This document shows, piece by piece, positions 1 through 64,000 of a stretch of DNA of 64,000 nucleotides (positions within the stretch are counted from its first letter, which is position 1; the number at the start of each line of letters is the position of its first letter). The position numbers and the translations under genes are program-made. The notes below the pieces were generated by a model, which saw nothing but the letters and a program-made list of their open reading frames with translations, did not search any database and was not told the origin of the DNA. Source of the stretch: Escherichia coli (GTDB lineage Bacteria; Pseudomonadota; Gammaproteobacteria; Enterobacterales; Enterobacteriaceae); the NCBI RefSeq assembly GCF_003334785.1, contig NZ_QOWV01000001.1. One strand, written 5' to 3'.

Positions 1-147
1 GCGGTTAGCGTCATCAATCATCCTTTTGCGCTGGGCGTACAGTGGCACCCGGAATGGAACAGTAGCGAGTACGCGCTTTCGCGTATATTGTTCGAGGGCT
101 TTATCACCGCTTGTCAGCACCATATCGCTGAAAAACAGCGACTCTGA
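1..147 (+). CDS. puuD: gamma-glutamyl-GABA hydrolase, C-terminal fragment (gene continues upstream of window)
   Basis: Frame-1 ORF running in from the window edge, TGA at 145-147; tail ...FALGVQWHPEWNSSEYALSRILFEGFITACQHHIAEKQRL; sits directly upstream of puuR as in the puu cluster. Confidence 0.7.
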   Translation, partial: AVSVINHPFALGVQWHPEWNSSEYALSRILFEGFITACQHHIAEKQRL

Positions 148-173
148 CCACTACAGTTTAAGGAAATGCAAAT

Positions 174-731
174 ATGAGTGATGAGGGACTGGCGCCAGGA
201 AAACGCTTGTCGGAAATCCGCCAGCAGCAGGGGCTTTCACAACGTCGTGCCGCCGAACTCTCCGGGCTGACTCACAGTGCTATCAGTACGATAGAACAAG
301 ATAAAGTCAGCCCTGCCATCAGTACGCTGCAAAAGCTGCTGAAGGTGTATGGTCTGTCACTCTCGGAATTCTTTTCCGAGCCGGAAAAACCTGATGAGCC
401 GCAGGTCGTCATTAATCAGGACGACTTAATTGAGATGGGTAGTCAGGGTGTGTCAATGAAGCTGGTTCATAACGGTAACCCGAATCGCACGCTGGCGATG
501 ATCTTTGAAACGTACCAGCCGGGCACAACCACTGGGGAAAGAATTAAGCATCAGGGTGAGGAAATAGGCACTGTACTGGAAGGTGAAATTGTTCTGACGA
601 TTAATGGTCAGGATTACCACCTCGTCGCGGGGCAAAGTTATGCCATTAATACCGGCATCCCGCACAGTTTCAGTAATACGTCGGCAGGTATTTGCCGAAT
701 TATCAGCGCCCATACGCCCACCACGTTTTAA
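174..731 (+). CDS. puuR: HTH (XRE) plus cupin transcriptional repressor of putrescine utilisation
   Basis: 185 aa ORF; N-terminal HTH (LSQRRAAELSGLTHSAISTIEQ) and C-terminal cupin; synteny with puuC/B/E. Confidence 0.9.
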   Translation: MSDEGLAPGKRLSEIRQQQGLSQRRAAELSGLTHSAISTIEQDKVSPAISTLQKLLKVYGLSLSEFFSEPEKPDEPQVVINQDDLIEMGSQGVSMKLVHNGNPNRTLAMIFETYQPGTTTGERIKHQGEEIGTVLEGEIVLTINGQDYHLVAGQSYAINTGIPHSFSNTSAGICRIISAHTPTTF

Positions 732-1005
732 TCTTTTTGTTCTGTAAGCCGGGTAAGCGCAATGCGCCCGGCAATCTATACACAAAATCATTCAAGTTGC
801 ATCAAGGCGGCAAGTGAGCGAATCCCGATGAGCTTACTCAGGTAAGTGATTCGGGGGAGCGAACGCAGCCAAGGCAGAGGCGGCTTGAAGGATGAAGTGT
901 ATATAAAGAATGTCGCCAGAAATAAACGGGCATACGGCCCGGGGATCTCTGCGCCCTGACGTTCACAAACTGCATATATCTGATAGACGTGAAACAGGAG
1001 TCATA

Positions 1006-2493
1006 ATGAATTTTCATCATCTGGCTTACTGGCAGGATAAAGCGTTAAGTCTCGCCATTGAAAACCGCTTATTTATTAACGGTGAATATACTGCTGCGGC
1101 GGAAAATGAAACCTTTGAAACCGTTGATCCGGTCACCCAGGCACCGCTGGCGAAAATTGCCCGCGGCAAGAGCGTCGATATCGACCGTGCGATGAGCGCA
1201 GCACGCGGCGTATTTGAACGCGGCGACTGGTCACTCTCTTCTCCGGCTAAACGTAAAGCGGTACTGAATAAACTCGCCGATTTAATGGAAGCCCACGCCG
1301 AAGAGCTGGCACTGCTGGAAACTCTCGACACCGGCAAACCGATTCGTCACAGTCTGCGTGATGATATTCCCGGCGCGGCGCGCGCCATTCGCTGGTACGC
1401 CGAAGCGATCGACAAAGTGTATGGCGAAGTGGCGACCACCAGTAGCCATGAGCTGGCGATGATCGTGCGTGAACCGGTCGGCGTGATTGCCGCCATCGTG
1501 CCGTGGAACTTCCCGCTGTTGCTGACTTGCTGGAAACTCGGCCCGGCGCTGGCGGCGGGAAACAGCGTGATTCTAAAACCGTCTGAAAAATCACCGCTCA
1601 GTGCGATTCGTCTCGCGGGGCTGGCGAAAGAAGCAGGCTTGCCGGATGGTGTGTTGAACGTGGTGACGGGTTTTGGTCATGAAGCCGGGCAGGCGCTGTC
1701 GCGTCATAACGATATCGACGCCATTGCCTTTACCGGTTCAACCCGTACCGGGAAACAGCTGCTGAAAGATGCGGGCGACAGCAACATGAAACGCGTCTGG
1801 CTGGAAGCGGGCGGCAAAAGCGCCAACATCGTTTTCGCTGACTGCCCGGATTTGCAACAGGCGGCAAGCGCCACCGCAGCAGGCATTTTCTACAACCAGG
1901 GACAGGTGTGCATCGCCGGAACGCGCCTGTTGCTGGAAGAGAGCATCGCCGATGAATTCTTAGCCCTGTTAAAACAGCAGGCGCAAAACTGGCAGCCGGG
2001 CCATCCACTTGATCCCGCAACCACCATGGGCACCTTAATCGACTGCGCCCACGCCGACTCGGTCCATAGCTTTATTCGGGAAGGCGAAAGCAAAGGGCAA
2101 CTGTTGTTGGATGGCCGTAACGCCGGGCTGGCTGCCGCCATCGGCCCGACCATCTTTGTGGATGTGGACCCGAATGCGTCCTTAAGTCGCGAAGAGATTT
2201 TCGGTCCGGTGCTGGTGGTCACGCGTTTCACATCAGAAGAACAGGCGCTACAGCTTGCCAACGACAGCCAGTACGGCCTTGGCGCGGCGGTATGGACGCG
2301 CGACCTCTCCCGCGCGCACCGCATGAGCCGACGCCTGAAAGCCGGTTCCGTCTTCGTCAATAACTACAACGACGGCGATATGACCGTGCCGTTTGGCGGC
2401 TATAAGCAGAGCGGCAACGGTCGCGACAAATCCCTGCATGCCCTTGAAAAATTCACTGAACTGAAAACCATCTGGATAAGCCTGGAGGCCTGA
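1006..2493 (+). CDS. puuC: gamma-glutamyl-gamma-aminobutyraldehyde dehydrogenase (NAD-dependent aldehyde dehydrogenase)
   Basis: ORF track 910..2493; likely start ATG 1006 (MNFHHLAYWQ) preceded by AGGAG; aldehyde dehydrogenase family, 495 aa. Confidence 0.9.
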   Translation: MNFHHLAYWQDKALSLAIENRLFINGEYTAAAENETFETVDPVTQAPLAKIARGKSVDIDRAMSAARGVFERGDWSLSSPAKRKAVLNKLADLMEAHAEELALLETLDTGKPIRHSLRDDIPGAARAIRWYAEAIDKVYGEVATTSSHELAMIVREPVGVIAAIVPWNFPLLLTCWKLGPALAAGNSVILKPSEKSPLSAIRLAGLAKEAGLPDGVLNVVTGFGHEAGQALSRHNDIDAIAFTGSTRTGKQLLKDAGDSNMKRVWLEAGGKSANIVFADCPDLQQAASATAAGIFYNQGQVCIAGTRLLLEESIADEFLALLKQQAQNWQPGHPLDPATTMGTLIDCAHADSVHSFIREGESKGQLLLDGRNAGLAAAIGPTIFVDVDPNASLSREEIFGPVLVVTRFTSEEQALQLANDSQYGLGAAVWTRDLSRAHRMSRRLKAGSVFVNNYNDGDMTVPFGGYKQSGNGRDKSLHALEKFTELKTIWISLEA

Positions 2494-2494
2494 A

Positions 2495-3775
2495 ATGACC
2501 GAACATACCAGCAGTTACTACGCCGCCAGTGCGAATAAATATGCACCATTCGACACGCTGAATGAGTCAATCACCTGCGACGTTTGCGTGGTTGGCGGCG
2601 GCTATACCGGGCTCTCCTCCGCGCTGCATCTGGCGGAAGCGGGCTTTGACGTAGTGGTTCTCGAAGCCTCACGCATCGGCTTTGGCGCAAGCGGGCGCAA
2701 TGGCGGACAGCTTGTGAACTCCTACAGCCGCGACATCGACGTGATCGAAAAAAGCTACGGCATGGACACCGCCCGTATGCTCGGCAGCATGATGTTCGAA
2801 GGTGGTGAGATCATCCGCGAACGTATCAAACGTTATCAGATTGACTGCGACTACCGCCCCGGCGGCCTGTTTGTGGCGATGAATGATAAACAGCTCGCCA
2901 CACTTGAAGAGCAGAAAGAGAACTGGGAACGCTACGGCAATAAACAGCTGGAATTGCTGGACGCCAACGCCATTCGCCGTGAAGTAGCCAGCGATCGCTA
3001 TACCGGTGCGCTGCTTGATCACAGCGGTGGGCATATTCATCCGCTAAACCTTGCCATTGGCGAAGCGGACGCCATCCGCCTCAACGGCGGGCGCGTGTAT
3101 GAACTTTCTGCCGTGACGCAGATCCAGCACACCACGCCAGCCGTTGTGCGAACTGCCAAAGGTCAGGTGACGGCGAAGTATGTGATTGTCGCCGGGAATG
3201 CGTATCTGGGCGATAAAGTAGAGCCGGAACTGGCGAAACGCAGCATGCCGTGCGGCACGCAGGTGATCACCACCGAACGGCTGTCGGAAGATTTAGCCCG
3301 TTCGCTGATCCCGAAAAACTACTGTGTGGAAGACTGTAACTATCTGCTTGATTACTACCGTCTTACCGCCGACAACCGCCTGCTGTACGGCGGCGGCGTG
3401 GTCTACGGCGCGCGCGACCCGGATGACGTTGAGCGCCTTGTGGTGCCGAAACTGCTGAAAACCTTCCCGCAGCTGAAGGGCGTGAAAATTGATTACCGCT
3501 GGACGGGCAACTTCCTGCTGACCCTGTCGCGTATGCCGCAGTTTGGTCGCCTCGATACCAACATCTATTACATGCAGGGCTACAGCGGCCACGGCGTGAC
3601 CTGTACTCATCTAGCCGGACGTTTGATTGCCGAACTGCTGCGCGGCGACGCCGAACGTTTCGATGCCTTCGCCAATCTGCCGCATTACCCGTTCCCCGGC
3701 GGGCGCACGCTGCGTGTGCCGTTTACCGCGATGGGCGCGGCGTATTACAGCCTGCGCGATCGTCTGGGCGTTTAA
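2495..3775 (+). CDS. puuB: gamma-glutamylputrescine oxidase (FAD-dependent)
   Basis: 426 aa ORF with N-terminal FAD dinucleotide fold VCVVGGGYTGLSSAL; start 2 nt after puuC stop. Confidence 0.9.
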   Translation: MTEHTSSYYAASANKYAPFDTLNESITCDVCVVGGGYTGLSSALHLAEAGFDVVVLEASRIGFGASGRNGGQLVNSYSRDIDVIEKSYGMDTARMLGSMMFEGGEIIRERIKRYQIDCDYRPGGLFVAMNDKQLATLEEQKENWERYGNKQLELLDANAIRREVASDRYTGALLDHSGGHIHPLNLAIGEADAIRLNGGRVYELSAVTQIQHTTPAVVRTAKGQVTAKYVIVAGNAYLGDKVEPELAKRSMPCGTQVITTERLSEDLARSLIPKNYCVEDCNYLLDYYRLTADNRLLYGGGVVYGARDPDDVERLVVPKLLKTFPQLKGVKIDYRWTGNFLLTLSRMPQFGRLDTNIYYMQGYSGHGVTCTHLAGRLIAELLRGDAERFDAFANLPHYPFPGGRTLRVPFTAMGAAYYSLRDRLGV

Positions 3776-3812
3776 TTTCCGATTAACCGTGAAGAGTCAA
3801 AAGGTGTGAAAC

Positions 3813-5078
3813 ATGAGCAACAATGAATTCCATCAGCGTCGTCTTTCTGCCACTCCGCGCGGGGTTGGCGTGATGTGTAACTTCTTCGCCCAGTCGGCTG
3901 AAAACGCCACGCTGAAGGATGTTGAGGGCAACGAGTACATCGATTTCGCCGCAGGCATTGCGGTGCTGAATACCGGACATCGCCACCCTGATCTGGTCGC
4001 GGCGGTGGAGCAGCAACTGCAACAGTTTACCCACACCGCGTATCAGATTGTGCCGTATGAAAGCTACGTCACCCTGGCGGAGAAAATCAACGCCCTTGCC
4101 CCGGTGAGCGGGCAGGCCAAAACCGCGTTCTTCACCACCGGTGCGGAAGCGGTGGAAAACGCGGTGAAAATTGCTCGCGCCCATACCGGACGCCCTGGCG
4201 TGATTGCGTTTAGCGGCGGCTTTCACGGTCGTACGTATATGACCATGGCGCTGACCGGAAAAGTTGCGCCGTACAAAATCGGCTTCGGCCCGTTCCCTGG
4301 TTCGGTGTATCACGTACCTTATCCGTCAGATTTACACGGCATTTCAACACAGGACTCCCTCGACGCCATCGAACGCTTGTTTAAATCAGACATCGAAGCG
4401 AAGCAGGTGGCGGCGATTATTTTCGAACCGGTGCAGGGCGAGGGCGGTTTCAACGTTGCGCCAAAAGAGCTGGTTGCCGCTATTCGCCGCCTGTGCGACG
4501 AGCACGGTATTGTGATGATTGCTGATGAAGTGCAAAGCGGCTTTGCGCGTACCGGTAAGCTGTTTGCCATGGATCATTACGCCGATAAGCCGGATTTAAT
4601 GACGATGGCGAAAAGCCTCGCGGGCGGGATGCCGCTTTCGGGCGTGGTCGGTAACGCGAATATTATGGACGCACCCGCGCCGGGCGGGCTTGGCGGCACC
4701 TACGCCGGTAACCCGCTGGCGGTGGCTGCCGCGCACGCGGTGCTCAACATTATCGACAAAGAATCACTCTGCGAACGCGCGAATCAACTGGGCCAGCGTC
4801 TCAAAAACACGTTGATTGATGCCAAAGAAAGCGTTCCGGCCATTGCTGCGGTACGCGGCCTGGGGTCGATGATTGCGGTAGAGTTTAACGATCCGCAAAC
4901 GGGCGAGCCGTCAGCGGCGATTGCACAGAAAATCCAGCAACGCGCGCTGGCGCAGGGGCTGCTCCTGCTGACCTGTGGCGCATACGGCAACGTGATTCGC
5001 TTCCTGTATCCGCTGACCATCCCGGATGCGCAATTCGATGCGGCAATGAAAATTTTGCAGGATGCGCTGAGCGATTAA
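3813..5078 (+). CDS. puuE: 4-aminobutyrate aminotransferase (PLP-dependent class III)
   Basis: 421 aa ORF, class III aminotransferase; last gene of puu cluster. Confidence 0.9.
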   Translation: MSNNEFHQRRLSATPRGVGVMCNFFAQSAENATLKDVEGNEYIDFAAGIAVLNTGHRHPDLVAAVEQQLQQFTHTAYQIVPYESYVTLAEKINALAPVSGQAKTAFFTTGAEAVENAVKIARAHTGRPGVIAFSGGFHGRTYMTMALTGKVAPYKIGFGPFPGSVYHVPYPSDLHGISTQDSLDAIERLFKSDIEAKQVAAIIFEPVQGEGGFNVAPKELVAAIRRLCDEHGIVMIADEVQSGFARTGKLFAMDHYADKPDLMTMAKSLAGGMPLSGVVGNANIMDAPAPGGLGGTYAGNPLAVAAAHAVLNIIDKESLCERANQLGQRLKNTLIDAKESVPAIAAVRGLGSMIAVEFNDPQTGEPSAAIAQKIQQRALAQGLLLLTCGAYGNVIRFLYPLTIPDAQFDAAMKILQDALSD

Positions 5079-5092
5079 TAGCCCAAGGCAAT

Positions 5093-5180
5093 AATGTCTG
5101 ATGCGCTGCGCTTATCAGGCCTGCAAACGACGTATTGATTATGTATGCCGAATAAAGCATTCACGCCGCATCCGGCAAGT
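5093..5180. repeat. REP/BIME-type extragenic palindromic repeats
   Basis: Inverted GC-rich units tgatgcgctgcgcttatcaggcctgc ... gccgcatccggcaag between convergent puuE and pspF. Confidence 0.7.
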
Positions 5181-5197
5181 TGTATTGCTCAACTTCG

Positions 5198-6175
5198 CTA
5201 AATCTGGTGCTTTTTCAACAACGCGCGGAACTGATGATAAGTTAACCCCAGTAATTCAGCCGCGCGCTTCTGGTTATATTTCCCTTGTTGCAAACTGAGT
5301 TGCAGCAACTCTTTTTCCTGCTGCATCTGAAACTCACGTAAATCCAGCGGCAGTGTTGGAAGCGAGGTGGTTTCTGAAACGGCGATAGCGTCTTCAGGCG
5401 GACGCCGTTTAAAGGGATCAATAATGATGTCATCAAGCGGATAATCGCTGGTGCCGTGGCGATACACTGAACGTTCCACCACGTTTTTCAATTCACGAAT
5501 ATTTCCCGGCCAACGATAATTCAGCAATGTTTCTCTGGCGCGCTCCGTAAACCCCGGGAACAGAGGCAGCTTGATTTCCCGACACATCTGGATGGCAAAG
5601 TATTCTGCCATCAACATTATGTCGCTTTCGCGCTCGCGCAGTGGTGGCAGTTGTACAACATCAAAAGCCAGTCGGTCGAGCAGGTCAGCGCGAAAAGTGC
5701 CTTCATTGACCATCGCCGGGAGATCGGCATTCGTCGCGCATACCAACCGCACATTCACCTGCAATGGCTGGCTGCCGCCAACGCGCTCCAGTTCACCGTA
5801 CTCAATCACGCGCAATAATTTCTCCTGCACCATCATCGGTGCCGTAGCGAGTTCATCAAGAAATAGCGTACCGCCGTCGGCACGTTCAAATCTCCCTGGA
5901 TGACGTTTTTGCGCACCGGTAAACGCCCCCGCTTCGTGACCAAACAGTTCGGAATCCAGCAGATTTTCATTTAACGCCGCGCAGTTAAGGGAAATAAACG
6001 GCCCTTGCCAACGGGAGGAGAGATAATGCAGGCGGCTGGCAATCAGCTCTTTACCGGTGCCGCGTTCGCCGATGATGAGCACCGGTTTGTCCAGCGGTGC
6101 GAGATGCGAAACCTGTTCCAGCACTTCGAGAAAGCTGTTCGCCTCACCAAGTAAATTATCTTTGTATTCTGCCAT
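5198..6175 (-). CDS. pspF: sigma54-dependent enhancer-binding activator of the psp operon
   Basis: ORF track 5198..6190; AAA+ sigma54-activator core (GERGTGKELIA, GAFTGA) and C-terminal HTH; start taken at MAEYKDN (6175). Confidence 0.9.
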   Translation of the reverse strand: MAEYKDNLLGEANSFLEVLEQVSHLAPLDKPVLIIGERGTGKELIASRLHYLSSRWQGPFISLNCAALNENLLDSELFGHEAGAFTGAQKRHPGRFERADGGTLFLDELATAPMMVQEKLLRVIEYGELERVGGSQPLQVNVRLVCATNADLPAMVNEGTFRADLLDRLAFDVVQLPPLRERESDIMLMAEYFAIQMCREIKLPLFPGFTERARETLLNYRWPGNIRELKNVVERSVYRHGTSDYPLDDIIIDPFKRRPPEDAIAVSETTSLPTLPLDLREFQMQQEKELLQLSLQQGKYNQKRAAELLGLTYHQFRALLKKHQI

Positions 6176-6269
6176 GATGAAATTCGCCACTTGTTAGTGT
6201 AATTCGCTAACTCATCCTGGCATGTTGCTGTTGATTCTTCAATCAGATCTTTATAAATCAAAAAGATAA

Positions 6270-7010
<741 letters not shown>

Positions 7011-7063
7011 TAACATCCAGGCGGCGTCCGAACGCGCCGCCGCTCATCGTCTAAGGAGTACTT

Positions 7064-7288
7064 ATGAGCGCGCTATTTCTGGCTATTCCGTTAACCATTT
7101 TTGTGCTGTTTGTTTTACCGATCTGGTTATGGCTGCATTACAGCAATCGTTCTGGTCGCAGTGAATTGTCGCAAAGTGAGCAGCAGCGATTAGCGCAACT
7201 GGCTGATGAAGCAAAACGGATGCGCGAACGTATTCAGGCGCTGGAATCTATTCTTGATGCAGAACATCCGAACTGGAGGGATCGCTAA
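7064..7288 (+). CDS. pspB: phage shock protein B
   Basis: 74 aa ORF with N-terminal TM helix; stop overlaps pspC start (TAATG). Confidence 0.9.
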   Translation: MSALFLAIPLTIFVLFVLPIWLWLHYSNRSGRSELSQSEQQRLAQLADEAKRMRERIQALESILDAEHPNWRDR

Positions 7289-7647
7289 TGGCGGGCATTA
7301 ATCTCAATAAAAAATTATGGCGTATTCCACAGCAGGGCATGGTCCGCGGCGTCTGCGCCGGGATTGCCAACTATTTTGATGTACCGGTAAAACTGGTGCG
7401 TATCCTGGTGGTGCTGTCGATTTTCTTCGGTCTGGCGCTGTTTACCCTGGTTGCTTACATCATTTTGTCATTTGCGCTTGATCCAATGCCGGACAACATG
7501 GCCTTTGGTGAGCAGCTACCTTCCAGCAGCGAATTGCTGGATGAAGTCGACCGTGAACTGGCGGCAAGTGAAACGCGTTTACGCGAGATGGAACGTTATG
7601 TCACTTCCGATACTTTCACGTTACGTAGCCGTTTCCGTCAACTGTGA
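7288..7647 (+). CDS. pspC: phage shock protein C
   Basis: 119 aa membrane ORF translationally coupled to pspB. Confidence 0.9.
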
Positions 7648-7655
7648 GGAAAGTT

Positions 7656-7877
7656 ATGAATACTCGCTGGCAACAGGCCGGGCAAAAGGTAAAGCCTGGT
7701 TTCAAATTAGCAGGCAAGCTGGTACTTCTTACCGCACTGCGCTATGGCCCGGCGGGTGTGGCGGGCTGGGCGATAAAATCAGTTGCTCGCCGACCGCTGA
7801 AAATGTTGCTGGCTGTGGCGCTGGAACCGCTGTTAAGTCGGGCTGCTAATAAACTGGCACAGCGTTATAAAAGGTGA
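7656..7877 (+). CDS. pspD: phage shock protein D
   Basis: ORF track 7644..7877; start taken at MNTRWQQ (73 aa). Confidence 0.8.
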
Positions 7878-7951
7878 GGGGAGTTTCGCAAAAATTGTTA
7901 AATCTCAGGCGTATAATGGATGGCAATTTTCATCCATAGAAGGACGCTTAC

Positions 7952-8266
7952 ATGTTTAAAAAAGGCTTACTTGCTCTGGCACTGGTGTTTTCACTGCCCG
8001 TTTTCGCCGCTGAACACTGGATCGATGTTCGTGTTCCAGAGCAGTATCAGCAAGAGCACGTTCAGGGGGCCATCAATATTCCCCTGAAGGAAGTGAAAGA
8101 GCGCATTGCCACCGCCGTTCCGGATAAAAACGACACCGTGAAAGTGTATTGCAATGCCGGACGCCAGTCAGGGCAAGCAAAAGAGATCCTTAGCGAGATG
8201 GGATATACCCACGTTGAGAACGCCGGTGGCCTGAAAGACATCGCAATGCCGAAGGTCAAAGGTTAA
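7952..8266 (+). CDS. pspE: periplasmic rhodanese (thiosulfate sulfurtransferase)
   Basis: 104 aa ORF with signal peptide and rhodanese active-site Cys (YCNAGRQS). Confidence 0.9.
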   Translation: MFKKGLLALALVFSLPVFAAEHWIDVRVPEQYQQEHVQGAINIPLKEVKERIATAVPDKNDTVKVYCNAGRQSGQAKEILSEMGYTHVENAGGLKDIAMPKVKG

Positions 8267-8282
8267 AAGAATTCACCATGAG

Positions 8283-8307
8283 CGGCGCTTATGCGCCGTT
8301 TTTTTTT
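8283..8307 (+). terminator. rho-independent terminator after pspE
   Basis: GC stem cggcgc/gcgccg with ttat loop followed by a run of 9 T. Confidence 0.75.
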
Positions 8308-8478
8308 CTGTCACACCTTATTTACATCCCCATAGATTATTTGCGTCAGCTCACAAATACGCTTTTTCCCTGGTAAAAAATGATTTCCTGCGTGACTAAA
8401 ACCCTTGTGCTCAATTGACAGTTTATTTTCTGCGGAGTAGTCTCTCGTTTCATGGGACCGCTACCACGGAAAGGCAAC

Positions 8479-10158
8479 ATGAAACAGAAAATTACGGATT
8501 ACCTGGACGAAATCTACGGTGGAACATTTACCGCAACTCATTTACAGAAACTTGTAACGCGTCTTGAGAGTGCGAAACGATTAATTACACAGCGACGTAA
8601 AAAACACTGGGATGAAAGTGATGTCGTGTTAATTACCTATGCCGATCAATTTCACAGCAATGATTTAAAACCATTACCCACATTTAATCAGTTTTACCAT
8701 CAATGGCTGCAAAGCATTTTTTCACATGTTCATTTGTTGCCGTTTTATCCATGGTCATCTGATGATGGCTTTTCGGTAATTGATTATCATCAGGTCGCCA
8801 GTGAAGCGGGGGAGTGGCAGGATATTCAGCAACTCGGTGAATGCAGTCATTTAATGTTTGATTTTGTCTGCAACCATATGTCGGCAAAAAGTGAATGGTT
8901 TAAAAACTATTTACAACAGCATCCAGGTTTTGAAGATTTTTTTATTGCCGTTGACCCGCAAACCGATCTCAGCGCCGTCACTCGCCCGCGTGCGTTACCG
9001 TTATTAACGCCATTCCAGATGCGCGATCATTCAACGCGCCATTTATGGACCACCTTTAGTGACGATCAAATTGACCTGAATTACCGTAGCCCTGAAGTGT
9101 TGCTGGCGATGGTGGATGTTTTACTCTGTTACCTTGCGAAAGGTGCTGAGTATGTCCGCCTGGATGCCGTTGGCTTTATGTGGAAAGAGCCGGGAACAAG
9201 CTGCATCCATCTGGAAAAAACACATCTGATTATCAAACTGTTACGGTCGATTATTGATAACGTTGCGCCAGGTACAGTGATCATTACCGAGACCAATGTT
9301 CCGCATAAAGACAACATTGCTTACTTTGGCGCAGGCGATGACGAAGCACATATGGTGTACCAGTTCTCGCTGCCGCCACTGGTGCTGCATGCGGTGCAAA
9401 AACAGAACGTTGAGGCGCTTTGTGCGTGGGCGCAAAACCTGACACTACCTTCCAGCAACACCACCTGGTTTAACTTCCTCGCCTCTCACGATGGCATCGG
9501 GCTAAACCCGCTACGGGGCTTGTTGCCTGAAAGCGAAATATTAGAGCTGGTCGAGGCGTTACAGCAGGAAGGTGCATTAGTAAACTGGAAAAATAATCCC
9601 GACGGTACACGCAGTCCGTATGAAATAAATGTGACCTATATGGATGCGTTAAGCCGCCGTGAGAGTAGCGATGAAGAACGTTGCGCCAGGTTTATCCTTG
9701 CCCATGCGATTTTGTTAAGTTTCCCCGGTGTGCCAGCGATATATATTCAAAGTATTCTTGGCTCGCGTAATGATTACGCAGGTGTCGAAAAAATCGGATA
9801 TAACCGTGCGATTAACCGTAAAAAATATCACAGTAAAGAGATAACCCGAGAACTGAACGATGAAGCTACATTAAGGCATGCGGTATATCATGAGTTGTCG
9901 CGTTTAATTACACTTCGTCGCAGCCATAACGAGTTTCATCCGGATAATAATTTTACCATTGATACGATTAATTCATCCGTAATGCGTATTCAAAGAAGTA
10001 ACGCTGATGGTAATTGTCTGACTGGATTGTTTAATGTCAGTAAAAATATTCAGCATGTAAATATTACTAATCTGCATGGTCGGGATCTGATTAGTGAAGT
10101 TGATATATTGGGTAATGAAATAACGCTGCGCCCCTGGCAGGTTATGTGGATTAAATAA
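8479..10158 (+). CDS. ycjM: GH13 sucrose-phosphorylase-like glycoside phosphorylase
   Basis: ORF track 8452..10158; start taken at MKQKITDYL; GH13 phosphorylase family; first gene of ycj locus. Confidence 0.85.
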   Translation: MKQKITDYLDEIYGGTFTATHLQKLVTRLESAKRLITQRRKKHWDESDVVLITYADQFHSNDLKPLPTFNQFYHQWLQSIFSHVHLLPFYPWSSDDGFSVIDYHQVASEAGEWQDIQQLGECSHLMFDFVCNHMSAKSEWFKNYLQQHPGFEDFFIAVDPQTDLSAVTRPRALPLLTPFQMRDHSTRHLWTTFSDDQIDLNYRSPEVLLAMVDVLLCYLAKGAEYVRLDAVGFMWKEPGTSCIHLEKTHLIIKLLRSIIDNVAPGTVIITETNVPHKDNIAYFGAGDDEAHMVYQFSLPPLVLHAVQKQNVEALCAWAQNLTLPSSNTTWFNFLASHDGIGLNPLRGLLPESEILELVEALQQEGALVNWKNNPDGTRSPYEINVTYMDALSRRESSDEERCARFILAHAILLSFPGVPAIYIQSILGSRNDYAGVEKIGYNRAINRKKYHSKEITRELNDEATLRHAVYHELSRLITLRRSHNEFHPDNNFTIDTINSSVMRIQRSNADGNCLTGLFNVSKNIQHVNITNLHGRDLISEVDILGNEITLRPWQVMWIK

Positions 10159-10171
10159 AAAGGAACATCTC

Positions 10172-11464
10172 ATGATTAAATCAAAAATCGTGCTGTTATC
10201 AGCACTGGTTTCATGCGCCCTGATTTCAGGCTGTAAAGAAGAAAATAAAACGAATGTATCCATCGAATTTATGCATTCTTCGGTGGAGCAGGAGCGCCAG
10301 GCCGTTATCAGTAAATTGATTGCCCGTTTTGAAAAAGAAAACCCTGGCATCACCGTTAAGCAAGTGCCCGTGGAAGAAGATGCCTATAACACTAAAGTCA
10401 TTACTCTTTCACGTAGCGGTTCGCTGCCGGAAGTGATCGAAACCAGCCATGACTACGCCAAAGTGATGGACAAAGAGCAGCTTATCGATCGCAAAGCGGT
10501 TGCCACAGTCATCAGCAACGTTGGTGAAGGCGCGTTTTACGATGGCGTACTGCGTATTGTGCGTACCGAAGATGGTAGCGCATGGACCGGTGTTCCTGTC
10601 AGCGCCTGGATTGGCGGTATCTGGTATCGCAAAGATGTGCTGGCAAAAGCGGGGCTTGAGGAGCCGAAAAACTGGCAACAGCTGCTGGACGTTGCACAGA
10701 AACTGAATGACCCGGCGAATAAAAAATACGGCATTGCGCTGCCTACAGCAGAAAGCGTGTTGACGGAACAATCCTTCTCCCAGTTTGCGTTATCCAACCA
10801 GGCTAACGTCTTTAACGCCGAAGGCAAAATCACCCTTGATACACCAGAGATGATGCAGGCACTGACCTATTACCGCGACCTTGCTGCCAACACTATGCCG
10901 GGTTCTAACGACATCATGGAAGTGAAAGACGCCTTTATGAACGGCACCGCGCCGATGGCGATTTACTCCACCTATATCCTTCCGGCTGTGATTAAAGAAG
11001 GCGACCCGAAAAACGTCGGTTTCGTGGTGCCAACCGAGAAAAACTCTGCGGTCTACGGCATGTTGACCTCGCTGACCATTACCGCCGGGCAAAAGACCGA
11101 AGAGACGGAAGCAGCAGAAAAATTTGTCACCTTTATGGAGCAGGCAGACAACATTGCCGACTGGGTGATGATGTCGCCAGGTGCTGCGCTGCCGGTGAAT
11201 AAAGCGGTGGTGACTACCGCCACCTGGAAAGACAACGACGTTATTAAGGCGCTGGGTGAACTACCGAATCAGCTAATCGGTGAACTGCCAAATATTCAGG
11301 TTTTTGGCGCAGTAGGGGATAAAAACTTTACCCGCATGGGTGATGTGACGGGTTCTGGCGTGGTGAGTTCAATGGTGCATAACGTCACCGTGGGTAAAGC
11401 CGATCTCTCTACTACGCTGCAAGCGAGCCAGAAAAAACTGGATGAACTGATCGAACAGCACTAA
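10172..11464 (+). CDS. ycjN: ABC transporter periplasmic sugar-binding lipoprotein
   Basis: 430 aa, lipoprotein signal (LISGC), solute-binding protein family. Confidence 0.85.
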   Translation: MIKSKIVLLSALVSCALISGCKEENKTNVSIEFMHSSVEQERQAVISKLIARFEKENPGITVKQVPVEEDAYNTKVITLSRSGSLPEVIETSHDYAKVMDKEQLIDRKAVATVISNVGEGAFYDGVLRIVRTEDGSAWTGVPVSAWIGGIWYRKDVLAKAGLEEPKNWQQLLDVAQKLNDPANKKYGIALPTAESVLTEQSFSQFALSNQANVFNAEGKITLDTPEMMQALTYYRDLAANTMPGSNDIMEVKDAFMNGTAPMAIYSTYILPAVIKEGDPKNVGFVVPTEKNSAVYGMLTSLTITAGQKTEETEAAEKFVTFMEQADNIADWVMMSPGAALPVNKAVVTTATWKDNDVIKALGELPNQLIGELPNIQVFGAVGDKNFTRMGDVTGSGVVSSMVHNVTVGKADLSTTLQASQKKLDELIEQH

Positions 11465-11484
11465 ACCCAGGACAGGAATCCGCA

Positions 11485-34453: not shown

Positions 34454-34711
34454 ATGATTATGGCGAAACTGAAGTCAGCGAAAGGGAAGAAATTTCTCTT
34501 TGGTTTGTTGGCGGTTTTCATTATTGCGGCGTCGGTTGTGACTCGCGCGACCATCGGCGGCGTTATAGAACAGTACAATATTCCGCTGTCTGAGTGGACG
34601 ACATCAATGTATGTGATTCAGTCATCGATGATTTTTGTTTATAGCCTGGTCTTTACTGTGTTGCTGGCAATCCCGTTGGGAATTTATTTCCTTGGCGGCG
34701 AAGAGCAGTAA
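34454..34711 (+). CDS. ynaJ: small inner-membrane protein (DUF2534)
   Basis: 85 aa ORF with two hydrophobic helices. Confidence 0.75.
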   Translation: MIMAKLKSAKGKKFLFGLLAVFIIAASVVTRATIGGVIEQYNIPLSEWTTSMYVIQSSMIFVYSLVFTVLLAIPLGIYFLGGEEQ

Positions 34712-34720
34712 GTAAAAAAT

Positions 34721-34740
34721 AGGCCCGATAACTCGGGCCT
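34721..34740. terminator. hairpin between convergent ynaJ and uspE (terminator-like on the uspE strand)
   Basis: aggcccg ataact cgggcct; on the minus strand the stem is followed by TATTTTTTAC. Confidence 0.6.
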
Positions 34741-34760
34741 TGTCAGTTATTGAAGAGTCG

Positions 34761-35711
34761 TTAATCGTCTTCTTCGTCATCCAGTTCAACGGGTGTCTGA
34801 TACTGGTCAGGTTTAATGACCAGCAGGTCGCAGCGAAGATGATCAATCACCTGTTCCGCCGTGTTGCCGAGGAATGCTGCTGAAATACCGGTGCGTCCTA
34901 CCGTGCCCAGAACCACAATCCCCGCCTGTAAGTGCTCCGCCAAATCAGGAATCACCTCTTCTGGCAGACCTTTTTCTACGTGCGTCATGTTTTCATTAAT
35001 GCCGAATTTCTGCCGCAGGGCTTTCATTGCCAGCAAATGTTGCCCACGAATGGCATCGTTATAAACGCTCGGGTCAAATTCCGGCAGTTCAATCGCGATA
35101 TTAATTGGCGTTACCGGATAAGCGCCAACCAGATGAACTTCGGTATGGTTGACTTGTTCTGCCAGTTCGATCGTCTCTTTGACCAGTTTTTCATTGAGCG
35201 CATTATGATACGGCTCTTCACTGGCGAGATTCACCGCCACCAGCGCCTTGCCTCCTTCCGGCCACGGCTGGTCTTTCACCATCCACACCGGGCTTGGGCA
35301 TTTGCGTAACAGATGCCAGTCCGTTGGCGTAAAAATCACCGCTTCCAGACGGTCATGTTGGTGCGCCATTTTTAGCACCAAATCGTGTCCGCCGCTGATC
35401 ACTTCCTGAATGATGGCTTCGAAAGGACGGTTATGCCAGACCACTTTAATTTCAATGGGAACGCCAGCATTGAGATAATATTTTGCCTGCTCGTGGATCC
35501 AGGCTGTACGCTGGCTGATGACGCCCTGACGCATAGCGGTACGTTCGTCCGGGGAGAGCAGGGTGGTCATTTCGTATGAGAAGTCATAGATCGGCAAAAA
35601 GGCTTTAATTTTGCCACCAATCCGTTGATGTAAATAAACAGCTCGCCGCAATGCTGGTTGGTCGTCCTGGTTAGGATCGATAACAACGAGCATGTTCTGA
35701 TACATAGCCAT
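34761..35711 (-). CDS. uspE: tandem-domain universal stress protein E
   Basis: ORF track 34761..35738; start taken at [10 protein letters not shown]; two Usp domains. Confidence 0.85.
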
Positions 35712-35862
35712 ACAGGGTCTCCTTACAACAACTGTCAACGCAGTTTGTAATTAAAAGATTAACCCATATCTGGTGAATGAAACAGTGATGAACCTTCTGC
35801 CAGATCAATAAATCAGAAAAATTTAATGATATGACAGAAGGATAGTGAGTTATGCGGAAAAA

Positions 35863-36615
35863 TCAGGCAACGTTACGCGTATGACCAGCAAGCTGGGCCA
35901 GCGCATCGTTATTTTCGATGGTGATGTATTTACCTTTGACTGCCAGCATGCCGCTTTTCTGGAAGCGACCCAGCAGACGGCTGATGGTTTCTACCGTCAG
36001 GCCCAGATAGTTACCGATATCGCCACGAGTCATCGTCAGGCGGAATTCACGAGGGGAGAAGCCGCGTTGGGCAAAACGACGGGACAGGTTGTAGATGAAT
36101 GCAGCCAGACGTTCCTCGGCATTTTTCTTCGACAACAGCAGGATCATGTCCTGATCGCCTTTGATTTCACCGCTCATCAGACGCATCATCTGCTGACGCA
36201 GATTCGGCATTTTACCGGACAAATCGTCCAGCGTTTCGAACGGGATTTCACATACCATCGAGGTTTCCAGCGCCTGCGCGAAGCTCGGGTGATGGCCGCT
36301 GCCGATGGCGTCAAATCCCACCAGGTCGCCTGCTAAATGGAAACCAGTGATTTGCTCGTCGCCTTGCTCAGTGATGGTATAACTTTTAATCGTACCGGAG
36401 CGGATGGCATAAAGCGATTTAAGTTCATCACCAGCCTTAAACAGCGTCTGGCCTTTCTGAATAGGCTTCTTCCGCTCAATGATATTATCAAGCTGATCAA
36501 GCTCATGTTCGTTGAGTGTGAACGGGATGCAAAGCTGGCTGATGCTGCAATCCTGGCAATGGATAGCACAACCGCCAGACTGAATGCGCCGTATAATTCG
36601 CTTTTCCGGGATCAT
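35863..36615 (-). CDS. fnr: CRP/FNR-family oxygen-responsive global regulator FNR
   Basis: ORF track 35863..36672 (TTG-extended); start taken at [10 protein letters not shown]; N-terminal Cys cluster CAIHCQDC for the 4Fe-4S sensor. Confidence 0.9.
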
Positions 36616-36634
36616 AGGTCTGCTCAAGCCGTAA

Positions 36635-36648
36635 TTGATATTTGTCAA
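36635..36648. promoter_or_regulatory. FNR-box-like dyad in the fnr 5' region (autoregulation site candidate)
   Basis: TTGAT-ATTT-GTCAA (consensus TTGAT-N4-ATCAA), 19 nt upstream of fnr ATG. Confidence 0.55.
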
Positions 36649-36809
36649 TTTTAACATCTTTTTAGGGAGCAAGTAAGTCTAAGCAAACCTTAACAGCAGA
36701 GAATTCCGATATTAGATGTAAATATATGTCTATCTATTTGAAAACCCTTAAGTTGTTAAGGGTAACTTTACATAAAAGTGTGAACAAGCTGGCACAAATT
36801 GTTTAATGT

Positions 36810-37325
36810 TTACAGCAAAAGATAACCTTCATGGCGCAATAACCACTCTTTTCGCTGAACTCCGCCTGCATATCCGGTCATGGTGCCGTTTCGGCCAATA
36901 ACCCGATGGCAAGGTACGACGATGCTGATGGGATTCGATCCGTTTGCCGCACCAACGGCACGCGCCGCGCCAGGACGGCCCAATTGCTCAGCCAGTTGGC
37001 CGTAATGCATTACCTGCCCGCAGGGGATAGTGCGTAGTGTTTTCCAGACTTCGCGCTGAAATGGCGTCCCCCCCGTAGCAGTGGGAAGCGTATCAATAAT
37101 GCTAAGATTACCGGCAAAATATTCACGAAGCTTGTCGCTTAAACCGCCTGGATTGGTGGCAGAAATGCGCTCATAGCCTTCTTTGCGATAATGGATGTCC
37201 AGCAGCTGCACCATGCGTTCGCTGTACTCTTCCCATTCAACCGCCCGCAGGCGAAATTGCTCATCGCAAATCACCCACAGTGGACCCAGTGGCGTGGCAA
37301 TTTTTTCTTCAAGTAATCTCAGCAT
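36810..37325 (-). CDS. ogt: O6-alkylguanine-DNA alkyltransferase
   Basis: 171 aa ORF with active-site PCHRV motif. Confidence 0.9.
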
Positions 37326-37335
37326 CCGTTCTCTC

Positions 37336-38862
37336 TTAAGACAAACGTGGGTAAATACCCGGACCTATCGGCAGACCGACAAGATACCACGCCAGCAACA
37401 TCAGCAGCCATACCACCAAAAAGATAAGTGGATAGGGCAAGACTAACGAATAGTAAGTACCCAGTTTCGCGTCTGGTTTGTAGCGTTGCAGGAATCCAAG
37501 AAACAGTGGAACAAAAGGAGATACCGGCGCTAAAGGCAATACGGATGAGTCGGCAATACGAAAGAGGATTTGCGCAAATGCCGGGTGAAAGCCAAGTAGC
37601 ATAAACATTGGTACGAAAATGGGGGCAAGAATCGACCAGATTGCGGAACCGCTGGCAATAAACATGCATAAGAAAGAGGAAAGCAACGCCAGACCGACAA
37701 ACGCCGGGATGCCGCTAAGCCCTGAACTTTCCAGTATATCGGTCAGCCCCACGGCGATGAATTTCCCCATGTTGCTCCAGTTAAACATGGCGACAAATTG
37801 GGCGAGGGGAAAAACCATCACGATAAATCCCGCCATCTCTTTCATCGGTTCAATCATTAAATGCGGTAAATCCGCCTGACGTCGAATTGTGCGGGTAGCG
37901 ATGCCATAAGCCAGCGAGACAACAAAGAAAAAAAGAATGATCAGTGGCACGATACCTTTAATAAAGGGTGATGGCATCACGGTGTGATTAATCGGATCGC
38001 GCAATATCCCGTTTTGCGGGATCACCATCAGCGCAATCGCAGCAATAAAAAGTAGCGATACGACACCTGCTATGCGTAAACCAAAACGCTGACTTTCGGT
38101 CAATGTCTGCAGTTTCTCATCGCTGTTTCCCTGCCATTGACCTAACCGTGGCTCGATGATTTTGTCGGTTATCAGGCCGCCAACAATCGTCAGTACGACT
38201 ACGGAGCTGGCCATAAAATACCAGTTATCAATTACACTGACGTGCATTTGCGGATTGAACGCAGCTGCCGCTTCCGTGCTGATCCCCGACAGCAACACGT
38301 CGGTTGTGACAATCAGTAAATTAGCCGTAAAGCCGCAACCTACGCCTGCAATGGCAGCCAGTAAACCTGCAACTGGATGCCTGCCCACCGCCAGAAAAAT
38401 CAGCGCACCCATCGGTGGCATGATCACTAACGCCGCATCGGAAGAAATGTGGCTGAAAAAAGCAATAAACAGCACCATATAACTGGCGTAGCGGGCATTA
38501 ACATGCGATGCCATTTTAACCATTAGTGCTGGCAGTAAGCCGACGCGCTCCGCCAGACCGGCACCTAAAACCAGCGCCAGGATCGCACCAAGTGGAGCAA
38601 AACCGCTAAAGTTTTTAATAACATTGGGTAAAAACCAGTGTAATCCTTCCACACTGAGCAGGTTTTTCACCACGACCGGCGTACCATCGGTCGGGTTTTT
38701 CGCACTGACGCCAAAGGCCGACAAAATTGCCGTCGTCACCATGAGTACGATAATCAAATAGATAAAGAGCAGAAAAGGATGGGGAACCTTGTTACCAATT
38801 CTTTCGACCCAGCCATAGAGCTTCCCGGATTGGGAGGACGACGGTATGGATGACATACTCAT
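37336..38862 (-). CDS. abgT: p-aminobenzoyl-glutamate transporter (AbgT family)
   Basis: ORF track 37336..38868; polytopic membrane protein. Confidence 0.85.
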
Positions 38863-38898
38863 GGGCATTCCTCGGTTGTTGTGTTTGCGTTGTTGTTG

Positions 38899-40344
38899 TT
38901 ATTTTAAAGGTGACGGTGTCACGTTTTTCGGGATAGGGCAGTGATACGGTTGCGTGTCCGTTACTTGCTGATGCTCTTGTTGGCATTCTTGCAATAGCCC
39001 TGAATCAAGGAAGAGATTGACTGTGGTTGCTGCCATAGTTTTCGCCGCCAGCAGCATTCCTTTATGAGCAATAGATGTTCGCCCCTGGCTAACCAGTTGC
39101 CACGTATGTAGCGGTGTACCGACGGCAAAACAGGGGCTGAAACACTGGGCAACAGGCAGTTTCCAACTGACGTCGCCGACATCAGTCGATGCCGCAAGCA
39201 CGTTATCGGTGGCGGCATATGGAGCGACTTCATTCGCCAGTACCGTTTCACGATGACGTAGTGCAAAAACCTTGCCGTTTTCGCCACCGGTTGCGGCGAT
39301 ATTATTCAGACTGTTTTGCCGATCGTTGGAGGTGAGCGTAGCCTGAATTTGTTTCGCAAAAGCCAGTTCTTCGGAGTTCCATTCCGGGGTACCAAAATGG
39401 GATAGGGCCTGGTACATGGCATTTTCTAAGGTGCGATTCGGGAGATAACTGGAACAGGCTTTGTCGAAGCGGCATTCAACCGTGGTTTCGGTCATCAATG
39501 CCGCACCTTCGGCGATTTTGGCGACCCGATCATAAATATGCTGCACGTCGGTCATTTCGGGGGCGCGGATAAGATAAAGCACTTCTGCCTGCGCCTGGAC
39601 CACGTTGGGCGAGATCCCGCCGCTATTTGTGATGGCATAGTGTACGCGCGCTTTTTCAATAATATGTTCGTTGAGGAAGTTGGTGCCAGTGGTCATCAAC
39701 GTTACGGCATCAAGGGCGCTGCGTCCCAAATGAGGGGAATTCGCGGCATGTGCTGCGATCCCTTTAAAGCGCCATGATGCCTGAATGTTTGCCAGCGTGC
39801 GGGTATTGAACATACCGGCAAAGGCTTCCGGGTGCCAGGTGAGTGCCGCATCCACATCATCAAATACCCCCTCGCGAACCATGAACGTTTTACCCGAGCC
39901 GCCTTCTTCGCCAGGACAACCCTAAAAGCGCACCGTGCCGCCTTGCCCATATTGTTCCAGCCATTTCTTGACGGCTATTGCAGCGGCAAAGGCGGCGGTT
40001 CCCAGCAAATTGTGTCCGCAACCGTGACCATTTTCACCGGGCGTCACGGATGTAGGTTGCGCGCAACCTGCTTGCTGACTTAAACCTGCCAGGGCGTCAT
40101 ATTCTCCCAGCAGGGCGATAACCGGTTTGCCTTGACCAAACGAAGCAATAAAGGCATTTGGGATATTGCCTACGTTGCGGGTAACGGTGAAGCCTGCAGA
40201 TTCCAGCGCCGAAGCCAGATGCTCCGCTGACCAGAACTCTTCAAAACGTGTTTCTGGATGATCCCAGATTTGATCGGCAATATCGGTATAACGTTGGCGA
40301 TCGGCTTCAATCGCATCGTCGATAAAACGATAGATTTCCTGCAT
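38899..40344 (-). pseudogene. abgB: M20-family aminobenzoyl-glutamate hydrolase subunit B interrupted by an in-frame TAG
   Basis: ORFs 39922..40344 and 38899..39882 are in the same frame; translation across the gap reads ...GTVRF-*-GCPGEEGGSGKTFMVREGVFDD..., i.e. a single amber codon (plus-strand cta at 39922-39924). Confidence 0.75.
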
Positions 40345-41654
40345 CAGATACCTCGCGTCCAGGGAAAATTGAGCGCGGTGCGCGCCAGCGTTTCGACGGC
40401 AATAGCGAGAACCTGCTCGTCAAAATCGAATTTTTCGTTGTGATGACCTGCCGCCAGCTGTGTGCCAAACACCACGTAGGAGGCTTGCCCTTGATGTTGC
40501 TGCACGCGGGCCATCATTAATGTGGCATCTTCGGAACCCGCAGGCGCTTCAACACGTTCAATGGCCTGATTGACCCCCGCGACCTGAGCCGCCTGACTTT
40601 GCAACCATGCGACCCATTGCGGCGAAGGAGAACTGGCGGTAGCTGCACCCATCAGACGAGTTTCAACGCCGACACCATACATGGTTGCTGCGCCCTGAAT
40701 CGCTTGTTGTGCACGGTCAAAAACATATTGATTAATGACGTCGCTGGCCCCGCGTGTTTCCACTTTCAGCAACGCCGAGGCAGGAACAACGTTACGACCG
40801 CTTCCTGCCTGCATAACGCCCACGTTTACTCTGGAAGCTCCTTCGCTGTGCGGGGCGATTGCATGCAGTGCAAGAGTGGCTTGTGCTGCCGCCAACAAGG
40901 CATTGTGACCGTCTTCTGGTTTTGCGCCTGCGTGAGCGGCGGTACCGGTGAAGTGCGCGTCAAATTTGGTGGTTGCCATAAAATTATCACTGCCGCACAC
41001 CACGGTGCCCGCAGGTACGCCAGTGCCAATGTGCACGGCAGTAAAATAATCAACATCATCTACGACACCTGCATCGACCATCGCCCGCGCGCCACGCGTA
41101 CCTTCCTCTGCAGGCTGAAAAATCAGTTTGATGACGCCATGTAGTCCGGACTCGAACTGTTTAAGGGTATGCGCCAGCCCAAGCCCAATGGCGGTATGTC
41201 CATCATGACCACAGGCATGCATCATTCCGGCGTTACATGACGCAAAACCGTCGCGGTAGGGGCGATGGCTGACATCCTGCTCTTCACTGAGATCCAGCGC
41301 GTCCATATCGACACGGAAAGCCATCACCGGACCGGGGCGACCGGTATCCAGGGTGGCGACGATACCAGTGAAACCACCTTCAAAAGCCGCAATCCATTGT
41401 GCTAGCGCACCCTGTTGACGAGCGCGCTCGAATTCGCGTTGTAGAGTGAATTCATCAGGTAATCCCATCCGGCTACTTTCATTAACTACTTCGCGACCCA
41501 GCGCCAGTGAATAGCCGAGCTGGTGCAATTCTTCCGCAACAAGGGTGGCGGTGCGGAATTCCACCCAGCCAGACTCTGCATAGTGATGAAAATCACGTCG
41601 CCAGTGCGATAATTTTGGGGCAAGCGAATTAACAAATTGATTCAAAGACTCCAT
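40344..41654 (-). CDS. abgA: M20-family aminobenzoyl-glutamate hydrolase subunit A
   Basis: ORF track 40344..41669; start taken at MESLNQFVN. Confidence 0.85.
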   Translation of the reverse strand: MESLNQFVNSLAPKLSHWRRDFHHYAESGWVEFRTATLVAEELHQLGYSLALGREVVNESSRMGLPDEFTLQREFERARQQGALAQWIAAFEGGFTGIVATLDTGRPGPVMAFRVDMDALDLSEEQDVSHRPYRDGFASCNAGMMHACGHDGHTAIGLGLAHTLKQFESGLHGVIKLIFQPAEEGTRGARAMVDAGVVDDVDYFTAVHIGTGVPAGTVVCGSDNFMATTKFDAHFTGTAAHAGAKPEDGHNALLAAAQATLALHAIAPHSEGASRVNVGVMQAGSGRNVVPASALLKVETRGASDVINQYVFDRAQQAIQGAATMYGVGVETRLMGAATASSPSPQWVAWLQSQAAQVAGVNQAIERVEAPAGSEDATLMMARVQQHQGQASYVVFGTQLAAGHHNEKFDFDEQVLAIAVETLARTALNFPWTRGI

Positions 41655-41829
41655 AACCTTTCCCGTCATCAGTAAAAAGTGTGACCCGGTTCACGTAGCG
41701 ATAGTTTTTACTTATCACTAACTGATTTTTCACAGTTTTAACCGTTCATAAATTACCCTGACACAATCATCTGCATTAAAGTAGATGCCAGTTTCTTTGG
41801 TCTGATAAATAACGGTTATCGGTGGCGTC

Positions 41830-42738
41830 ATGGCTTTTCAGGTAAAAATTCATCAAATTCGGGCTTTTGTTGAAGTGGCTCGTCAGGGCAGCATTCGCGG
41901 AGCGAGCCGAATGTTGAATATGTCGCAACCGGCACTGAGTAAATCTATTCAGGAGCTAGAAGAAGGGTTAGCGGCGCAACTCTTTTTTCGCCGTAGTAAA
42001 GGCGTGACGTTAACTGATGCCGGTGAAAGTTTTTATCAGCACGCCAGTCTAATTCTTGAAGAGCTGCGCGCAGCCCAAGAGGATATTCGCCAACGACAAG
42101 GGCAACTGGCAGGGCAGATTAATATCGGCATGGGGGCCAGTATTTCCCGCAGTCTGATGCCAGCTGTCATATCTCGTTTTCATCAGCAGCATCCGCAGGT
42201 AAAAGTACGCATTATGGAAGGGCAACTGGTGTCGATGATTAATGAATTGCGTCAGGGAGAATTGGATTTCACCATCAATACCTATTATCAGGGACCGTAC
42301 GACCACGAATTTACTTTTGAGAAATTACTGGAAAAGCAATTCGCGATCTTTTGCCGCCCGGGACACCCCGCCATTGGTGCCCGTTCGATCAAACAGTTAC
42401 TGGATTACAGCTGGACAATGCCGACGCCACACGGCAGCTACTACAAACAGTTGAGTGAATTGCTTGACGATCAGGCGCAAACGCCACAGGTCGGTGTAGT
42501 CTGCGAGACGTTCTCAGCCTGTATCAGTCTGGTGGCAAAAAGCGATTTTCTCAGCATACTGCCTGAAGAAATGGGCTGCGATCCCTTGCACGGACAGGGG
42601 CTGGTGATGTTGCCGGTTAGCGAAATTTTACCGAAAGCGGCCTATTATTTGATTCAGCGGCGTGATAGTCGCCAGACACCACTGACCGCGTCATTAATCA
42701 CGCAATTCCGGCGAGAATGCGGCTATCTGCAAAGTTAA
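41830..42738 (+). CDS. abgR: LysR-family regulator of abg operon
   Basis: 302 aa ORF, HTH plus LysR substrate domain; divergent from abgA. Confidence 0.85.
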   Translation: MAFQVKIHQIRAFVEVARQGSIRGASRMLNMSQPALSKSIQELEEGLAAQLFFRRSKGVTLTDAGESFYQHASLILEELRAAQEDIRQRQGQLAGQINIGMGASISRSLMPAVISRFHQQHPQVKVRIMEGQLVSMINELRQGELDFTINTYYQGPYDHEFTFEKLLEKQFAIFCRPGHPAIGARSIKQLLDYSWTMPTPHGSYYKQLSELLDDQAQTPQVGVVCETFSACISLVAKSDFLSILPEEMGCDPLHGQGLVMLPVSEILPKAAYYLIQRRDSRQTPLTASLITQFRRECGYLQS

Positions 42739-42745
42739 AACTGCA

Positions 42746-42840
42746 TAAAAAAATAGAGTCTGTCGACATCCGCCAGACTCTACAGTACACACAGCAGTGC
42801 ATCCGCGTCTTAAATCCGGCATTGTCTCCTCTGCGCCGGT
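42746..42840 (-). ncRNA. mcaS: small RNA McaS (IsrA)
   Basis: Minus-strand sequence ACCGGCGCAGAGGAGACAATGCCGGATTTAAGACGCGGATGCACTGCTGTGTGTACTGTAGAGTCTGGCGGATGTCGACAGACTCTATTTTTTTAT recognised from memory; ends in hairpin plus U-run; sits between abgR and smrA. Confidence 0.8.
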
Positions 42841-43067
42841 GACTGTGTTATAACGGTTTTAACCTTTAGTTGCCAATTTTCTTCAGTGACAGATTTCACG
42901 AAAATATAAGTTACATTATTAATATCGTGAATGAATAATCATGCATAAGTATTTTGCTTAAAATATCGGCAATATTTGGAACTTATTACTGGAAATTTGG
43001 GTAATACGTTGTTGGACCGACCCGGTCTGGTTATCATATCGCGCTCTTAATTGCGGGAGGATGTAAC

Positions 43068-43631
43068 ATGAACCTTGACGACAAATCGCTGTTTCTTGAC
43101 GCCATGGAAGATGTCCAGCCGCTGAAACGTGCTACCGATGTCCACTGGCATCCAACGCGTAACCAACGTGCGCCGCAGCGTATCGACACGCTGCAGCTTG
43201 ATAATTTCCTCACCACCGGATTTCTCGACATCATCCCACTAAGTCAGCCGCTGGAGTTTCGGCGGGAAGGGTTGCAACATGGGGTGCTGGATAAGCTGCG
43301 CAGTGGTAAATATCCGCAACAGGCGAGCCTGAATCTTTTGCGCCAGCCGGTGGAAGAGTGCCGCAAAATGGTGTTCAGTTTTATTCAACAAGCCCTGGCG
43401 GATGGTTTGCGTAACGTGCTGATTATTCATGGTAAAGGGCGGGATGATAAATCGCATGCCAATATTGTCCGCAGCTATGTGGCGCGCTGGCTGACCGAAT
43501 TTGATGATGTTCAGGCATATTGCACCGCGCTACCGCATCATGGCGGCAGCGGGGCGTGTTACGTCGCACTACGTAAAACGGCGCAGGCGAAGCAAGAAAA
43601 CTGGGAGCGCCACGCTAAGCGCAGTCGTTGA
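43068..43631 (+). CDS. smrA: Smr-domain DNA endonuclease
   Basis: 187 aa ORF with C-terminal Smr domain (LIIHGKG). Confidence 0.8.
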   Translation: MNLDDKSLFLDAMEDVQPLKRATDVHWHPTRNQRAPQRIDTLQLDNFLTTGFLDIIPLSQPLEFRREGLQHGVLDKLRSGKYPQQASLNLLRQPVEECRKMVFSFIQQALADGLRNVLIIHGKGRDDKSHANIVRSYVARWLTEFDDVQAYCTALPHHGGSGACYVALRKTAQAKQENWERHAKRSR

Positions 43632-43651
43632 TCTCGAGACGCATCCGCGGC

Positions 43652-44884
43652 TTATGCCGCCAGCACGCGGTTGCGTCCATCATTTTTCGCCCGATACAAA
43701 GCATCATCAACGCGTTTAAACAGTTCATCGATGCTTTCATTTCCTTCGTGATGCGCCACACCAATGCTGACGGTAAAGCGTGGTAAGCCCGAAATACTCA
43801 CTTTTGCCACGCTTACGCGGATAGTTTCAGCCAGCGAAAGCGCGGTATCCAGTGGGGTTCTTGGTAGCAATAAGACAAACTCTTCGCCTCCCCAACGAAA
43901 CACCAAATCGCCTTTGCGAGCGCAACTTTCGAGGGTGCGGGCGAGGGCGCATAACACCTCATCACCTTTAGAATGCCCATAGAGATCGTTAATGTGTTTA
44001 AAACGATCGGTGTCGATGAGCAACAAGCTGTAATCCTGAGCGATGGCGAGATGCTGCATTTGGCCTGGTTCCGTAATGTGATAAAACTGTCGCCGATTCA
44101 GTAATCCGGTCATCGCGTCATGGTGAGCAGCATGTTCCAGCTGCTCCTCCAGCCGTTTTTGCTCAGTAATATCATGCACAATACATAACATGAGCTTGTC
44201 GCCATAAATTTCAATCGGTCCGGCATAGGTCTGCACATGACGAGTCGAACCATCCGCCAGTTTATGAACAAAATTCAAAGGTTTATGACCACCGGGTAAA
44301 TGCGAGATTTCATGCATGATAGGCATGACGCGACGCCCGAGCATATTTATTTCCCAGGTATGTTTCTGGCACATCGTTTCATGGTTATAACCATAGAAAT
44401 TGAGCGCGGCGAGGTTAGCATCGACGATTTGTCCATCTCGTGACGGGTCAATCAACAACATTGGTGCAGAGTTAGTCAGAAAAAAGCGCGCATAAAAACC
44501 TTGTTTTTTGCGCTGATAATTTGCCGAGCGACTGGCTTTTAAACCCAGCGTTGCCGGCGCTTCGATACCTTCGAAAATAATCACCGGTTCTGTTTCTGTC
44601 AGCTTTCGCAAAACAAGCCGACAGCTCAATGCTGTTTCCTCTTCTTTACGCTGAACAGTGAGGATTTCGATAATATCGTGTTGGTTTTGCAGATCGGAGA
44701 GGTATTTCGGCAGTTCTTTTTGTGAGGAGACGGAATAGGGTCCGGTTCGTAGCTGACTAAACGTGAGGTCTTGCATCAACAGTTTCGCCGCGCTATTGGC
44801 ATAAATTAACTGTTCCTCAAAGGGCGAAACGATCCAGACAGGACTGGTGAGTAAGTCCAGGGTATTGAAGTTGTGCGTAATCAT
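43652..44884 (-). CDS. dgcM: PAS-GGDEF diguanylate cyclase
   Basis: ORF track 43652..44944; start taken at MITHNFNTL; GGEEF active-site motif present (RWGGEEFVLLL). Confidence 0.8.
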   Translation of the reverse strand: MITHNFNTLDLLTSPVWIVSPFEEQLIYANSAAKLLMQDLTFSQLRTGPYSVSSQKELPKYLSDLQNQHDIIEILTVQRKEEETALSCRLVLRKLTETEPVIIFEGIEAPATLGLKASRSANYQRKKQGFYARFFLTNSAPMLLIDPSRDGQIVDANLAALNFYGYNHETMCQKHTWEINMLGRRVMPIMHEISHLPGGHKPLNFVHKLADGSTRHVQTYAGPIEIYGDKLMLCIVHDITEQKRLEEQLEHAAHHDAMTGLLNRRQFYHITEPGQMQHLAIAQDYSLLLIDTDRFKHINDLYGHSKGDEVLCALARTLESCARKGDLVFRWGGEEFVLLLPRTPLDTALSLAETIRVSVAKVSISGLPRFTVSIGVAHHEGNESIDELFKRVDDALYRAKNDGRNRVLAA

Positions 44885-45117
44885 TGAGATCCCGTTATTT
44901 TTATCAATTTTTGTTGCTATCCGATCGCAAAAAAGCCACGTCATATGATCAGATAATTCTGATAATGATAGACGCTATTTAACACTTCACACGGTTTGTA
45001 TACGGAAAAGCATTTTGCTTTTTGTATTCAATTTAGACAGAATTTTATTAATCATTTCAGGGTAATGGGGTGATGAGATGTTGCGTAACAGGGCCAGAAG
45101 GCTAGACTACAAAATAA

Positions 45118-46122
<1,005 letters not shown>

Positions 46123-46168
46123 CAAAAGCAATTTTTCCGGCTGTCTGTATACAAAAACGCCGCAAAGT

Positions 46169-46182
46169 TTGAGCGAAGTCAA
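46169..46182. promoter_or_regulatory. FNR box centred about -42 of FnrS
   Basis: TTGAG-CGAA-GTCAA (consensus TTGAT-N4-ATCAA), 35 nt upstream of the FnrS 5' end; class II activation spacing. Confidence 0.65.
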
Positions 46183-46217
46183 TAAACTCTCTACCCATTC
46201 AGGGCAATATCTCTCTT

Positions 46218-46339
46218 GCAGGTGAATGCAACGTCAAGCGATGGGCGTTGCGCTCCATATTGTCTTACTTCCTTTTTTGAATTACTGCATAGCACAATTG
46301 ATTCGTACGACGCCGACTTTGATGAGTCGGCTTTTTTTT
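46218..46339 (+). ncRNA. fnrS: FNR-activated small RNA FnrS
   Basis: GCAGGTGAATGCAACGTCAAGCGATGGGCGTTGCGCTCCATATTGTC...GACGCCGACTTTGATGAGTCGGCTTTTTTTT recognised from memory; terminal hairpin plus U8. Confidence 0.8.
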
Positions 46340-46396
46340 GCCTGTTATTTATCAGCGTCTACCCTTTAAGAGTCCACCCAATGACCAGAGGGAAAT

Positions 46397-46570
46397 ATGA
46401 CGACACTTATTTATTTGCAAATTCCTGTCCCTGAACCGATTCCTGGCGATCCTGTTCCAGTGCCCGATCCGATCCCTCGCCCGCAACCCATGCCTGACCC
46501 ACCACCCGATGAAGAACCGATTAAATTGTCGCATCGTGAGCGTAGATCTGCGAGGATACGCGCCTGCTAA
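46397..46570 (+). CDS. 57-aa proline-rich small protein (absent from ORF track because under 60 aa)
   Basis: ATG at 46397 with GAGGGAAAT RBS-like spacer; encodes MTTLIYLQIPVPEPIPGDPVPVPDPIPRPQPMPDPPPDEEPIKLSHRERRSARIRAC; stop TAA 46568-46570; may correspond to the small gene ynaL, name not verified. Confidence 0.5.
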   Translation: MTTLIYLQIPVPEPIPGDPVPVPDPIPRPQPMPDPPPDEEPIKLSHRERRSARIRAC

Positions 46571-46599
46571 CTTTGCGTCGATGACCACGAGAATAGATT

Positions 46600-47973
46600 G
46601 TGACCGCTTTTTCTACCCTGAATGTTTTGCCTCCCGCCCAACTCACGAACCTTAATGAGTTGGGTTATTTAACCATGACGCCGGTGCAGGCCGCCGCGCT
46701 TCCGGCGATCCTTGCCGGAAAAGATGTTCGCGTGCAGGCGAAAACCGGCAGCGGCAAAACGGCGGCTTTTGGCCTCGGCTTGTTACAGCAAATTGATGCG
46801 TCGCTATTTCAAACCCAGGCTTTAGTGCTGTGTCCTACGCGTGAACTGGCGGATCAGGTGGCAGGTGAATTGCGTCGGCTGGCGCGTTTTCTGCCAAATA
46901 CCAAAATTTTGACGTTGTGCGGTGGTCAACCGTTCGGTATGCAGCGTGATTCGTTGCAACATGCGCCGCATATTATCGTGGCAACGCCGGGGCGTTTGCT
47001 GGATCACCTGCAAAAAGGCACGGTATCACTGGATGCGTTGAATACGCTGGTGATGGATGAGGCCGACCGCATGCTGGATATGGGATTTAGCGATGCCATT
47101 GATGATGTCATCCGTTTTGCGCCTGCATCTCGACAGACGCTTCTGTTTTCGGCAACCTGGCCGGAAGCCATCGCTGCAATCAGCGGACGAGTGCAACGCG
47201 ATCCTTTGGCGATTGAAATTGACTCAACAGATGCTTTGCCACCCATTGAACAACAATTTTATGAGACATCCAGCAAAGGCAAAATTCCTCTGTTGCAACG
47301 GTTATTAAGCTTGCATCAGCCATCCTCTTGCGTGGTGTTTTGCAATACCAAAAAAGATTGCCAGGCTGTCTGCGACGCGCTGAATGAAGTAGGGCAAAGT
47401 GCATTGTCATTACACGGCGATTTGGAGCAACGCGATCGCGATCAGACCCTGGTACGTTTTGCTAACGGTAGCGCCCGTGTACTGGTCGCGACTGATGTTG
47501 CTGCGCGTGGTCTGGATATTAAATCGCTTGAGCTGGTGGTGAACTTTGAGCTGGCGTGGGACCCTGAAGTTCATGTACATCGCATCGGTCGTACAGCTCG
47601 TGCAGGAAATAGCGGTCTGGCGATCAGTTTCTGTGCTCCGGAAGAAGCACAGCGGGCCAATATCATTTCTGACATGTTGCAGATAAAACTTAACTGGCAA
47701 ACGCCGCCAGCTAATAGTTCCATTGCGACGCTGGAAGCAGAAATGGCAACGTTGTGTATCGATGGCGGGAAAAAAGCCAAAATGCGCCCGGGTGATGTAT
47801 TAGGTGCACTGACAGGAGATATCGGGCTTGATGGCGCAGATATTGGCAAAATCGCCGTGCATCCGGCGCATGTCTATGTCGCGGTCCGTCAGGCTGTTGC
47901 TCATAAAGCATGGAAACAGTTACAGGGCGGGAAGATTAAAGGAAAAACGTGCCGGGTGCGGTTATTAAAATAA
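46600..47973 (+). CDS. dbpA: DEAD-box ATP-dependent RNA helicase (23S rRNA hairpin 92-specific)
   Basis: 457 aa ORF with GTG start; motifs GSGKT, DEAD, SAT, HRIGRTAR. Confidence 0.9.
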   Translation: MTAFSTLNVLPPAQLTNLNELGYLTMTPVQAAALPAILAGKDVRVQAKTGSGKTAAFGLGLLQQIDASLFQTQALVLCPTRELADQVAGELRRLARFLPNTKILTLCGGQPFGMQRDSLQHAPHIIVATPGRLLDHLQKGTVSLDALNTLVMDEADRMLDMGFSDAIDDVIRFAPASRQTLLFSATWPEAIAAISGRVQRDPLAIEIDSTDALPPIEQQFYETSSKGKIPLLQRLLSLHQPSSCVVFCNTKKDCQAVCDALNEVGQSALSLHGDLEQRDRDQTLVRFANGSARVLVATDVAARGLDIKSLELVVNFELAWDPEVHVHRIGRTARAGNSGLAISFCAPEEAQRANIISDMLQIKLNWQTPPANSSIATLEAEMATLCIDGGKKAKMRPGDVLGALTGDIGLDGADIGKIAVHPAHVYVAVRQAVAHKAWKQLQGGKIKGKTCRVRLLK

Positions 47974-48018
47974 TGAAATGTTGAATTGCCGGGTGCAAGA
48001 GTAAACATCTTATTCGGG

Positions 48019-48096
48019 ATTGCCGGATGCGACGCTGGCCGCGTCTTATCCGGCCTCCATAAGAGTAGCCCGATACGCTTGCGCATCGGGCGCTAT
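48019..48096. repeat. REP-type extragenic palindromic repeats
   Basis: tgccggatgcgacgctggccgcgtcttatccggcctcc ... gtagcccgatacgcttgcgcatcgggcgc between convergent dbpA and ttcA. Confidence 0.7.
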
Positions 48097-48101
48097 CCTG
48101 G

Positions 48102-49037
48102 TTATTTCACTTCAACCACATTCAGCCGTAACTCATCCAACTGATTTTCATCTTCTTCTGGCTGCCAGCACGCCGGTTGTAGTGGGATCTCTTCGCGATC
48201 AAACGCCAGATCACCCCCGTTAACCACTTCAGAACCGTGGGTGATGCCTTTGAAATCGAACAGGTTGGTATCGCACAGATGCGACGGCACCACATTCTGC
48301 ATCGCGCTGAACATCGTCTCGATACGCCCTGGATAACGTTTATCCCAGTCACGCAACATGTCAGCAATCACCTGACGTTGCAGGTTAGGCTGTGAACCGC
48401 ACAGGTTGCACGGAATAATCGGGAACGCTTTTGCATCGGCAAATCGCTGAATATCTTTCTCGCGGCAGTAGGCCAGCGGACGAATAACGATATGTTTGCC
48501 ATCATCGCTCATCAGTTTCGGAGGCATACCTTTCATCTTACCGCCGTAGAACATATTTAAGAACAACGTTTGCAGGATATCGTCACGATGGTGACCCAAC
48601 GCGATCTTCGTCGCCCCCAGTTCCGTTGCGGTACGATAAAGGATACCGCGACGAAGGCGAGAACACAGTGAGCAAGTGGTTTTGCCCTCTGGAATCTTCT
48701 CTTTCACGATACCGTAAGTATTCTCTTCAACAATCTTGTACTCAACGCCCAGCTTTTCAAGATACTCGGGCAGAACGTGTTCCGGGAAGCCCGGTTGCTT
48801 TTGATCGAGGTTAACAGCCACCAGCGAAAAATTGATTGGCGCGCTTTGCTGCAAATTGCGCAGAATCTCCAGCATGGTATAGCTGTCTTTACCCCCGGAG
48901 AGGCAAACCATGATGCGATCGCCTTCTTCAATCATATTGAAGTCAGCAATGGCTTCGCCCACGTTACGACGCAGACGTTTTTGTAATTTGTTCAGGTTGT
49001 ATTGTTCTTTCTTACTAATTTCTTGATTTTGCGACAT
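48102..49037 (-). CDS. ttcA: tRNA 2-thiocytidine(32) synthetase (PP-loop ATPase)
   Basis: 311 aa ORF with PP-loop SGGKDS and Fe-S CxxC motifs. Confidence 0.9.
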
Positions 49038-49213
49038 TTAAAAGCGACTCAATTCGTTATATGGCATCAGAAGAGTATGCGTCATGCCGGAACGCCCAGC
49101 ATAAGAAATCTGATATAAAAAACTGTGGCGTGTATGGTACGGATTAGAGGGGAAAATGTCAGCACATTTGCGAAATGAATCAAAAAGCCCGCAGCAATGT
49201 GCGGGCGTTAGTG

Positions 49214-49729
<516 letters not shown>

Positions 49730-49752
49730 TTAGATCAAAGGAGGAAGAATAA

Positions 49753-49780
49753 GCAGAAAAAGCCCGCCATAACAGCGGGC
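49753..49780 (-). terminator. rho-independent terminator after ompN
   Basis: On the minus strand: stem gcccgc/gcgggc followed by TTTTTCTGCTT, immediately past the ompN stop. Confidence 0.65.
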
Positions 49781-49788
49781 AGGAGGAT

Positions 49789-50922
49789 TTAGAACTGATA
49801 AACCAGACCTAAAGCGACAATATCATCGGTAGAGATGCCATTGGCAGCGTAGAAGCTGTCATCTTCATCCAACAGGTTGATTTTATAGTCAACGTAGGTG
49901 GACATGTTTTTATTGAAATAGTAAGTCGCGCCAATATCGGCGTATTTAACCAGATCTTTATCATCAACACCTGCCGGGTTGTCTGCACCACCCGCAGCGT
50001 GCAGGTCACGGCCTTTAGACATCAGGAAAGAGACTGCCGGACGCAGACCAAAATCAAACTGGTACTGTGCAGTGACTTCAAAATTCTGGGTTTTGTTTGC
50101 CACAGCATAATCGCTGTCGCCAAACGGGGTCATATTACGCGTTTCTGAATACATGGTTGCCAGGTAAATATTGTTAGCATCGTATTTTAGCCCAGCAGTC
50201 CACGCGTCTGCTTTATCACCACCCGCCGCAGTATGGTTAACCTGGTCATTGGTGCGGTCAGAAGAGGTGTATGCCGCACCAGCGCTAAAGCCCATGCCTA
50301 AATCATATGTTGTGGAAAGACCCCAGCCGTCACCGTTTTCATGGCGAACATCACGTCCGTTGTTGGTGCCTTCCTGACCATTACTGGCTCCTTCGTTGTT
50401 ACCTTGATACTGCACCGCGAAGTTCAGACCATTTACCAGACCGAAGAAATCAGTATTACGATAAGTCGCGACGCCATTGGCTCGACCAGTCATAAAGTTG
50501 TCTGCATTGGTATAAGAGTCACCGCCAAATTCAGGCAGCATATCGGTCCAGCCTTCGATGTCGTACATTACGCCATAATTACGTCCGTAATCGAAAGAAC
50601 CGTAATCTGCAAATTTCAGCCCGGCAAATGCCAGACGGGTCCATGACTGGTTTTTTGAAGATTCAGTGTTGTTTGCCTGAATATTGTATTCCCATTGCCC
50701 GTAGCCAGTGAGTTGATCGTTAATTTGGGTTTCGCCTTTAAAACCCAGACGCGCATAGCTCTGGTCGCCATCTTTCGCTGAATTATCAGAAAAATAATGC
50801 AGGCCATCAACTTTGCCATACAGATCTAATTTGTTGCCGTCTTTATTATAAACTTCGGCTGCATGTGCAGCACCTGCGGCGAGCAGGGCAGGAATTAAAA
50901 GTGCCAGTACTTTGCTTTTCAT
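49789..50922 (-). CDS. ompN: outer membrane porin N (OmpC/OmpF family)
   Basis: 377 aa ORF, signal peptide, C-terminal ...VYQF. Confidence 0.9.
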
Positions 50923-51149
50923 TGAATAAATCCTTTAGTTATTTTATTTGCCTTTTATCCCCATTTCGGGGAGTGAAAACATCCTAAAGGAGAAGTTCAG
51001 TTAGCCGATAAATATCATTTGTTACGCCTTAAGTAAAACCTTAATCAAATAATTCCTCTGAAATGATAATAAGTCTGGTGAATGTATCGAAGATAATACA
51101 TACAAAATAAAAATTATACTTTTAATTTGCTATACGTTATTCTGCGCGG

Positions 51150-51258
51150 GTTATATGCCTTTATTGTCACAGATTTTATTTTCTGTTGGGCCATTGCATT
51201 GCCACTGATTTTCCAACATATAAAAAGACAAGCCCGAACAGTCGTCCGGGCTTTTTTT
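51150..51258 (+). ncRNA. micC: small RNA MicC (ompC-targeting)
   Basis: GTTATATGCCTTTATTGTCACAGATTTTATTTTCTGTTGGGCC...AGCCCGAACAGTCGTCCGGGCTTTTTTT recognised from memory; terminal hairpin plus U-run; between ompN and pfo. Confidence 0.8.
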
Positions 51259-51288
51259 TTAGAATTGGATAATCCTTATCCAGAGCAT

Positions 51289-54200
51289 TTAATCGGTGTT
51301 GCTTTTTTCCGCTTTTCCGGCCATTTGTGCCAGGAAGTCATAGCGTTTTTGCAAATCAGCTGCAGCATCTTTCCATAACTGTTCTGCCACTTCTGGCTGC
51401 TGCGAATTCAGCCGACGGAAACGTTGCTCGTGAAGTAACGTTTCTTCCAGTGCTTCTGACGGCGGGCGTGAATCCAAGGCCAGCGGCAGTTTGCCTTCAT
51501 CGGCACGACGCGGATCAAAGCGATATAGCGGCCAGAAGCCGGTAGCTGTGAGTTGGCGCATCTGGTCGTGGCTGAGTGCCAGATCGTAACCATGCTCTTC
51601 ACACGGGCTATAAGCAATGATCAGCGATGGCCCCGGATACGCTTCCGCTTCCTGAATCGCTTTCACCGTCTGGTTCAGCTGCGCGCCGAGAGAAATCTGC
51701 GCCACATAAACATGACCGTACATCATCATACTGACGCCAAGATCTTTACGCGCTTTACGTTTGCCGTGCTCGCCAAATTTAGTTACTGCACCCAGCGGTG
51801 TCGCTTTCGACGCCTGACCACCGGTGTTGGAATAGCATTGCGTATCCAGCACCAGAATGTTGACGTTTTCCGTCAAACTCAATACATGATCCAGACCGCC
51901 AAAGCCGATATCGTAAGCCCAGCCATCACCACCAATCAGCCAGATTGATTTTTCCACCAGTGCATCTGCATCACGTAGCAGTTCATGTGCTTCGGCAACA
52001 TCGTTGAGTTGCTGGCGTAAAGCTGCAACCTGTTCACGACGAACCTCTGGCGTGGCGTCTGATTTCAACGCCGTCAGTAATTCCGCCGGGATTTTATCGG
52101 CAAATTGATCCAGCAGACGCAGCACGCGGACACGGTGTTGATCGACCGTCAGGCGGAAACCAAGGCCAAATTCGGCATTATCTTCAAATAGAGAGTTCGC
52201 CCATGCCGGCCCACGACCGTTGGCATCGGTGGTATACGGTGTAGAGGGCAGGTTACCGCCATAAATTGAAGAACAGCCAGTGGCGTTAGCGATCAACATC
52301 CGGTCGCCATAGAGCTGAGTCAGTAATTTAATATACGGCGTCTCGCCACAACCGGAGCAAGCACCTGAATATTCAAACAGCGGTGTAATCAGCTGCGATG
52401 TACGAATATCAATACGTTCCAGTTTGCTACGGTCGATTTCTGGCAGGTTGAGGAAGAAATCGTAATTGATTTTCTCTTCTTCGACATGTTCCAGGCGAGA
52501 CATCATATTGATGGCTTTAATCTCTGGATTCTGACGGTCTTTCGCCGGGCAAACTTCGACGCACAGGTTACAACCGGTGCAATCTTCCGGTGCCACCTGC
52601 AAGACATATTTCTGCCCGCGCATATCACGCGATTTCACATCCAGCGAATGCAGGCTGGCAGGGGCGTTTTCCATCGCTTCAGGCGGCACCACTTTTGCGC
52701 GAATAGCTGAGTGTGGGCAAGCGGCAACGCAGTGGTTACATTGGGTACAGAGTTCCTCTTTCAAGATGGGGATCTCTTCGGCGATATTGCGTTTTTCCCA
52801 GCGCGTAGTGCCCATCGGCCAGGTGCCGTCTGGCGGCAGCGCCGAAACGGGGAGGGCGTCACCAAGCCCGGCGAGCATCGCAGCGGTTACGGTTTTCACG
52901 AAATCAGGGGCGGCATCGGAAACCACTGGCGGTCGATTGGCGCTGTGCGGATTTACCGGTTGCAACGGAACTTCTTCTACGGATTCACGCGCCAGCGCCA
53001 GAGCCTGCCAGTTGCGTTCCACCAGATCCTGGCCTTTGCTACTGTAACTTTTGGCAATCGCACCCTGCAATTCTGCGAGGGCGCTATCGCCAGGCAGAAT
53101 TTGCGTCAGATGGAAAAAAGCCATCTGCATGACGGTATTAATACGGGCCGCCAGGCCACATTCGCGGGCGATTTTCGCCGCGTTAATCACATAGAAGCGC
53201 GCTTTTTTCTGGTTTAACACGGCCTGAACTTCTTGCGGCAAGCGCGACCACACTTCATCTGCGCTGTACGGCGTGTTGAGCAGGAAAATGCCGCCAGGTT
53301 TTAAACGCTCAGCCATCTGATATTTATCGATAAACTGCAACTGGTGGCAGCCAACAAAATCAGCCTGGGAAATGAGATAAGCGGAACGAATCGGCTGTTC
53401 GCTCACTCGAAGGTGAGAAACCGTCAGGCCGCCCGCCTTTTTGGAGTCGTAAACAAAATAGCCCTGTGCGTACCACGGCGTGGAATTACCGATAATCTTG
53501 ATATTGTTTTTGGTCGCGGAAACGCTGCCATCACTACCAAGGCCATAAAACAAGGCTTCCAGTTTCGCCGAGTTTGGCAGGGTGTTTTCCGGCAACGGCA
53601 GTGACAGATTGGTCACATCATCGTAAATACCAACCGTAAAGCGCGCTTTCGGTTTAGCCGCGTTGAGCTCGGCAAATACCGCCAGTACACAGTCTGGGCC
53701 AAATTCTTTGGATGAAAGACCATAGCGCCCACCAATGACACGGGGCAGAGTTTCGCGCTCGCCATTATTAAAGGCTTCTGCCAGTGCGGTCATTACATCC
53801 AGATAGAGCGGTTCTGCCTGGGCACCGGGTTCTTTGGTTCTGTCCAGTACCGCCACGCTGCGTACGGATCCCGGCAGAGCTTGCAGTAAATGTTTAGCGG
53901 AGAAGGGGCGGTACAGGCGAACTTTCAGCACGCCAACTTTTTCGCCACGGGTTAGCAATTCATCAACCACTTCTTCACAGGTGCCAATGGCAGAGCCCAT
54001 CAGGATAATCACCCGTTCCGCTTGCGGATGCCCGTAATATTCAAACGGCTGATACTGACGACCTGTCGCGGCAGAGAAATCATTCATCGCCTGTTCAACA
54101 TGGTCATAGACCGCGTTGTACCATGGGTTGGTGGCTTCGCGAGACTGGAAATAAGTGTCAGGATTGGCGGACGTACCGCGGATCACCGGATGTTCCGGGT

Positions 54201-54813
54201 TGAGTGCCCGGGCGCGATGAGCATCAATTTCGACCTGCGGCATGAGATCAAGAATCGTGTCATCGGCCAGCGGGACAATTTTATTGATTTCGTGGGACGT
54301 GCGGAAACCATCAAAGAAATGAATAAATGGCACGCGGCTTTTCAGCGTCGCGATTTGCGAAATGAGAGCAAAGTCTTGCGCTTCCTGGACGTTTGCTGCA
54401 CACAACATCGCGCAACCCGTCTGGCGCACCGCCATAACGTCGGAATGATCGCCAAAAATAGAGAGTGCATGTGTGGCAACGGTACGTGCCGCTACATGCA
54501 GGACAAACGGTGTTAGTTCGCCTGCCAGTTTGTACAGCGTCGGGATCATCAGCAGCAAACCCTGCGATGACGTAAACGATGTTGAAAGGGCACCCGTCTG
54601 CAAAGCGCCATGCACGGTAGCGATAGCACCCGCTTCCGACTGCATTTCAACCACGCGTGGTGTGTCTCCCCAAACGTTCTTTAAGCCGTTTCCGGCCCAG
54701 GCATCAGCCTGTTCTGCCATCGTGGAACTGGGGGTAATAGGGTAGATGGCGATAACTTCACTGGTGCGAAATGCGACCGAAGCAACCGCGCCATTACCGT
54801 CAATAGTAATCAT
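51289..54813 (-). CDS. pfo: pyruvate:flavodoxin/ferredoxin oxidoreductase
   Basis: 1174 aa ORF, single-chain PFOR with 4Fe-4S ferredoxin motifs (CxxCxxCxxxCP). Confidence 0.9.
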   Translation of the reverse strand: MITIDGNGAVASVAFRTSEVIAIYPITPSSTMAEQADAWAGNGLKNVWGDTPRVVEMQSEAGAIATVHGALQTGALSTSFTSSQGLLLMIPTLYKLAGELTPFVLHVAARTVATHALSIFGDHSDVMAVRQTGCAMLCAANVQEAQDFALISQIATLKSRVPFIHFFDGFRTSHEINKIVPLADDTILDLMPQVEIDAHRARALNPEHPVIRGTSANPDTYFQSREATNPWYNAVYDHVEQAMNDFSAATGRQYQPFEYYGHPQAERVIILMGSAIGTCEEVVDELLTRGEKVGVLKVRLYRPFSAKHLLQALPGSVRSVAVLDRTKEPGAQAEPLYLDVMTALAEAFNNGERETLPRVIGGRYGLSSKEFGPDCVLAVFAELNAAKPKARFTVGIYDDVTNLSLPLPENTLPNSAKLEALFYGLGSDGSVSATKNNIKIIGNSTPWYAQGYFVYDSKKAGGLTVSHLRVSEQPIRSAYLISQADFVGCHQLQFIDKYQMAERLKPGGIFLLNTPYSADEVWSRLPQEVQAVLNQKKARFYVINAAKIARECGLAARINTVMQMAFFHLTQILPGDSALAELQGAIAKSYSSKGQDLVERNWQALALARESVEEVPLQPVNPHSANRPPVVSDAAPDFVKTVTAAMLAGLGDALPVSALPPDGTWPMGTTRWEKRNIAEEIPILKEELCTQCNHCVAACPHSAIRAKVVPPEAMENAPASLHSLDVKSRDMRGQKYVLQVAPEDCTGCNLCVEVCPAKDRQNPEIKAINMMSRLEHVEEEKINYDFFLNLPEIDRSKLERIDIRTSQLITPLFEYSGACSGCGETPYIKLLTQLYGDRMLIANATGCSSIYGGNLPSTPYTTDANGRGPAWANSLFEDNAEFGLGFRLTVDQHRVRVLRLLDQFADKIPAELLTALKSDATPEVRREQVAALRQQLNDVAEAHELLRDADALVEKSIWLIGGDGWAYDIGFGGLDHVLSLTENVNILVLDTQCYSNTGGQASKATPLGAVTKFGEHGKRKARKDLGVSMMMYGHVYVAQISLGAQLNQTVKAIQEAEAYPGPSLIIAYSPCEEHGYDLALSHDQMRQLTATGFWPLYRFDPRRADEGKLPLALDSRPPSEALEETLLHEQRFRRLNSQQPEVAEQLWKDAAADLQKRYDFLAQMAGKAEKSNTD

Positions 54814-55086
54814 ATGACACCCTTACATTGCGCAAATGAGGGGCGCACGAAATTGCTGCGCGCCCAGTAGTAATCTTTCAATTTTAGCAAATGGCTTTCT
54901 TCTGCATTTTCGCTTTTGTGTCCCCCACATCAGCGTAATGAATGTTTTGATCAAACAGAGGGCAAAAAAATAGCCATAAAAAAGTAAAAATGCGGGGCAA
55001 CGCGCAGGACAGCTCTCGACGCCGCCCTCTGTGCTGCCTATTATTTATGGCGGTGTCGTTTGGCTTGAAGATCAGAGGAAGAAAAG

Positions 55087-55353
55087 ATGCGAGCAGCGTT
55101 TTGGGTAGGGTGTGCCGCTTTATTGTTGTCGGCGTGTAGTAGTGAACCTGTTCAGCAGGCGACTGCCGCGCACGTAGCGCCAGGTTTAAAAGCGTCGATG
55201 TCCAGTAGTGGAGAAGCAAATTGTGCAATGATCGGCGGTTCGCTTTCTGTTGCCCGTCAACTGGATGGTACGGCGATTGGGATGTGTGCATTACCCAACG
55301 GCAAACGCTGTAGCGAACAGTCACTTGCCGCCGGGAGCTGTGGCAGCTATTAA
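55087..55353 (+). CDS. ydbJ: small lipoprotein (DUF333)
   Basis: 88 aa ORF with lipobox LLSAC. Confidence 0.75.
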   Translation: MRAAFWVGCAALLLSACSSEPVQQATAAHVAPGLKASMSSSGEANCAMIGGSLSVARQLDGTAIGMCALPNGKRCSEQSLAAGSCGSY

Positions 55354-55772
55354 TTCATTAAATCCGCCAGCTTATAAGTTAATGTCTGTTTTGCGGTCGC
55401 CAGCGTTAACTGGTTCGCGGTCAGATCCACTTGTGCACCTTCTTTCAGCATTTCGCTAATGGTGTTATCGAGTTCATTAAGCTGCGGGTTAGCGCACATC
55501 ATACGGGTCATTGCCAGCCCTTTGGCTGTCAGTTCACCATTAGACAGTTTGCCTTCACCGCTAAAGCGGTTACACATGCTGCCGGAAATCATCATTTTTT
55601 CACCAAAGCTGATTTCTGGCGGATTTTTATCGCTGGTCACGGGCTTACCGTTTACGCTTTCCAGCACAAAGCGATGATGCTGTAGCTGTTCTGGCGTAAC
55701 AGCAATTTTGTCATTACTTACACATCCCGCCATCAGCAGGCTTAGCGCAACAAACGCGGCTACTTTCTTCAT
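55350..55772 (-). CDS. hslJ: heat-inducible outer-membrane lipoprotein (META domain)
   Basis: ORF track 55350..55784; start taken at MKKVAAFVAL; lipobox MAGC. Confidence 0.8.
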   Translation of the reverse strand: MKKVAAFVALSLLMAGCVSNDKIAVTPEQLQHHRFVLESVNGKPVTSDKNPPEISFGEKMMISGSMCNRFSGEGKLSNGELTAKGLAMTRMMCANPQLNELDNTISEMLKEGAQVDLTANQLTLATAKQTLTYKLADLMN

Positions 55773-55882
55773 TGTGGTTCTCAATTACAGTTTCTGACTC
55801 AGGACTATTTTAAGAATAGAGGATGAAAGGTCATTGGGGATTATCTGAATCAGCTCCCCTGGAATGCAGGGGAGCGGCAAGA

Positions 55883-56872
55883 TTAAACCAGTTCGTTCGG
55901 GCAGGTTTCGCCTTTTTCCAGATTGCTTAAGTTTTGCAGCGTAGTCTGAGAAATACTGGTCAGAGCTTCTGCTGTCAGGAATGCCTGGTGCCCGGTAAAC
56001 AGCACGTTGTGGCAGGCAGACAGGCGACGGAATACGTCATCCTGGATCACGTCGTTGGATTTATCTTCAAAGAATAGATCGCGTTCGTTCTCATACACGT
56101 CCATACCCAACGAACCAATTTTCTGATTTTTCAGCGCTTCAATTGCTGCCTGAGAATCAATCAATGCACCGCGACTGGTATTGACGATCATCACGCCATT
56201 TTTCATCTGTTCGAAGGCGGCTTCGTTCAACAGATGATAGTTTTCCGGTGTCAGCGGGCAGTGCAGAGAGATAACGTCTGATTCAGAGAACAGGGTTGGC
56301 AGATCGACATACTCCACACCGAGTTCCAGCGCCGCTGCACTTGGATACGGATCGAATGCCAGCAGACGCATACCAAAACCTTTCAGAATGCGCAGCATCG
56401 CCACACCGATTTTACCGGTACCGATAACGCCTGCCGTTTTGCCATACATAGTAAAGCCGGTCAGACCTTCCAGAGAGAAGTTAGCATCACGGGTACGCTG
56501 ATACGCGCGGTGAATACGGCGGTTCAGCGTCATCATCATACCGATGGCGTGTTCAGCAACGGCCTCTGGATCATAGGCTGGAACACGGACTACTTTCAGC
56601 CCCAGTTCTTTTGCCGCGTCAAGGTCGACGTTATTGAAACCGGCACAGCGCAGGGCGATATATTTAACGCCGTGCTTTTTCAGCTCTTCCAGCACCGGGC
56701 GGCTGCCGTCATCGTTTACGAAAATACATACCGCTTCGCAGCCATTGGCAGTTTTAGCGGTTTTTTCCGTCAGCAGAAAGTCAAAAAATTCCAGCTCAAA
56801 GCCAAAGGACTCGTTCACCTGTTGCAGGTACTTCTTGTCGTACTGTTTTGTGCTATAAACGGCGAGTTTCAT
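55883..56872 (-). CDS. ldhA: fermentative D-lactate dehydrogenase (NAD-dependent D-2-hydroxyacid dehydrogenase)
   Basis: 329 aa ORF with NAD motif GVIGTGKIG. Confidence 0.9.
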   Translation of the reverse strand: MKLAVYSTKQYDKKYLQQVNESFGFELEFFDFLLTEKTAKTANGCEAVCIFVNDDGSRPVLEELKKHGVKYIALRCAGFNNVDLDAAKELGLKVVRVPAYDPEAVAEHAIGMMMTLNRRIHRAYQRTRDANFSLEGLTGFTMYGKTAGVIGTGKIGVAMLRILKGFGMRLLAFDPYPSAAALELGVEYVDLPTLFSESDVISLHCPLTPENYHLLNEAAFEQMKNGVMIVNTSRGALIDSQAAIEALKNQKIGSLGMDVYENERDLFFEDKSNDVIQDDVFRRLSACHNVLFTGHQAFLTAEALTSISQTTLQNLSNLEKGETCPNELV

Positions 56873-57079
56873 AAGACTTTCTCCAGTGATGTTGAATCAC
56901 ATTTAAGCTACTAAAAATATTTTACAAAATTTCAAATTTAATTGAAAGCTATGGCGATATTGAAAAATTCATCAACAACTATGCTTAGTGTAGGCGCAAC
57001 CTTCAACTGAACGGTTAAACATGCCACAATACCCGTATTGAATGCTTAATTTTTCGCTAAATCAGGATATTAACTACCC

Positions 57080-64000: not shown

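Follow-up and report, generated by a model that had tools for sequence, protein, structure and literature searches.

A probable recent nonsense mutation in abgB of a natural Escherichia coli lineage

The abgB gene of this strain is very probably a pseudogene: a nonsense mutation, recent and specific to its lineage, has turned Tyr141 (TAT) into TAG in a natural E. coli lineage without the prophage that K-12 has beside ttcA. The window, by which we mean the whole stretch of 64,000 nucleotides that was analysed, extends from puuD to tynA; it is unremarkable E. coli chromosomal DNA and differs by a few SNPs from several commensal, animal, and clinical isolates. The product of abgB is one of the two subunits of p-aminobenzoyl-glutamate hydrolase (PGH), an AbgA/AbgB heterotetramer (AbgA2AbgB2) that needs Mn2+ and in which AbgB is 481 amino acids long (PMC5082436). 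Both the gene and its operon are known, and the nonsense allele is previously undescribed but unremarkable. Because of the in-frame TAG at codon 141, the locus should be annotated as an abgB pseudogene and not as a functional member of the family; the strain then has one abgB pseudogene rather than two hypothetical genes. The finding, an ordinary knockout of a folate-salvage gene in a dispensable operon, matters little beyond annotation.

On the minus strand, codon 141 of abgB (window 39924..39922) is an in-frame TAG, and the reading around it is GGC ACG GTG CGC TTT TAG GGT TGT CCT GGC GAA GAA GGC. Translation of the minus strand from 40344 to 38899 gives 482 codons in a single frame, with one internal stop and the normal terminal stop. 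The peptide on the upstream side of the internal stop is KKWLEQYGQGGTVRF, which includes GQGGTVRF before the stop, and that on the downstream side is GCPGEEGGSGKTFMVREGVFDDVD. A preliminary description of this DNA had claimed that one in-frame amber codon divides abgB and had quoted a peptide running across both abgB ORFs in one frame. Our reading of the minus strand and its translation bear out the first claim, and the quoted peptide is identical to the translation that we obtained.

The list of ORFs contains a 140-aa ORF for the 5' fragment of abgB that, with its stop, occupies 39922..40344; the start codon of abgB overlaps the stop codon of abgA (ATGA). Further downstream, a 327-aa ORF opens at Met155 and is reported by gene callers as a separate gene (Table 1). 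This ORF might possibly give rise to a weak re-initiation product. Codons 142 to 154 of abgB (GCPGEEGGSGKTF) are in neither ORF. The uninterrupted frame of approximately 481 codons that characterizes a functional abgB is thus broken by the TAG at codon 141. Such a pattern would not arise by chance. The stop lies within a gene that is one unbroken ORF in the complete genomes checked.

Table 1. Positions of the abg genes, the abgB lesion, and other features in the window
Feature	Position	Strand	Remarks
abgA, 436 aa, intact	40344..41654	-	differs from K-12 by one synonymous SNP (41550)
abgB 5' fragment, codons 1-140	39925..40344	-	carries the GHGCGHN motif; ORF and translation
Premature amber TAG, abgB codon 141	39922..39924	-	ancestral TAT (Tyr); coding strand T>G, + strand A>C (39922)
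abgB remainder, codons 142-481 and normal stop	38899..39921	-	no longer translated from the native start
327-aa ORF from Met155	38899..39882	-	from the ORF list; reported by gene callers as a separate gene
abgT, transporter, 508 aa, intact	37336..38862	-	differs from K-12 by one synonymous SNP (37627)
abgR, LysR-type regulator, intact	41830..42738	+	divergent; one SNP relative to K-12, at 42557
sRNA McaS (IsrA)	42745-42840	-	at or above the Rfam gathering score; just past the abgR stop
sRNA FnrS	46218-46335	+	at or above the Rfam gathering score
sRNA MicC	51147-51267	+	at or above the Rfam gathering score
ycjS, D-glucoside 3-dehydrogenase	15095..16149	+	1-bp deletion, frameshift
ycjY, alpha/beta hydrolase	29196..30153	-	25-bp tandem duplication, frame broken

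Of 5426 complete E. coli genomes in RefSeq, 4199 have an annotated abgB that matches the 1446-base stretch, with a best identity of 99.9% (one mismatch) over all 1446 bases. The stretch has the same neighbors as the annotated gene in K-12 and in thousands of genomes; by sequence and synteny, it is an orthologue of abgB in the conserved place between abgA and abgT. In K-12, abgB (b1337; AbgB, WP_001156451.1) is found at the same locus with the same synteny (smrA-abgR / abgA-abgB-abgT-ogt-fnr). We compared 9446 bases around abgB with K-12 strain CETR1G40 base by base and found four SNPs, which are at window positions 42557 (abgR), 41550 (abgA), 39922 (abgB), and 37627 (abgT). Within abgB, 1445 of the 1446 bases are identical; the sole difference is at 39922, where the coding strand has G and K-12 has T. 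Since the gene is otherwise identical to that of K-12 and carries no second lesion, the event is recent, and no further decay has followed.

Codon 141 is still TAT in K-12 and in JKHS016 and AST198, which have the closest haplotypes. Of the 5426 complete genomes, 4160 match a 33-mer centred on TAT, and none matches the corresponding 33-mer centred on TAG. It had been suggested that a single substitution in a Tyr codon would produce the TAG and that an alignment with orthologues would identify the ancestral codon. The comparison with K-12, JKHS016, and AST198, together with the 33-mer counts, gives a Tyr codon, TAT (Tyr141), as suggested. K-12 makes an AbgB of 481 amino acids, whereas the window has TAG in place of TAT at codon 141 and encodes a fragment of 140 amino acids, to which a 327-aa restart product may or may not be added.

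We looked up the exact sequences of the 140-aa and 327-aa products in public assemblies. Matching contigs came from short-read assemblies of the runs SRR10357255 (90.7 kb; 90,671 bases), ERR1948969, and SRR1840539, and in these the 140-aa gene is followed by the 327-aa gene between abgA and abgT. The DNA of these contigs (L004/L016, L021, and L023, of which L016 is from SRR10357255) carries the same TAG. Carriers of the TAG were counted only where the gene was complete with its stop. The 140-aa product is listed in 96 index blocks, and nine of the ten places listed (L005-L013) are contigs that end inside codon 141, such as L005, which ends in ...TTTTA. We therefore rejected the reading of these blocks as 96 strains with the TAG; the contig ends at codon 141 are an artefact of looking up an exact product.

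The comparison with JKHS016, AST198, and the TAG-bearing contigs was made with diagnostic k-mer searches and short alignments. The three flanking SNPs of the window are common to the TAG-bearing contigs and to the closest complete genomes, JKHS016 and AST198, and the latter two keep TAT. The mutation therefore arose on this haplotype. No exact copy of the TAG allele was found among JGI metagenome contigs, which argues that the lineage is not common. From these sequence matches, we conclude that the TAG allele belongs to a small clone or lineage of which several sequences have been made. It could be that the three runs repeat the sequencing of one strain and do not represent independent isolates. 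Our literature searches found no paper that names the run accessions SRR10357255, ERR1948969, or SRR1840539 and none on abgB as a pseudogene.

The recurrence of the allele bears on whether the stop is real. An error of sequencing or assembly, with T as the true base, TAT as the codon, and abgB intact, would account for a single-base difference that is absent from all 5426 complete genomes, and the window does contain a 1-bp homopolymer deletion, in ycjS, which is a typical type of error. Nevertheless, the change in abgB is a substitution and no homopolymer indel, and the identical TAG occurs in assemblies of three separate runs, from two archives, on one haplotype. The product of the ycjS frameshift itself recurs widely in public assemblies (143 index blocks); hence there is no obvious sign that the window is prone to error. 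We consider error very improbable and rejected it because the same TAG on the same haplotype came from separate runs. The sense codon that the preliminary description allowed resequencing might give was seen in none of the three.

To describe the consequence for the protein, we compared full-length AbgB with family models. Full-length AbgB matches NCBIfam TIGR01891 (amidohydrolase, M20D type) with 445 bits over model positions 1-366 and contains the Pfam domains Peptidase_M20 (PF01546) and M20_dimer (PF07687). The 140-aa fragment covers TIGR01891 positions 1-119 and the 327-aa ORF covers positions 135-366. The segment between these two matches is that of codons 142 to 154; it holds the GCPGEEGG motif, which is consequently in neither fragment. 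A full-length match that includes the metal-binding/catalytic EE segment is given by neither of the fragments from the window. The stop is five codons before the conserved G-x-P-x-EE motif (E145/E146), and the dimerisation domain (Pfam match, residues 191-280) is wholly downstream of it. The 140-aa fragment keeps GHGCGHN; the EE motif, His171, and the C-terminal half of the catalytic domain are missing from it, as is the dimerisation domain. In a published alignment with carboxypeptidase G2 (CPG2), AbgB E146 is aligned with the metal ligand E176 and AbgB H171 with E200 (PMC5082436).

Structural homologues agree with this picture. HmrA from S. aureus (3RAM), PM20D2 (Xaa-Arg dipeptidase, 7YH4), and YxeP from B. 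subtilis (1YSJ) share the H-x-C-G-H-N and G-x-P-x-E-E motifs with AbgB and have the layout of a catalytic and a dimerisation domain that is common to AbgB. In HmrA and PM20D2, the sequences GCPAEEGG and GTPAEEDG, respectively, come directly after the residue aligned to Tyr141, which is Leu in both. All three homologues are unbroken single chains, whereas AbgB of the window is broken five codons before the EE motif. The idea that the two halves are normally separate genes was rejected on the basis of these single-chain PDB homologues, which are continuous across the break, and of the full-length TIGR01891 coverage. The earlier view that the result is a truncated M20-family subunit is upheld by Pfam, TIGR01891, and the structural homologues alike.

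Translation from the abgB start would end after 140 residues, with GHGCGHN kept and the EE motif lost, and re-initiation at Met155 would yield a 327-aa piece that is also without the EE motif. The N-terminal fragment would probably be unable to fold into the catalytic domain or to pair with AbgA. Since the EE motif is in neither the 140-aa fragment nor the Met155 ORF, we infer that no functional AbgB would be made and that the Mn2+-dependent AbgA2AbgB2 hydrolase would be lost unless the stop is suppressed. We predict that the strain cannot use p-aminobenzoyl-glutamate as a source from which to salvage p-aminobenzoate.

The genes on either side of abgB are intact, as had been noted before, and each differs from K-12 by one SNP. 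These SNPs in abgA and abgT are also found in JKHS016, whose AbgA and AbgT carry the K-12 protein accessions, showing that the changes are synonymous; the AbgA and AbgT proteins of the window are identical to those of K-12. The SNP in abgR changes the protein (WP_000885454.1 in JKHS016 versus WP_000885458.1 in K-12). The abgR allele of the window is present in 18 of the 23 loci compared, and K-12 itself may have the minority allele. Intact abgT may nonetheless be expressed at a lower level through polarity, with approximately 1 kb of untranslated abgB mRNA upstream of it. The only Rfam matches in the window are FnrS, MicC, and McaS, and none is at the stop site. Promoter-like and terminator-like sites in the operon were at the level of shuffled sequence, and an RNA element, promoter, or terminator at the stop site was accordingly rejected.

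If the amber codon were read through, by a suppressor tRNA or by basal near-cognate readthrough, some full-length AbgB would be made. A suppressor of the supF type would restore Tyr and one of the supE type would insert Gln. Either residue could be tolerated, since position 141 is not invariant, as the Leu in HmrA and PM20D2 illustrates. We found no tRNA genes in the 64-kb window, so that a suppressor tRNA encoded there was rejected. Amber suppressors are known as laboratory alleles that one would not expect to meet in wild isolates, which counts against readthrough, as does the low basal readthrough of UAG in E. coli, well under a few per cent. There is also no recoding signal, RNA family, or tRNA at or near the stop site. 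Programmed recoding, for which a conserved stop and associated machinery or signals would be expected, is ruled out by the lack of such a signal and by the conservation of the TAG in no complete genome (0 of 5426, compared with 4160 that have the TAT 33-mer). Production of full-length AbgB by readthrough is therefore extremely unlikely in our estimation.

No match to abgB was found in 1224 of the 5426 complete E. coli genomes. Genome HH45 has only the last 28% of abgB (89.9% identity), in a place where the annotated gene is an AbgT family transporter. Among the public assemblies, L015 (9893-10023) and L022 (1982-2112) have a Ser150 amber codon in abgB (TCG>TAG) with codon 141 still TAT/TAC. 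One base pair is deleted in each of two others: in L014 (9893-10023) from GGTTGT (codons 142-143) and in L020 (3377-3507) from the TTTT run (codons 140-141). The Ser150 amber was found in two places, each from two samples. These four alleles resemble that of the window in having a small lesion in the same gene within about 10 codons and the same 327-aa ORF downstream. The mutations themselves differ from the TAG of the window and all four loci are without its abgA SNP, indicating that they are independent of the event in the window. Clustering of lesions near codons 141-155 is expected, since looking up the 327-aa product returns only disruptions just upstream of Met155. Three other candidate lesions look like assembly artefacts: an N-gap (L017), a chimeric insert (L018), and a cluster of errors at low coverage in a 3.9x assembly (L019).

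The allele in the window adds one more example to the evidence for a dispensable abg operon that undergoes repeated decay in E. coli. The recurrent lesions could also be explained if loss of AbgB were adaptive, for instance by keeping import through AbgT and dropping the cost or toxicity of the hydrolase. Independent abgB lesions in other assemblies (the Ser150 amber and two different 1-bp deletions), the many genomes that are without abgB entirely, and the intact abgT and abgA in the window are all compatible with this. Against it, the lesions came from a look-up that was limited to the region just upstream of Met155 in a very large collection, and they do not show an excess over the neutral expectation. 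The abgB of the window has no second lesion and its neighbors are unaltered, as would be expected after a neutral hit of very recent date. Adaptive loss thus seems to us scarcely probable, and the nonsense allele would have been fixed neutrally or nearly so in a dispensable operon. It is similarly very unlikely that this locus reflects either of two less ordinary situations, a natural amber-suppressor tRNA present in a wild E. coli or a recurrent, selected loss of abgB that uncouples uptake by AbgT from hydrolysis in gut E. coli.

Two other genes in the window are broken. In ycjS, a run of five A residues is reduced to four by a 1-bp deletion at about 15399-15402 (GCGAAAAACC > GCGAAAACC), relative to SHP24 and other best matches. 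The resulting frameshift splits the gene into ORFs of 106 and 251 amino acids. In ycjY, a 25-bp tandem duplication at 29440-29489 (GTTACGCTACTTTGCGCAGCCTTAA x2) breaks the frame. The TAG-bearing contig L016 from SRR10357255 has the same duplication, as does JKHS016, whose ycjY is marked as frameshifted in RefSeq. L014 lacks the duplication, and its ycjY is an intact gene of 306 amino acids. Together, the abgB SNP, the ycjS frameshift, and the ycjY duplication provide a marker for the sub-lineage. The assemblies with the exact 106-aa product of ycjS include contigs of 90,684 bases, near the size of the 90,671-base contig that bears the TAG. At window 48102..49720, uspF and ompN come directly after ttcA, and no prophage adjoins it. 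K-12 carries a prophage at this position, which shows that the window does not come from K-12. In L014 and L019, a phage-type integrase gene adjoins ttcA.

Follow-up and report, generated by a model that had tools for sequence, protein, structure and literature searches.

The question raised by this locus is whether the spacer between abgR and smrA of Escherichia coli holds a gene of its own, and if so, which one. The window analysed here is a stretch of 64,000 nucleotides from contig NZ_QOWV01000001.1 (assembly GCF_003334785.1). An annotation-based view of it would show an empty 329-bp spacer between the two genes (put at 330 bp in a preliminary description of the sequence), because RefSeq automated annotation lists only abgR and smrA and enters McaS in none of the sampled E. 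coli genomes. Among the records examined, mcaS is annotated only in the curated record of strain MG1655. The preliminary description had recognised the small RNA McaS on the minus strand of this spacer. The features of the locus are as follows.

42745..42840, minus strand: McaS (IsrA/IS061) small RNA, from Rfam RF00115 and identity to b4426.
41830..42738, plus strand: abgR, from the list of open reading frames and the RefSeq annotation of matching genomes.
43068..43631, plus strand: smrA (ydaL), from the same two sources.
43652..44884, minus strand: dgcM, also from these sources.

The entire window was scanned with Rfam 15 at gathering thresholds, and the family RF00115 (McaS/IsrA) was found at 42840..42745 on the minus strand. 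The match spans the whole model (positions 1-96 of 96), is not truncated, has maximal posterior probabilities throughout and scores 118.4 bits (E 1.9e-21) versus a gathering score of 42. The lack of an Rfam hit had been named beforehand as the outcome that would count against McaS; the opposite was obtained, and chance cannot explain a match of this kind. The RNA is also identical, at 94 of 94 nt, to mcaS (b4426) of K-12 MG1655 (NC_000913 1405658..1405751, complement), which is given in the curated record as an ncRNA on the complement strand, 8 nt past the abgR stop. Around mcaS, MG1655 and the window differ at 3 of the 8,399 positions compared, none of them within mcaS or the 120 nt preceding it. 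Besides the RNA sequence over the annotated 94 nt, the two strains share the neighbours abgR, smrA and dgcM, the promoter, the GGA motifs, the seed and the terminator; they differ elsewhere, the Rac prophage being missing from the strain studied here. The full-length RF00115 match and the identity with b4426 bear out the claim of a minus-strand McaS. It is thus nearly certain that this locus encodes McaS (IsrA/IS061), an Hfq-dependent, trans-acting RNA of ~95 nt with two functions. No evidence contradicts this identification, and the feature is already known and ordinary: a known regulatory RNA was correctly recognised in unannotated sequence.

McaS nucleotide n lies at 42841 - n of the window, and the RNA begins at 42840 (+1, A). 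It ends at 42745 according to Rfam, or at 42747 according to the equivalent of RefSeq b4426 (42747..42840, 94 nt). The interval proposed in the preliminary description, 42746..42840, had the right place, with a 3' end that is one base off both of these. The abgR stop codon (TAA) occupies 42736..42738, and the distance of 8 nt claimed between it and the RNA holds with the RefSeq end, while it becomes 7 nt with the coordinate used in that description and 6 nt with the Rfam end. The order abgR-mcaS-smrA is the same as in K-12, mcaS being convergent with abgR and divergent from smrA; both protein genes are on the plus strand and McaS, as had been proposed, is on the opposite one, overlapping neither gene.

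Several elements can be recognised within the RNA.

42816..42839, minus strand: stem-loop 1 (McaS nt 2-25), from the Rfam structure line and the MFE and centroid folds.
42802..42804, minus strand: GGA motif at nt 37-39, from a motif search of the sequence.
42786..42801, minus strand: seed segment UGCACUGCUGUGUGUA (McaS nt 40-55), complementary to the csgD leader.
42747..42783, minus strand: stem-loop 3, the intrinsic terminator, from the Rfam structure and the MFE and centroid folds.

The RNA has a three-stem-loop architecture with a Rho-independent terminator; both the MFE and the centroid fold contain stem-loop 1, stem-loop 3 and the U7 tail. Its MFE is -31 kcal/mol versus -24.4 ± 2.8 for shuffled sequences (z = -2.3). 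Stem-loop 1 consists of a 6-bp stem (CCGGCG/UGCCGG) and a 12-nt loop carrying GGA at nt 12-14 (window 42829..42827). The central region, nt 26-57, is single-stranded or weakly paired and holds both the GGA at nt 37 and UGCACUGCUGUGUGUA. Stem-loop 3 is a hairpin of 12 pairs (nt 58-88) with the loop GGAUGUCG, followed by seven U (UUUUUUU, nt 88-94), in agreement with the terminal stem-loop and U-run described from the sequence. A simple terminator scan missed this terminator, though it is visible by eye and in the fold, probably because the internal mismatch of the stem reads as a loop larger than the limit of 8. GGA motifs occur at four places (nt 12-14, 24-26, 37-39 and 70-72). This number matches the published count of four, of which two are reported to be bound by CsrA (PMC10729762, citing Jorgensen 2013); the CsrA-binding role of those found here is putative.

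Immediately upstream of the RNA, two control elements were identified.

42847..42876, minus strand: sigma-70-type mcaS promoter, from sequence reading and a regular expression, its position conserved across Escherichia and Citrobacter homologues.
42885..42900, minus strand: CRP-like site CGTGAAATCTGTCACT, from a sequence search, conserved in Escherichia and Citrobacter homologues.

The promoter comprises a -35 element, TTGGCA (42876..42871), an 18-nt spacer and a -10 element, TATAAC (42852..42847, positions -12..-7), at the proper distance from +1. Although visible by eye, it was missed by the consensus promoter scan, because the scan demands T at the last position of the -10 element. Another promoter-like match on the minus strand (42931..42903) was rejected as the mcaS promoter, as its start would precede +1 of McaS by ~55 nt. 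The core of the CRP-like site, GTGA-N6-TCAC, is at -59..-46 and is centred near -52.5 from the annotated 5' end. A centre near -52.5 is neither the classical class I nor the classical class II position of CRP. Because of this non-classical position, we go no further than to infer that mcaS may be activated directly from this site. Activation of McaS by cAMP-CRP has been reported (PMC3634460). Promoter elements keep their register across the Escherichia and Citrobacter homologues; the CRP-like site does so in all of these and is degenerate in the Pseudescherichia vulneris group. The site sits in a divergent control region common to mcaS and smrA.

The homologues were collected by a scan of other species, with one genome per species and a degenerate pattern over nt 53-85. 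Twelve loci were found, in E. albertii, E. whittamii and other Escherichia, in Citrobacter amalonaticus and relatives, and in P. vulneris and relatives, all 12 of them giving a full-length Rfam McaS match (75-109 bits). The conserved linkage is with smrA and not with abgR, because smrA adjoins mcaS in the divergent orientation in 10 of the 12 loci (the stored DNA stops short of the smrA side in the other two), whereas abgR is usually missing beside mcaS, some loci holding little DNA on that side.

In an alignment of 14 sequences, little or no variation is seen over nt 37-58 and the entire terminator, and the 5' third is variable; the same pattern, with a highly variable stem 1, has been described in a published analysis (PMC4824073). 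According to an alignment of 10 species, conservation of the spacer peaks at 42759..42798 (approximately McaS nt 43-82, the greater part of seed and terminator hairpin), with 97-99% identity to the window, a peak that is partly imposed by the pattern used for collecting the homologues (nt 53-85), though nt 37-52 were unconstrained and yet are nearly invariant. The 5' third of McaS is 51-67% conserved in this alignment, and a second conserved block of the spacer, at approximately 42879..42918 (68-74%), corresponds to the promoter and the CRP-like region. The claim that most conserved sequence in the gap belongs to McaS is therefore broadly right, and incomplete in that the conserved spacer also holds this upstream region.

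Covariation in the MAFFT alignment of 14 homologues did not exceed that of shuffles, and RNAalifold retained the terminator helix alone. Since the variable 5' third was misaligned between genera, the sequences were folded one by one in place of an alignment-based covariation analysis. Most homologues were predicted to form a 5' hairpin whose loop holds GGA or has it alongside, the fold being weak in the P. vulneris group; across the other E. coli alleles and species, the pairing of stem-loop 1 changes from G7-U20 to C7-G20 and, in Citrobacter, from CCGG/CCGG to CCCG/CGGG. Stem-loop 3 has an almost invariant helix, with 100% of cells paired in the 14 homologues. The support for the predicted structure rests on the hairpins that persist in individual folds and on the covariance model score. 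In the Rfam model, stem 2 (nt 33-38 paired to nt 47-52) is weakly supported: 83% of cells are paired, there are zero compensatory changes, and the stem is unpaired in several Citrobacter cells. For these reasons, target pairing accounts for the conservation of this stem better than structure does.

The targets considered, the csgD and flhD leaders, are both outside the window and were taken as MG1655 sequences. Unrestricted RNAduplex runs with the whole McaS gave over-extended duplexes that barely beat shuffles (12/300 for csgD and 53/300 for flhD), and an analysis of longest complements and local duplexes was used in their place. McaS nt 40-55 form a perfect Watson-Crick complement of 16 nt to positions -96..-81 of the csgD leader, while the longest complement in 200 shuffles was 10 nt. 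The GAUGUCG of loop 3 (nt 71-77) is a 7-nt complement to positions -61..-55 of the flhD leader, a match that alone is not above shuffles. The seed complement fits the distal binding site in csgD, which is needed in vivo (PMC6061853), and the match of loop 3 with flhD is consistent with the published pairing (PMC4824073, PMC3634460).

According to the published work, McaS pairs, aided by Hfq, with the distal site of the csgD leader, which leads to RNase E cleavage and to the loss of CsgD and curli (PMC6061853). Two papers assign the activation of flhD/flhDC to loop 3 pairing (PMC3634460, PMC4824073), and in two others it is stated that binding of CsrA by McaS relieves the repression of pgaA (PMC10729762, PMC6061853). 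The present analysis covers the identity of McaS, its boundaries, structure, promoter elements, motifs, csgD and flhD complementarity and conservation; for its presumed expression, Hfq and RNase E dependence, CsrA binding and CRP control, we rely on publications about K-12, whose McaS has the same sequence. Since the two molecules do not differ, the mechanism published for K-12 should apply here. The mcaS gene would be transcribed on the minus strand from its own sigma-70 promoter to the intrinsic terminator, and under nutrient limitation, with cAMP-CRP active, McaS would accumulate. Its conserved central segment would then pair, together with Hfq, with the far-upstream site of the csgD leader, so that RNase E cleavage switches off the curli regulator CsgD, and the loop of the terminator hairpin may pair with the flhD leader for increased synthesis of the flagellar master regulator. 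Finally, the GGA motifs might bind CsrA, derepressing pgaA and allowing more PGA polysaccharide to be made. McaS would in this way let nutrient status, via cAMP-CRP, decide between motility, curli and PGA biofilm, a picture that this analysis leaves as it was.

A different emphasis is that McaS is mainly a protein-binding RNA, either a CsrA sponge or an RNP with RNA polymerase core, S1, ProQ and PNPase, and not an antisense regulator. CsrA titration and binding to RNA polymerase core are both published (PMC10729762, PMC4824073), Rfam places the family in clan CL00106, and GGA is present at about nt 12, 37 and 70 in 14/14 homologues. One group has further argued that the extended csgD and flhD pairing is phylogenetically poorly supported and that McaS is an RNP on RNA polymerase core (PMC4824073). 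However, the 16-nt complement to csgD falls in the most invariant segment of the RNA, and both the distal csgD site and RNase E proved necessary for repression in genetic work (PMC6061853). Moreover, the protein-binding and pairing modes are not exclusive, the McaS of the literature being a dual-function RNA. It is thus rather unlikely that protein binding is the main mode of action, and the RNP view is a rival emphasis, not a different identity.

Like McaS, CsrB and CsrC have GGA motifs, some of them in hairpin loops, that bind CsrA (PMC10729762). McaS carries only four such motifs, versus 22 in CsrB, and binds approximately two CsrA dimers (PMC10729762); unlike CsrB and CsrC, it is also an Hfq-dependent base-pairing RNA (PMC10729762, PMC6061853). 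RprA, GcvB, OmrA/B, RydC and RybB resemble McaS in being Hfq-dependent and trans-acting and in repressing csgD by pairing with its 5' UTR, but they are unrelated to it in sequence and have other inducing signals and other pairing sites. Unlike these RNAs, McaS additionally activates flhD and titrates CsrA.

The conserved sequence might also be read as the 3' end of abgR, a terminator or a 3' UTR element, with no independent gene present. The hairpin begins ~15 nt past the abgR stop, so abgR transcription would enter it, but a U-run follows the hairpin on the minus strand only; the plus strand has an A-run before it and CAGTACAC after it, with no terminator tail. In addition, the element has its own conserved promoter, and the covariance model match extends over 96 nt, beyond the hairpin. 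The RNA is also full length where abgR is a remnant (strain EcN) and in several species without an adjacent abgR match, though some of these loci have little DNA on that side. The chance that abgR accounts for the conserved sequence is accordingly negligible. It is just as improbable that the transcript encodes a small protein, since the 42-codon ORF in the list of open reading frames (42822..42694, minus strand, AUG at McaS nt 19) passes the terminator and runs 50 nt into abgR, leaving the 95-nt RNA without a stop codon, has no Shine-Dalgarno sequence at a suitable distance except the GGAG of the CsrA-type loop, loses its AUG in other E. coli alleles and other species (AAUGCC to CAGGCC), and faces substitutions that sit in the 5' third without a codon pattern. 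McaS as an independent non-coding RNA is the reading retained below.

Within E. coli, the 96-nt McaS query matched 5368 of 5426 complete genomes. The K-12-like RNA is present at full length in about 3,900 of them, and in about 1,460 only nt 21-96 are matched, with ~97% identity. The latter genomes, which include Nissle 1917 (EcN) and an APEC O1:K1:H7 strain, carry a divergent allele, whose sequence and neighbourhood are described here from example genomes. Its promoter core and CRP-like site are identical to those of the K-12-like allele, nt 21-96 are ~97% identical, and the architecture of stem-loop 1, with GGA in the loop, is kept. Stem-loop 1 itself reads ACCGGUCACCAGGACCCCAGGCCGG, differing at ~8 positions, among them a compensatory change of G7-U20 to C7-G20. 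In the divergent-allele genomes, genes of an AraC-family regulator and of HlyD/MFS efflux are located between mcaS and smrA. The linkage of the divergent stem-loop 1 allele with this AraC/HlyD/MFS insertion was not found described in the McaS literature searched, and such an allele, linked to a structural polymorphism beside the mcaS promoter, is the sole mildly new item of this analysis. That the two stem-loop 1 alleles are functionally distinct, through CsrA affinity, stability or promoter context for instance, and thereby contribute to lineage differences in biofilm formation and motility, is a speculative and improbable suggestion.

Several individual genomes and records deserve mention. 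In EcN (locus L003, 869..2912), the efflux genes are present as pseudogenes, and the deletion of abgABT has left a remnant of abgR; EE72d (L005, 2812..5347) is another example of AraC/HlyD/MFS genes between mcaS and smrA. In FDAARGOS_943 (L004, 2551..4101), an IS4-family transposase is located in mcaS after about nt 71, with the terminator and the abg side lost, and this strain is probably a natural mcaS knockout. Matches were also obtained in a plasmid collection (PLSDB NZ_OL790696.1, NZ_CP141089.1, NZ_CP134663.1, NZ_CP141085.1 and CP054253.1), in records 4.8-4.9 Mb or 250-385 kb long that carry the label of non-mobilizable plasmids. A mobile plasmid copy of mcaS was rejected, as these records look like chromosomal sequence mislabelled as plasmid.

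Two other small RNAs were identified elsewhere in the window.

46218..46335, plus strand: FnrS small RNA, a full-length match to Rfam RF01796 (134.8 bits), between zntB and ynaL/dbpA, the position annotated in MG1655.
51147..51267, plus strand: MicC small RNA, a full-length match to Rfam RF00121 (125 bits), between ompN and nifJ/ydbK.

Colinearity with MG1655 stops at window position 49030 (NC_000913 1411941), inside the 5' end of ttcA and at the left end of Rac, and the strain lacks the cryptic prophage Rac that K-12 carries (window 49030..49214). The uspF and ompN genes come directly after the Rac-less junction, as in strain 720632. Because Rac is absent, FnrS and MicC are located just 5 kb apart here.

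Follow-up and report, generated by a model that had tools for sequence, protein, structure and literature searches.

The question raised by this locus is what the interval between zntB and dbpA holds and how it is transcribed. In a stretch of 64,000 nucleotides of Escherichia coli DNA (hereafter the window), a reading made from the sequence alone had placed there the small RNA FnrS, with a class II FNR box upstream of it and a GC hairpin followed by eight U residues at its end. Alignment of the window to the Rfam covariance model of FnrS (RF01796) recovered positions 46218-46335 with a score of 134.8 bits (E = 4.4e-24) against a gathering score of 60, and the match ran through model positions 1-119 of 119 without truncation. 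The covariance-model search that had been proposed as a check of the sequence-only reading, with the lack of an Rfam hit counting against it, gave a match far above threshold. The K-12 annotation points to the same element: fnrS (b4699) is a 122-nt ncRNA at 1409129-1409250 of NC_000913.3, which corresponds exactly, at a constant offset of 1,362,911, to window 46218-46339, and the sequence GCAGGTGA at 46218 is the start of the FnrS RNA body. Identity to E. coli K-12 MG1655 is 100% across window 46100-46420, as it is for many other strains, and a match to the fnrS region was found in 5393 of 5426 complete E. coli genomes. The other 33 were without such a match, and 6 of the 5403 fnrS-region matches in this genome collection were held by records labelled as plasmids.

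The 5' end (+1) was taken from the K-12 annotation and the numbering of the literature. The bases at G4/G5, C47-U48-U49 and U57-U59, after which published FnrS mutants are named (PMC8595263), fit +1 = 46218, and this agreement serves as an independent cross-check of the 5' end. From its sequence we read 46218-46339 as FnrS, an already known small RNA of E. coli; the reading is correct and the element ordinary and, since its sequence is identical to that of K-12, it carries no new biology. The window copy equals that of K-12 in sequence, in length, in its three-hairpin structure and in its FNR box at -42.5, and it likewise follows zntB and precedes ynaL and dbpA. There is no difference in the element itself, but the host genome nearby differs in having no Rac prophage after ttcA. 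We hold it to be nearly certain that fnrS combines an FNR-activated class II promoter with a 122-nt Hfq-dependent small RNA and its own intrinsic terminator, and none of the observations speaks against this. The presence, boundaries, family and K-12 identity of the element, the conservation of its box, -10 and structure and its complementarity to target starts were computed here; for the binding of FNR in vivo, the induction under anaerobiosis, the need for Hfq and the repression of targets we rely on the literature on the identical K-12 sequence.

Homologues were collected with the search pattern AAGCGATGNNCGNTGNNNTCCATA, which lies inside the RNA (in stem-loop 1), allowing one genome per species. 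This yielded at least 120 loci. Two matches in metagenome-assembled genomes (L041, cyanobacterial, and L060, Dechloromonas) were without the FnrS 5' end and were left out as chance matches of the pattern. Ten of the most distant homologues among the matches listed, which come from Yersinia, Serratia, Erwinia, Edwardsiella, Arsenophonus, Photorhabdus, Rahnella, Rouxiella and Izhakiella, all scored on RF01796, with 80.7-120.9 bits. Upstream regions were aligned without gaps and anchored on the invariant FnrS 5' end. From the matches listed, the promoter footprint comprises 114 distinct upstream sequences with enough flank, which belong to the Enterobacteriaceae, Erwiniaceae, Pectobacteriaceae, Yersiniaceae, Hafniaceae and Morganellaceae. 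The recount of the box comprises 115 homologues that extend far enough in either direction. The window is included in each set.

Table 1. Features of the zntB-ttcA region, in window coordinates
Feature	Position	Strand	Description and basis
zntB	45139-46122	+	K-12 annotation mapped to window ORFs
A-tract AAAAA	46153-46157	+	-65 to -61, just upstream of the FNR box
FNR-binding site TTGAGCGAAGTCAA	46169-46182		Centre -42.5, over the -35 region; sequence, footprint, published ChIP-seq
-10 hexamer CAATAT	46205-46210	+	-13 to -8; conserved G at 46204 directly before
FnrS sRNA	46218-46339	+	122 nt, from the G at 46218 into the U8 run; Rfam, K-12 annotation
Stem-loop 1	46218-46263	+	nt 1-46; almost invariant; Rfam consensus structure
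Target-pairing region CAUAUUGUCUUACUUCCUUUUUUGAAUU	46256-46283	+	nt 39-66; holds single-stranded linker nt 47-61; complement of a Shine-Dalgarno sequence plus AUG; U-rich
Stem-loop 2	46279-46304	+	nt 62-87; MFE fold and Rfam structure
Rho-independent terminator	46312-46339	+	Hairpin 46312-46331 (nt 95-114), U8 46332-46339
ynaL	46397-46570	+	57-aa proline-rich protein (21 Pro); K-12 annotation
dbpA	46600-47973	+	GTG start at 46600; K-12 annotation
ttcA	48102-49037	-	K-12 annotation

The FNR site and the promoter

The sequence TTGAG-CGAA-GTCAA at 46169-46182 agrees with the FNR consensus at 8 of 10 positions and has both the TTGA and TCAA cores intact. Given +1 = 46218, its centre falls between -43 and -42, that is, at -42.5, and the TTGAG-N4-GTCAA box is found where it had been described, about 42 bp upstream of the 5' end. 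In a genome-wide FNR ChIP-seq study of K-12, in which class II comprises sites at -41.5 ± 4, a peak with one FNR site at -42.5 was reported upstream of fnrS (PMC3688515); the class II geometry that had been claimed for the box falls within this published range, its centre being 1 bp upstream of the canonical -41.5. The same study grouped fnrS with the operons directly activated by FNR, although fnrS expression was unmeasured in it, the RNA being absent from the arrays and too small for the RNA-seq protocol (PMC3688515). The -10 hexamer begins 29.5 bp downstream of the box centre, the spacing that a -41.5 site would have with a hexamer at -12 to -7, and we infer that the geometry relative to the polymerase is canonical.

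Taken by itself, a box of this kind is not above chance. For the FNR consensus TTGATNNNNATCAA, a count of the window allowing at most two mismatches gave 47 sites (36.5 ± 6.1 expected), and the core TTGA-N6-TCAA, with 2 occurrences in the 64-kb window against 1.63 expected, is not rarer than chance. From a density of about 1.6 cores per 64 kb, the chance of finding one within ±4 bp of -41.5 for one given start is roughly 2e-4. Since the box is unremarkable alone, its support comes from position and conservation. Among the matches listed, TTGA-N6-TCAA is present at exactly -49 to -36 in 82 of 115 homologues, 20 further ones (Erwinia, Pantoea) have CTGA..TCAA and six have TTGC..TCAA, and the remaining box sequences are variants, some of them off by one base. 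In the footprint of the listed matches the box columns T-48, G-47 and A-46 are 89-99% conserved and T-39, C-38, A-37 and A-36 96-98%; at column -45, 77% of the homologues deviate from TTGAT, as does the TTGAG of the window. The comparison of about 115 species of Enterobacterales among the matches listed gives a clear example of a class II site that keeps its exact spacing to the -10 and to the start of the transcript, with drifting sequence in between. The assignment of 46169-46182 as the class II FNR site of the fnrS promoter is supported on these grounds, and its occupancy is taken from the literature on the identical K-12 sequence.

Given that CRP and FNR sites are related palindromes, and that CRP negatively controls fnrS transcription according to a review (PMC8139620), possibly through the same or an overlapping site, the palindrome could be read as primarily a site for CRP or another member of the CRP/FNR family, with the FNR dependence being indirect. 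The half-sites speak against this: they are of the FNR type (TTGA/TCAA) and not of the CRP type (GTGA/TCAC), and among the matches listed the FNR-type half-sites are kept in 82 of 115 homologues and GTGA in none. The FNR ChIP-seq data also place FNR on the fnrS upstream region (PMC3688515). We consider a primary CRP site very improbable and retain the class II FNR site as the preferred reading.

Downstream of the box, the motif GCAnnnT is found at -14 to -8 in nearly all homologues among the matches listed, with conservation of 99% at G-14, 97% at A-12 and 96% at T-8 in the 114 listed promoters. The -35 position (-36 to -31) is occupied by ATAAAC, which agrees with the consensus at 2 of 6 positions, and a scan of 45900-46700 with the sigma-70 consensus found no complete promoter. 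The poor -35 and the lack of a consensus promoter fit an activator-dependent promoter, though they are not positive evidence of one. Upstream of the box, the A-tract stands out in the same set: A is present in 75-92% of the 114 listed promoters at columns -64 to -61, with adjacent columns below 0.4 bits, and 60 of the 115 listed homologues have AAAAA, GAAAA or CAAAA at this site. It may be a candidate docking site of the C-terminal domain of the RNA polymerase alpha subunit, for which its position at a class II promoter is suitable; we found no description of the tract in the literature. The box, the -10 and the A-tract form three conserved islands amid drifting sequence in the 114 listed promoters, columns -30 to -25 and -80 to -66 of the footprint having less than 0.3 bits.

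Other class II FNR promoters, such as those of dmsA, narG, nirB and ydhY, provide a comparison. Like them, fnrS has a partial TTGAT-N4-ATCAA over the -35 region, no usable -35 hexamer, a weak -10 and a box centre within -41.5 ± 4. Their modal centre is -41.5, whereas that of fnrS is displaced by 1 bp away from the annotated start, a position shared by ydhY, whose centre is also at -42.5 (PMC3688515).

Structure and conservation of the transcript

The MFE fold, the centroid fold and the Rfam consensus concur on a succession of stem-loop 1, a CU-rich linker, stem-loop 2 and the terminator, and in all three structures nt 47-61 of the linker are unpaired. In the terminator scan the hairpin GCCGACTT/TGAT/GAGTCGGC was found to have 8 pairs, of which 5 are G-C, and a 4-nt loop, and to be followed by exactly eight T. 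The GC hairpin with U8 that had been proposed from the sequence is therefore present, at 46312-46331 and 46332-46339, respectively. Small RNAs usually bind Hfq through a 3' end of this type, a hairpin with a U tail.

The alignment on which we evaluated this structure comprises 97 sequences, 96 of them distinct, from among the matches listed. For the 32 pairs of the structure, 96.7% of the cells are paired in these listed sequences; shifting the 3' partners by 1-3 columns lowers this to 31-45%. Changes on both sides were seen at 8 pairs, a number reached in 0 of 500 shuffles. Most of this covariation is found in the terminator, where among the listed sequences the pair 109:123 is GC in 42, AU in 41 and GU in 10, and 110:122 is CG in 65 and UA in 28. 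The 15 pairs of stem-loop 1 are 99.9-100% paired in the listed matches, with compensatory changes at two of them (CG to UA three times, GC to AU once); its conservation is partly by construction, in that the search pattern sits inside it. The 9 pairs of stem-loop 2 are 97-99% paired in the same set, and two of them have changes on both sides; this stem-loop was absent from the RNAalifold prediction, and its paired columns are shown using the Rfam and MFE structure instead. As both stem-loops are near-invariant, they offer little covariation and weigh little either way. The fold energy of the RNA is not unusual (z = -1.67, with 14 of 200 shuffles folding equally well), and stability alone does not identify FnrS.

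The 5' end of the RNA contains an AUG at nt 9 (46226) directly after a Shine-Dalgarno-like AGGUGA, and the ATG-initiated ORF that begins there spans 46226-46369 (47 aa), which raises the possibility that FnrS has a dual function and encodes a small peptide as well. However, this ORF crosses the terminator, and the 122-nt RNA is therefore without a stop codon; moreover, AGGUGA abuts the AUG with no spacer between them. The frame is not maintained either: across the 115 homologues among the matches listed, the ORF can be as short as 1 codon or exceed 80 codons, and in these listed sequences insertions and deletions in the U-run shift the frame after about 17 codons. We rejected the small-peptide reading because the ORF is not conserved, and we give practically no credence to a coding role of what is better understood as a regulatory RNA.

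Target pairing and related small RNAs

FnrS is an Hfq-dependent small RNA produced on a shift to anaerobiosis under the control of FNR (PMC11572966), and its transcription is controlled positively by ArcA and negatively by CRP (PMC8139620). More than 30 mRNAs drop upon its pulse expression (PMC8139620), and 11 operons that belong to the FNR regulon indirectly, including gpmA, cydDC, chaA and adhP, have been ascribed to it (PMC3688515). Among individual targets, sodA, sodB and marA have been named (PMC8595263), later papers add grxD/ydhD, and the 5' UTR of iscR pairs with FnrS with the help of Hfq, iscR being repressed 13- to 16-fold (PMC11572966). The published pairing mutants fnrS-I (U57-59) and fnrS-II (C47-U49) lie in nt 39-66 (PMC8595263).

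We computed duplexes between FnrS nt 39-66 and the -35 to +15 regions of 28 genes, using 1000 random 50-mers of the window as background; predictions made with the whole of FnrS were set aside, as they produced long artefacts full of loops. Six reported targets (grxD, iscR, maeA, adhP, gpmA and sodB) form duplexes of -19.3 to -13.7 kcal/mol, and in every case the paired stretch includes the Shine-Dalgarno sequence or the AUG. All six fall within the top 1.6% of the 1000 random 50-mers, and they rank 1, 4, 5, 9, 10 and 11 of the 28. Five start regions that are not known as targets score as well as the reported ones, and the duplex test ignores accessibility. The test shows a linker that reads as an anti-ribosome-binding-site sequence, but it does not tell which mRNAs are targets. 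By eye, FnrS nt 44-54 (UGUCUUACUUC) perfectly complement GAAGUAAGACA, which runs into the iscR AUG, and nt 55-65 perfectly complement AUUCAAAAAAG upstream of maeA. The strongest of the 28 duplexes, ahead of those of the classic targets, is that of the grxD start region, at -19.3 kcal/mol, in which mRNA positions -15 to +6 face FnrS nt 39-58. The start codons of ydhP, galM and trmJ, which are not known as targets, also score well against FnrS.

These observations and the published work can be combined into a putative course of events. In the absence of oxygen, [4Fe-4S]-FNR would dimerise and bind TTGAGCGAAGTCAA at 46169-46182, and, as we infer for its contacts with the polymerase, FNR at -42.5 would substitute for the missing -35 and bring the sigma-70 RNA polymerase to CAATAT, the weak -10. 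Transcription would begin at the G at 46218 and end in the U8 run at 46332-46339, and the RNA would fold into two stem-loops and the terminator hairpin. The unpaired CU-rich nt 39-66 (for some targets also the 5' end) would then pair with the ribosome-binding site or the start codon of mRNAs not needed under anaerobiosis (sodB, maeA, gpmA, adhP, grxD, iscR, cydDC and others), and this pairing would block translation and lower mRNA levels. FnrS extends the FNR regulon at the post-transcriptional level.

Two other small RNAs resemble FnrS in parts of this scheme. RyhB, which is repressed by Fur, has the same arrangement of a global metallo-regulator controlling an Hfq-dependent small RNA that in turn represses many mRNAs, and it shares with FnrS the targets sodB, sodA, marA and the isc operon (PMC8595263). 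However, it is unrelated in sequence, responds to iron instead of oxygen and is controlled by repression, whereas FnrS is controlled by class II activation. NarS, which depends on FNR and NarL and derives from the narK 3' UTR, is like FnrS a small RNA of the FNR regulon that is induced anaerobically (PMC8139620), but it is processed from the 3' end of an mRNA, while FnrS is transcribed from a promoter of its own and its 5' end is conserved.

The genes around fnrS and elsewhere in the window

The order zntB-fnrS-ynaL-dbpA-ttcA is collinear with K-12 at a constant offset, with no insertions or deletions relative to the window ORFs. The sequence-only reading had recorded FnrS in order that the gap between zntB and dbpA should not be taken as empty. 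The presence of fnrS in the gap stands, but the description needs to be corrected in that the gap also contains ynaL, between fnrS and dbpA, the product of which has been confirmed by epitope tagging (PMC6001520). For bookkeeping, the zntB-dbpA gap holds a characterised regulator, FnrS, together with a verified small-protein gene, ynaL.

The zntB gene is a near-constant companion of fnrS, adjoining it in 114 of 117 homologous loci among the matches listed. In 108 of the 114 listed loci with a ZntB match it lies directly upstream on the same strand, and in these 108 it ends 73-140 nt before the fnrS +1. A terminator scan of window 46123-46217, from the zntB stop to the fnrS start, found no terminator-like site, and the fnrS terminator may also serve the zntB transcripts. 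This arrangement, in which the lack of a terminator-like site after the zntB stop (46122) makes read-through plausible, is what would be expected if FnrS were mainly a processed fragment of the 3' UTR of the zntB mRNA and not a primary transcript. Yet the FNR box and the -10 are conserved at fixed distances from the invariant FnrS 5' end, and FNR-dependent expression has been reported (PMC3688515, PMC11572966, PMC8139620). Moreover, fnrS retains its own box in Rahnella and Rouxiella, where its orientation to zntB is reversed, which indicates that zntB transcription is not needed for fnrS. We regard processing from zntB as highly unlikely to be the main origin of the RNA, and a primary transcript from the FNR-dependent promoter as the preferred one. 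In the Rahnella and Rouxiella loci (L029, L069, L085, L087, L114 and L120), fnrS and zntB converge, and the end of zntB lies 143-155 nt past the fnrS +1.

The near-universal linkage of zntB and fnrS, which persists despite the inversion of fnrS in Rahnella and Rouxiella, could also be viewed as functional coupling rather than plain inheritance, which we consider unlikely. If such coupling existed, read-through from zntB would give FnrS-containing RNAs that are independent of FNR, or would interfere with the FNR promoter, and zinc transport would be tied to an anaerobic small RNA.

On the downstream side, dbpA is the neighbour in only 40 of the 99 listed loci with enough flank. DbpA is a helicase that acts on the peptidyl-transferase-centre hairpin of the 23S rRNA. 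The ynaL gene ends 29 nt before dbpA, and one might speculate that the proline-rich ynaL serves as a translational leader of dbpA. Among the matches listed, YnaL was found by tblastn in only 12 loci, and the distance of dbpA to fnrS is kept in about 35. Just past the fnrS terminator, the block CGTCTACCCTTTAAG at 46355-46369 is near-unchanged in Citrobacter, Enterobacter, Klebsiella, Lelliottia and others, and it may be a promoter or leader element of ynaL/dbpA.

The window also contains the fnr gene itself, at 35863-36615 on the minus strand, about 9.6 kb from fnrS. The other exact TTGA-N6-TCAA of the 64 kb, TTGACAAATATCAA, is on the minus strand at 36635-36648, 20-33 bp upstream of the fnr ATG, a position that would be expected of an autoregulatory FNR operator. 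Beyond ttcA, the Rac prophage is absent (49037-51267): ttcA is followed directly by uspF, ompN, MicC and nifJ/ydbK, whereas K-12 has the 23-kb Rac here. Hence the strain is not MG1655, despite the 100% identity at fnrS. MicC itself was found at 51147-51267 on the plus strand (Rfam, 125 bits). A further small RNA, McaS/IsrA, matches its full Rfam model at 42745-42840 on the minus strand with 118.4 bits against a gathering score of 42, and lies between abgR and smrA, as in K-12.

Follow-up and report, generated by a model that had tools for sequence, protein, structure and literature searches.

The open reading frame (ORF) at 46397–46570 on the plus strand of the 64,000-nucleotide stretch of Escherichia coli DNA analyzed here (the window) is ynaL, a gene that has been named, annotated, and detected as a protein since 2018. 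In our assessment, YnaL is a translated and selected small protein of the PF23677 family; it probably acts in trans as an extended peptide, and its C-terminal tail in E. coli is probably to a large extent a by-product. The present analysis adds that, judging from sequence comparison, the YnaL family extends to Erwinia, Mixta, Phytobacter, and Scandinavium, where the C-termini differ, that it tracks fnrS rather than dbpA, and that its tail in E. coli overlaps an element conserved at the nucleotide level. These observations narrow follow-up to the acidic x-Pro core, the fnrS linkage, and the conserved element upstream of dbpA, and are of modest specialist interest.

The ynaL frame starts with ATG at 46397, ends with TAA at 46568–46570, and encodes 57 amino acid residues (MTTLIYLQIPVPEPIPGDPVPVPDPIPRPQPMPDPPPDEEPIKLSHRERRSARIRAC), 16 of which (28%) are proline. 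The protein matched the Pfam family PF23677, "Protein YnaL-like", over the entire model (residues 1–57 to model positions 1–57 of 57) with a score of 136.8 bits and an E-value of 2.2e-40. The window is identical to the MG1655 genome across 46100–46700, and the counterpart of the ORF in MG1655 is b4743 (1409308–1409481; RefSeq protein WP_001296046.1). A 601-nt query around ynaL matched 5393 of the 5426 complete E. coli genomes, and all 30 sampled E. coli records label the ORF as ynaL, "proline-rich small protein YnaL", or "protein YnaL". The first-pass annotation had described an unlisted, unusually proline-rich 57-residue ORF with a ribosome-binding site between FnrS and dbpA. Its position, translation, proline content, and flanking genes were all reproduced, with FnrS (46218–46335) upstream and the GTG codon of dbpA (46600) 29 nt downstream; the term "unlisted" applies only to an ORF track with a 60-residue cut-off, and in RefSeq the gene is annotated as b4743.

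The name ynaL was given by VanOrsdel et al. (2018), who reported the same 57-residue sequence and placed it between fnrS and dbpA (PMC6001520). In that study, YnaL was among 36 sORFs whose chromosomally SPA-tagged products were visible on immunoblots of LB cultures; YnaL-SPA was detected in both exponential and stationary phases, and ynaL was scored positive in tetracycline ribosome profiling (PMC6001520). The initiation profiling and tagged-fusion expression that the first-pass annotation had proposed as checks on the ORF had thus in essence been published, both with positive outcomes (PMC6001520). A mass-spectrometry survey, as far as it is described by VanOrsdel et al., gave zero peptides for any of their new small proteins (PMC6001520). 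No assignment of a function to YnaL was found in the accessible literature, including supplements, and the PDB contained no sequence relative of YnaL.

The ATG of ynaL is preceded at a distance of 4 nt by the strong Shine-Dalgarno sequence GAGGG (46388–46392, plus strand), and each of the 39 loci compared has a GGAGG-type sequence 4–6 nt before the start codon. On the upstream side, zntB (45139–46122) is followed by the sRNA gene fnrS and its terminator (46218–46339, plus strand), in which the sRNA itself matched Rfam RF01796 at 46218–46335 with 134.8 bits. The terminator (46312–46339), with an 8-bp stem including 5 GC pairs at 46312–46331 and a run of 8 T residues, looks strong. In Rfam searches at both gathering and permissive thresholds, FnrS alone was matched. 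On the downstream side, a 29-nt spacer (46571–46599) containing a conserved Shine-Dalgarno-like CGAGA (46588–46592) separates ynaL from dbpA (46600–47973, plus strand), which encodes a DEAD-box 23S rRNA helicase and starts with a GTG codon behind a poor Shine-Dalgarno sequence; ttcA lies on the opposite strand of the window. Because the gap is 29 nt and no terminator-like site was found between 46340 and 46600, ynaL and dbpA are probably co-transcribed in E. coli.

A consensus sigma-70 scan yielded no good promoter for ynaL. A candidate weak promoter, TTGCCT-N16-TACCCT (46338–46365, plus strand), scored below the threshold in that scan; its −35 element overlaps the T-tract of the fnrS terminator, its spacer is variable in sequence and constant in length, and its TCTACCCT is invariant in 31 loci. 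The geometry of this candidate is kept in approximately 30 of the 39 loci, and a 9-nt deletion in the spacer breaks it in three Citrobacter loci (L023–L025). A further small ORF of 15 codons (45078–45125, plus strand) is located 13 nt upstream of zntB and corresponds to the protein YnaN (b4773) in RefSeq; it may be a leader ORF for this zinc transporter gene.

A sequence search identified 164 relatives of YnaL, all with PF23677, in Escherichia, Citrobacter, Salmonella, Enterobacter, Klebsiella, Leclercia, Kosakonia, Raoultella, and other genera. Loci from 30 species-representative genomes were compared, and all 30 had the gene order zntB-fnrS-ynaL-dbpA; nucleotide invariance was counted over 31 loci, and the inclusion of divergent loci raised the number to 39. 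The frame and its ATG were intact in all 39 loci, which cover more than 15 enterobacterial genera from Escherichia to Erwinia and Mixta, and only in-frame indels were found. Substitutions were counted by codon against the window sequence and summed over 14 inter-genus pairs. The leucine-rich N-terminal 17 codons (46397–46447) were variable, with a pS of 0.685, a pN of 0.515, and a pN/pS of 0.75, which is a rough figure on account of the gappy alignment in this part. The acidic (x-Pro)n core, comprising residues 18–40 (DPVPVPDPIPRPQPMPDPPPDEE; 46448–46516), showed a pS of 0.75, a pN of 0.061, and a pN/pS of 0.08, and the corresponding values for dbpA in the same genomes were 0.676, 0.066, and 0.098. 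Even against the Erwinia, Mixta, and Phytobacter types, an 18-residue part of the core gave a pS of 0.82 and a pN of 0.09, and each proline position of the core is encoded by three to five different codons across the loci. Because synonymous change is saturated, amino acid change is small, and indels are in frame, the core is constrained as a peptide and not as RNA or DNA. By these counts, purifying selection on the core is as strong as that on dbpA, and the N-terminal 17 residues would be near neutral and of little importance. The conservation and substitution check suggested by the first-pass annotation therefore came out in favor of a protein-coding gene, with the frame intact in 39 of 39 loci and a pN/pS of about 0.1 in the core.

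Variation in the length of the core was also observed. In E. coli E69 (L009, 2501–2638), a 33-nt in-frame deletion removes 11 residues from the proline-rich core, and in a Salmonella enterica protein (P0053), 10 residues of the core (PDPRPHPQPM) are duplicated. Tandem Repeats Finder detected no DNA repeat in the E. coli copy of ynaL.

When 1.84 billion representative proteins were searched exhaustively with a profile, only 35 matches were returned, and divergent members of the family came to light. A short type of YnaL ending in ...EEPIK(L/M)S(H)R was found in Kosakonia, some E. hormaechei, and a divergent record labelled Salmonella, and another type ending in ...DPDPRPIxDPPPH(R/M) was found in Phytobacter, Erwinia, Mixta, and Scandinavium. 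The position of the stop codon also varies: Klebsiella proteins are longer by at least five residues, and KLS(H)R is the C-terminus of 24 family members. In all 39 loci, fnrS is located directly upstream of ynaL, with approximately 50–100 nt from the end of fnrS to the start of ynaL. The downstream side is variable. dbpA adjoins ynaL in the same orientation in 33 loci; in most of the genera concerned the gap measures 23–29 nt, whereas it is 14 nt in Klebsiella and reaches 62 nt in two loci with a short ORF (L032 and L033). In Phytobacter, Mixta, Scandinavium, BIGb0383-type Enterobacter, and locus L040, the order is zntB-fnrS-ynaL-hairpin-ttcA with a terminator-like hairpin immediately behind the ORF and ttcA on the minus strand, and dbpA is not adjacent; dbpA is absent between ynaL and ttcA in L034, L037, L038, L039, and L040 (at about 2500–2700 in each). 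In the Erwinia-type locus L035 (2501–5192), ynaL is followed by ttcA and then dbpA, both on the plus strand. As far as gene order indicates, zntB-fnrS-ynaL is the stable unit and dbpA is a variable insert or loss. Across the family, ynaL is tied to fnrS and zntB and not to dbpA. The constant linkage to fnrS hints at an oxygen-limited physiology for YnaL.

Two database records deserve mention in this connection. The 106-residue protein P0145 results from a gene call that begins inside fnrS (MQRQAMGVALHIVLLPFLNYCIAQLIRTTPT...), in the same frame as the ORF at 46226–46369 of the window, and runs on into a YnaL of the Phytobacter type; although an artefact of annotation, it shows that fnrS and ynaL are adjacent in its organism. 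Locus L032 (CP191473.1, GCA_050507695.1) is labelled Salmonella enterica and contains a YnaL of the short Kosakonia-like type. Identity to the E. coli proteins is only 84% for its ZntB and 83% for its DbpA, compared with 92% and 86–87%, respectively, for S. enterica subsp. arizonae and diarizonae, and the record may be mislabelled or represent a divergent lineage.

In the 3′ part of ynaL, the pattern of conservation is of a different kind. Thirteen codons (P41–H46 and R50–A56) gave a pS of 0.000 and a pN of 0.020, so that pN/pS is undefined. These codons form block A, CCGATTAAA(T/A)TGTCGCA (46517–46533, plus strand; P41–H46), without a synonymous change in 31 loci, and block B, GATCTGCGAGGATACGCGCC (46545–46564, plus strand; R50–A56), of which 46545–46563 is invariant in 31 loci. 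The blocks are separated by 11 nt of fixed length and variable sequence, are located 36–83 nt before the dbpA start, and have no extra copies in the 64-kb window. Block B spells R-S-A-R-I-R with the codons AGA, AGG, and ATA, which occur 1, 0, and 3 times per 1000 codons, respectively, in three neighboring genes. In L032 and L033, the ynaL stop codon follows block A, and block B is found downstream as non-coding sequence with one mismatch and the same 11-nt spacing. Block B is absent where dbpA is not adjacent, including the Erwinia-type locus, in which both blocks are absent. In the dbpA-less locus L039, the peptide P-Y-K-L-S-R is kept and block A has 5 mismatches in 17 positions, including a synonymous change from TTG to CTA. 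The nucleotide-level constraint therefore appears to go with dbpA adjacency, an association based on eight distant loci. Because there is zero synonymous change in the 13 codons and block B is conserved even while non-coding, the basic tail in E. coli (approximately residues 41–57) is probably to a large extent a by-product of the frame entering an element upstream of dbpA. The basic tail RERRSARIRAC noted in the first-pass annotation is thus present in the translation and most simply explained in this manner.

We infer that blocks A and B most likely serve dbpA as a promoter, an operator, or a protein-binding site in the 5′-UTR. The consensus scan detected no sigma-70 promoter for dbpA inside ynaL; by eye, TAAA(T/A)T (46522–46527) and TGnGAGGAT (46549–46557) are possible −10 elements without a −35 element. 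To our knowledge, the consensus sequences of sigma-24, -28, -32, and -54, compared by eye, do not fit the blocks. A description of the regulation of dbpA was not found in the searchable literature. Several other explanations of the blocks were rejected. For the region from the ynaL 3′ end to the dbpA start, RNAalifold found one compensatory pair and a covariation term of −0.47, and folding of the single sequence gave a z-score of 0.15, which does not indicate a conserved RNA structure. A long-range helix pairing GUCGCA of block A with UGUGAC at the dbpA start, considered as a translational-coupling switch, had a probability of 0.54 in E. coli and of about 0 in the majority of genera, and shuffles that kept both hexamers fixed did equally well in 21% of cases. 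Pairing of FnrS with the ynaL-dbpA RNA was weaker than that of 98% of background segments. The region around hairpin 92 of 23S rRNA is the site of DbpA action, and mimicry of it could serve autoregulation; the best local alignments were located elsewhere in 23S rRNA and were no better than those of shuffled sequences (fraction reaching the observed score, 0.6–0.84). Block B might owe its conservation to pausing at its rare codons (AGA, AGG, and ATA), but this explanation is undercut because the block is conserved where it is non-coding. An overlapping ORF in another frame (46509–46655) loses its ATG in Salmonella and Klebsiella, which have GAC for GAT, and a frameshift fusion of ynaL with dbpA would meet an in-frame TAG 6 nt before the GTG codon.

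The core of YnaL contains a PPP motif at codons 35–37 (46499–46507, plus strand) in the context D34-P35-P36-P37-D38, which is a candidate EF-P-dependent pause site. PPP is found in 136 of 146 family members (93%), PP only in six, and neither in four; in E. albertii and the C. youngae group, the site reads PDPSPD and contains no Pro-Pro. By the sequence criterion, strong polyproline stalling motifs (PPP, DPP, and PPD) are present, and it is plausible that YnaL synthesis depends on EF-P; ynaL was not among the accessible entries of an EF-P/EfpL profiling supplement. An AlphaFold model based on the family alignment contained no helix or strand, with a pLDDT of about 90 for residues 21–40 and a pTM of 0.23. 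DSSP assigned nothing to the model, and a polyproline-II geometry is our interpretation of the predicted core. Eight residues of the protein are Asp or Glu, and the core is acidic.

Together, these features are best accommodated by a short, non-globular, extended peptide that would act in trans on a partner. Its core would probably form a polyproline-II rod, the N-terminal 17 residues would matter little, and the DPPPD motif would probably make synthesis depend on EF-P. In E. coli, the frame would run into the conserved nucleotide element before dbpA and thereby acquire its basic tail. Action in trans is argued most strongly by the retention of ynaL as a stand-alone gene in several genera, where there is nothing downstream to regulate. 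The suggestion of the first-pass annotation that the ORF encodes a small protein in its own right is borne out by the detection of the tagged product (PMC6001520), the selection on the core as protein, and the retention of the gene in genomes where a terminator is all that follows it. Two points count against action in trans: conservation of the C-terminal 40 residues is equally expected of a nascent peptide acting in cis, and the SPA tag may stabilize an otherwise short-lived peptide.

The first-pass annotation had also proposed a regulatory leader for dbpA. A cis-acting leader in the clade of Escherichia, Salmonella, Citrobacter, Enterobacter, Klebsiella, and Kosakonia is unlikely in our estimate, and it would be an added layer rather than the primary function. 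Ribosomes on ynaL would shield C-rich, G-poor RNA from Rho and feed the weak dbpA start (GUG with CGAGA); a stall at DPPPD under low EF-P or prolyl-tRNA would uncouple translation from transcription, Rho would terminate, and dbpA expression would fall. The arrangement of the two genes on the same strand with a 29-nt gap and no terminator, the PPP motif in 93% of the family, the GTG start of dbpA with its poor Shine-Dalgarno sequence, and the invariant blocks at the junction are consistent with these steps. In addition, the C/G ratio reaches 2.59 in the 78-nt segment at 46429, within the top 0.04% of plus-strand segments in the 64 kb, and Elgamal and Ibba reported that polyproline stalls in the absence of EF-P allow Rho termination and remarked that rut sites and PPX-coding sequences are alike in being C-rich (PMC5021804). 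However, C-richness follows automatically from CCN codons. Moreover, the conservation extends to the peptide sequence beyond the proline codons, Pro-Pro is missing from the PPP site in E. albertii and the C. youngae group, no conserved RNA switch is indicated by the covariation and folding scores given above, and ynaL is retained without adjacent dbpA in at least five genera. Because ynaL ends in a terminator without adjacent dbpA in several genera, a dbpA leader cannot be its family-wide role, and as the main role it is not supported, given the association of the gene with fnrS and zntB, the selection on the peptide itself, and the failure to find a conserved attenuator structure. We regard as still more doubtful the narrower proposal that, where dbpA lies 14–62 nt behind ynaL, ynaL translation and blocks A and B jointly gate DbpA expression. 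DbpA remodels the peptidyl-transferase region of 23S rRNA, and such gating, if true, would tie this 50S-assembly helicase to the ribosomal capacity for Pro-Pro bonds.

Nascent-chain arrest of the SecM or TnaC kind, in which the C-terminal 40 or so residues, about the length of the exit tunnel, would pause translation near the end of the ORF, seems to us very improbable. It would account for conservation being limited to the last 40 residues, since the first 17 would by then be outside the tunnel and free to vary, and for the distant members that end in DPPPH(R/M), with the motif two residues before the stop and directly followed by a terminator hairpin; RSARIRA in the tail also recalls the IRAGP motif of SecM. 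Against it, the stop position varies as described above, the downstream gene is convergent in most dbpA-less loci so that nothing there could be regulated, and the codons for RSARIRA are untranslated in Kosakonia-type loci and L032, the DNA being conserved nonetheless. This reading is weaker than that of a leader because the putative arrest motif is untranslated in Kosakonia. A different proposal concerns expression rather than function and is compatible with action in trans: ynaL may be transcribed mainly by read-through of the fnrS terminator from the FNR-activated fnrS promoter, which would make YnaL a protein of oxygen limitation with a functional tie to FnrS. The presence of fnrS about 50–100 nt upstream in all 39 loci while the downstream neighbor changes, the gene call P0145 spanning from inside fnrS into ynaL, and the lack of a good sigma-70 promoter for ynaL in the scan are in line with it. 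Nevertheless, we give it a rather low probability: the fnrS terminator looks strong, the two-block promoter-like pattern is conserved in about 30 of 39 loci, RNA pairing of FnrS with ynaL-dbpA was no better than background, and YnaL-SPA was seen in LB in both growth phases (PMC6001520). Finally, the ORF might be a chance frame subject to pervasive intergenic translation without a selected product; it is short, of low complexity, and without a known phenotype, and the mass-spectrometry survey, so far as it is cited by VanOrsdel et al., lacks peptides for their new small proteins (PMC6001520). Given that the frame is intact in all 39 loci, which represent more than 15 genera, that the ribosome-binding site is conserved, and that the tagged protein was detected (PMC6001520), this is scarcely credible, and a core pN/pS of about 0.1 with saturated synonymous sites contradicts it, barring a misalignment artefact.

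In comparison with known systems, the ORF differs in nothing from the YnaL family (PF23677): sequence and coordinates are identical, the HMM match is full-length, and the synteny is the same. The leaders mgtL and mgtP have about 17–18 codons and alternative RNA structures or a mapped Rho site, and their codons matter rather than the peptide. With mgtL/mgtP-type leaders of Salmonella and the model of Elgamal and Ibba (2016; PMC5021804), ynaL shares a short, proline-rich, co-oriented upstream ORF, C-rich RNA, and a polyproline motif. Unlike mgtL and mgtP, it has 57 codons, its amino acid sequence is selected, no switch structure was found for it, and it survives without a downstream target. Leader attenuators of the mgtL, mgtP, or pyrL type have the regulated gene directly downstream in all members, depend on codons with the peptide free to vary, and have a terminator or alternative structures in the gap; for ynaL, the gene directly downstream is not dbpA in Phytobacter, Mixta, Scandinavium, the BIGb0383-type, and L040, the core pN/pS is 0.08–0.11, no terminator was found in 46340–46600, and the covariation and folding scores gave no sign of alternative structures.

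The proline-rich spacer of TonB, a rod of (Glu-Pro)n and (Lys-Pro)n, resembles YnaL in its alternating x-Pro with acidic residues and its expected extended, rigid shape. YnaL matched the NCBIfam TonB profile with an E-value of 2.9e-4 and the Pfam TonB_N profile with an E-value of 0.75. The NCBIfam match scored 20.8 bits against a curated cut-off of 315 and aligned only the proline-rich region (profile positions 80–112). YnaL, in contrast to TonB, has neither a membrane anchor nor a C-terminal domain, and the likeness is compositional and not a matter of homology. As for the arrest peptides SecM and TnaC, conservation over about the last 40 residues and the tripeptide IRA, which resembles the SecM motif, are shared; YnaL differs in that the motif is untranslated in the Kosakonia-type loci L032 and L033 and that the stop position varies. 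The PxP spacing is shared with apidaecin, oncocin, and Bac7, and IPRPQP of YnaL resembles IPQPRP of apidaecin. Animals secrete these proline-rich antimicrobial peptides, which are strongly cationic and target the ribosomal tunnel or DnaK; the core of YnaL, in contrast, is acidic.

In the surroundings of the locus, the window matches MG1655 at every position between 44889 and about 48987, except for one SNP at 46049. From 48988, which coincides exactly with the annotated left boundary of the cryptic prophage Rac, it departs sharply from MG1655, with 202 mismatches in the next 300 nt or so when compared base for base at the same offset without alignment. At the Rac site, the strain from which the window derives is therefore different from K-12.

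Follow-up and report, generated by a model that had tools for sequence, protein, structure and literature searches.

Gene layout of the ttcA-uspF interval

Within the window, by which we mean the whole 64-kb stretch of DNA analysed here, the interval of interest is bounded by two genes read from the minus strand. The first, ttcA (48102-49037), is an ORF of 311 codons for the tRNA 2-thiocytidine(32) synthetase. Its product scored 513.5 bits against the NCBIfam equivalog NF007972 (cut-off 272; residues 3-287 covered) and its translation carries, for this PP-loop ATPase, the SGGKDS PP-loop motif at residues 47-52. The second, uspF (49214-49648), encodes the 144-aa universal stress protein F, is collinear with K-12 uspF and scored 302.2 bits against the NCBIfam equivalog NF011581 (cut-off 166) over residues 1-144 of 144. 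We took the ATG at 49648 as the true start of uspF and rejected a 168-aa, GTG-started version of this ORF as an over-extension. An earlier, sequence-only reading of the window had described ttcA as a full 311-codon ORF with its own N-terminus, lying about 176 bp from the uspF stop; both statements are borne out, and the spacer at 49038-49213 measures exactly 176 bp.

The neighbours on both sides are those of K-12. To the left lies the RNA helicase gene dbpA (46600-47973, plus strand) and to the right the porin gene ompN (49789-50922, minus strand), both called as ORFs and collinear with their K-12 counterparts, followed by nifJ/ydbK (51289-54813, minus strand), which was taken from the ORF listing. 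The gene for the small RNA MicC occupies 51147-51267 between ompN and nifJ/ydbK, again as in K-12 (Rfam RF00121, 125 bits; gathering score 90). A REP-type palindromic element was found between dbpA and ttcA at 48017-48055, where the naRNA4 family scored below threshold on both strands (29 and 25 bits; gathering score 59.5). Two other ORFs overlapping the spacer and uspF, one of 66 aa with a GTG start (49038-49238, minus strand) and one of 100 aa (49175-49477, plus strand), were treated as spurious, no support having been found for either.

The spacer itself consists of the native upstream region of ttcA and the terminator of uspF. Eight bases past the uspF stop, on the minus strand at 49187-49206, the sequence GCCCGCACATTGCTGCGGGC is followed by TTTTTG and forms an intrinsic terminator with a 7-bp stem containing six G-C pairs and a T run. 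A candidate sigma-70 promoter for ttcA was located on the same strand at 49134-49162 (CTGACA, a 17-bp gap and TACCAT; 9 of 12 consensus matches), but this is a weak and unproven assignment of the promoter position: it was the one such site in the spacer, and the region scanned contained two sigma-70-like sites compared with 1.6 expected from shuffled sequence, a number that chance alone would give. When 47900-51400 was scanned with Rfam at E ≤ 1, the spacer matched no RNA family, and the rest of the scanned region gave only MicC and the sub-threshold naRNA4 matches.

The att core and its counterparts in K-12

According to the MG1655 annotation, the corresponding order in K-12 is dbpA, ttcA, 'cryptic prophage Rac' (1411899-1434958, with intR and xisR as its first genes), the pseudogene ttcC, uspF, ompN, micC and ydbK. 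This agrees with the statement, in the sequence-only reading, that Rac sits at the 5' end of ttcA in K-12 and parts it from uspF and ompN, and Liu et al. (2015; Sci Rep 5:16074; PMC4632033) likewise place Rac between ttcA and ttcC'. Using a three-way alignment of the window with the ttcA/intR (attL) and ynaM/ttcC (attR) junctions of K-12, we identified a 26-bp core, TTGTTCAGGTTGTATTGTTCTTTCTT, at 48988-49013, which is identical at 26 of 26 positions in the window, attL and attR. The core spans ttcA codons 9-16 and two bases of codon 17 (KKEQYNLNK), within the first codons of the gene, where an attB core had been proposed to lie. The flanks change partner exactly at its edges, the window matching attL on the left and attR on the right.

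These relationships extend well beyond the core. Megablast aligned window positions 44089-49030 to K-12 up to ttcA/attL and positions 48988-54029 to K-12 from ttcC/attR onward, each with >99.9% identity, and the overlap of the two alignments was confined to the core and the look-alike codons borne by the phage. There were zero differences from K-12 between the ttcA stop and the core (ttcA bases 48102-48987), and zero between the core and a point beyond uspF when compared with the ttcC/attR side; the spacer at 49038-49213 is identical base for base to the K-12 ttcC-uspF spacer. The junction is therefore composed of the left side of attL, the core and the right side of attR; its K-12 counterpart is the Rac insertion site and no other segment, and its sequence is the exact product expected of precise Rac excision from K-12.

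We searched the window for further copies of the core and, tolerating up to three mismatches, found only the one, and thus no att duplication; the core was absent from all of 100 shuffled sequences. The window is collinear with non-prophage K-12 DNA and holds K-12 backbone genes only; accordingly, no integrase, excisionase or phage genes were found between the flanks or anywhere within its 64 kb. The earlier statement that the window lacks an integrase, phage genes and an att-like duplication is borne out by this collinearity and by the single core. The psp genes at about 5200-8300 ('phage shock') form a stress operon of the host. Considered together, the sequence comparisons make it almost certain that the 5' end of ttcA contains, at 48988-49013, an attB for Rac-family lambdoid prophages in its natural, empty state, on a chromosome close to but distinct from K-12. 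Identity with the K-12 excision product also points to this core as a probable substrate for integration by IntR.

The state of the site can be read in the N-terminus of TtcA. Compared with K-12 TtcA, the window protein differs only at residues 2, 3, 6 and 8 (S/Q, Q/E, E/Q and S/T, window/K-12), all four within codons 1-8. Over window positions 48988-49037, which hold the first 50 bases of ttcA, the sequence is that of K-12 ttcC without a single change, and the first 17 residues of TtcA are the peptide that ttcC encodes. Because the differences are confined to codons 1-8 and the N-terminus is that of the ttcC peptide, the window protein is of the TtcA' form. In K-12, the native first eight codons (MSQNQEIS; 49014-49037 in the window, minus strand) are stranded at attR in pseudogene ttcC, and at attL they are replaced by phage-borne codons (MQENQQIT). 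The look-alike comprises 24 bp beyond the core, of which three of the first 17 bases differ (at 49014, 49015 and 49022) while the seven nearest the start codon are more strongly diverged. Judged from these alignments, ttcA in the window has retained the ancestral N-terminus together with the native upstream region, neither of them supplied by a phage. This matches previous work (PMC4632033), in which Rac excision altered four N-terminal residues of TtcA, the match between attL and attR being imperfect, and in which E. coli and Shigella without a rac-like prophage in ttcA had the N-terminus of the excision product TtcA'.

From the mechanism of IntR and XisR in the literature, Rac-type integration would proceed by recombination, catalysed by the tyrosine integrase IntR, between the phage attP core and the 26-bp bacterial core. 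The first eight ttcA codons and the native upstream region would be displaced to a position about 23 kb away, annotated as ttcC in K-12, and the phage would supply a near-identical replacement of eight codons, four of them changing the amino acid, together with new upstream DNA. Since the phage arm of attL carries the look-alike codons, ttcA would remain intact in lysogens. In the K-12 annotation, intR stops just 51 bp away from the start of ttcA, a spacing which suggests that integration may also swap the upstream control region of ttcA. In the window, integration would either never have happened or have been exactly reversed.

Empty and occupied sites in complete genomes

To place the window among other E. 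coli, we used a 501-bp query across the junction, which matched 5,411 of 5,426 complete E. coli genomes. The junction was contiguous in 2,483 of the 5,426 (about 46%). A second query, made of the K-12 core and intR, found Rac-type attL/integrase DNA in 2,919 of the 5,426 genomes; it was covered over at least 80% of its length, corresponding to a full-length intR, in 1,832 of these 2,919, and its matches adjoined ttcA in every case among the matches listed. The contiguous and Rac-type sets were each counted by a separate search, and their sum is close to 5,411.

Among genomes taken at even intervals from the ranking, those without a contiguous junction broke at one of two points, query base 139 (window position 48988, the left edge of the core) or base 293. 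One genome of each kind was inspected. In the first, O157:H7 ATCC 43888, the tail/effector region of a lambdoid prophage abuts uspF. O157:H7 is polymorphic at this site, being contiguous in FRIK944 and holding a prophage in ATCC 43888 and 380-94. In the second, the ST131 strain 4993 (L002, 3799-5984), as in ST131 and genomes like it, the ttcA site is taken up by a decayed remnant of ~2.2 kb, made up of an incomplete integrase, a piece of DUF1627 and a metal ABC permease with a frameshift. Its TtcA starts with the phage-type residues MQENQQIT, and a deletion has removed the attR side to about window position 49134, including the attR core and ~120 bp of the spacer. With the attR core deleted, the phage-type N-terminus is fixed in such remnants and excision is impossible. 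The remnant-type breakpoint was present in about 7 of 40 evenly sampled genomes. In one genome, that of strain TST3 (NZ_CP154406.1, 2558082-2559294), an IS200C element is inserted in an otherwise empty ttcA-uspF junction.

The individual states correspond closely to those already on record. For K-12 Rac, the attL, attR and ttcC sequences and the excised attB with TtcA' (PMC4632033) share with the window the core, the flanks, the four-residue difference in TtcA and the ttcC-uspF spacer; the empty state in that study was produced by excision in BW25113, whereas that of the window is natural and on a non-K-12 chromosome. The Rac-free strains of the same work (among them HS, IAI1, UMN026, E24377A, ATCC 8739 and O103:H2 12009) have ttcA beside uspF and the TtcA' N-terminus, as does the window, which shows no difference of substance from them and adds to their number from a local haplotype resembling that of K-12. 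The O157:H7 prophages Sp10 and CP-933R (PMC4632033) and the inducible phage Rac-SA53 (KU052037) use the same ttcA site but represent the occupied state. The GenBank record of Rac-SA53 annotates a 26-bp attP at the position homologous to the window core, and its core, TTGTTCAGGTTGTATATCTCTTTCTT, differs from that of the window by a few bases.

Relation to K-12 and history of the site

We compared the whole window with three MG1655 stretches by megablast. It is collinear throughout with K-12 positions 1361738-1449971, from within puuR to within tynA, at 99.89-99.97% identity. Two blocks are missing relative to MG1655, Rac and IS5F, and the remaining differences consist of 27 substitutions and three small indels, in ycjS, ycjV and ycjY. 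The earlier inference that the DNA does not come from a standard K-12 chromosome with Rac is thus correct. The site of IS5F, between ynaI and ynaJ in MG1655, is empty in the window, with its CTAA target present once (34328-34331). At 15394-15399, the ycjS A-run reads AAAA compared with AAAAA in K-12, and the ORF begins only at 15394 and encodes 251 aa compared with 351 aa; this 1-bp deletion may be genuine, making ycjS a frameshifted pseudogene, or may stem from a sequencing error in the homopolymer. ycjV is intact (360 aa, 19083-20165): compared with MG1655 it has one more G, at 20037, which undoes the frameshift behind the K-12 ycjV/ymjB pseudogenes. In ycjY, a 25-bp tandem duplication at 29440-29489 gives two copies of TTAAGGCTGCGCAAAGTAGCGTAAC compared with one in K-12 and splits the ORF into parts of 237 aa and 122 aa. 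The duplication allele is rare, occurring in 53 of 5,236 E. coli genomes at ≥99% identity, and thus serves as a marker of a sublineage.

The sequence-only reading had called this an uninterrupted arrangement and the site prophage-free. There is no interruption, but the same sequence would follow if the site had been restored by precise excision, and freedom from prophage is true of the site and the window but does not extend to the whole genome; in CFT073, a Rac-like element is reported to lie at another location (PMC4632033). The first point raises the question of whether a Rac-type prophage once occupied the site in this lineage and was removed precisely by IntR and XisR. Several observations are favorable to such a history, including flanks at least 99.9% identical to Rac-carrying K-12, a junction exactly as K-12 would yield on excision, and previous work showing that Rac is excision-proficient in K-12, with YdaQ/XisR as the excisionase (PMC4632033). 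In addition, genomes with the rare ycjY duplication, which lies 19.6 kb from the site, include both states. ML35 and FORC 064 are occupied, with intR, xisR, ralR and recT beside ttcA in both, whereas O157:H16 98-3133 is empty, and JKHS016, EH09-18-41, BS74R-D and VE-F10 combine the duplication with 100.0% matches across the empty junction. The near-K-12 local haplotype thus also occurs in occupied form, FORC 064 carrying a K-12-type Rac and ML35 a Rac-like prophage.

The presence of occupied and empty sites among genomes with the ycjY duplication indicates a recent switch between the two states on this local haplotype, whether through excision, integration or homologous exchange. Recent integration into an ancestrally empty site, or homologous replacement of such a site, could however give the same polymorphism. 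Site-specific excision is scarless, hence the sequence offers no positive evidence for it and is compatible with a site that was never occupied and with one that was excised alike; in comparison with K-12, no scar telling one from the other was seen between the ttcA stop, the core and beyond uspF, and none is expected. Overall, we regard a past excision in this lineage as a tenable minority view, somewhat short of an even chance. Rac-type elements are often termed multi-million-year-old 'fossil' prophages. A broader proposal, that they are still being gained and lost by site-specific recombination among near relatives of K-12 in nature and that the window is a recent product of precise excision, may be entertained only tentatively and is rather unlikely.

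A different explanation for the absence of Rac would be that the window derives from a laboratory K-12 derivative in which the prophage was cured or deleted, as in a delta-rac or reduced-genome strain. The very high identity to MG1655 over 64 kb would fit, as would the joint absence of Rac and an IS5 copy, which is seen in engineered strains free of IS elements and prophages. K-12 derivatives differ among themselves far less than the window does from MG1655, and the 27 substitutions, the intact ycjV, the 1-bp deletion in ycjS and the 25-bp duplication in ycjY all stand against an engineered origin. Window positions 40000-64000 are moreover identical over their full length (100.0%, rounded) to many wastewater or environmental, animal and clinical isolates, and the ycjY duplication is also carried by wild isolates. 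We consider an engineered delta-rac source very improbable and effectively refuted by the pattern of substitutions and indels together with the identity to wild isolates. The 27 substitutions, the three small indels and the missing IS5F mark the chromosome as other than a Rac-cured K-12 derivative, and on this sequence evidence it comes from a natural E. coli very closely related to K-12. Least credible of all, with a negligible chance of being correct, is a false junction made in assembly by collapse of the two att copies and loss of the prophage: an assembler might in principle be deceived by a repeat of 26 bp, but 26 bp is far shorter than reads, the same contiguous junction occurs in 2,483 independent complete genomes and it is documented in the literature (PMC4632033).

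Prophages that enter the end of a gene may carry a replacement for that end, as do phages integrating into tRNA genes and those with integrases of the P22/lambda family, and a look-alike at attP keeps the target intact. Compared with integration into tRNA genes, where the 3' end is replaced, the ttcA site involves replacement of the 5' end of a protein gene and its upstream region, and integration here would therefore change both the N-terminus of the protein and its transcriptional context.

An empty ttcA site is an ordinary and common state of E. coli that was already described in 2015 (PMC4632033), and our counts of 2,483 empty and 2,919 Rac-type among 5,426 complete genomes are a useful baseline as opposed to a discovery. 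The meaning of the window is mainly one of annotation, as a natural near-K-12 E. coli without Rac and IS5F whose core at 48988-49013 is, in all likelihood, an unoccupied attB. The state of the site nevertheless has a documented, if modest, phenotypic correlate, in that the fitness of TtcA and TtcA' differs under carbenicillin (PMC4632033).

Follow-up and report, generated by a model that had tools for sequence, protein, structure and literature searches.

The small RNA MicC of Escherichia coli is described as a 109-nt, Hfq-associated molecule that blocks 30S binding on ompC mRNA, with which it forms a 22-bp duplex near the start codon, and in the same account its gene is transcribed in the direction opposite to ompN (Dam et al., 2017, PMC5745476). 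Hfq speeds the annealing of MicC more than 250-fold (PMC4911921). The Salmonella RNA belongs to the same family, the locus of S. enterica arizonae reaching 124.9 bits with the Rfam model and agreeing with E. coli in the terminator and in every base of the 20-nt seed. Unlike what is described for E. coli, Salmonella MicC has an additional target, ompD, with which the same seed pairs inside the coding sequence, leading to decay by RNase E (PMC4911921). The ompC-micF pair resembles the ompN-micC pair in that the gene of an Hfq-dependent small RNA lies divergent from a porin gene, and MicF and MicC each repress a different major porin by pairing of the 5' end near the ribosome binding site (RBS) (PMC5745476). 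MicF differs in its sequence family, in its target (ompF) and in its activators, which are OmpR, SoxS and MarA.

The expression of MicC is poor in many laboratory conditions (PMC12266141), and micC is silenced by H-NS (PMC5745476). Fusions of micC and ompN to lacZ were found to be co-induced by beta-lactams, on depletion of sigma-E and in an hns mutant, the OmpN protein being detectable only without sigma-E or H-NS, and the authors of that study suggest a joint control of OmpC and OmpN levels (Dam et al., 2017, PMC5745476). An ompR null mutation produces a slight rise in micC-lacZ (PMC5745476), and OmpR has not been shown to act on micC directly (PMC5175337). In a 2026 preprint, MicC was reported to have roles in the fitness of ExPEC, in several host niches, some dependent on OmpC and others independent of it (10.64898/2026.07.27.741068); this, together with porin balance and the beta-lactam response, constitutes the relevance of MicC according to prior knowledge.

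This article describes the micC locus of an E. coli strain (assembly GCF_003334785.1) within a stretch of 64,000 nucleotides of contig NZ_QOWV01000001.1, referred to as the window. The identity of the gene, its anatomy, its complementarity to K-12 ompC, its conservation and its synteny were established here; that the gene is transcribed, that the RNA depends on Hfq and represses translation, and that OmpR, sigma-E, H-NS and beta-lactams regulate it, is taken from the literature. The gene is already known, being letter for letter that of K-12, and as such adds nothing new. The value of the analysis is one of annotation: a real non-coding gene is placed where the RefSeq PGAP annotation shows only nifJ, and a false open reading frame (ORF) of 83 aa is removed.

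Identity and neighborhood of the micC gene

The plus strand at 51150..51258 (GTTATATGCC...CCGGGCTTTTTTT, also written GTTATATGCCTTTATTGTCACAG...AAGCCCGAACAGTCGTCCGGGCTTTTTTT) spans 109 nt and is identical to the first 109 nt of the micC annotation of K-12 MG1655 (b4427, ncRNA, plus strand, 1437121..1437231), which as a whole equals window positions 51150..51260. The 109-nt form of MicC, as given in the published account, corresponds to 51150..51258 (PMC5745476). An earlier sequence-only reading of this DNA had taken the plus strand for MicC and had proposed an Rfam search as a check. When the whole window was scanned with Rfam 15 at gathering thresholds, a strong match to the MicC family RF00121 was obtained at 51147..51267 on the plus strand, which covers model positions 1-123 of 123 and scores 125.0 bits, the curated gathering score being 90 bits (E-value 2.3e-19 for the whole window, 2e-21 in a local scan). 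This full-length match and the 100% identity with K-12 bear out the assignment, and 51150..51258 (+) is almost certainly micC, the gene of the Hfq-dependent, trans-acting small RNA MicC. The scan of the window yielded three matches only, namely MicC, FnrS and McaS, and no match to MicF.

The similarity to K-12 extends over the surroundings of the gene. All 109-111 nt of micC and the flanking 290 bp are the same in MG1655, and positions 50900..51300, from the start of ompN through the end of nifJ/ydbK, align with 401 of 401 columns identical. The gene order in MG1655 is ompN (b1377, minus strand), micC (b4427, plus strand) and ydbK (b1378, minus strand), so that neighbors and orientation are shared by both strains, as are the ompC-complementary seed and the terminator. 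In the window, ompN occupies 49789..50922 on the minus strand and encodes a quiescent porin of the OmpC family (NCBIfam NF007841, porin OmpC subfamily, 593.8 bits); it is identical to K-12 ompN at 1133 of 1134 nt and is divergent from micC across a spacer of 227 bp. The gene named nifJ, ydbK or 'pfo', for pyruvate:ferredoxin (flavodoxin) oxidoreductase, is found at 51289..54813 on the minus strand (TIGR02176, 1622.6 bits), is convergent with micC and is identical to K-12 ydbK at 3523 of 3525 nt. Thus, relative to MG1655, micC is unchanged, ompN differs by 1 nt and ydbK by 2 nt. The position between ompN and pfo and the orientation divergent from ompN, both proposed from the sequence beforehand, agree with these coordinates and with the K-12 annotation.

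The mechanical list of ORFs contains an 83-aa frame with a TTG start at 51127..51378 on the plus strand, and the region could in principle be protein-coding, its resemblance to an RNA being incidental. This frame is open in the window; however, its TTG lies inside the micC promoter, and from there it crosses micC with its terminator hairpin and U run before continuing on the antisense strand of the 3' end of nifJ. NCBIfam families give no match to it, neither the K-12 annotation nor that of a RefSeq genome lists it, and none of the 14 relatives compared keeps the frame open, E. coli E69, E. whittamii and two other Escherichia being among them. In addition, a full-length Rfam match of 125 bits cannot be incidental. 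A genuine 83-aa protein is therefore so improbable as to be negligible, and the frame is spurious, as had been claimed from the sequence.

Two other small RNA genes were detected in the window. FnrS, an anaerobically induced small RNA, is located at 46218..46335 on the plus strand, about 5 kb from micC (full-length RF01796, 134.8 bits, gathering score 60); it is also found 8-10 kb from micC in Citrobacter amalonaticus (L041) and in Pseudocitrobacter (L011). McaS/IsrA is encoded at 42745..42840 on the minus strand (full-length RF00115, 118.4 bits, gathering score 42). Between FnrS and ompN, ttcA is intact at 48102..49037 on the minus strand (311 aa, TtcA equivalog, 513.5 bits). In MG1655, by contrast, the Rac prophage splits ttcA and only the ttcC pseudogene fragment adjoins uspF; Rac is absent from the window, and the intact ttcA points to a K-12-like strain without Rac. 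The order dbpA-ttcA-uspF-ompN is the same as in strain 120899.

Pairing region, central stem and terminal hairpin

The 5' target-pairing (seed) region comprises nt 1-22 of MicC (51150..51171, plus strand) and was assigned by complementarity to the ompC leader. Nucleotides 1-16 are a perfect Watson-Crick complement of positions -30..-15 of the K-12 ompC leader, the segment expected for pairing at about these positions being AAUAAAGGCAUAUAAC, and nt 17-21 pair further upstream in the leader, across an 11-nt bulge. These 16 + 5 computed pairs reproduce the duplex of 22 bp described close to the start codon of ompC (PMC5745476). The duplex was evaluated with the 30-nt 5' end of MicC and K-12 ompC, the strain's own ompC being located outside the window, and reaches -26.5 kcal/mol vs. 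-13.8 +/- 2.5 for shuffled seeds, none of the 1000 being as good. For full-length MicC and the ompC leader the energy is -61.1 kcal/mol and that of the shuffles -45 +/- 5 with a minimum of -60, a comparison that is uninformative at such length. In this strain, an unstructured 5' end of about 22 nt would pair with the ompC mRNA leader just upstream of the RBS, and this pairing would block 30S binding and lower the synthesis of the OmpC porin.

An AUG is present within the invariant seed at nt 6-8 and opens a reading frame in every homologue (MPLLSQILFSVGPLHCH, 17 aa in the window), as would be the case if MicC were a dual-function RNA that also encodes a peptide. Nevertheless, the length of this ORF varies from 7 to 35 aa among homologues, and conservation ends after codon five, the codons up to there being dictated by the seed. 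Just 5 nt precede the AUG, leaving no Shine-Dalgarno sequence, and the MicC literature consulted reports no such peptide. The existence of this peptide, and with it a dual function of MicC, is extremely doubtful.

Downstream of the seed, the Rfam consensus structure contains a central stem-loop (51184..51218, plus strand) in which UGUUGG at 51184..51189 pairs with CCAACA at 51213..51218 around a variable loop. This stem was assessed by explicit counting of pairs, and its support is modest, as MAFFT misaligns the variable middle of the RNA: 87.6% of cells are paired in 34 distinct sequences, and two of the six pairs are changed on both sides, e.g., from C-G to U-A. When RNAalifold was applied to the MAFFT alignment, the terminator alone was recovered. 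The folding energy of MicC as a whole is unexceptional (z = -1.75), with 14 of 200 shuffles folding as well.

The 3' part of the gene contains an intrinsic terminator that was identified on both strands at 51230..51260. It consists of a GC-rich, 10-pair hairpin at 51230..51253 (AAGCCCGAAC-AGTC-GTCCGGGCTT) and a run of nine T at 51252..51260, in keeping with the terminal hairpin and U-run described in the sequence-only reading. A hairpin with a U tail is the usual Hfq-binding module, contacted through the proximal face, of the class of small RNAs to which MicC belongs; a predicted Rho-independent terminator of this form, as in Hfq-dependent small RNAs, is present here. In the alignment of 35 sequences, 99% of the cells of the terminator stem are paired, and one pair covaries from C-G to U-A in four sequences. 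For the whole named structure the proportion is 95%, compared with 27.6-52.6%, mostly about 30%, when the 3' partners are slid by 1-3 columns. The covariation is modest, as expected among close relatives.

The stem includes an A·C mismatch at 51237/51246, which also occurs in K-12 and in Escherichia sp. MOD1-EC7003, the pair being A-U in the other 33 sequences. On the minus strand the mismatch becomes G·U, and the hairpin is thus expected to be slightly stronger for nifJ than for micC. The micC terminator was not listed by the consensus terminator scan of the plus strand, which is explained by the rules of the scan, since the A·C mismatch on that strand is a permitted G·T on the minus strand. 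Matches of amino-acid-leader families to the hairpin were also obtained (19-23 bits vs. gathering scores of 41-55); they are sub-threshold and were rejected as chance matches.

On the minus strand, the same hairpin is followed by GTCTTTTTAT and was scored as terminator-like at 51253..51230, 36 nt past the nifJ stop. Because of this arrangement, the hairpin is a predicted bidirectional terminator, shared by micC and nifJ/ydbK: transcription of micC would stop at the hairpin and U run (51230..51260), where the convergent transcript of nifJ/ydbK would also be terminated. The minus-strand score raises the question of whether what is conserved is no more than a terminator or 3' UTR belonging to nifJ/ydbK, with the plus strand giving no transcript of its own. 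However, the conservation runs about 80 nt past the hairpin, away from nifJ, and the 20-nt seed, the -10 hexamer and the upstream blocks are all oriented for transcription of the plus strand, the seed being complementary to ompC. A permissive Rfam scan of both strands of 50850..51400 revealed nothing else significant beside MicC on the plus strand, the minus strand scoring just 21.5 bits for MicC. Moreover, a plus-strand RNA of exactly this sequence is documented experimentally in K-12, as stated in the published account (PMC5745476). We consider the notion of a mere nifJ 3' element scarcely credible and retain that of a plus-strand micC gene whose terminator would also serve nifJ.

The control region shared with ompN

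The putative promoter region of micC (51104..51143, plus strand) was delimited by aligning 17 enterobacterial upstream regions. A -10 hexamer, TATTCT, is conserved at 51138..51143 (-12..-7) and is followed by the GC-rich discriminator GCGCGG. An invariant A/T block of 16 nt, AAAATAAAAATTATAC, is located at 51104..51119 (-46..-31), over the -35 position, and the motif GTGAATG is conserved at 51078..51084 (-72..-66). In the consensus scan, no sigma-70-like site was found on the plus strand for micC, which suggests that the promoter is weak or non-canonical. The promoter fragment of the micC-lacZ fusion of Dam et al. stops exactly at -1, the primer SD2 corresponding to 51132..51149 (PMC5745476).

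For ompN, the same type of scan gave a promoter-like site on the minus strand at 51063..51090 (TCGATA, 16-nt spacer, TATCAT), which agrees with the consensus at 9 of 12 positions, as many as chance would give. The -10 region of this site (GATAAT on the plus strand) is conserved in the alignment of the 17 regions. The start site of ompN is known from prediction only (PMC5745476). The spacer of 227 bp between ompN and micC has a GC content of 30%, vs. 50.5% for the window, which fits the reported silencing by H-NS. The first nucleotide of the micC transcript would be G51150, and its weak promoter would lie in this AT-rich control region, common to micC and the divergent ompN.

The AAAATAAAAATTATAC block and GTGAATG are common to 17 species of at least six genera, including Escherichia, Salmonella, Citrobacter and Klebsiella, and are situated between the back-to-back promoters of micC and ompN. 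It is conceivable, though on balance unlikely, that they form the operator of a direct regulator that co-controls both genes; on such a reading of the conserved motifs, the regulator may be OmpR or another factor. Alternatively, the A/T block would merely be an UP-element or a -35 region.

The sequence-only reading had referred to a known reciprocal regulation of ompC and ompN. The divergent layout of the locus is consistent with it; however, what the literature shows is co-induction of the micC and ompN promoters, the switch itself being only suggested. The literature thus offers reciprocal switching between OmpC and OmpN as a reasonable hypothesis, without having established it.

Distribution of micC in E. 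coli and other Enterobacteriaceae

Of 5426 complete E. coli genomes, 5048 contain the 201-bp query that covers the micC region, 3526 of them at an identity of at least 99%, and the remaining 378 gave no megablast match to this query. In 133 genomes the allele of the region is only 80-90% identical. The small RNA is routinely unannotated outside K-12, nifJ being the only gene listed by RefSeq/PGAP under the micC query.

Relatives were collected by searching the seed pattern GTTANATGCCTTTATTNTCA in one genome per species, which yielded 45 loci; by our own estimate, about 9 hits are expected by chance for a pattern of 18 specified bases in 298 Gb. Thirty-four of the loci belong to Enterobacteriaceae (Escherichia, Salmonella, Citrobacter, Klebsiella, Pseudocitrobacter, Superficieibacter and a Raoultella MAG), and in all 34 the seed is followed by a middle part that varies and then by the conserved terminator GACAAGCCCGAAC...GTTCGGGCTTTTTTT, also written GACAAGCCCGAAC....GTTCGGGC followed by a T run. 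The other 11 come from unrelated phyla and have neither a MicC-type terminator at the corresponding position nor ompN or nifJ nearby; one of them (L028) has an unrelated run of seven T at nt 23. The invariance of nt 1-20 is partly circular, as these positions are the search pattern, the two free N positions being likewise invariant among the enterobacterial loci.

The Rfam gathering score for MicC was passed by 9 of the 12 loci scanned, with 98.8-124.9 bits. The loci of Superficieibacter (L005), Pseudocitrobacter (L011) and Enterobacteriaceae UBA5654 (L016) have a shorter middle and score below 90 bits. By their seed, terminator and synteny with nifJ these three are clear MicC homologues, and genes of this type would escape standard Rfam annotation, which applies the gathering score of 90 bits.

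The order porin (minus), micC (plus), nifJ (minus) was observed in all related enterobacterial loci whose flanks are long enough to show it, with the exception of two Salmonella subspecies. In S. enterica arizonae (L026) and diarizonae (L044), nifJ adjoins micC and no ompN homologue is found beside it within about 3-4 kb, which indicates that the divergent porin partner is not universal. A disrupted form of the locus occurs in E. coli EM18-18-42 (NZ_CP063473.1), an isolate from chicken meat, where the 5' end of ompN, the intergenic region and the 5' half of micC have given way to an IS1B element (4290..5096 of locus L049), leaving positions 106-201 of the query.
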